Shown one piece after another: positions 1-17,135 of a DNA stretch of 17,135 nt (position 1 is the first letter of the stretch; every line of letters starts with the position of its first letter). The stretch is from Abditibacteriaceae bacterium (GTDB lineage Bacteria; Armatimonadota; Abditibacteriia; Abditibacteriales; Abditibacteriaceae). A model generated the notes under the pieces. It had not been told where the DNA came from. It saw nothing but the letters and a program-made list of their open reading frames with translations, and searched no databases. The stretch spans positions 1 to 17,135 of the forward strand of contig JANPJS010000102.1 of NCBI GenBank assembly GCA_031425655.1, written 5' to 3'. Both the position numbers and the translations under genes were made by a program.

Positions 1-2787
1 CGGAACAAGCCACACCGGGCCAATCAAGCCGGAAGACAACGGTTCCCAGCCAGAAGAATCGAACGGTTTATAAGCGATATTGACGAAAAAGAACTTCTGC
101 CACGGCACTTTGCGCCGATCTAAATCGGCCAATCTGTTCGCCATCAAATTCGTGACTTCGATTTCGAGACGATTGTTTTGCGCCAGCAACGCGGACGGCA
201 CACGCACCGCAAAAGGACGCGAAATCAGCGTGCCCAAATCGTGCGCATTCAAGCGCACTTGCGCGCTATAACGGACTTCTCCCAGATCAATTTGCCACGC
301 CTCGAAATCGCCTTTTGGCCGCTCGAAATTCAACGTATAGCGCGCTGTGCCGGAAAAGGCGCGCAACGCTTCGCCGTCGCTGGGCCAGGTTGTCCAGCTC
401 GAAAGCTGTTCAATTTCAGCTTTTGATGGCAGCGCCGGCCCGCCTTCGACGAATTCGACGCTCCACGCGCCTTTCAACTCTTGCGCTGCGCCGCTGGAAA
501 AGTAATCCCATTGCGGCATTTTCGGCGCGTCCGCAAAAGCGCGCAGCAACAGCGATTGGCCCGCCTCCATTTGCAAATAAACCTGCGTTTTTCCGTCGCG
601 TTGGCGCACAGCGGCGCGGCCAAAATGCCCGCTTAGCGCGTCGTAAATCGCTATGAATTTCGCCGAAATCGCCAGCGGCATCCAGCGTTCGAGGCGTTGG
701 CGCGACTGGTTGGCCAGAAAATAAATGTGTCCGCCGTCCTGCGCGCGACGCATGAATTTCACGCCGTCATCAGTCAGCGTTTCGCGCGGCACTTTGGCGG
801 CTTCGAGTAGCGTTTCGGCGTCCGGCCCGATAAGAAACTGGCCTTTGCCGACTCCGGCGTGCTGCACGCAGGGACTGATTTCGCGGCGCGCTCCCAGCGA
901 ATCCAACGCCGCGTGCAATTGGGCGCGCCGTTTTGCCAAATCGCCCAATCCGGGCACATCCTGTGGCAAGTCGCCGACGACTAAAATCGTGGCGCCGCTT
1001 CGCGCCAATTCAAGCAGGCGCTCCAGCGTTTCCGGCGGCATCAGCGAGGCGCCCGCAACGCACAGCGTTCGATAAGTGCCGCCGCGCGTTTGCAGTGCGC
1101 CGTTTTCAAAACTCACTGCCTTTTTCAATAAACGGTCGGACACGAAATCGAAGCCGTAGCCGCGCTGCCACAGCGTGTGCGCGGATTTCGAGAAACCGGC
1201 CATGCTTTGGTCGAGCCAGGTTTCCGTGTTGTGCATCGTCAGAAATTGCAGCCCGTCTTTGCTGCCTTTTTCCGCTGCCCATAGATCGTAAATCGGCAGG
1301 TAAATCAACACGTCATTGTCGGGCTGGCCGCTTTGCATAAACGACTGACAACGCGCGATGTAACTGTTCAAAGCAGGCAAATCGCGCCAGAAAGTGTTGG
1401 TCGGCGCGAAGTGCGTGGAAGCGTAAAACATCTGGCCGGGCCACGCGGCCTCGGCGGGCGAAAACGTCGAACCGTGAAAAAAGAGATGATTGATTCCGAG
1501 CGTAAAAAGCGCGTCGGCGTTGGCTTTGGCGTGTTCAAGAGGCACGCGACCATGTTCACCAAGCCACGTAAACGATTCGCTCGAACACAAACGCTTGCCC
1601 GCGACGTGCGCCGCTGAAGACGCTATTTTGCAGGCTAAAATCAAGCCTTTTTCAAACGATTGTTTTGGCGTGCCGGGCAACGGCTCCAACCCGGCTAATT
1701 CCAGCCATCCGGCGCCGAAGGTTTCGGTTTCGGGAATGTCGGCCCCAGCGTATAAATCCAAGATATTGGCGGGCGATCCGTGTGCTTGTTCTCGTGCTTT
1801 GGCGCCTTTGTCGTGCGCCCACTTTGCCCAGGGCTGTAAAAATTCTTCGAGTAATAAATCAGAAACGGTTTCACGATAATCTGAGCGCACACGGCGCACA
1901 GTTTCGGCTTCGTCTCCGCCGCGCAGAGCCAATAACTGGCCACGCAAATCGTAACCACGCCGTTGGGCGAATTCGTCGAAAAGCGCGCTTGTCCAGTTGG
2001 CGCCGTAAACCTCGTAAGAATCGTTGAAAAAACAGCGCACCATCGCGCCGGTGGAAAGTTGCGACAGCGGTTTATCGAAGTGTTCTAAATATCGGCGCGT
2101 AGCGACCTGCGAAAAGTGATCGATCACATTGCCCTCGCCGCCCGGCGCGGCGCGCTTAACTTTCTGGCCGGTGCCAGTGGCGAATGCCGCAATAAGCGTC
2201 CAGTGGCCCGAAGTCGCCTGCCATTCGAGATGGCCCGCCGCATCTACTTTAGCGGTAAAGTCCAGCACTTGATCGCCCGAATAGGCCATGAGTGCTAACA
2301 ATCGCGCGTCGGGATTTTCTTTGCTGCGAATGGGAAAATCGAGCGTTGCATACGCCGAAAGGTCGAACTTTTCAAACAATACGCGCGAGGCTGCATCTTC
2401 GTTGGAAACCCACGGCCCGCCCAGCGGCCAGCCGGTGCCGGTAATCATATCCACGCCCAAATCCAGCCGCTTGGCTTCGCGCAGCGTGTGATTTAAGGTT
2501 TCAATCCAGCGAGGGCTGAGATACGGAATATTTTGCGCCTGGGCACCGTCGGCGCCGTAAATCGGGCTGATTTCCACGCCGCCGATGCCGGCTTCTTTGA
2601 ACAATTCGAGATGGCGCGTGATTTCGGATTCGCTAACGGCGCTGCCCATCCACCACCAGCGCGTCCACGGGCGATTTTCGCTGTGCAAAGCCGGCCATGC
2701 GGTTTCAGATTGTTGCGTGTCGTGCATCGGCGCGGCTACGGCGCAAAGAAGGCACGCCACGAGCAAAACAAAGCAGGCTACATCCAT
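1..2787 (-). CDS. GH106-like glycoside hydrolase (alpha-L-rhamnosidase family), 3' end just outside the window
   Basis: Manual translation from ATG at 2787 gives MDVACFVLLVACLLCAVAAP...ENRPWTRWWWMGSAV...AGIGGVEISPIYG...LGVDMITGTGWPLGGPWV (GH106 N-terminal motifs). The same frame near position 1 gives NRLEIEVTNLMANRL...SSGLIGPVWLVP, a typical C-terminus. The track lists no ORF in this frame, consistent with no stop before the edge. SD-like AAGGA lies upstream. Confidence 0.88.
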   Translation of the reverse strand, partial: MDVACFVLLVACLLCAVAAPMHDTQQSETAWPALHSENRPWTRWWWMGSAVSESEITRHLELFKEAGIGGVEISPIYGADGAQAQNIPYLSPRWIETLNHTLREAKRLDLGVDMITGTGWPLGGPWVSNEDAASRVLFEKFDLSAYATLDFPIRSKENPDARLLALMAYSGDQVLDFTAKVDAAGHLEWQATSGHWTLIAAFATGTGQKVKRAAPGGEGNVIDHFSQVATRRYLEHFDKPLSQLSTGAMVRCFFNDSYEVYGANWTSALFDEFAQRRGYDLRGQLLALRGGDEAETVRRVRSDYRETVSDLLLEEFLQPWAKWAHDKGAKAREQAHGSPANILDLYAGADIPETETFGAGWLELAGLEPLPGTPKQSFEKGLILACKIASSAAHVAGKRLCSSESFTWLGEHGRVPLEHAKANADALFTLGINHLFFHGSTFSPAEAAWPGQMFYASTHFAPTNTFWRDLPALNSYIARCQSFMQSGQPDNDVLIYLPIYDLWAAEKGSKDGLQFLTMHNTETWLDQSMAGFSKSAHTLWQRGYGFDFVSDRLLKKAVSFENGALQTRGGTYRTLCVAGASLMPPETLERLLELARSGATILVVGDLPQDVPGLGDLAKRRAQLHAALDSLGARREISPCVQHAGVGKGQFLIGPDAETLLEAAKVPRETLTDDGVKFMRRAQDGGHIYFLANQSRQRLERWMPLAISAKFIAIYDALSGHFGRAAVRQRDGKTQVYLQMEAGQSLLLRAFADAPKMPQWDYFSSGAAQELKGAWSVEFVEGGPALPSKAEIEQLSSWTTWPSDGEALRAFSGTARYTLNFERPKGDFEAWQIDLGEVRYSAQVRLNAHDLGTLISRPFAVRVPSALLAQNNRLEIEVTNLMANRLADLDRRKVPWQKFFFVNIAYKPFDSSGWEPLSSGLIGPVWLVP

Positions 2788-3869
2788 TAATTCCTTGCTG
2801 CGAAGGGCGCGGCTACGCTTTGGCGTTCGACCAATTCGCCGCGAATCGAGACGATGCGCGGCGGCGCTACATCGCCATCTAATCGCTGCAAAAGTAGCTC
2901 GACGACTTTGCGGGCGATGTCTTCGACGGGCTGCGAAACGCAGGTCAGCGGAACGGGGCAGTATTCGGCAATCGGCTGATTATCGTGGCCAATGATGCTC
3001 ACGTCGCCCGGCACTTTCACACCGGCGCGCAGCATTTCGACCATGAAAGCCAACGCGACGTAATCGTTTACGATACAAAGCGCGGTCGGGCGCTTTTTCA
3101 ATTTCAAAAAGGCTTGCGCCATCGCCGCGCCGCCTTTTTCGTAGGTCGGATTTTTGAAAAACCATTCCTCGTGAAACGGCGCTCCGAACTCATCAAGGGC
3201 ACGCCGAAAGCCTTGCAAACGCGCGATTTGAGGCTCGTTTAACTCGTGCGGGTCGCCCGGATGCGACATTCCGATGCCGATGTCGCGGTGTCCGCATTCC
3301 AACAAGCGGCGCGCCGCTAAATACGCGTTATGCTCGCGGTCGAAAATCACCTGGTCGCAATCCAGAGGCAGCGCCACGTCGTAGGCAACCACGATGCCGC
3401 CGCCACGCTGATACGCTTCCAATTCGCGCAACACGGACGCATGAAGCGTGTGCGCCGCGCAAATCACGGCGCGTGGCCACTGCCGGCACAATTGCTTGAT
3501 TTCTGCGGCCTGTAAATCGTCGCGGGCGGCAATTTCGCCGCAAGTGTAAATCGGCACTTCCAGCGAACGCGCATTCAATTCGCGCTGAATAATAAGAATT
3601 TTCTCGGTCGCCAAGCCCACGTCCAGCACGCCGCTGAAGATGTAAACGACATTGTTGCTCACGCCAAAAGCCAAGCGTTGCGCTAAGGGATTCGGCTCGT
3701 AACCGAGTTTCTGCGACATGGCGATTATGCGTTCGCGCGTAGCGACGGCTAAGTTGCCCTTGCCCGAAAGCGCCAGAGAAACCGTGGATTTATGGAGGCC
3801 CAGCGCCCCGGCCACATCGTGAATCGTAACGGGCCGCTTGAGAGCGGAAGTTGGAGTCTCTTTCGTCAT
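2787..3869 (-). CDS. LacI-family transcriptional regulator
   Basis: HTH TIHDVAGALGLHKSTVSLALSG, hinge LGYEPNPLAQRL, and sugar-binding domain motifs PTALCIVND and VPGDVSIIGHDN. Its stop overlaps the GH106 start (TAATG). Confidence 0.96.
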   Translation of the reverse strand: MTKETPTSALKRPVTIHDVAGALGLHKSTVSLALSGKGNLAVATRERIIAMSQKLGYEPNPLAQRLAFGVSNNVVYIFSGVLDVGLATEKILIIQRELNARSLEVPIYTCGEIAARDDLQAAEIKQLCRQWPRAVICAAHTLHASVLRELEAYQRGGGIVVAYDVALPLDCDQVIFDREHNAYLAARRLLECGHRDIGIGMSHPGDPHELNEPQIARLQGFRRALDEFGAPFHEEWFFKNPTYEKGGAAMAQAFLKLKKRPTALCIVNDYVALAFMVEMLRAGVKVPGDVSIIGHDNQPIAEYCPVPLTCVSQPVEDIARKVVELLLQRLDGDVAPPRIVSIRGELVERQSVAAPFAARN

Positions 3870-3958
3870 AATCTTAATTCTTATTCGTCACTAAATTTCC
3901 CGACGGCACTCTATAAAGAAACCGCTTTGAGACAAAAGTTTTGCGAAAACCGCCTTTT

Positions 3959-3975
3959 TGTAAACCGGTTGAACA
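3959..3975. promoter_or_regulatory. Putative LacI-family operator TGTAAACCGGTTGAACA
   Basis: Imperfect palindrome with a perfect AACCGGTT core and central CG, matching the LacI/GalR operator pattern. It lies between the divergent LacI and GH172 genes. Confidence 0.6.
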
Positions 3976-4058
3976 TCAGCATAGCTTGAGATTCGCGCCG
4001 TGAGAGAGTTGCGATGTTCTAAGACACGGATTATTTCGTTATTCCGCTCAAAATCGCC

Positions 4059-6065
4059 ATGAAAAAACTCATTTTGCTCGCCATCGTTTCTTTTGCGACC
4101 ACTTCTCCGGCGCACGCGGCGCCGACGCTCAGCTATGCGCAATTAGTGCAACGCCTGACCGACCTTGAAGGGCTGGCGATTTTACCGGCTCCGGGCGAGA
4201 AGACCGCGCTTTTTTCCAGCTACGACCGCGCCAGCAAATACGATGAAGCGAGCGGCAAATACGTGCGATGGGACGCCAATGGCGATGCCGGCGGCATCAT
4301 TCGCAGCGAAGGCGAATCGCAAGTGCTGGCCGAAATGAGCGGGCCGGGCTGCATCTGGCGCATTTGGGCCGCCACGCCACTGGATAAGCACGTCAAAATC
4401 TACCTCGACGGCGCCACCGAACCCGTCATAAACTTGCCCTTCAAAGATTACTTTAGCGGTAAAGTCGCGCCGTTCAACCATGCGGCGCTGGTTTACACGA
4501 CCGAGGCCAACGGATTCAACAATTTGGTGCCGATTCCGTATCAGAAATCGTGCAAAATCGTGGCGGACAAAGGCTGGGGCAGCTATTATCAGTTCACTTA
4601 CAGCACCTTCGCGCCGGGCACTGAGGTGCCGACTTTCACCCGCGATTTGAGCGAAGCCGACAAAGCTGCGCTCGCGGCGGCAAACGCGGCTTTGCAAAAC
4701 GCTGGCGCCGCTCTTCAAGTAAAGGCCGATGAAACCACGGTGCGAGAAGCGTTTACCTGCGCACCGGGCGAAAGCAAAGCCATCGCGCTGACAGGCCCGC
4801 GCGCCATCACCAATTTTGAAGTCAAAGTGGACGCGGCGGCGCTGGCCGATGCCGCGACAACGCTGCGCGACATCGCTTTGAAAATTCGCTGGGACGGCGA
4901 AAAAACGCCCTCTGTCGCAGTGCCGTTGGGCGATTTTTTCGGTTCGGCGCCGGGCGTTAACTTGTTCAAATCACTGCCCGTCGGCATGACGGCGGACGGC
5001 TTTTATTCGCGTTGGTATATGCCGTTTGGTCAGACGGCAGAAATTCAATTTGTCAACGAAGGCAAAACGCCGATCACGCTGCAAACTACCATTACGCACG
5101 CGCCGCTAACGCGACCGATTGGCGAATTGGGCCGCTTCCACGCCAAATGGCACCGCGATGCGTTTCTGCCGGCGGAACCGGAGCGCAAAATTGACTGGAC
5201 TCTGCTCAAAACGCAGGGCCAAGGCCGCTTTTGCGGCGTGCTGCTGCACGTTTTCAAACCTGTTCCCGGCTGGTGGGGCGAAGGCGACGAAAAGTTCTTC
5301 GTGGACGGCGAAAAGTTTCCTTCGACCATCGGCACCGGCTCGGAAGATTACTTTGGCTACGCGTGGAGCAGCGCCGCGCGCTTCGTGCGGCCATTGCACG
5401 GCCAGACCATCGCCAACAAAGGCCAGATTTCCAATTTTCGCTGGCATACCGCCGACAATGTGCCGTTTCAGCAATCGTTCGAGGGCGCGATGGAAAAGTA
5501 TTTCGGGCCGCAAACTCGTTATGCAGCAACGGTTTACTGGTATTTGTCCGCTGCCGGCGTTGACGCCTACGAACTTGCACCGGCTGCCGAGCGCGACAGT
5601 AATTTCGAGATGCCGGCATCGCCGAGAATCGCCGGCGCCTTTGAAGGTGAAGGGATGCGCGTGCTGGAAAAAAGCGGCGGCAACACTGTCGAGCAAGGCT
5701 TGGACGGCTTCGGCGCAGGCTGGAGCGAAAACTCGCAACTGTGGTGGACGGGCGCCAAAATCGGCGAGAAATTATCGCTGGAATTGCCGGTCAAAGAAGC
5801 CGGAAAATACAAATTGCTGGCGCAACTCACCAAAGCCAAAGATTATGGCATCGTGCAGTTTTATTTGGACGATAAAAAGCTCGGCGATGCCATTGACCTT
5901 TACAACGACAAAGTCATTCCCAGTGGCCCGCTTTCGCTCGGAACGCTCGATTTGACTGCCGGCGCGCATAAAATCACGCTTGAAATCGTGGGCGCCAACG
6001 AAAAATCTGAAAAAGCCTTCATGGTCGGGCTGGATTACGTGAAATTGGAAGCCGTCAAGCCGTAA
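4059..6065 (+). CDS. Secreted DUF2961/GH172-family glycoside hydrolase with a C-terminal CBM-like beta-sandwich
   Basis: Signal peptide MKKLILLAIVSF...AHA. Motifs SSYDR, GPGCIWRIW, WDGEKTPSVAVPLGDFFG, WWGEGDEKFFVDGE and GTGSEDYFGYAW. The C-terminal domain ends LTAGAHKITLEIVG...GLDYVKL. Confidence 0.9.
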   Translation: MKKLILLAIVSFATTSPAHAAPTLSYAQLVQRLTDLEGLAILPAPGEKTALFSSYDRASKYDEASGKYVRWDANGDAGGIIRSEGESQVLAEMSGPGCIWRIWAATPLDKHVKIYLDGATEPVINLPFKDYFSGKVAPFNHAALVYTTEANGFNNLVPIPYQKSCKIVADKGWGSYYQFTYSTFAPGTEVPTFTRDLSEADKAALAAANAALQNAGAALQVKADETTVREAFTCAPGESKAIALTGPRAITNFEVKVDAAALADAATTLRDIALKIRWDGEKTPSVAVPLGDFFGSAPGVNLFKSLPVGMTADGFYSRWYMPFGQTAEIQFVNEGKTPITLQTTITHAPLTRPIGELGRFHAKWHRDAFLPAEPERKIDWTLLKTQGQGRFCGVLLHVFKPVPGWWGEGDEKFFVDGEKFPSTIGTGSEDYFGYAWSSAARFVRPLHGQTIANKGQISNFRWHTADNVPFQQSFEGAMEKYFGPQTRYAATVYWYLSAAGVDAYELAPAAERDSNFEMPASPRIAGAFEGEGMRVLEKSGGNTVEQGLDGFGAGWSENSQLWWTGAKIGEKLSLELPVKEAGKYKLLAQLTKAKDYGIVQFYLDDKKLGDAIDLYNDKVIPSGPLSLGTLDLTAGAHKITLEIVGANEKSEKAFMVGLDYVKLEAVKP

Positions 6066-6087
6066 CCGGGAAATCCCAAAGATTTTT

Positions 6088-6225
6088 ATGAAAACCTTCA
6101 GAAGCGACTTTTTAGTCGCCTGCGTATTTGGCGCGTTGCTGCGTCCGGCGTTGGCGCAACGTGGAAATTGTAATATGTCGCCACCAACGGGCGCGGCATC
6201 GTTTACGGCGACCCGGCGCCGCGCC
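6088..6225 (+). pseudogene. Collapsed remnant of a GH74 (xyloglucanase-like) gene
   Basis: Three pieces in three frames: signal-peptide-like MKTFRSDFLVACVFGALLRPALAQ from 6088, WRNVEIV from 6152 (GH74 mature N-terminal motif), and YVATNGRGIVYGDP from 6174 (GH74 C-terminal motif). Confidence 0.7.
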
Positions 6226-6298
6226 CGTGTCTCTTTGCGCTGATTGCTATTAATATTATGGCAGGGCATTAATTTTGGGCGAAACAGCAACTTGATTT

Positions 6299-7768
6299 AT
6301 GTTCAAAAAGTCGGCGCGGCGCGGTTTGGGGGACGATTTTCACAGCCTGATGGCGTGTGCGGCACGGCTGCGTTTTGCGGGCGATCTCGAAAAGCAGTTC
6401 CGCGACGATTACTTCAATAATTCGCTTGTTCTTTGCCGTGCGGCTATCATTGCTTCGTTTGTAATTTTCATGGCGTTTGGAATCCTTGATCCTTACGCTG
6501 TGCCTTCGGCAACGCCTGCTATCTGGTTCATCCGTTATGGGATAGTTTCTCCCATCGGCTTATCCATTCTGATACTGAGCTTCTTCCCGTTCTTCCGTCA
6601 GATCATGCAGCCGGCTGTCAGCTTAATCGTATTCGTGGTCGGTTTCGGCATTATTTCCATGACGGTAATCGCTCAACCGGGCGAACTGGGCTACTTGTTT
6701 TATCCGATGGGCCTGCTGCTGACGCCCATGATTGGCTACTCTTTTCTCAGGCTCCGCTTTTGGTATGCGACGATTCCCAGCCTGATTCATGTTGTGGCTT
6801 ATGTGTGTTGCGCGATTTTCTATCAGAAGATTCTCAGCGTGCCGCAAGGGGTGCCGATTTTCATCAATAACGCGTTCTTTATATTAGGCGCCAACTTCGC
6901 GGGCATGGCGACTTGCTATTCGCTCGAATTGTATGCGCGTCGCGGTTTCGTCGCCAATTATCTGTTGGAAAAGGAGCGCGCGGGCGAGCAGCGACAACGC
7001 GAGCATACCGAAGCCATGCTGCAAGTTCTTAGTCAGGCCATCGGCGGCGTGGTGCATGATTTGGGAAACCCTTTAACACTGGTGCAAAGCGGCGCGCAAA
7101 CGTTGGAACTCTTCATCCAAAACGGCGATACCGATGCGGAAGATTTCAAGGAATTTCTCGGCATCATCACCGACGGCGCCCAAATGCTGGACTATCTCCG
7201 CTTGTCGCTCATGGAGCAAGTGCGCGTTTTAGACGACAAGCCGATTCCTCTACAATGCACTCCCACCTCGATTCGCCACATTGTCGAAGCGGGCGCTCGC
7301 TACCAGCAACCGCGCTTCAGCAGCGGTCGCACCGTAGCGCTGCATGGCGATGATGTAGAAATCGCGGTTGATGAAAAGAAGATGATTACCGTCTTGATGA
7401 ACCTGATCGGAAACGCTCTCAAATACAGCGATGGCGAAGTGCGCATAGTTTGGCGCACCACGCCGCAGCATCTGCTGATTGCCGTTTTAGATCAAGGTTT
7501 GGCTGGCAAAGGCATCTCACAGACTCAAGCGGAGCAACTCTTTGTCGCGTTTGGCCGGCTCGACGCTCATGCTCAAGTAGAAGGAACGGGTCTTGGCCTG
7601 TTCTCGGTGCGTAAGATCGCCGAAGCCCACGGCGGCGAAGTCTTTATCGAAGGACACGGCGACCATAACGCGCCGCCGCTGAACTTTAGCAGCGCGCAGG
7701 GCACTTATCCTTCGATGTTGCACGAAGAATTTCGCACCGCTTTTGTCGTCGTTTGTGCGTGTTGTTAG
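6299..7768 (+). CDS. Membrane-bound sensor histidine kinase (multi-TM + HisKA + HATPase_c), orphan
   Basis: About six hydrophobic segments, H-box VVHDLGNPL, N-box NLIGNALKYS, G1 DQGLAGKGI, F-box LFVAF and G2 GTGLGL. Confidence 0.92.
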   Translation: MFKKSARRGLGDDFHSLMACAARLRFAGDLEKQFRDDYFNNSLVLCRAAIIASFVIFMAFGILDPYAVPSATPAIWFIRYGIVSPIGLSILILSFFPFFRQIMQPAVSLIVFVVGFGIISMTVIAQPGELGYLFYPMGLLLTPMIGYSFLRLRFWYATIPSLIHVVAYVCCAIFYQKILSVPQGVPIFINNAFFILGANFAGMATCYSLELYARRGFVANYLLEKERAGEQRQREHTEAMLQVLSQAIGGVVHDLGNPLTLVQSGAQTLELFIQNGDTDAEDFKEFLGIITDGAQMLDYLRLSLMEQVRVLDDKPIPLQCTPTSIRHIVEAGARYQQPRFSSGRTVALHGDDVEIAVDEKKMITVLMNLIGNALKYSDGEVRIVWRTTPQHLLIAVLDQGLAGKGISQTQAEQLFVAFGRLDAHAQVEGTGLGLFSVRKIAEAHGGEVFIEGHGDHNAPPLNFSSAQGTYPSMLHEEFRTAFVVVCACC

Positions 7769-7780
7769 TCGTTAAACCGG

Positions 7781-7955
7781 CAGGGCAAACGCATAAGAAA
7801 AGGAATAGCCGCGAAAACGCGAAAACGGCACAAAAAACAGAAAGCCCGAACTGAATAGCGGACTCCGTCAACACACTCCACGCGCGGGGCAGACCTCTCT
7901 TTTGTGTCTTTTGCGCGTTTTCGCGGCCCTTCCTTTTTCCTATGCGTTTGCCCTG
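7781..7955. mobile_element. 175-bp MITE with CAGGGC...GCCCTG (ISAs1-like) termini
   Basis: Perfect 15-bp TIR CAGGGCAAACGCATA / TATGCGTTTGCCCTG that extends imperfectly to about 55-60 bp. Flanked by GTTAAACCGG (7771-7780) and GTTAAGCCGC (7956-7965), 8/10 identical and TSD-like. No transposase. Confidence 0.75.
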
Positions 7956-7956
7956 G

Positions 7957-8034
7957 TTAAGCCGCTTCGATGGGCACCGGCGCGTGAAAGCCGAAATAGC
8001 CGCGCTCTTTGATGACTTGCGCCACTTCGGGCGG
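7957..8034 (-). pseudogene. Displaced duplicate 3' end of the 9219-10646 gene (direct repeat copy A)
   Basis: 7961-8034 matches 9226-9299 at 70/74 nt and encodes PPEVAQVIKERGYFGFHAPVPIEAA followed by its own TAA. Confidence 0.93.
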
Positions 8035-8052
8035 GGAGCTTAATCGTTGGGG
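8030..8052 (+). other. Right half of an attC-like site (GGCGGGGAGCTTAATC-GTTGGGG)
   Basis: Resembles the right end of the 8639-8724 element (GGTAGGCAAGCTTGGTC-GTTTTGA) and ends in a GTTRRR core at 8046. Confidence 0.45.
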
Positions 8053-8193
8053 GCGCTGCGCGAGACTTGGCTGCAAGGCTAAATCATGTGGTAACCACAG
8101 CCACAAACATAATTTCGTGGGAACTAATTTTGCACATGAATTGAAAGCAAGTGTTGAAATTACGCTTGCCAAAATTCACTCAGGAGGTGCAAG

Positions 8194-8556
8194 ATGACAG
8201 CAATGGTGAAGAAGAGCTTTGATAGCCCAGAGGAAACCCGGCCCATGAACAAAGGTAAGGCAGAGGTTGTGAGTCTGGGTGATATCAAGGCCATGCGCGT
8301 GACTTTTGAGCCGGGCTGGCGCTGGTCGGAGTGTGTCAAACCGATTGTGGGCACCGACAGTTGCCAGGTAGCTCACCTTCTCCATGTGGTCTCAGGACGG
8401 ATGGCGGTCAGGATGGACGATGGGTCAGAAACAGAGTTCGGGCCAGGTGATGTTGGACACATTCCACCTGGGCACGACGCTTGGATAGTGGGGGATGAGC
8501 CTTTCGTCTCCATTGACTTCCAGGGCGGTGCGATCTACGCCGCGCCACGAAGCTAA
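8194..8556 (+). CDS. Cupin domain-containing protein
   Basis: Motifs FEPGWRWSECVKP, CQVAHLLHVVSGRM and GPGDVGHIPPGHDAWIVGDEP. Strong SD AGGAGG at 8181-8186. Confidence 0.93.
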   Translation: MTAMVKKSFDSPEETRPMNKGKAEVVSLGDIKAMRVTFEPGWRWSECVKPIVGTDSCQVAHLLHVVSGRMAVRMDDGSETEFGPGDVGHIPPGHDAWIVGDEPFVSIDFQGGAIYAAPRS

Positions 8557-8574
8557 CTGACCGCTAAAGCTGCA

Positions 8575-8612
8575 ACACGATGGGCGCGACCTTGATTTCG
8601 CGCCCATCGTGT
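8575..8612. terminator. Perfect 15-bp hairpin after the cupin gene (terminator or mRNA-stabilising stem)
   Basis: ACACGATGGGCGCGA, 8-nt loop, TCGCGCCCATCGTGT. There is no U-tract, so a terminator role is uncertain. Confidence 0.5.
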
Positions 8613-8638
8613 GGCGAAAGTAGCGCATCGAAACAGCG

Positions 8639-8724
8639 GCCCGACAAGACACTGAACCCGACCACCGCTATCTTCGTGCGTTATTCCTCGCCGCCCTTGC
8701 GGTAGGCAAGCTTGGTCGTTTTGA
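8639..8724 (+). other. Degenerate integron attC-like recombination site
   Basis: GCCCGAC (RYYYAAC with 1 mismatch)-AAGAC-ACTGAAC at the left end and GCAAGCT-TGGTC-GTTTTGA at the right end, with internal ACCGC/GCGGT pairing. It is 86 bp long and lies between two co-oriented small ORFs. Confidence 0.55.
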
Positions 8725-8764
8725 CATAGAACGTCTCTTAACCTCTTGCGGTAGAATATCAAAC

Positions 8765-9190
8765 ATGATGAAGCAGACGAAACAAGGGTTAAAAGTGGCT
8801 CTGCTTGTTGTGTTTGGCGCCTCGCTCGCTGTCTTGCTTCTTTTTATAGTAAAGTTTCGGTCGCACACGCCAAATATGGCTATTTCCTCATTAGCTGCGG
8901 CTTTACAGAGTAATGACCAGCCACAAATCAAACGCCTCAGTTCTCCGAGTGGTTTATTATCACTCCAAACGATGATCTCACGTTACGGGCAGAGGCATTT
9001 GGGTAATTATTTGGCAGCACACAAATCAATCCGGCCAAATCCACACGTTTTCATTACTACCGTTGTTTTTATGTTGGATGATTCAAAAACACCACCAGTT
9101 ACAGCTTTCTTCAAATGGACATGGGATGGCTGGAAACTTACCAGCATCAACAGCACCCCGACGTTCCAACTGCGCTCCGATGAAAGGTAG
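8765..9190 (+). CDS. Hypothetical protein with an N-terminal membrane anchor (cassette-like ORF)
   Basis: 141-aa ORF with one TM segment (VALLVVFGASLAVLLLFIV) and a C-terminal FKWTWDGWKLTSI. AT-richer than the flanks. TAGAAT ends 7 nt before the ATG. Confidence 0.7.
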   Translation: MMKQTKQGLKVALLVVFGASLAVLLLFIVKFRSHTPNMAISSLAAALQSNDQPQIKRLSSPSGLLSLQTMISRYGQRHLGNYLAAHKSIRPNPHVFITTVVFMLDDSKTPPVTAFFKWTWDGWKLTSINSTPTFQLRSDER

Positions 9191-9218
9191 CACCTGACTA
9201 TCAAACTACGCTCGTTTC

Positions 9219-10646
9219 TCACACCGCCGCTTCGACCGGCACCGGCGCGTGGAAGCCGAAATAGCCGCGCTCTTTGATGACTTGGGCCACTTCGGGCGGC
9301 ACCATGCTTTCCCAGGCCGGGTCGCCGTCGCGGACTTTGTCCAGCACTTCGCGCGAGTAAATATGCAGGTAATCGCGATTGAAAAAGTCCAGCGATTCGA
9401 TGAAGTCGTTTTCGACAAGGTGACCGAAAAGGCGCTGCAAATGCGGCGCGACTTTCAGCTTTTGCACGTTGGTAAATTGTCCGGTTTGCGCGTTTTTCTC
9501 CGGGTAAACGAATAATTTCAAGTCGCTCTTGAAAAGGCGTCCGAACGATTCGAGAATGCCGCCTTCCAAGTGCTCGTAATACTTTTCTTCAAACAAATCG
9601 CGCAGGCTGGGAATGCCCATCGTGATGCCAATCGGCTTGCGTGAAAAGCGCGCGATATAAGCGGCCAAGCGGTAGTATTCAAAGTAATCGGAGATCAAAA
9701 CGGTGTGGCCCGTCGCGGCGAGCAGTTCGGCGCGGGCCAGAAAATCGGCGTGATCCACTTCGCCCGACGACAGCAGATTACGCATCGTAATTTCGGCTAA
9801 AACCACGACTTCGGTTTCGCCCTGCAATTGCGGCGAGGCCATGAATTGCGCGCGGGCGCATTCCAGCATATCGAGATTGACTAATGTGACGGGGCGAAAG
9901 CTGCCGCGCTCGACTAAAACCGGCTTTTTGTAAAGCACTTCCGAAGGCTGCAAAATCTCGCCGTCGGGCGCGAACATCGCGGCGTCCGAGAGGCCAAGCT
10001 GCACTAATTTCATGCTCGTCAGGCGGTGGTCAACATTGGAAAAGGCCGGCCCGATGAATTTAATCATGTCCACTTCGACGCGCTCCGTAGACAGGTTGTC
10101 GAGGAGGGATTCCATCAGCACATCGGGGTTTTCGTGCAGAAAAAACGCGCCGTGAATCAGATTCACGCCCAAAATTCCCAGCGCGTGCTGCTGCGCGATG
10201 TGTTCTTTGTCGAGCATTCGCACATGAATCAGAATCTCGATTGGCAGGGCGCGCGGCGCGGTTTGATATTTGACGCCCATCCAGCCGTGGCACTCGTTGG
10301 TGCCTTTGAAACCGCGCGTGGCGACCGTATCGGCGAACACGAAAAATTCGGTGTCGCCGCCGCGTTTGGCTTCCAATCGTTCCAACATCAGGCCATATTC
10401 GTAGTCGAGCATGGTCTGCAAACGCTGACGCGAAACGTAGCGCGGACACGGGCCATAAATGGCATCGCTGACCGTCATGTCGTAAGCCGACATACTTTTG
10501 GCGATGGTGCCCGAAGCGCCGCCGGCCTGAAAAAACCAGCGCACCACTTCCTGCCCGGCGCCGATTTCGGCAAACGTGCCGTATTTGCGATGCGATAAAT
10601 TAATTGAAAGCGCCTTTTGCGCGGTGCCGATGCGTTCACTGTCCAT
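9219..10646 (-). CDS. Conserved nucleotidyltransferase-superfamily protein (nicotinate-nucleotide adenylyltransferase-like)
   Basis: Conserved N-terminus YGTFAEIGAGQEVVRWFF..GGASGTIAKSMSAYDM, RGSFRPVTLVNLDM resembling the GSFxP motif of HIGH-type nucleotidyltransferases, and C-terminal WESMVPPEVAQVIKERGYFG. Soluble protein; precise activity uncertain. Confidence 0.75.
   Translation of the reverse strand: MDSERIGTAQKALSINLSHRKYGTFAEIGAGQEVVRWFFQAGGASGTIAKSMSAYDMTVSDAIYGPCPRYVSRQRLQTMLDYEYGLMLERLEAKRGGDTEFFVFADTVATRGFKGTNECHGWMGVKYQTAPRALPIEILIHVRMLDKEHIAQQHALGILGVNLIHGAFFLHENPDVLMESLLDNLSTERVEVDMIKFIGPAFSNVDHRLTSMKLVQLGLSDAAMFAPDGEILQPSEVLYKKPVLVERGSFRPVTLVNLDMLECARAQFMASPQLQGETEVVVLAEITMRNLLSSGEVDHADFLARAELLAATGHTVLISDYFEYYRLAAYIARFSRKPIGITMGIPSLRDLFEEKYYEHLEGGILESFGRLFKSDLKLFVYPEKNAQTGQFTNVQKLKVAPHLQRLFGHLVENDFIESLDFFNRDYLHIYSREVLDKVRDGDPAWESMVPPEVAQVIKERGYFGFHAPVPVEAAV
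9226..9299. repeat. 74-bp direct repeat copy B, within the 3' end of the intact gene
   Basis: 70/74 identical to 7961-8034. Confidence 0.95.
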
Positions 10647-10693
10647 AGCGAAGACTCCACCATTTAACTTATCAAGAGTCGGCAGCGTTTGGG

Positions 10694-11482
10694 TTAACGG
10701 CGTGTTACGAAATGCTCGAAAACGTCCTTGCCCACCGCCAGATAAAGGCCCGACAGCAGCGTGAAGCCAAGCGCCAGCATTTCAAAGCGTTCCTGATCAA
10801 TGAATTTCAGCAGCCAGCGCCCGGCGAATACCGAAACCATCGCAATCGGCGCGAAGATGGCGTCTATTTTCAGCGATTGCGGGTTAATCAGGCCCAAATC
10901 GTAGCTGAACGGCACTTTGAAGAGGTTTAGCGTCAGAAAATACCATGCCGACGTGCCGATAAACTCCATTTTCGGCAGCCCCATCGCCAAAAGATAAAGA
11001 ATCATCACCGGCCCGGCGGCGTTGGCGATCATCGTCGTGAAACCGGCAGCCACGCCGGTTAATGCCACGAGCCAGAAGTTCTGAGGCACCAGTTCGGCGG
11101 CTTTTTCCGGCTGTCCTTTGGTTTTTTCGCGCCGCCAGAACTGCAAGGCCACAAGTCCGATGAGAATCAGGCCCATCATGTGCCCGACTTGCCGCGTATC
11201 CAGCACTTTGAAGGCGTAATAACCAAGAAATACGCCCAACGCCGCGAAGGGAAACAAGCGGATAATATGCGCCCAAACCGCGTGGCGGCGAAAGAGCGAA
11301 ACCGAAACTACGTCGGCGCAAATCAGGATGATAAGAACCAGCCCGGTAGATTCTTTGGGCGGAAAAACCAGAGCGAAAAGCGGCGCCGCCACGATGCCCA
11401 GTCCGCTGATGCCGCCTTTCGACAACCCAACGCAAAGCGCGCCCAAAATGCCCCAGAGAATCTGCCAGTTGCTTAAGTGCAT
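10694..11482 (-). CDS. Sulfite exporter TauE/SafE family permease
   Basis: 262-aa multi-TM protein with GLSKGGISGLG and GFTTMIANAAGP motifs. Confidence 0.92.
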   Translation of the reverse strand: MHLSNWQILWGILGALCVGLSKGGISGLGIVAAPLFALVFPPKESTGLVLIILICADVVSVSLFRRHAVWAHIIRLFPFAALGVFLGYYAFKVLDTRQVGHMMGLILIGLVALQFWRREKTKGQPEKAAELVPQNFWLVALTGVAAGFTTMIANAAGPVMILYLLAMGLPKMEFIGTSAWYFLTLNLFKVPFSYDLGLINPQSLKIDAIFAPIAMVSVFAGRWLLKFIDQERFEMLALGFTLLSGLYLAVGKDVFEHFVTRR

Positions 11483-11491
11483 GATGAAAAG

Positions 11492-11571
11492 AGAATACAG
11501 AAGTCAGGAGTCGGAAGCCAGAAAATTGTGCCGGAATAGTTCTGGCTTCCGATTTCTGACTTCTGTATTCT
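11492..11571. repeat. Inverted repeat of heptamer-like units (32-bp arms, 16-nt loop)
   Basis: AGAATACAGAAGTCAGGAGTCGGAAGCCAGAA (11492-11523) matches the reverse complement of 11540-11571 at 30/32. Confidence 0.92.
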
Positions 11572-11577
11572 TTAAGC

Positions 11578-12330
11578 ATGGCTTCTTGTGAACTGCATTA
11601 TTTCAGTCCGGCGCTGGGCAAACAAACGGTGGCGAACGTGCTTTTGCCGCAAAGCGATCATCCCGGCCCGTTTCCCGTGCTTTATTTGCTGCACGGTTTG
11701 TCCGACGATTACACGGCGTGGATGCGCAACACCAGCATCGCGCGCTACGTTTCGGGCCTGCCTCTCATCGTGGTGATGCCGGACGGCGGGCGCGGCTTTT
11801 ACTGTGATGCCGCGCGCGGCTACGCTTACGAAACCGCCATCGTGACCGATTTAGTGAACTACGTAGACAAGATGTTTCCGACTATCGCCGAACGCAGAGG
11901 CCGCGCCTTAGCCGGGCTTTCGATGGGCGGTTACGGCGCTCTGAAACTGGCGCTCAGCCACCCGGATATGTTTTGTTCGACGGTTAGTCATTCGGGCGCG
12001 CCGGATTTCGCGCACGTTCATCCCGACCCCAATCACGACGAATTCGGACTGATTATCGGCGATAATTCCGTCGGAGGGCCAAACGATCTTTACGGCCTCG
12101 CCGACCGCTTTGCCGGCGGCGAACTCGGCCCGTGGCCGCAAGTGCGGATTGACTGCGGAACCGAAGACTTTCTGCTCGAAATGAACCGCAATTTTCACGC
12201 GCACCTGCAAAGCCTGAATTTGCCGCACGAATACGCAGAATTTCCCGGCGCGCACGAATGGGGTTACTGGGACGAACACATCAAAGACGCCTTAGCTTTT
12301 CACGCCCGGCATCTGGGAATTGAAGCGTAA
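11578..12330 (+). CDS. Alpha/beta-hydrolase esterase (CE1 / S-formylglutathione hydrolase-like family)
   Basis: Motifs PVLYLLHGLSDD, nucleophile GLSMGG, DCGTEDFL and GAHEWGYW. Confidence 0.92.
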   Translation: MASCELHYFSPALGKQTVANVLLPQSDHPGPFPVLYLLHGLSDDYTAWMRNTSIARYVSGLPLIVVMPDGGRGFYCDAARGYAYETAIVTDLVNYVDKMFPTIAERRGRALAGLSMGGYGALKLALSHPDMFCSTVSHSGAPDFAHVHPDPNHDEFGLIIGDNSVGGPNDLYGLADRFAGGELGPWPQVRIDCGTEDFLLEMNRNFHAHLQSLNLPHEYAEFPGAHEWGYWDEHIKDALAFHARHLGIEA

Positions 12331-12333
12331 GTA

Positions 12334-12474
12334 GGCGGGAGGCGGGAAGCGGGAGGCAGGAGGCAGGAGGTCGGAAAACAGCGCAAGGCAAAAAGCAACC
12401 GCAGCATTATTTAGGTGCGGTTGCTTTTGCGTTGTTCCTGCCGTCTGCCGTCTGCCGTCCGCCGTCCGCCGTCC
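12334..12474. repeat. Heptamer tandem arrays flanking a 13-bp hairpin; probable bidirectional terminator
   Basis: (GGCRGGA) about x6, then AAAAGCAACCGCA (12391-12403) / TGCGGTTGCTTTT (12416-12428), then (TCYGCCG) about x5. It lies between convergent genes. Confidence 0.8.
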
Positions 12475-12478
12475 AGCT

Positions 12479-12778
12479 TCAGCGTTTCGTGCGATCTGGA
12501 GGCAGCGGAGTGACTTTGAGCTTCATTTCATCGGGCGGCGGCTTCTTTTTTAAGCCGTTTTTGGCCAGCGACATTAGAAAATCGCCGATTAAATACAACA
12601 CGATCACTAAAATCAGGCCGCGCAGCATTTGAAAAATGAGCGGTTCCGGCCACAAAATCATGCGCTGAAAAGAAGCGAGCCACGCTGTGGGGCCAACGAG
12701 GTGGCCGGAGAGAAAATCCCACGCGAAATACAAACCCATGTAAATCGCAATGCCCACGAATAAAAAGACGATTAGCAC
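12479..12778 (-). CDS. Hypothetical small membrane protein (2 TM)
   Basis: GTG start preceded by a GGAGG SD, two hydrophobic segments and a charged tail. Confidence 0.7.
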   Translation of the reverse strand: MLIVFLFVGIAIYMGLYFAWDFLSGHLVGPTAWLASFQRMILWPEPLIFQMLRGLILVIVLYLIGDFLMSLAKNGLKKKPPPDEMKLKVTPLPPDRTKR

Positions 12779-12914
12779 GATGCGCCTCCCCGATTGGTTA
12801 ACATAACTTTGCGCTGTTTATTATTGCAAAAACCGCGCAGGCCCAGAATAGCAATTTGCGTGACGATTGTCGTTTGCGCCTTTTTTGCCATTAAAGCTGT
12901 GTTTTGAAGTTGTT

Positions 12915-14348
12915 ATGCCACAAAATATCACTCTGCTTTCAAAAACCCCGCCGCGTGTTCGCGAAGCCGCCGCGCGTCCGCGCCTCGCGGAAACTTTCGC
13001 CTCGCAGGCGCCGACTTTCGCCTTGTATACGCTCGGTTGCAAGGTCAATCAATACGATTCGCACCAAATCGCGCGCACTTTGGTCGGACGCGGCTTTCGG
13101 CGCGTGGAATTCCGCGAAGTCGCCGATTTATACGTGATTGACACCTGCACCGTGACCGCTGAAGCCGATAAAAAATCGCGCAAAGCCGCCGCGCGTGCCC
13201 AACGCAACAACCCCGATGCCGTCATCGCCGTGACCGGCTGCGCCGCCGCGCGCGATGCCACGCAGTTTCAAAAAGCCGCGCCCGGCGCTTTGGTTTTGGA
13301 CAATTCTCGCAAGCTCGATTTGCCCGATCTGGCGCTGGATGCGCTGCTCGAAAAGCGCAACTGGGCCGAAAACTATGCATTGTGGCGCGAGCAAACCGGC
13401 AGCGAACCGGTGCCTTCGGCCACGCGCGAACGCGCGGTTTTGAAAATTCAGGACGGCTGCAATCACAAATGCGCGTTTTGCATCATTCCCAGTGTGCGCG
13501 GCGCTTCAGTCGTGCGAAACCGCGAAGTTTTGATGGCCGAGGGCCGCGCTTTTGTGCATGAAGGCGCGCGGGAAATCACCATCACCGGCGTTTCGATGGG
13601 CGACTGGGGACGGCGGAACCCCCAAGCCCCCTTGGTAAGGGGGTTGGGGGTTCCGCCTGTGGTAGCGGGGCGCAATGCCGAATTATGCGCGCTGATTCGT
13701 GCCGTCGCTACGATTGAAGGCTTGGAGCGCGTGCGCGTTTCATCGCTTGACCCGGCAGATGTGGACGAGGAATTTCTGCAAACCGTAGCGCACACGCCCA
13801 AAGTTTGCCCGCATATTCATCTCGCTTTGCAAGCGGGCGGCAACGCGACGTTGAGACGAATGCGCCGTCGCTACACCTCCGAGCTATTTTTAAAATGGGC
13901 GCGGCGCTGGCGCGAAATTCGGCCCGACGGCGGCCTGACTACCGACATCATCGTCGGCTTTCCCGGCGAAAGCGAAGACGATTTCGCCCAATCGCTGCGC
14001 GTGGCGCAGGAAGCCCGCTTTTCCGCGATTCATGTTTTCCCGTTTTCGCCGCGCGGCGGCACCTTCGCTGAGACGCTCGATGAGCGCGTTCCACCCGCGA
14101 TTCAAGATCGCCGCGTGGATGAATTGCTGAATTTGGCGCGCGATTTGTCGGCTGATTTCGGGTCACAGTTCATCGGCCAAACGCTGCCAATTCTCGTGGA
14201 AAGCGTGACAAACAGCGTTGCCGAAGGCATGACCGAAAATTATCTCAAAGCGCGCGTGACCAACCTGCCGCCAAATGTCTCAACCGGCGATGTGATTGAT
14301 TTTGTGCCGCGCGCATGGACGGACGGAGTTTTGGAAGGAGCAGCGTGA
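12915..14348 (+). CDS. mtaB: tRNA t6A37 methylthiotransferase MtaB (radical SAM)
   Basis: TLGCKVNQYDS, DTCTVT, VTGC, LKIQDGCNHKCAFCIIPSVRG (CxxxCxxC), TTDIIVGFPGE, HVFPFSPRGGT and a TRAM-like C-terminus. ATG 12915 is preferred over the track's TTG 12867. Confidence 0.88.
   Translation: MPQNITLLSKTPPRVREAAARPRLAETFASQAPTFALYTLGCKVNQYDSHQIARTLVGRGFRRVEFREVADLYVIDTCTVTAEADKKSRKAAARAQRNNPDAVIAVTGCAAARDATQFQKAAPGALVLDNSRKLDLPDLALDALLEKRNWAENYALWREQTGSEPVPSATRERAVLKIQDGCNHKCAFCIIPSVRGASVVRNREVLMAEGRAFVHEGAREITITGVSMGDWGRRNPQAPLVRGLGVPPVVAGRNAELCALIRAVATIEGLERVRVSSLDPADVDEEFLQTVAHTPKVCPHIHLALQAGGNATLRRMRRRYTSELFLKWARRWREIRPDGGLTTDIIVGFPGESEDDFAQSLRVAQEARFSAIHVFPFSPRGGTFAETLDERVPPAIQDRRVDELLNLARDLSADFGSQFIGQTLPILVESVTNSVAEGMTENYLKARVTNLPPNVSTGDVIDFVPRAWTDGVLEGAA
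13612..13657. repeat. Palindromic element inside the mtaB reading frame
   Basis: GGCGGAACCCCCAA-G-CCCCCTT-GGT-AAGGGGG-TTGGGGGTTCCGCC forms 14-bp and 7-bp perfect stems with one bulge and a 3-nt loop. Confidence 0.85.
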
Positions 14349-14353
14349 TTCTT

Positions 14354-14533
14354 ATGCGTGCTTTACGCGCCTTTCTCATCTTTTGGCTCATAAGTGGAGT
14401 AGTAGCCCTCGCAGCAGCAATTAGCCTTGCGCCGAAAACATCATTGGATACTATTGGATTGGTGGTTTGGTTATGGCTTCTCATATTTGCCGCAGGAGTA
14501 GTGATTGCGTTCATTAGTGAAAAGCGCCGCTAA
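14354..14533 (+). CDS. Small hypothetical membrane protein (2 TM, 59 aa)
   Basis: MRALRAFLIFWLISGVVALAAAISL...LVVWLWLLIFAAGVVIAFISEKRR, with an AAGGAG SD at the end of mtaB. GTG 14345 is an alternative start. Confidence 0.6.
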   Translation: MRALRAFLIFWLISGVVALAAAISLAPKTSLDTIGLVVWLWLLIFAAGVVIAFISEKRR

Positions 14534-14534
14534 C

Positions 14535-15155
14535 TCATCGCACCGGATAGCGGAAGTGGCCGATGATTTTCCACGAAGTCAGCGCGTTTTCTTCGCGGCA
14601 GCCGCCTAAGTTGTGAATCACGAAAGGCATTCCATTCGCGTCTTTTTTGTCGGACACGATGCCGGTGTGTTTCAACCCGGCGGGGTTTAAATCCCAGCAC
14701 ACGATGTCGCCCGGCTGCCATTGCGCCAGCGTTTTTGGTCTTACTTCCTGCGTCAATTCCTTGCCAAAACGACGAAAAAACACCATCTGATTGGGCACAC
14801 GACGATGGTCAATGTTGGAATCGGGCCGCTTCAGTCCCCATTTTTTGCGGCTCGGATAAAGCGCGAAATGGCGTGTCATGTCTTCGTGCATCAGTTTTTG
14901 TAAGTCGCGGCCACCAGCCCGCAGCGCGCGAACCACAACATCGGTGCAAACGCCGGTGGTTTTCGCCACATCGCCGCCCGGATAAGTCAATTTCACATAA
15001 GCGGGGTCGTAACCGATGCCAATTTGCGCCCGCGCGCCGGCCACGATTTTCGCTTGCGTGGAACGCGCCTGCGCTTTCACAGGCGCGGTTTGCGAAGTCG
15101 CATGGCAGCCGGCCAACGTGAGCAAAGCGAACAAAATAAAGCGTTTCTGTTTCAC
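14535..15155 (-). CDS. DUF1287 family lipoprotein
   Basis: Lipobox LAGC and motifs YDPAYVKLTYPGGDV, GVCTDVVVRALR, DSNIDHRRVPN, WQPGDIV and HTGIVSD. Confidence 0.9.
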   Translation of the reverse strand: MKQKRFILFALLTLAGCHATSQTAPVKAQARSTQAKIVAGARAQIGIGYDPAYVKLTYPGGDVAKTTGVCTDVVVRALRAGGRDLQKLMHEDMTRHFALYPSRKKWGLKRPDSNIDHRRVPNQMVFFRRFGKELTQEVRPKTLAQWQPGDIVCWDLNPAGLKHTGIVSDKKDANGMPFVIHNLGGCREENALTSWKIIGHFRYPVR

Positions 15156-15157
15156 AA

Positions 15158-16015
15158 TTAAATCCCGACGCGCGAACGATATTCCTTCTGGCCTTTGACG
15201 TTTACGCGCACGCGATACAGCGTGCCGTCAGCGGTTTGCGAATCGTCGCTGCCGCCGGCTGTGGTGATATACAGCGTTTGCAAATCGTCGTCGCCGAACA
15301 CGACTGAAGACACGCGTTCGACCGGCATTTCAATTTTCTCGATGAGTTTTCCGTCCGTATCAAAGTGAAAAATGCCCCAGCCGCCCCAGCGCGCCGACCA
15401 GATTTCGCCGTTTGAGTCAACGGCCATGCCGTCTGGGCTGCCGCCATCGGAGGGCGTCACGATGAAGGCGCGGCGATTGGAAAGCGCGCCGGTTTGCGTG
15501 TCGTGGTCGAAGGCGTAAATCGTTTTGTGTGAGGTGTCCGTCCAGTAAAACGTGCCGCCGTCGGGCGAATAGCCCATGCCGTTCGAGCAAGCGGTTCCGT
15601 CCCACAGTTGCGAAATCGTGCCGTCCGGTAGGACTTTGAACAAGCCGCCGTTCATCTTTTCTTTGTCGCCCATCGTGCCCGCCAAAACGCCGCCGAACGG
15701 GTCGGCCATAACGTCGTTGAAGCGGCCCGTTTGCGGAAAGACATCGCGCGCTAAAGTTTGCACGCTACCGTCGTCGCTCAGGATGCCGAAGGTGTTTTCT
15801 CCGAAGATTAAGAGCCGTCCGTCGTCCTGAAGCGTGAAGCCGCCGACAGTCGGGCCTTCGTAGAATTTTTCCCATTCCAGCGTGTCTACGTTAAGCCGGA
15901 AAAGTCGCCCGTTGGGAATATCCTCCCAGTAGATCAAACGCTTTTGCGCATCCCAGAGCGGGTTTTCGCCCGTATTGCAATGTGCGTTGGCCAAAGGTTC
16001 GATTTCGTATTTCAT
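15158..16015 (-). CDS. SMP-30/gluconolactonase/LRE family protein
   Basis: Start MKYEIEPLAN at 16015 (285 aa). Motifs TGENPLWD, RFNDVMADP, SNGMGYSPDG, PDGMAVDSNGEIW and FGDDDLQTLYITTA. Confidence 0.93.
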   Translation of the reverse strand: MKYEIEPLANAHCNTGENPLWDAQKRLIYWEDIPNGRLFRLNVDTLEWEKFYEGPTVGGFTLQDDGRLLIFGENTFGILSDDGSVQTLARDVFPQTGRFNDVMADPFGGVLAGTMGDKEKMNGGLFKVLPDGTISQLWDGTACSNGMGYSPDGGTFYWTDTSHKTIYAFDHDTQTGALSNRRAFIVTPSDGGSPDGMAVDSNGEIWSARWGGWGIFHFDTDGKLIEKIEMPVERVSSVVFGDDDLQTLYITTAGGSDDSQTADGTLYRVRVNVKGQKEYRSRVGI

Positions 16016-16021
16016 GTTCAA

Positions 16022-16027
16022 ATTATA
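16022..16027 (-). promoter_or_regulatory. -10 element TATAAT 6 nt upstream of the SMP-30 start codon (leaderless-type promoter)
   Basis: The minus strand reads gcTATAATttgaacATG, with no SD. Confidence 0.6.
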
Positions 16028-16079
16028 GCGGGCAAAGGCCCCGCGATGGGCTAAAATGTGCGGAGCATTTTTGTTTATT

Positions 16080-16179
16080 AAACACAAAGGCACAAAGACG
16101 CAAAGAAAGTAAAGAGGTGAGCAAAGACATTGGTTGGTCGTTACTTCAAAAATCTTTGTGTCTTTGCGCCTTTGCGTTT
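16080..16179. repeat. Inverted repeat built from 8-bp RCRCAAAG units
   Basis: AAACACAAAGGCACAAAGACGCAAAGA (16080-16106) matches the reverse complement of 16153-16179 at 24/27. Confidence 0.88.
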
Positions 16180-16208
16180 GATGAATCCCATGTTCACAGG
16201 AGAGTAGC

Positions 16209-17066
16209 ATGATTTCTACATTGAACGGCGCGACGGCGGGCGGCGGACTGGCTTTGCCCGAATTTATCGCGCTGGCCAAAGACAACGGTTTTGGAGGCGT
16301 TGAGTTCGGCATCGGCGCGGTCGCCGACATCATCGAGCGCGACGGCGCGGACGCTTTCGCTTTGTTCGATGGCGCCGGCATCGCGCCCGGCGCTTTTGGT
16401 TTAAGCGTCGAATGGCGCAAAGACGAAGACACGTTTCGTGCCGGAATGGCCGATTTGCCGCGCCTTGCCAAAGCCGCGCAGCAAATTGGCTGCACGCGCT
16501 GCTGCACCTGGGTTTTGCCCGACGGCGGCATCGCGGTAGACGAATATCGCGCACGCAGCACGGCGCGTTTTGTGGAAATCGCCAAAGTTTTGGGCGATAG
16601 CGGCGTGCATCTGGGACTGGAATTTCTCGGCCCGGCGCACTTTCGCACCAATCCCGAAAACGTGTGGTTTTACGATGTTGCGGGCGCGCTCGAAGTCGCC
16701 GACGAAGTTGGCGAAAAGGCCGGAACTAACAACGTCGGCCTGCTGGTAGATTGCTGGCACTGGTATACGAGCGGCGGGACAGTCATGGATTTGGCTTCGA
16801 TTCCCGTCGAGCAGATCGTCCATGTTCACGTCAACGATGCGCCGGATATTCCGCGCGAAGAGCAATAAGACAGCGTGCGCCTTTTGCCTGGCGACAGCGG
16901 CGTAATTGACATCAAAGGCTTTTTGCAAACGCTGCAGGCGCTGGGCTACGAAGGCCCGGTCGCCGTCGAAACTTTCAGCGAAGAATTGCGTGCCCTGTCG
17001 CCGCAAGAAGCCGCCGCGCGTGCCGGCGCCGCGATGCAAAAAGTGTGGGCCGAAGCGAGGGTTTGA
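16209..17066 (+). pseudogene. Sugar phosphate isomerase/epimerase (xylose-isomerase-like TIM barrel) with an in-frame TAA at 16866-16868
   Basis: Motifs GFGGVEF, LGLEF, NVGLLVDCWHWY and HVHVNDAP, then REEQ*DSVRLLPGDSGVID...GYEGPVAVETF continuing in the same frame to TGA at 17066. SD AGGAG upstream. Confidence 0.85.
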
Positions 17067-17135
17067 ATGGAACACGGAGCTTCGCTTCGCGGAAACGACA
17101 CGGATTTACACGGTTTCATATTGAGTTTTGTTTTC

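Follow-up and report, generated by a model that had tools for sequence, protein, structure and literature searches.

Judging from its attC parts, the 1191-nt insert that separates two copies of a gene tail in the window (the whole 17,135-nt stretch of Abditibacteriaceae DNA analysed here) is a two-cassette piece of an integron array, broken inside attC at both ends. It is thereby a CALIN fragment, and it was probably added behind the gene, as an already old piece of array, by homologous recombination with the allele of a related strain combined with one microhomology join. The original prediction had described an integrase-less micro-island at this place. The insert itself is real, but its integron-cassette identity had been missed: attC parts are found at both junctions and in the middle. 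The locus is made up of the following features:

7781-7955, no strand assigned: long intergenic repeat, palindromic, on the host side behind the displaced tail, of a dispersed family
7957-8034, minus strand: copy A, the displaced tail with its own TAA stop (repeat search, translation)
8025-8034, plus strand: junction microhomology, gene sequence CTTCGGGCGG against attC motif CTTCCGGCGG, 9/10
8025-8077, plus strand: attC0, an attC right half and a cassette leader typical of the genome, GTT at 8046-8048
8194-8556, plus strand: cassette 1 ORF, a 120-aa cupin (PF05899 over cut-off)
8572-8615, no strand assigned: strong hairpin after the cupin gene, putatively terminator-like (DNA fold z -8.2)
8639-8726, plus strand: attC1, full-length but decayed (28.6 bits, E 5.7e-6 genome-wide)
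8765-9190, plus strand: cassette 2 ORF, 141 aa, GC 0.45, no family (ORF and profile search)
9176-9225, plus strand: attC2, decayed left half of a terminal attC, with GAT at 9179-9181 in place of the AAC triplet
9219-9299, minus strand: copy B, the in-frame tail; the bottom strand of the attC left half supplies its final Val codon and TGA stop
9219-10646, minus strand: host gene, 475 aa (automatic family annotation, atlas score 0.98)

The two tails form a direct repeat (7961-8034 and 9226-9299) of 74 nt, identical at 70 positions (95%), with a core of 32 nt without mismatch and a start-to-start distance of 1265 nt. This pair is by far the longest repeat family of the window, and its full-length sequence occurs nowhere else in the genome. 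The copies differ at 7971/9236, 7972/9237, 7987/9252 and 8020/9285. Their translated ends are ...VPIEAA and ...VPVEAAV, closed by TAA in copy A (7957-7959) and by TGA in copy B (9219-9221). Repeat comparison, alignment and translation thus bear out the recurring tail of about 25 codons that had been noticed beforehand, with its three synonymous changes, its Val/Ile exchange and its unequal ends (AAV-TGA versus AA-TAA). The reported lack of a recombinase also holds: the insert has no ORF of recombinase size (its longest stop-to-stop frame is 188 codons) and the six tyrosine recombinases of the genome all lie on other contigs. The palindromic repeat behind copy A has relatives on C246, C291, C259, C193 and C256. 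The family of the host gene, found in 22 of 40 relatives, is automatically named "nicotinate-nucleotide adenylyltransferase family" or "putative TonB-dependent receptor", both putative labels; searches of Pfam and NCBIfam with the protein gave zero matches, and a comparison with the PDB no relative at a useful E-value. A sigma-70 promoter scan of 7700-9350 returned 0 sites and an Rfam search 0 matches.

The insert runs from the attC right half and cassette leader through the cupin gene, the full decayed attC and the 141-aa ORF to the decayed attC left half. attC0 scores 18.5 bits (E 1.9e-5 in the window, 0.0068 genome-wide; p 0.002-0.009 for the part within the insert alone), and 11 nt of attC (8035-8045) stand before its GTT, abutting the tail. 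The motif CTTCCGGCGG or its one-letter variant is present in 29 of 40 attC, and a match of 9/10 arises by chance in 0.3% of trials (620/200000). Since the donor sequence at this junction is taken from the attC consensus, the microhomology measures 5-10 nt against that consensus, the alternative register being 5 nt, GGCGG. attC1 retains GTT at 8718-8720, while both L-box motifs are altered and the AAC triplet, which 37 of the 40 reference attC have, is missing; the AAC and GTT triplets and paired L boxes of a functional attC are thus not all there. It is 84% identical to its nearest genomic attC, where the median is 93%. Folding of the attC strand gave z-scores of 0.3 and -0.5 for intact integron sites, so these values are uninformative. 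attC2 is weak when taken alone (3.6 bits, E 0.97 in the window; less than 4 bits with a second model). Nevertheless, its alignment to the 40 genomic attC has an empirical p of 0.03-0.04, and its codon register exactly matches that of an attC into which P0002, a homologue of the cassette 2 ORF, reads through.

The cassette 2 ORF has 5 homologues at 70-77%; it was sought in 26 family genomes and found in none (0), and a GTDB scan gave one weak partial match, without attC. Homologues of the cupin occur in 2 of the 26 family genomes, without attC beside them. Both ORFs lie between same-strand attC sites of an integron family, and the genome's only IntI, over cut-off and with its own array, is on C103; in place of at least two complete attC sites, the fragment has one full decayed site and two halves. 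The prediction is that IntI cannot act on the cassette unit, which only recombination between the two tails could remove.

The rest of the genome puts this anatomy in context. About 40 intact attC sites and the IntI are all away from the locus, and attC reduced to their left half close 6 of 15 arrays, compared with 1 of 36 non-terminal sites (Fisher p=0.0016). Among the low-copy local repeats, 36 of 123 are inward-facing scars of gene 3' ends, distributed over 33 genes (null mean 7.3, maximum 16), whereas outward-facing repeats number 2 versus a null of 8.0. The scars have a median length of 71 nt and for 28 of the 36 the end lies no more than 10 nt from the stop, the point where homology between donor and recipient would end. 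Their pooled differences (150 synonymous, 86 nonsynonymous) correspond to a pN/pS of 0.23, below the value of at least 0.5 expected if one copy had decayed neutrally (p=2e-8). Five of the pooled codon differences are stops. The proposal that the 3' end was replaced by a second coding allele is thus supported by the pooled scars, although not by the four differences of the present locus alone (p 0.08-0.24). The starts of the 33 scars have no significant core motif in common (top 6-mer p 0.16, top 7-mer p 0.19), and their summed information is marginal (p 0.04). Junction windows with an attC of at least 4 bits are 5 of 246, against 63 of 20000 random windows. The scars on C63 and C141 adjoin cassettes at a GTT or beyond it; only the present locus and the scar on C24 break inside attC, numbers too small, and in part ascertained, to claim a preference. 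In the scar on C24, the displaced tail of a phosphomannomutase-like gene is likewise joined to a left-half attC.

The favoured origin would comprise two steps. In a donor lineage, cassettes of the organism's integron family would have lodged convergently behind the gene, where a deletion at a short shared motif would have taken away both the former stop of the gene and the right half of the last attC. Through such a deletion the reading frame would have come to end within what is left of that attC; decay of the attC sites would have followed. Later, donor DNA carrying the gene end and the cassettes would have entered a relative, probably by transformation. An illegitimate join of the attC0 motif to its look-alike 74 nt from the end of the gene, together with homologous recombination within the gene, would then have displaced the resident gene end by 1265 nt. 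The DNA could have acted as a trimmed circle through a single crossover or as a linear fragment that crossed over upstream. In age, the cassettes seem to precede the duplication: attC1 is 84% identical to its nearest relative and attC2 can hardly be recognised, against 95% identity between the tails. A stretch of 74 nt with a perfect core of 32 nt is short for a RecA crossover. The genome has comEC, dprA and comM over cut-off; these genes do not show competence because they were also detected in 8-10 of 14 control genomes. Ku, which would help the circularisation of DNA, was sought and not found.

Homology combined with illegitimate joining, the last alternative of the original prediction, is the reading that fits best. 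In the available part of the study by Amarir-Bouhram et al. 2011 (PMC3240628), trimmed and recircularised DNA produces duplications of 109-950 bp through a single crossover, and junctions of homology-facilitated illegitimate recombination (HFIR) have 3-10 bp of microhomology. The present locus resembles that system in its one homologous and one illegitimate join, its partial duplication of a gene end and its short microhomology (5-10 nt, with the donor given by the attC consensus, a range comparable with the 3-10 bp). That system was an engineered conjugation assay in E. coli. Classical HFIR yields deletions of resident DNA and not duplications; here a duplication is seen, and no loss of resident DNA is apparent.

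Several other scenarios may explain the locus. One possibility is a single replication event within one genome, in which the fork changed template at an attC-like motif, from the gene to a cassette array, copied two cassettes and returned, at a second such motif, some 60-74 nt earlier, or in which a two-cassette circle, once excised, was opened within its own attC. The tails would have been identical at first and diverged later, and their four differences, three of them synonymous, are compatible with such drift (p 0.24). The two ends of the tail also resemble one attC motif, near which left and right half sites meet. Yet decay has gone much further in the attC sites than in the tails, the genome was found to have no copy from which either cassette gene could have come, the pooled scars have diverged like coding alleles, and arrays here often end in a left half where nothing is duplicated. 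Taken together, the two versions of this scenario are unlikely.

A second possibility is an attB at the end of the gene, used by an element of the e14-icd type that either carried its own integrase or was mobilised in trans; the insert would be its eroded remnant. The outward geometry recalls e14 at E. coli icd, where, in the accessible part of the description (PMC6379469), the gene likewise stays intact with a replacement 3' end, a displaced pseudo-end lies behind the insert and the amino-acid change is conservative; besides IntI, the genome has five tyrosine recombinases. None of them is in the insert, beside it or on this contig, and, in contrast to e14, there is no prophage, no recurrence in relatives, and the junction falls inside attC. 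Related loci were searched for a hotspot: from 99 homologous loci, 94 with the C-terminus, the 76 with at least 1 kb downstream, none of them conspecific, contained 0 duplicated tails. No attC match of at least 10 bits occurred in 102 loci (0), and the searches gave neither an empty nor a donor allele; the nearest genomes have only about 81-85% protein identity and unrelated downstream DNA. Genus-level relatives have a single tail followed by unrelated DNA. Moreover, 33 unrelated genes bear a like scar without a common core, and no non-cassette element DNA lies between the tail and the attC halves. The hotspot and the trans-mobilised island of the original prediction are thus not supported, and an attB at this gene is improbable to a high degree.

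It is less probable again that IntI put the cassettes directly at this site (attG or a secondary site) and that the duplication of the tail is unrelated. The genome has an IntI, but IntI is not known to produce a 74-nt duplication. Insertion of cassettes by IntI at GWT genome sites, as described in the available part of bioRxiv 10.1101/2022.09.11.507474, may explain their first arrival at the gene, i.e. step one of the favoured origin. For the present junction it is contradicted by the position of the break: IntI joins at the attC GTT and leaves no attC upstream of the first cassette, whereas the 11 nt before the GTT run up to the tail.

Public reads were consulted as Logan contigs. In run X1, possibly the source sample and hence not independent, one contig of 1293 nt covers 7990-9282 with both junctions, with tail pieces bearing copy-specific letters, at a depth of 11.3 (left flank 14, gene side 10.9), and its contigs at 9285 reveal no second allele. 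They break at the 32-nt perfect core, so there is no phasing across it and none of those listed spans both tails. Runs X2 and X3 have next to no cover of the insert. From another sample, X4, a single low-depth record (151 nt over 9212-9362, depth 2.1, 6 differences) hints by its sequence that the ending of copy B may be present in a second strain; a joint 8034-9541 in X4 was discarded as based on 26 nt at 85% likeness. An assembly artefact, i.e. two concatenated strain alleles or an empty chromosome with a free 1265-bp circle, is the least probable explanation, since this 327-contig metagenome assembly and the break at the core would allow it, but the single X1 contig at chromosome depth, the unseen second allele and the fact that strain bubbles would not yield orientation-biased scars ending at stop codons all argue against it.

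The remaining known systems, compared through the accessible parts of their descriptions, each share some traits with the locus. Insertion with long target duplication (Furuta et al. 2010, PMC2853133), with its 44/46 repeat in H. influenzae overlapping gene 3' ends, has the same integrase-free insert of less than 20 kb between unique, slightly diverged repeats longer than 30 bp. Its cargo, however, is restriction-modification genes, where here it consists of integron cassettes (a cupin and an ORF without family) and the repeat is 25 codons of coding tail. CALIN and SALIN (Cury et al. 2016, PMC4889954; Loot et al., bioRxiv 10.1101/2022.09.11.507474) likewise have same-strand attC separating single ORFs far from IntI, but the present fragment is flanked by a gene-tail duplication and has both ends inside attC and not at the GTT crossover. 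Finally, at the rhs loci (Jackson et al. 2009, PMC2935791) incoming DNA also brings a new 3' end by homologous recombination and pushes the old one downstream. Here, the new tip is almost the same peptide, so that the gain is the passenger cassettes, and the scar recurs at 33 unrelated genes. The literature search returned no title on tail duplications broken inside attC, subscription journals being mostly outside its scope.

The mechanism classes are already known, and rather than a new element the locus offers a clear worked example; its own addition is the anatomy of a scar broken inside attC. Most gene-end scars do not reveal which donor sequence lay past the break. In this case the attC consensus allows it to be deduced, and the illegitimate junction can thus be read, within the 5-10 nt of microhomology. 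This favours homology and microhomology over a site-specific integrase as the origin of the genome's dozens of scars. It is conceivable, if doubtful, that additive recombination anchored at gene ends spreads cassette arrays independently of the integrase, with attC hairpins on incoming single-stranded DNA as preferred break-and-join points and cassettes arriving locked by half an attC; if true, this would be a further route beside the four listed for the origin of CALIN. The locus would in any case illustrate how cassettes leave or move outside the integron without IntI and end up immobilised.

The original prediction that the last 25 or so codons of the host gene recur with their own stop was confirmed by a repeat search of the window, in which 7961-8034 and 9226-9299 share 70 of 74 nucleotides at a spacing of 1265 nt and make up the single long direct repeat. 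Codon comparison likewise bore out the three synonymous differences and the conservative Val/Ile change, and the predicted insert of about 1.2 kb lacking a recombinase is a segment of 1191 nt with two ORFs, neither of them a recombinase.

Features of the duplicated gene end and the insert (window positions)
7961-8034, minus strand: copy A, the displaced tail, with the same 25 codons and its own TAA
8025-8077, left junction: right half of an attC site (attC0) and a genome-typical cassette leader (E 1.9e-5 in the window)
8035-9225: insert, 1191 nt
8194-8556, plus strand: cassette 1 ORF, a cupin (PF05899)
8639-8726: full attC site (E 5.7e-6), AAC triplet and both L-box motifs lost
8765-9190, plus strand: cassette 2 ORF (ORF2), 141 aa, without family
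9176-9225, right junction: decayed left half of an attC site, alone weak (3.6 bits, empirical p 0.03-0.04)
9226-9299, minus strand: copy B, the in-frame end of the 475-aa host gene (9219-10646)

The host protein has no match in Pfam or NCBIfam and no useful one in PDB; the atlas clusters that match it (score 0.98) were labelled automatically as "nicotinate-nucleotide adenylyltransferase family" or as "TonB-dependent receptor". A homologue in a same-genus genome (G003, C4:174688-176123) carries stop codons or frameshifts in the 5' portion, and TauE lies upstream of the homologue in three of three same-genus genomes. In the window, a 32-nt inverted repeat (94%; 11492-11571) separates the TauE gene from an esterase-like gene, and ORF translations suggest that something similar occurs again near 12860-12890. 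On the other side, a membrane histidine kinase (6299-7768) has no adjacent response regulator in the window and, in those loci of relatives that were examined, does not neighbour the host gene. Between it and copy A lies a 175-nt imperfect palindrome (7781-7955) with related copies on contigs C246, C291, C259, C193 and C256.

When the genome was searched with the insert, 8632-8720 was found repeated at regular spacing on many contigs. These copies are attC sites: an attC profile matched 78 times on 37 contigs, 40 of the matches being full-length and strong. The site at 8639-8726 shares 84% identity with its closest relative among them, the median being 93%. As for the remnant at 9176-9225, an ORF2 homologue (P0002, 70% identical) reads on into a peptide encoded by the attC consensus, and the remnant has exactly the codon register of that read-through. 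Since parts of attC sites occur at both junctions and in the middle, the insert consists of half an attC, a cupin cassette, an attC, a second cassette and half an attC, oriented head-on to the host gene. This cargo is a fragment of a CALIN (an attC cluster without integrase); among the four CALIN origins listed by Cury et al. (PMC4889954), the nearest to it is rearrangement. Cupin homologues in two same-genus genomes (52-54%) are ordinary genes with no attC alongside. Elsewhere in the genome, an integron integrase (IntI) above the TIGR02249 cut-off adjoins four attC sites on contig C103; this complete integron (4883-9879) has IntI on the minus strand, a first cassette beginning at GTT near 5991 and, up to where the contig stops, four intact attC sites.

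At the left junction, copy A ends (8025-8034) in CTTCGGGCGG, which agrees at 9 of 10 positions with the attC motif CTTCCGGCGG; that motif is present, as such or as its one-letter variant, in 29 of the 40 attC sites. In 200,000 trials with a position chosen at random 45-130 nt ahead of a stop, 620 gave an equally good match within four positions; an alternative register shares 5 nt. At the right junction a comparable short motif marks where the last codons of the gene give way to the attC remnant, and it is attC sequence that supplies the host gene with its new Val codon and stop. Neither junction lies at GTT, the cutting point of IntI, and thus the present ends were not made by this enzyme.

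Assembly was checked against public contigs, among them those of run X1, possibly made from the source sample. Three X1 contigs together cover the locus (6500-8017, depth 14; 7990-9282, 11.3; 9255-10574, 10.9), breaking off at the perfectly matching 32-nt core of the repeat. Both junctions and the letters specific to each copy are on the middle one, and 9285 shows no second allele among the X1 contigs, which excludes a simple two-allele bubble; a linear structure, or else an empty chromosome with an equally abundant circle, would formally be compatible with these contigs. Within 10490-11000, the X1 contig over the host gene has 12 other letters, those listed being near the gene's 5' end, and continues into 365 nt unlike the window; cover of 10728-11000 is near zero. 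Possible causes are chimerism of the public contig in a strongly conserved stretch, or filtering of the record.

Similar scars, i.e. duplicated gene 3' ends behind inserted DNA, recur across the genome. Of 313 local direct repeats, 190 multi-copy ones were dropped. Among the 123 kept, 36 copy the 3' end of a gene reading inward to the insert (33 genes, from our own ORF calls of 4089 genes; random-shift mean 7.3, maximum 16), against 2 outward-facing cases (8.0 expected) and 24 repeats involving 5' ends (12.5 expected). The 36 scars have medians of 71 nt for the repeat, 91% for identity and about 1.06 kb for the insert; in 28 the repeat ends at most 10 nt from the stop, and no core motif is common to the 33 tail starts. 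The proposal that both tails evolved as coding sequence, through allele replacement rather than duplication and decay, is favored by the pooled differences (150 synonymous, 86 non-synonymous, 5 to stop), in which three genes give two pairs each: pN/pS is 0.23, against the 0.5 or more expected of two initially identical copies, one of them decaying neutrally (p=2e-8). Taken alone, however, this locus (3/4 synonymous) does not reach significance (p 0.08-0.24). A second scar is also joined to attC: on C24 (13963-15013), the end of a phosphomannomutase-like gene is followed by a cassette, a left-half attC and the displaced tail (89 nt, 82%). This cassette has one ORF and begins at GTT without a preceding attC. 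On C45, C108 and C267, additions have been made repeatedly at a single gene: behind each such gene stand two displaced copies of its end.

The suggestion that the gene is an attB site or hotspot was not upheld. Of 40 relatives, 22 were found to have the gene, and the comparison took in 99 homologous loci (80 metagenomic, 19 from relatives), 94 with the C-terminus and 76 with at least 1 kb downstream. None of these 76 has a duplicated tail, and no attC was detected in the 102 loci scanned. Judging from these loci, the host gene is not a hotspot among non-conspecific homologues; since none is conspecific, a species-restricted site is possible. The locus resembles e14 in icd in look (PMC6379469), but lacks both the integrase and the recurrence. 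It works rather like an insertion accompanied by a long duplication of its target (PMC2853133) and the displacement of rhs tips (PMC2935791).

To the observed anatomy, microhomology, attC decay, and recurrence and coding-type divergence of the scars, the following order of events may be fitted. Since wear is much heavier in the attC sites than in the tails, the cassettes probably came to lie behind the gene in a donor lineage first, where the last attC would have been clipped along with the old stop. Donor DNA would then have been added to a relative through homology within the gene and a microhomology join inside attC0. A low-depth 151-nt contig from another sample (run X4) spans 9212-9362 with six differences and has the copy-A letter at 9285; it is a hint of a second strain bearing the copy-B ending. 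The data fit a circular and a linear donor fragment alike. A single crossover of donor DNA that had been trimmed and recircularised gave duplications of 109-950 bp in 56 of 60 E. coli clones, and junctions of homology-facilitated illegitimate recombination show 3-10-bp microhomology accompanied by deletions (PMC3240628). Cassettes can also move by transformation and homologous recombination (PMC3410848). The genome has comEC, dprA and comM above cut-off, genes also common in control genomes, and no Ku was found in it.

Of the 15 multi-site arrays that this genome has, 6 end in a left-half-only site (on C16, C186, C280, C283, C314 and C317), against 1 of 36 at non-terminal positions (p=0.0016); a disabled terminal attC may be why arrays persist. 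According to Loot et al., slippage readily deletes folded attC sites (bioRxiv 10.1101/2022.09.11.507474). The finding is real and mechanistically readable, yet assembled from known processes.
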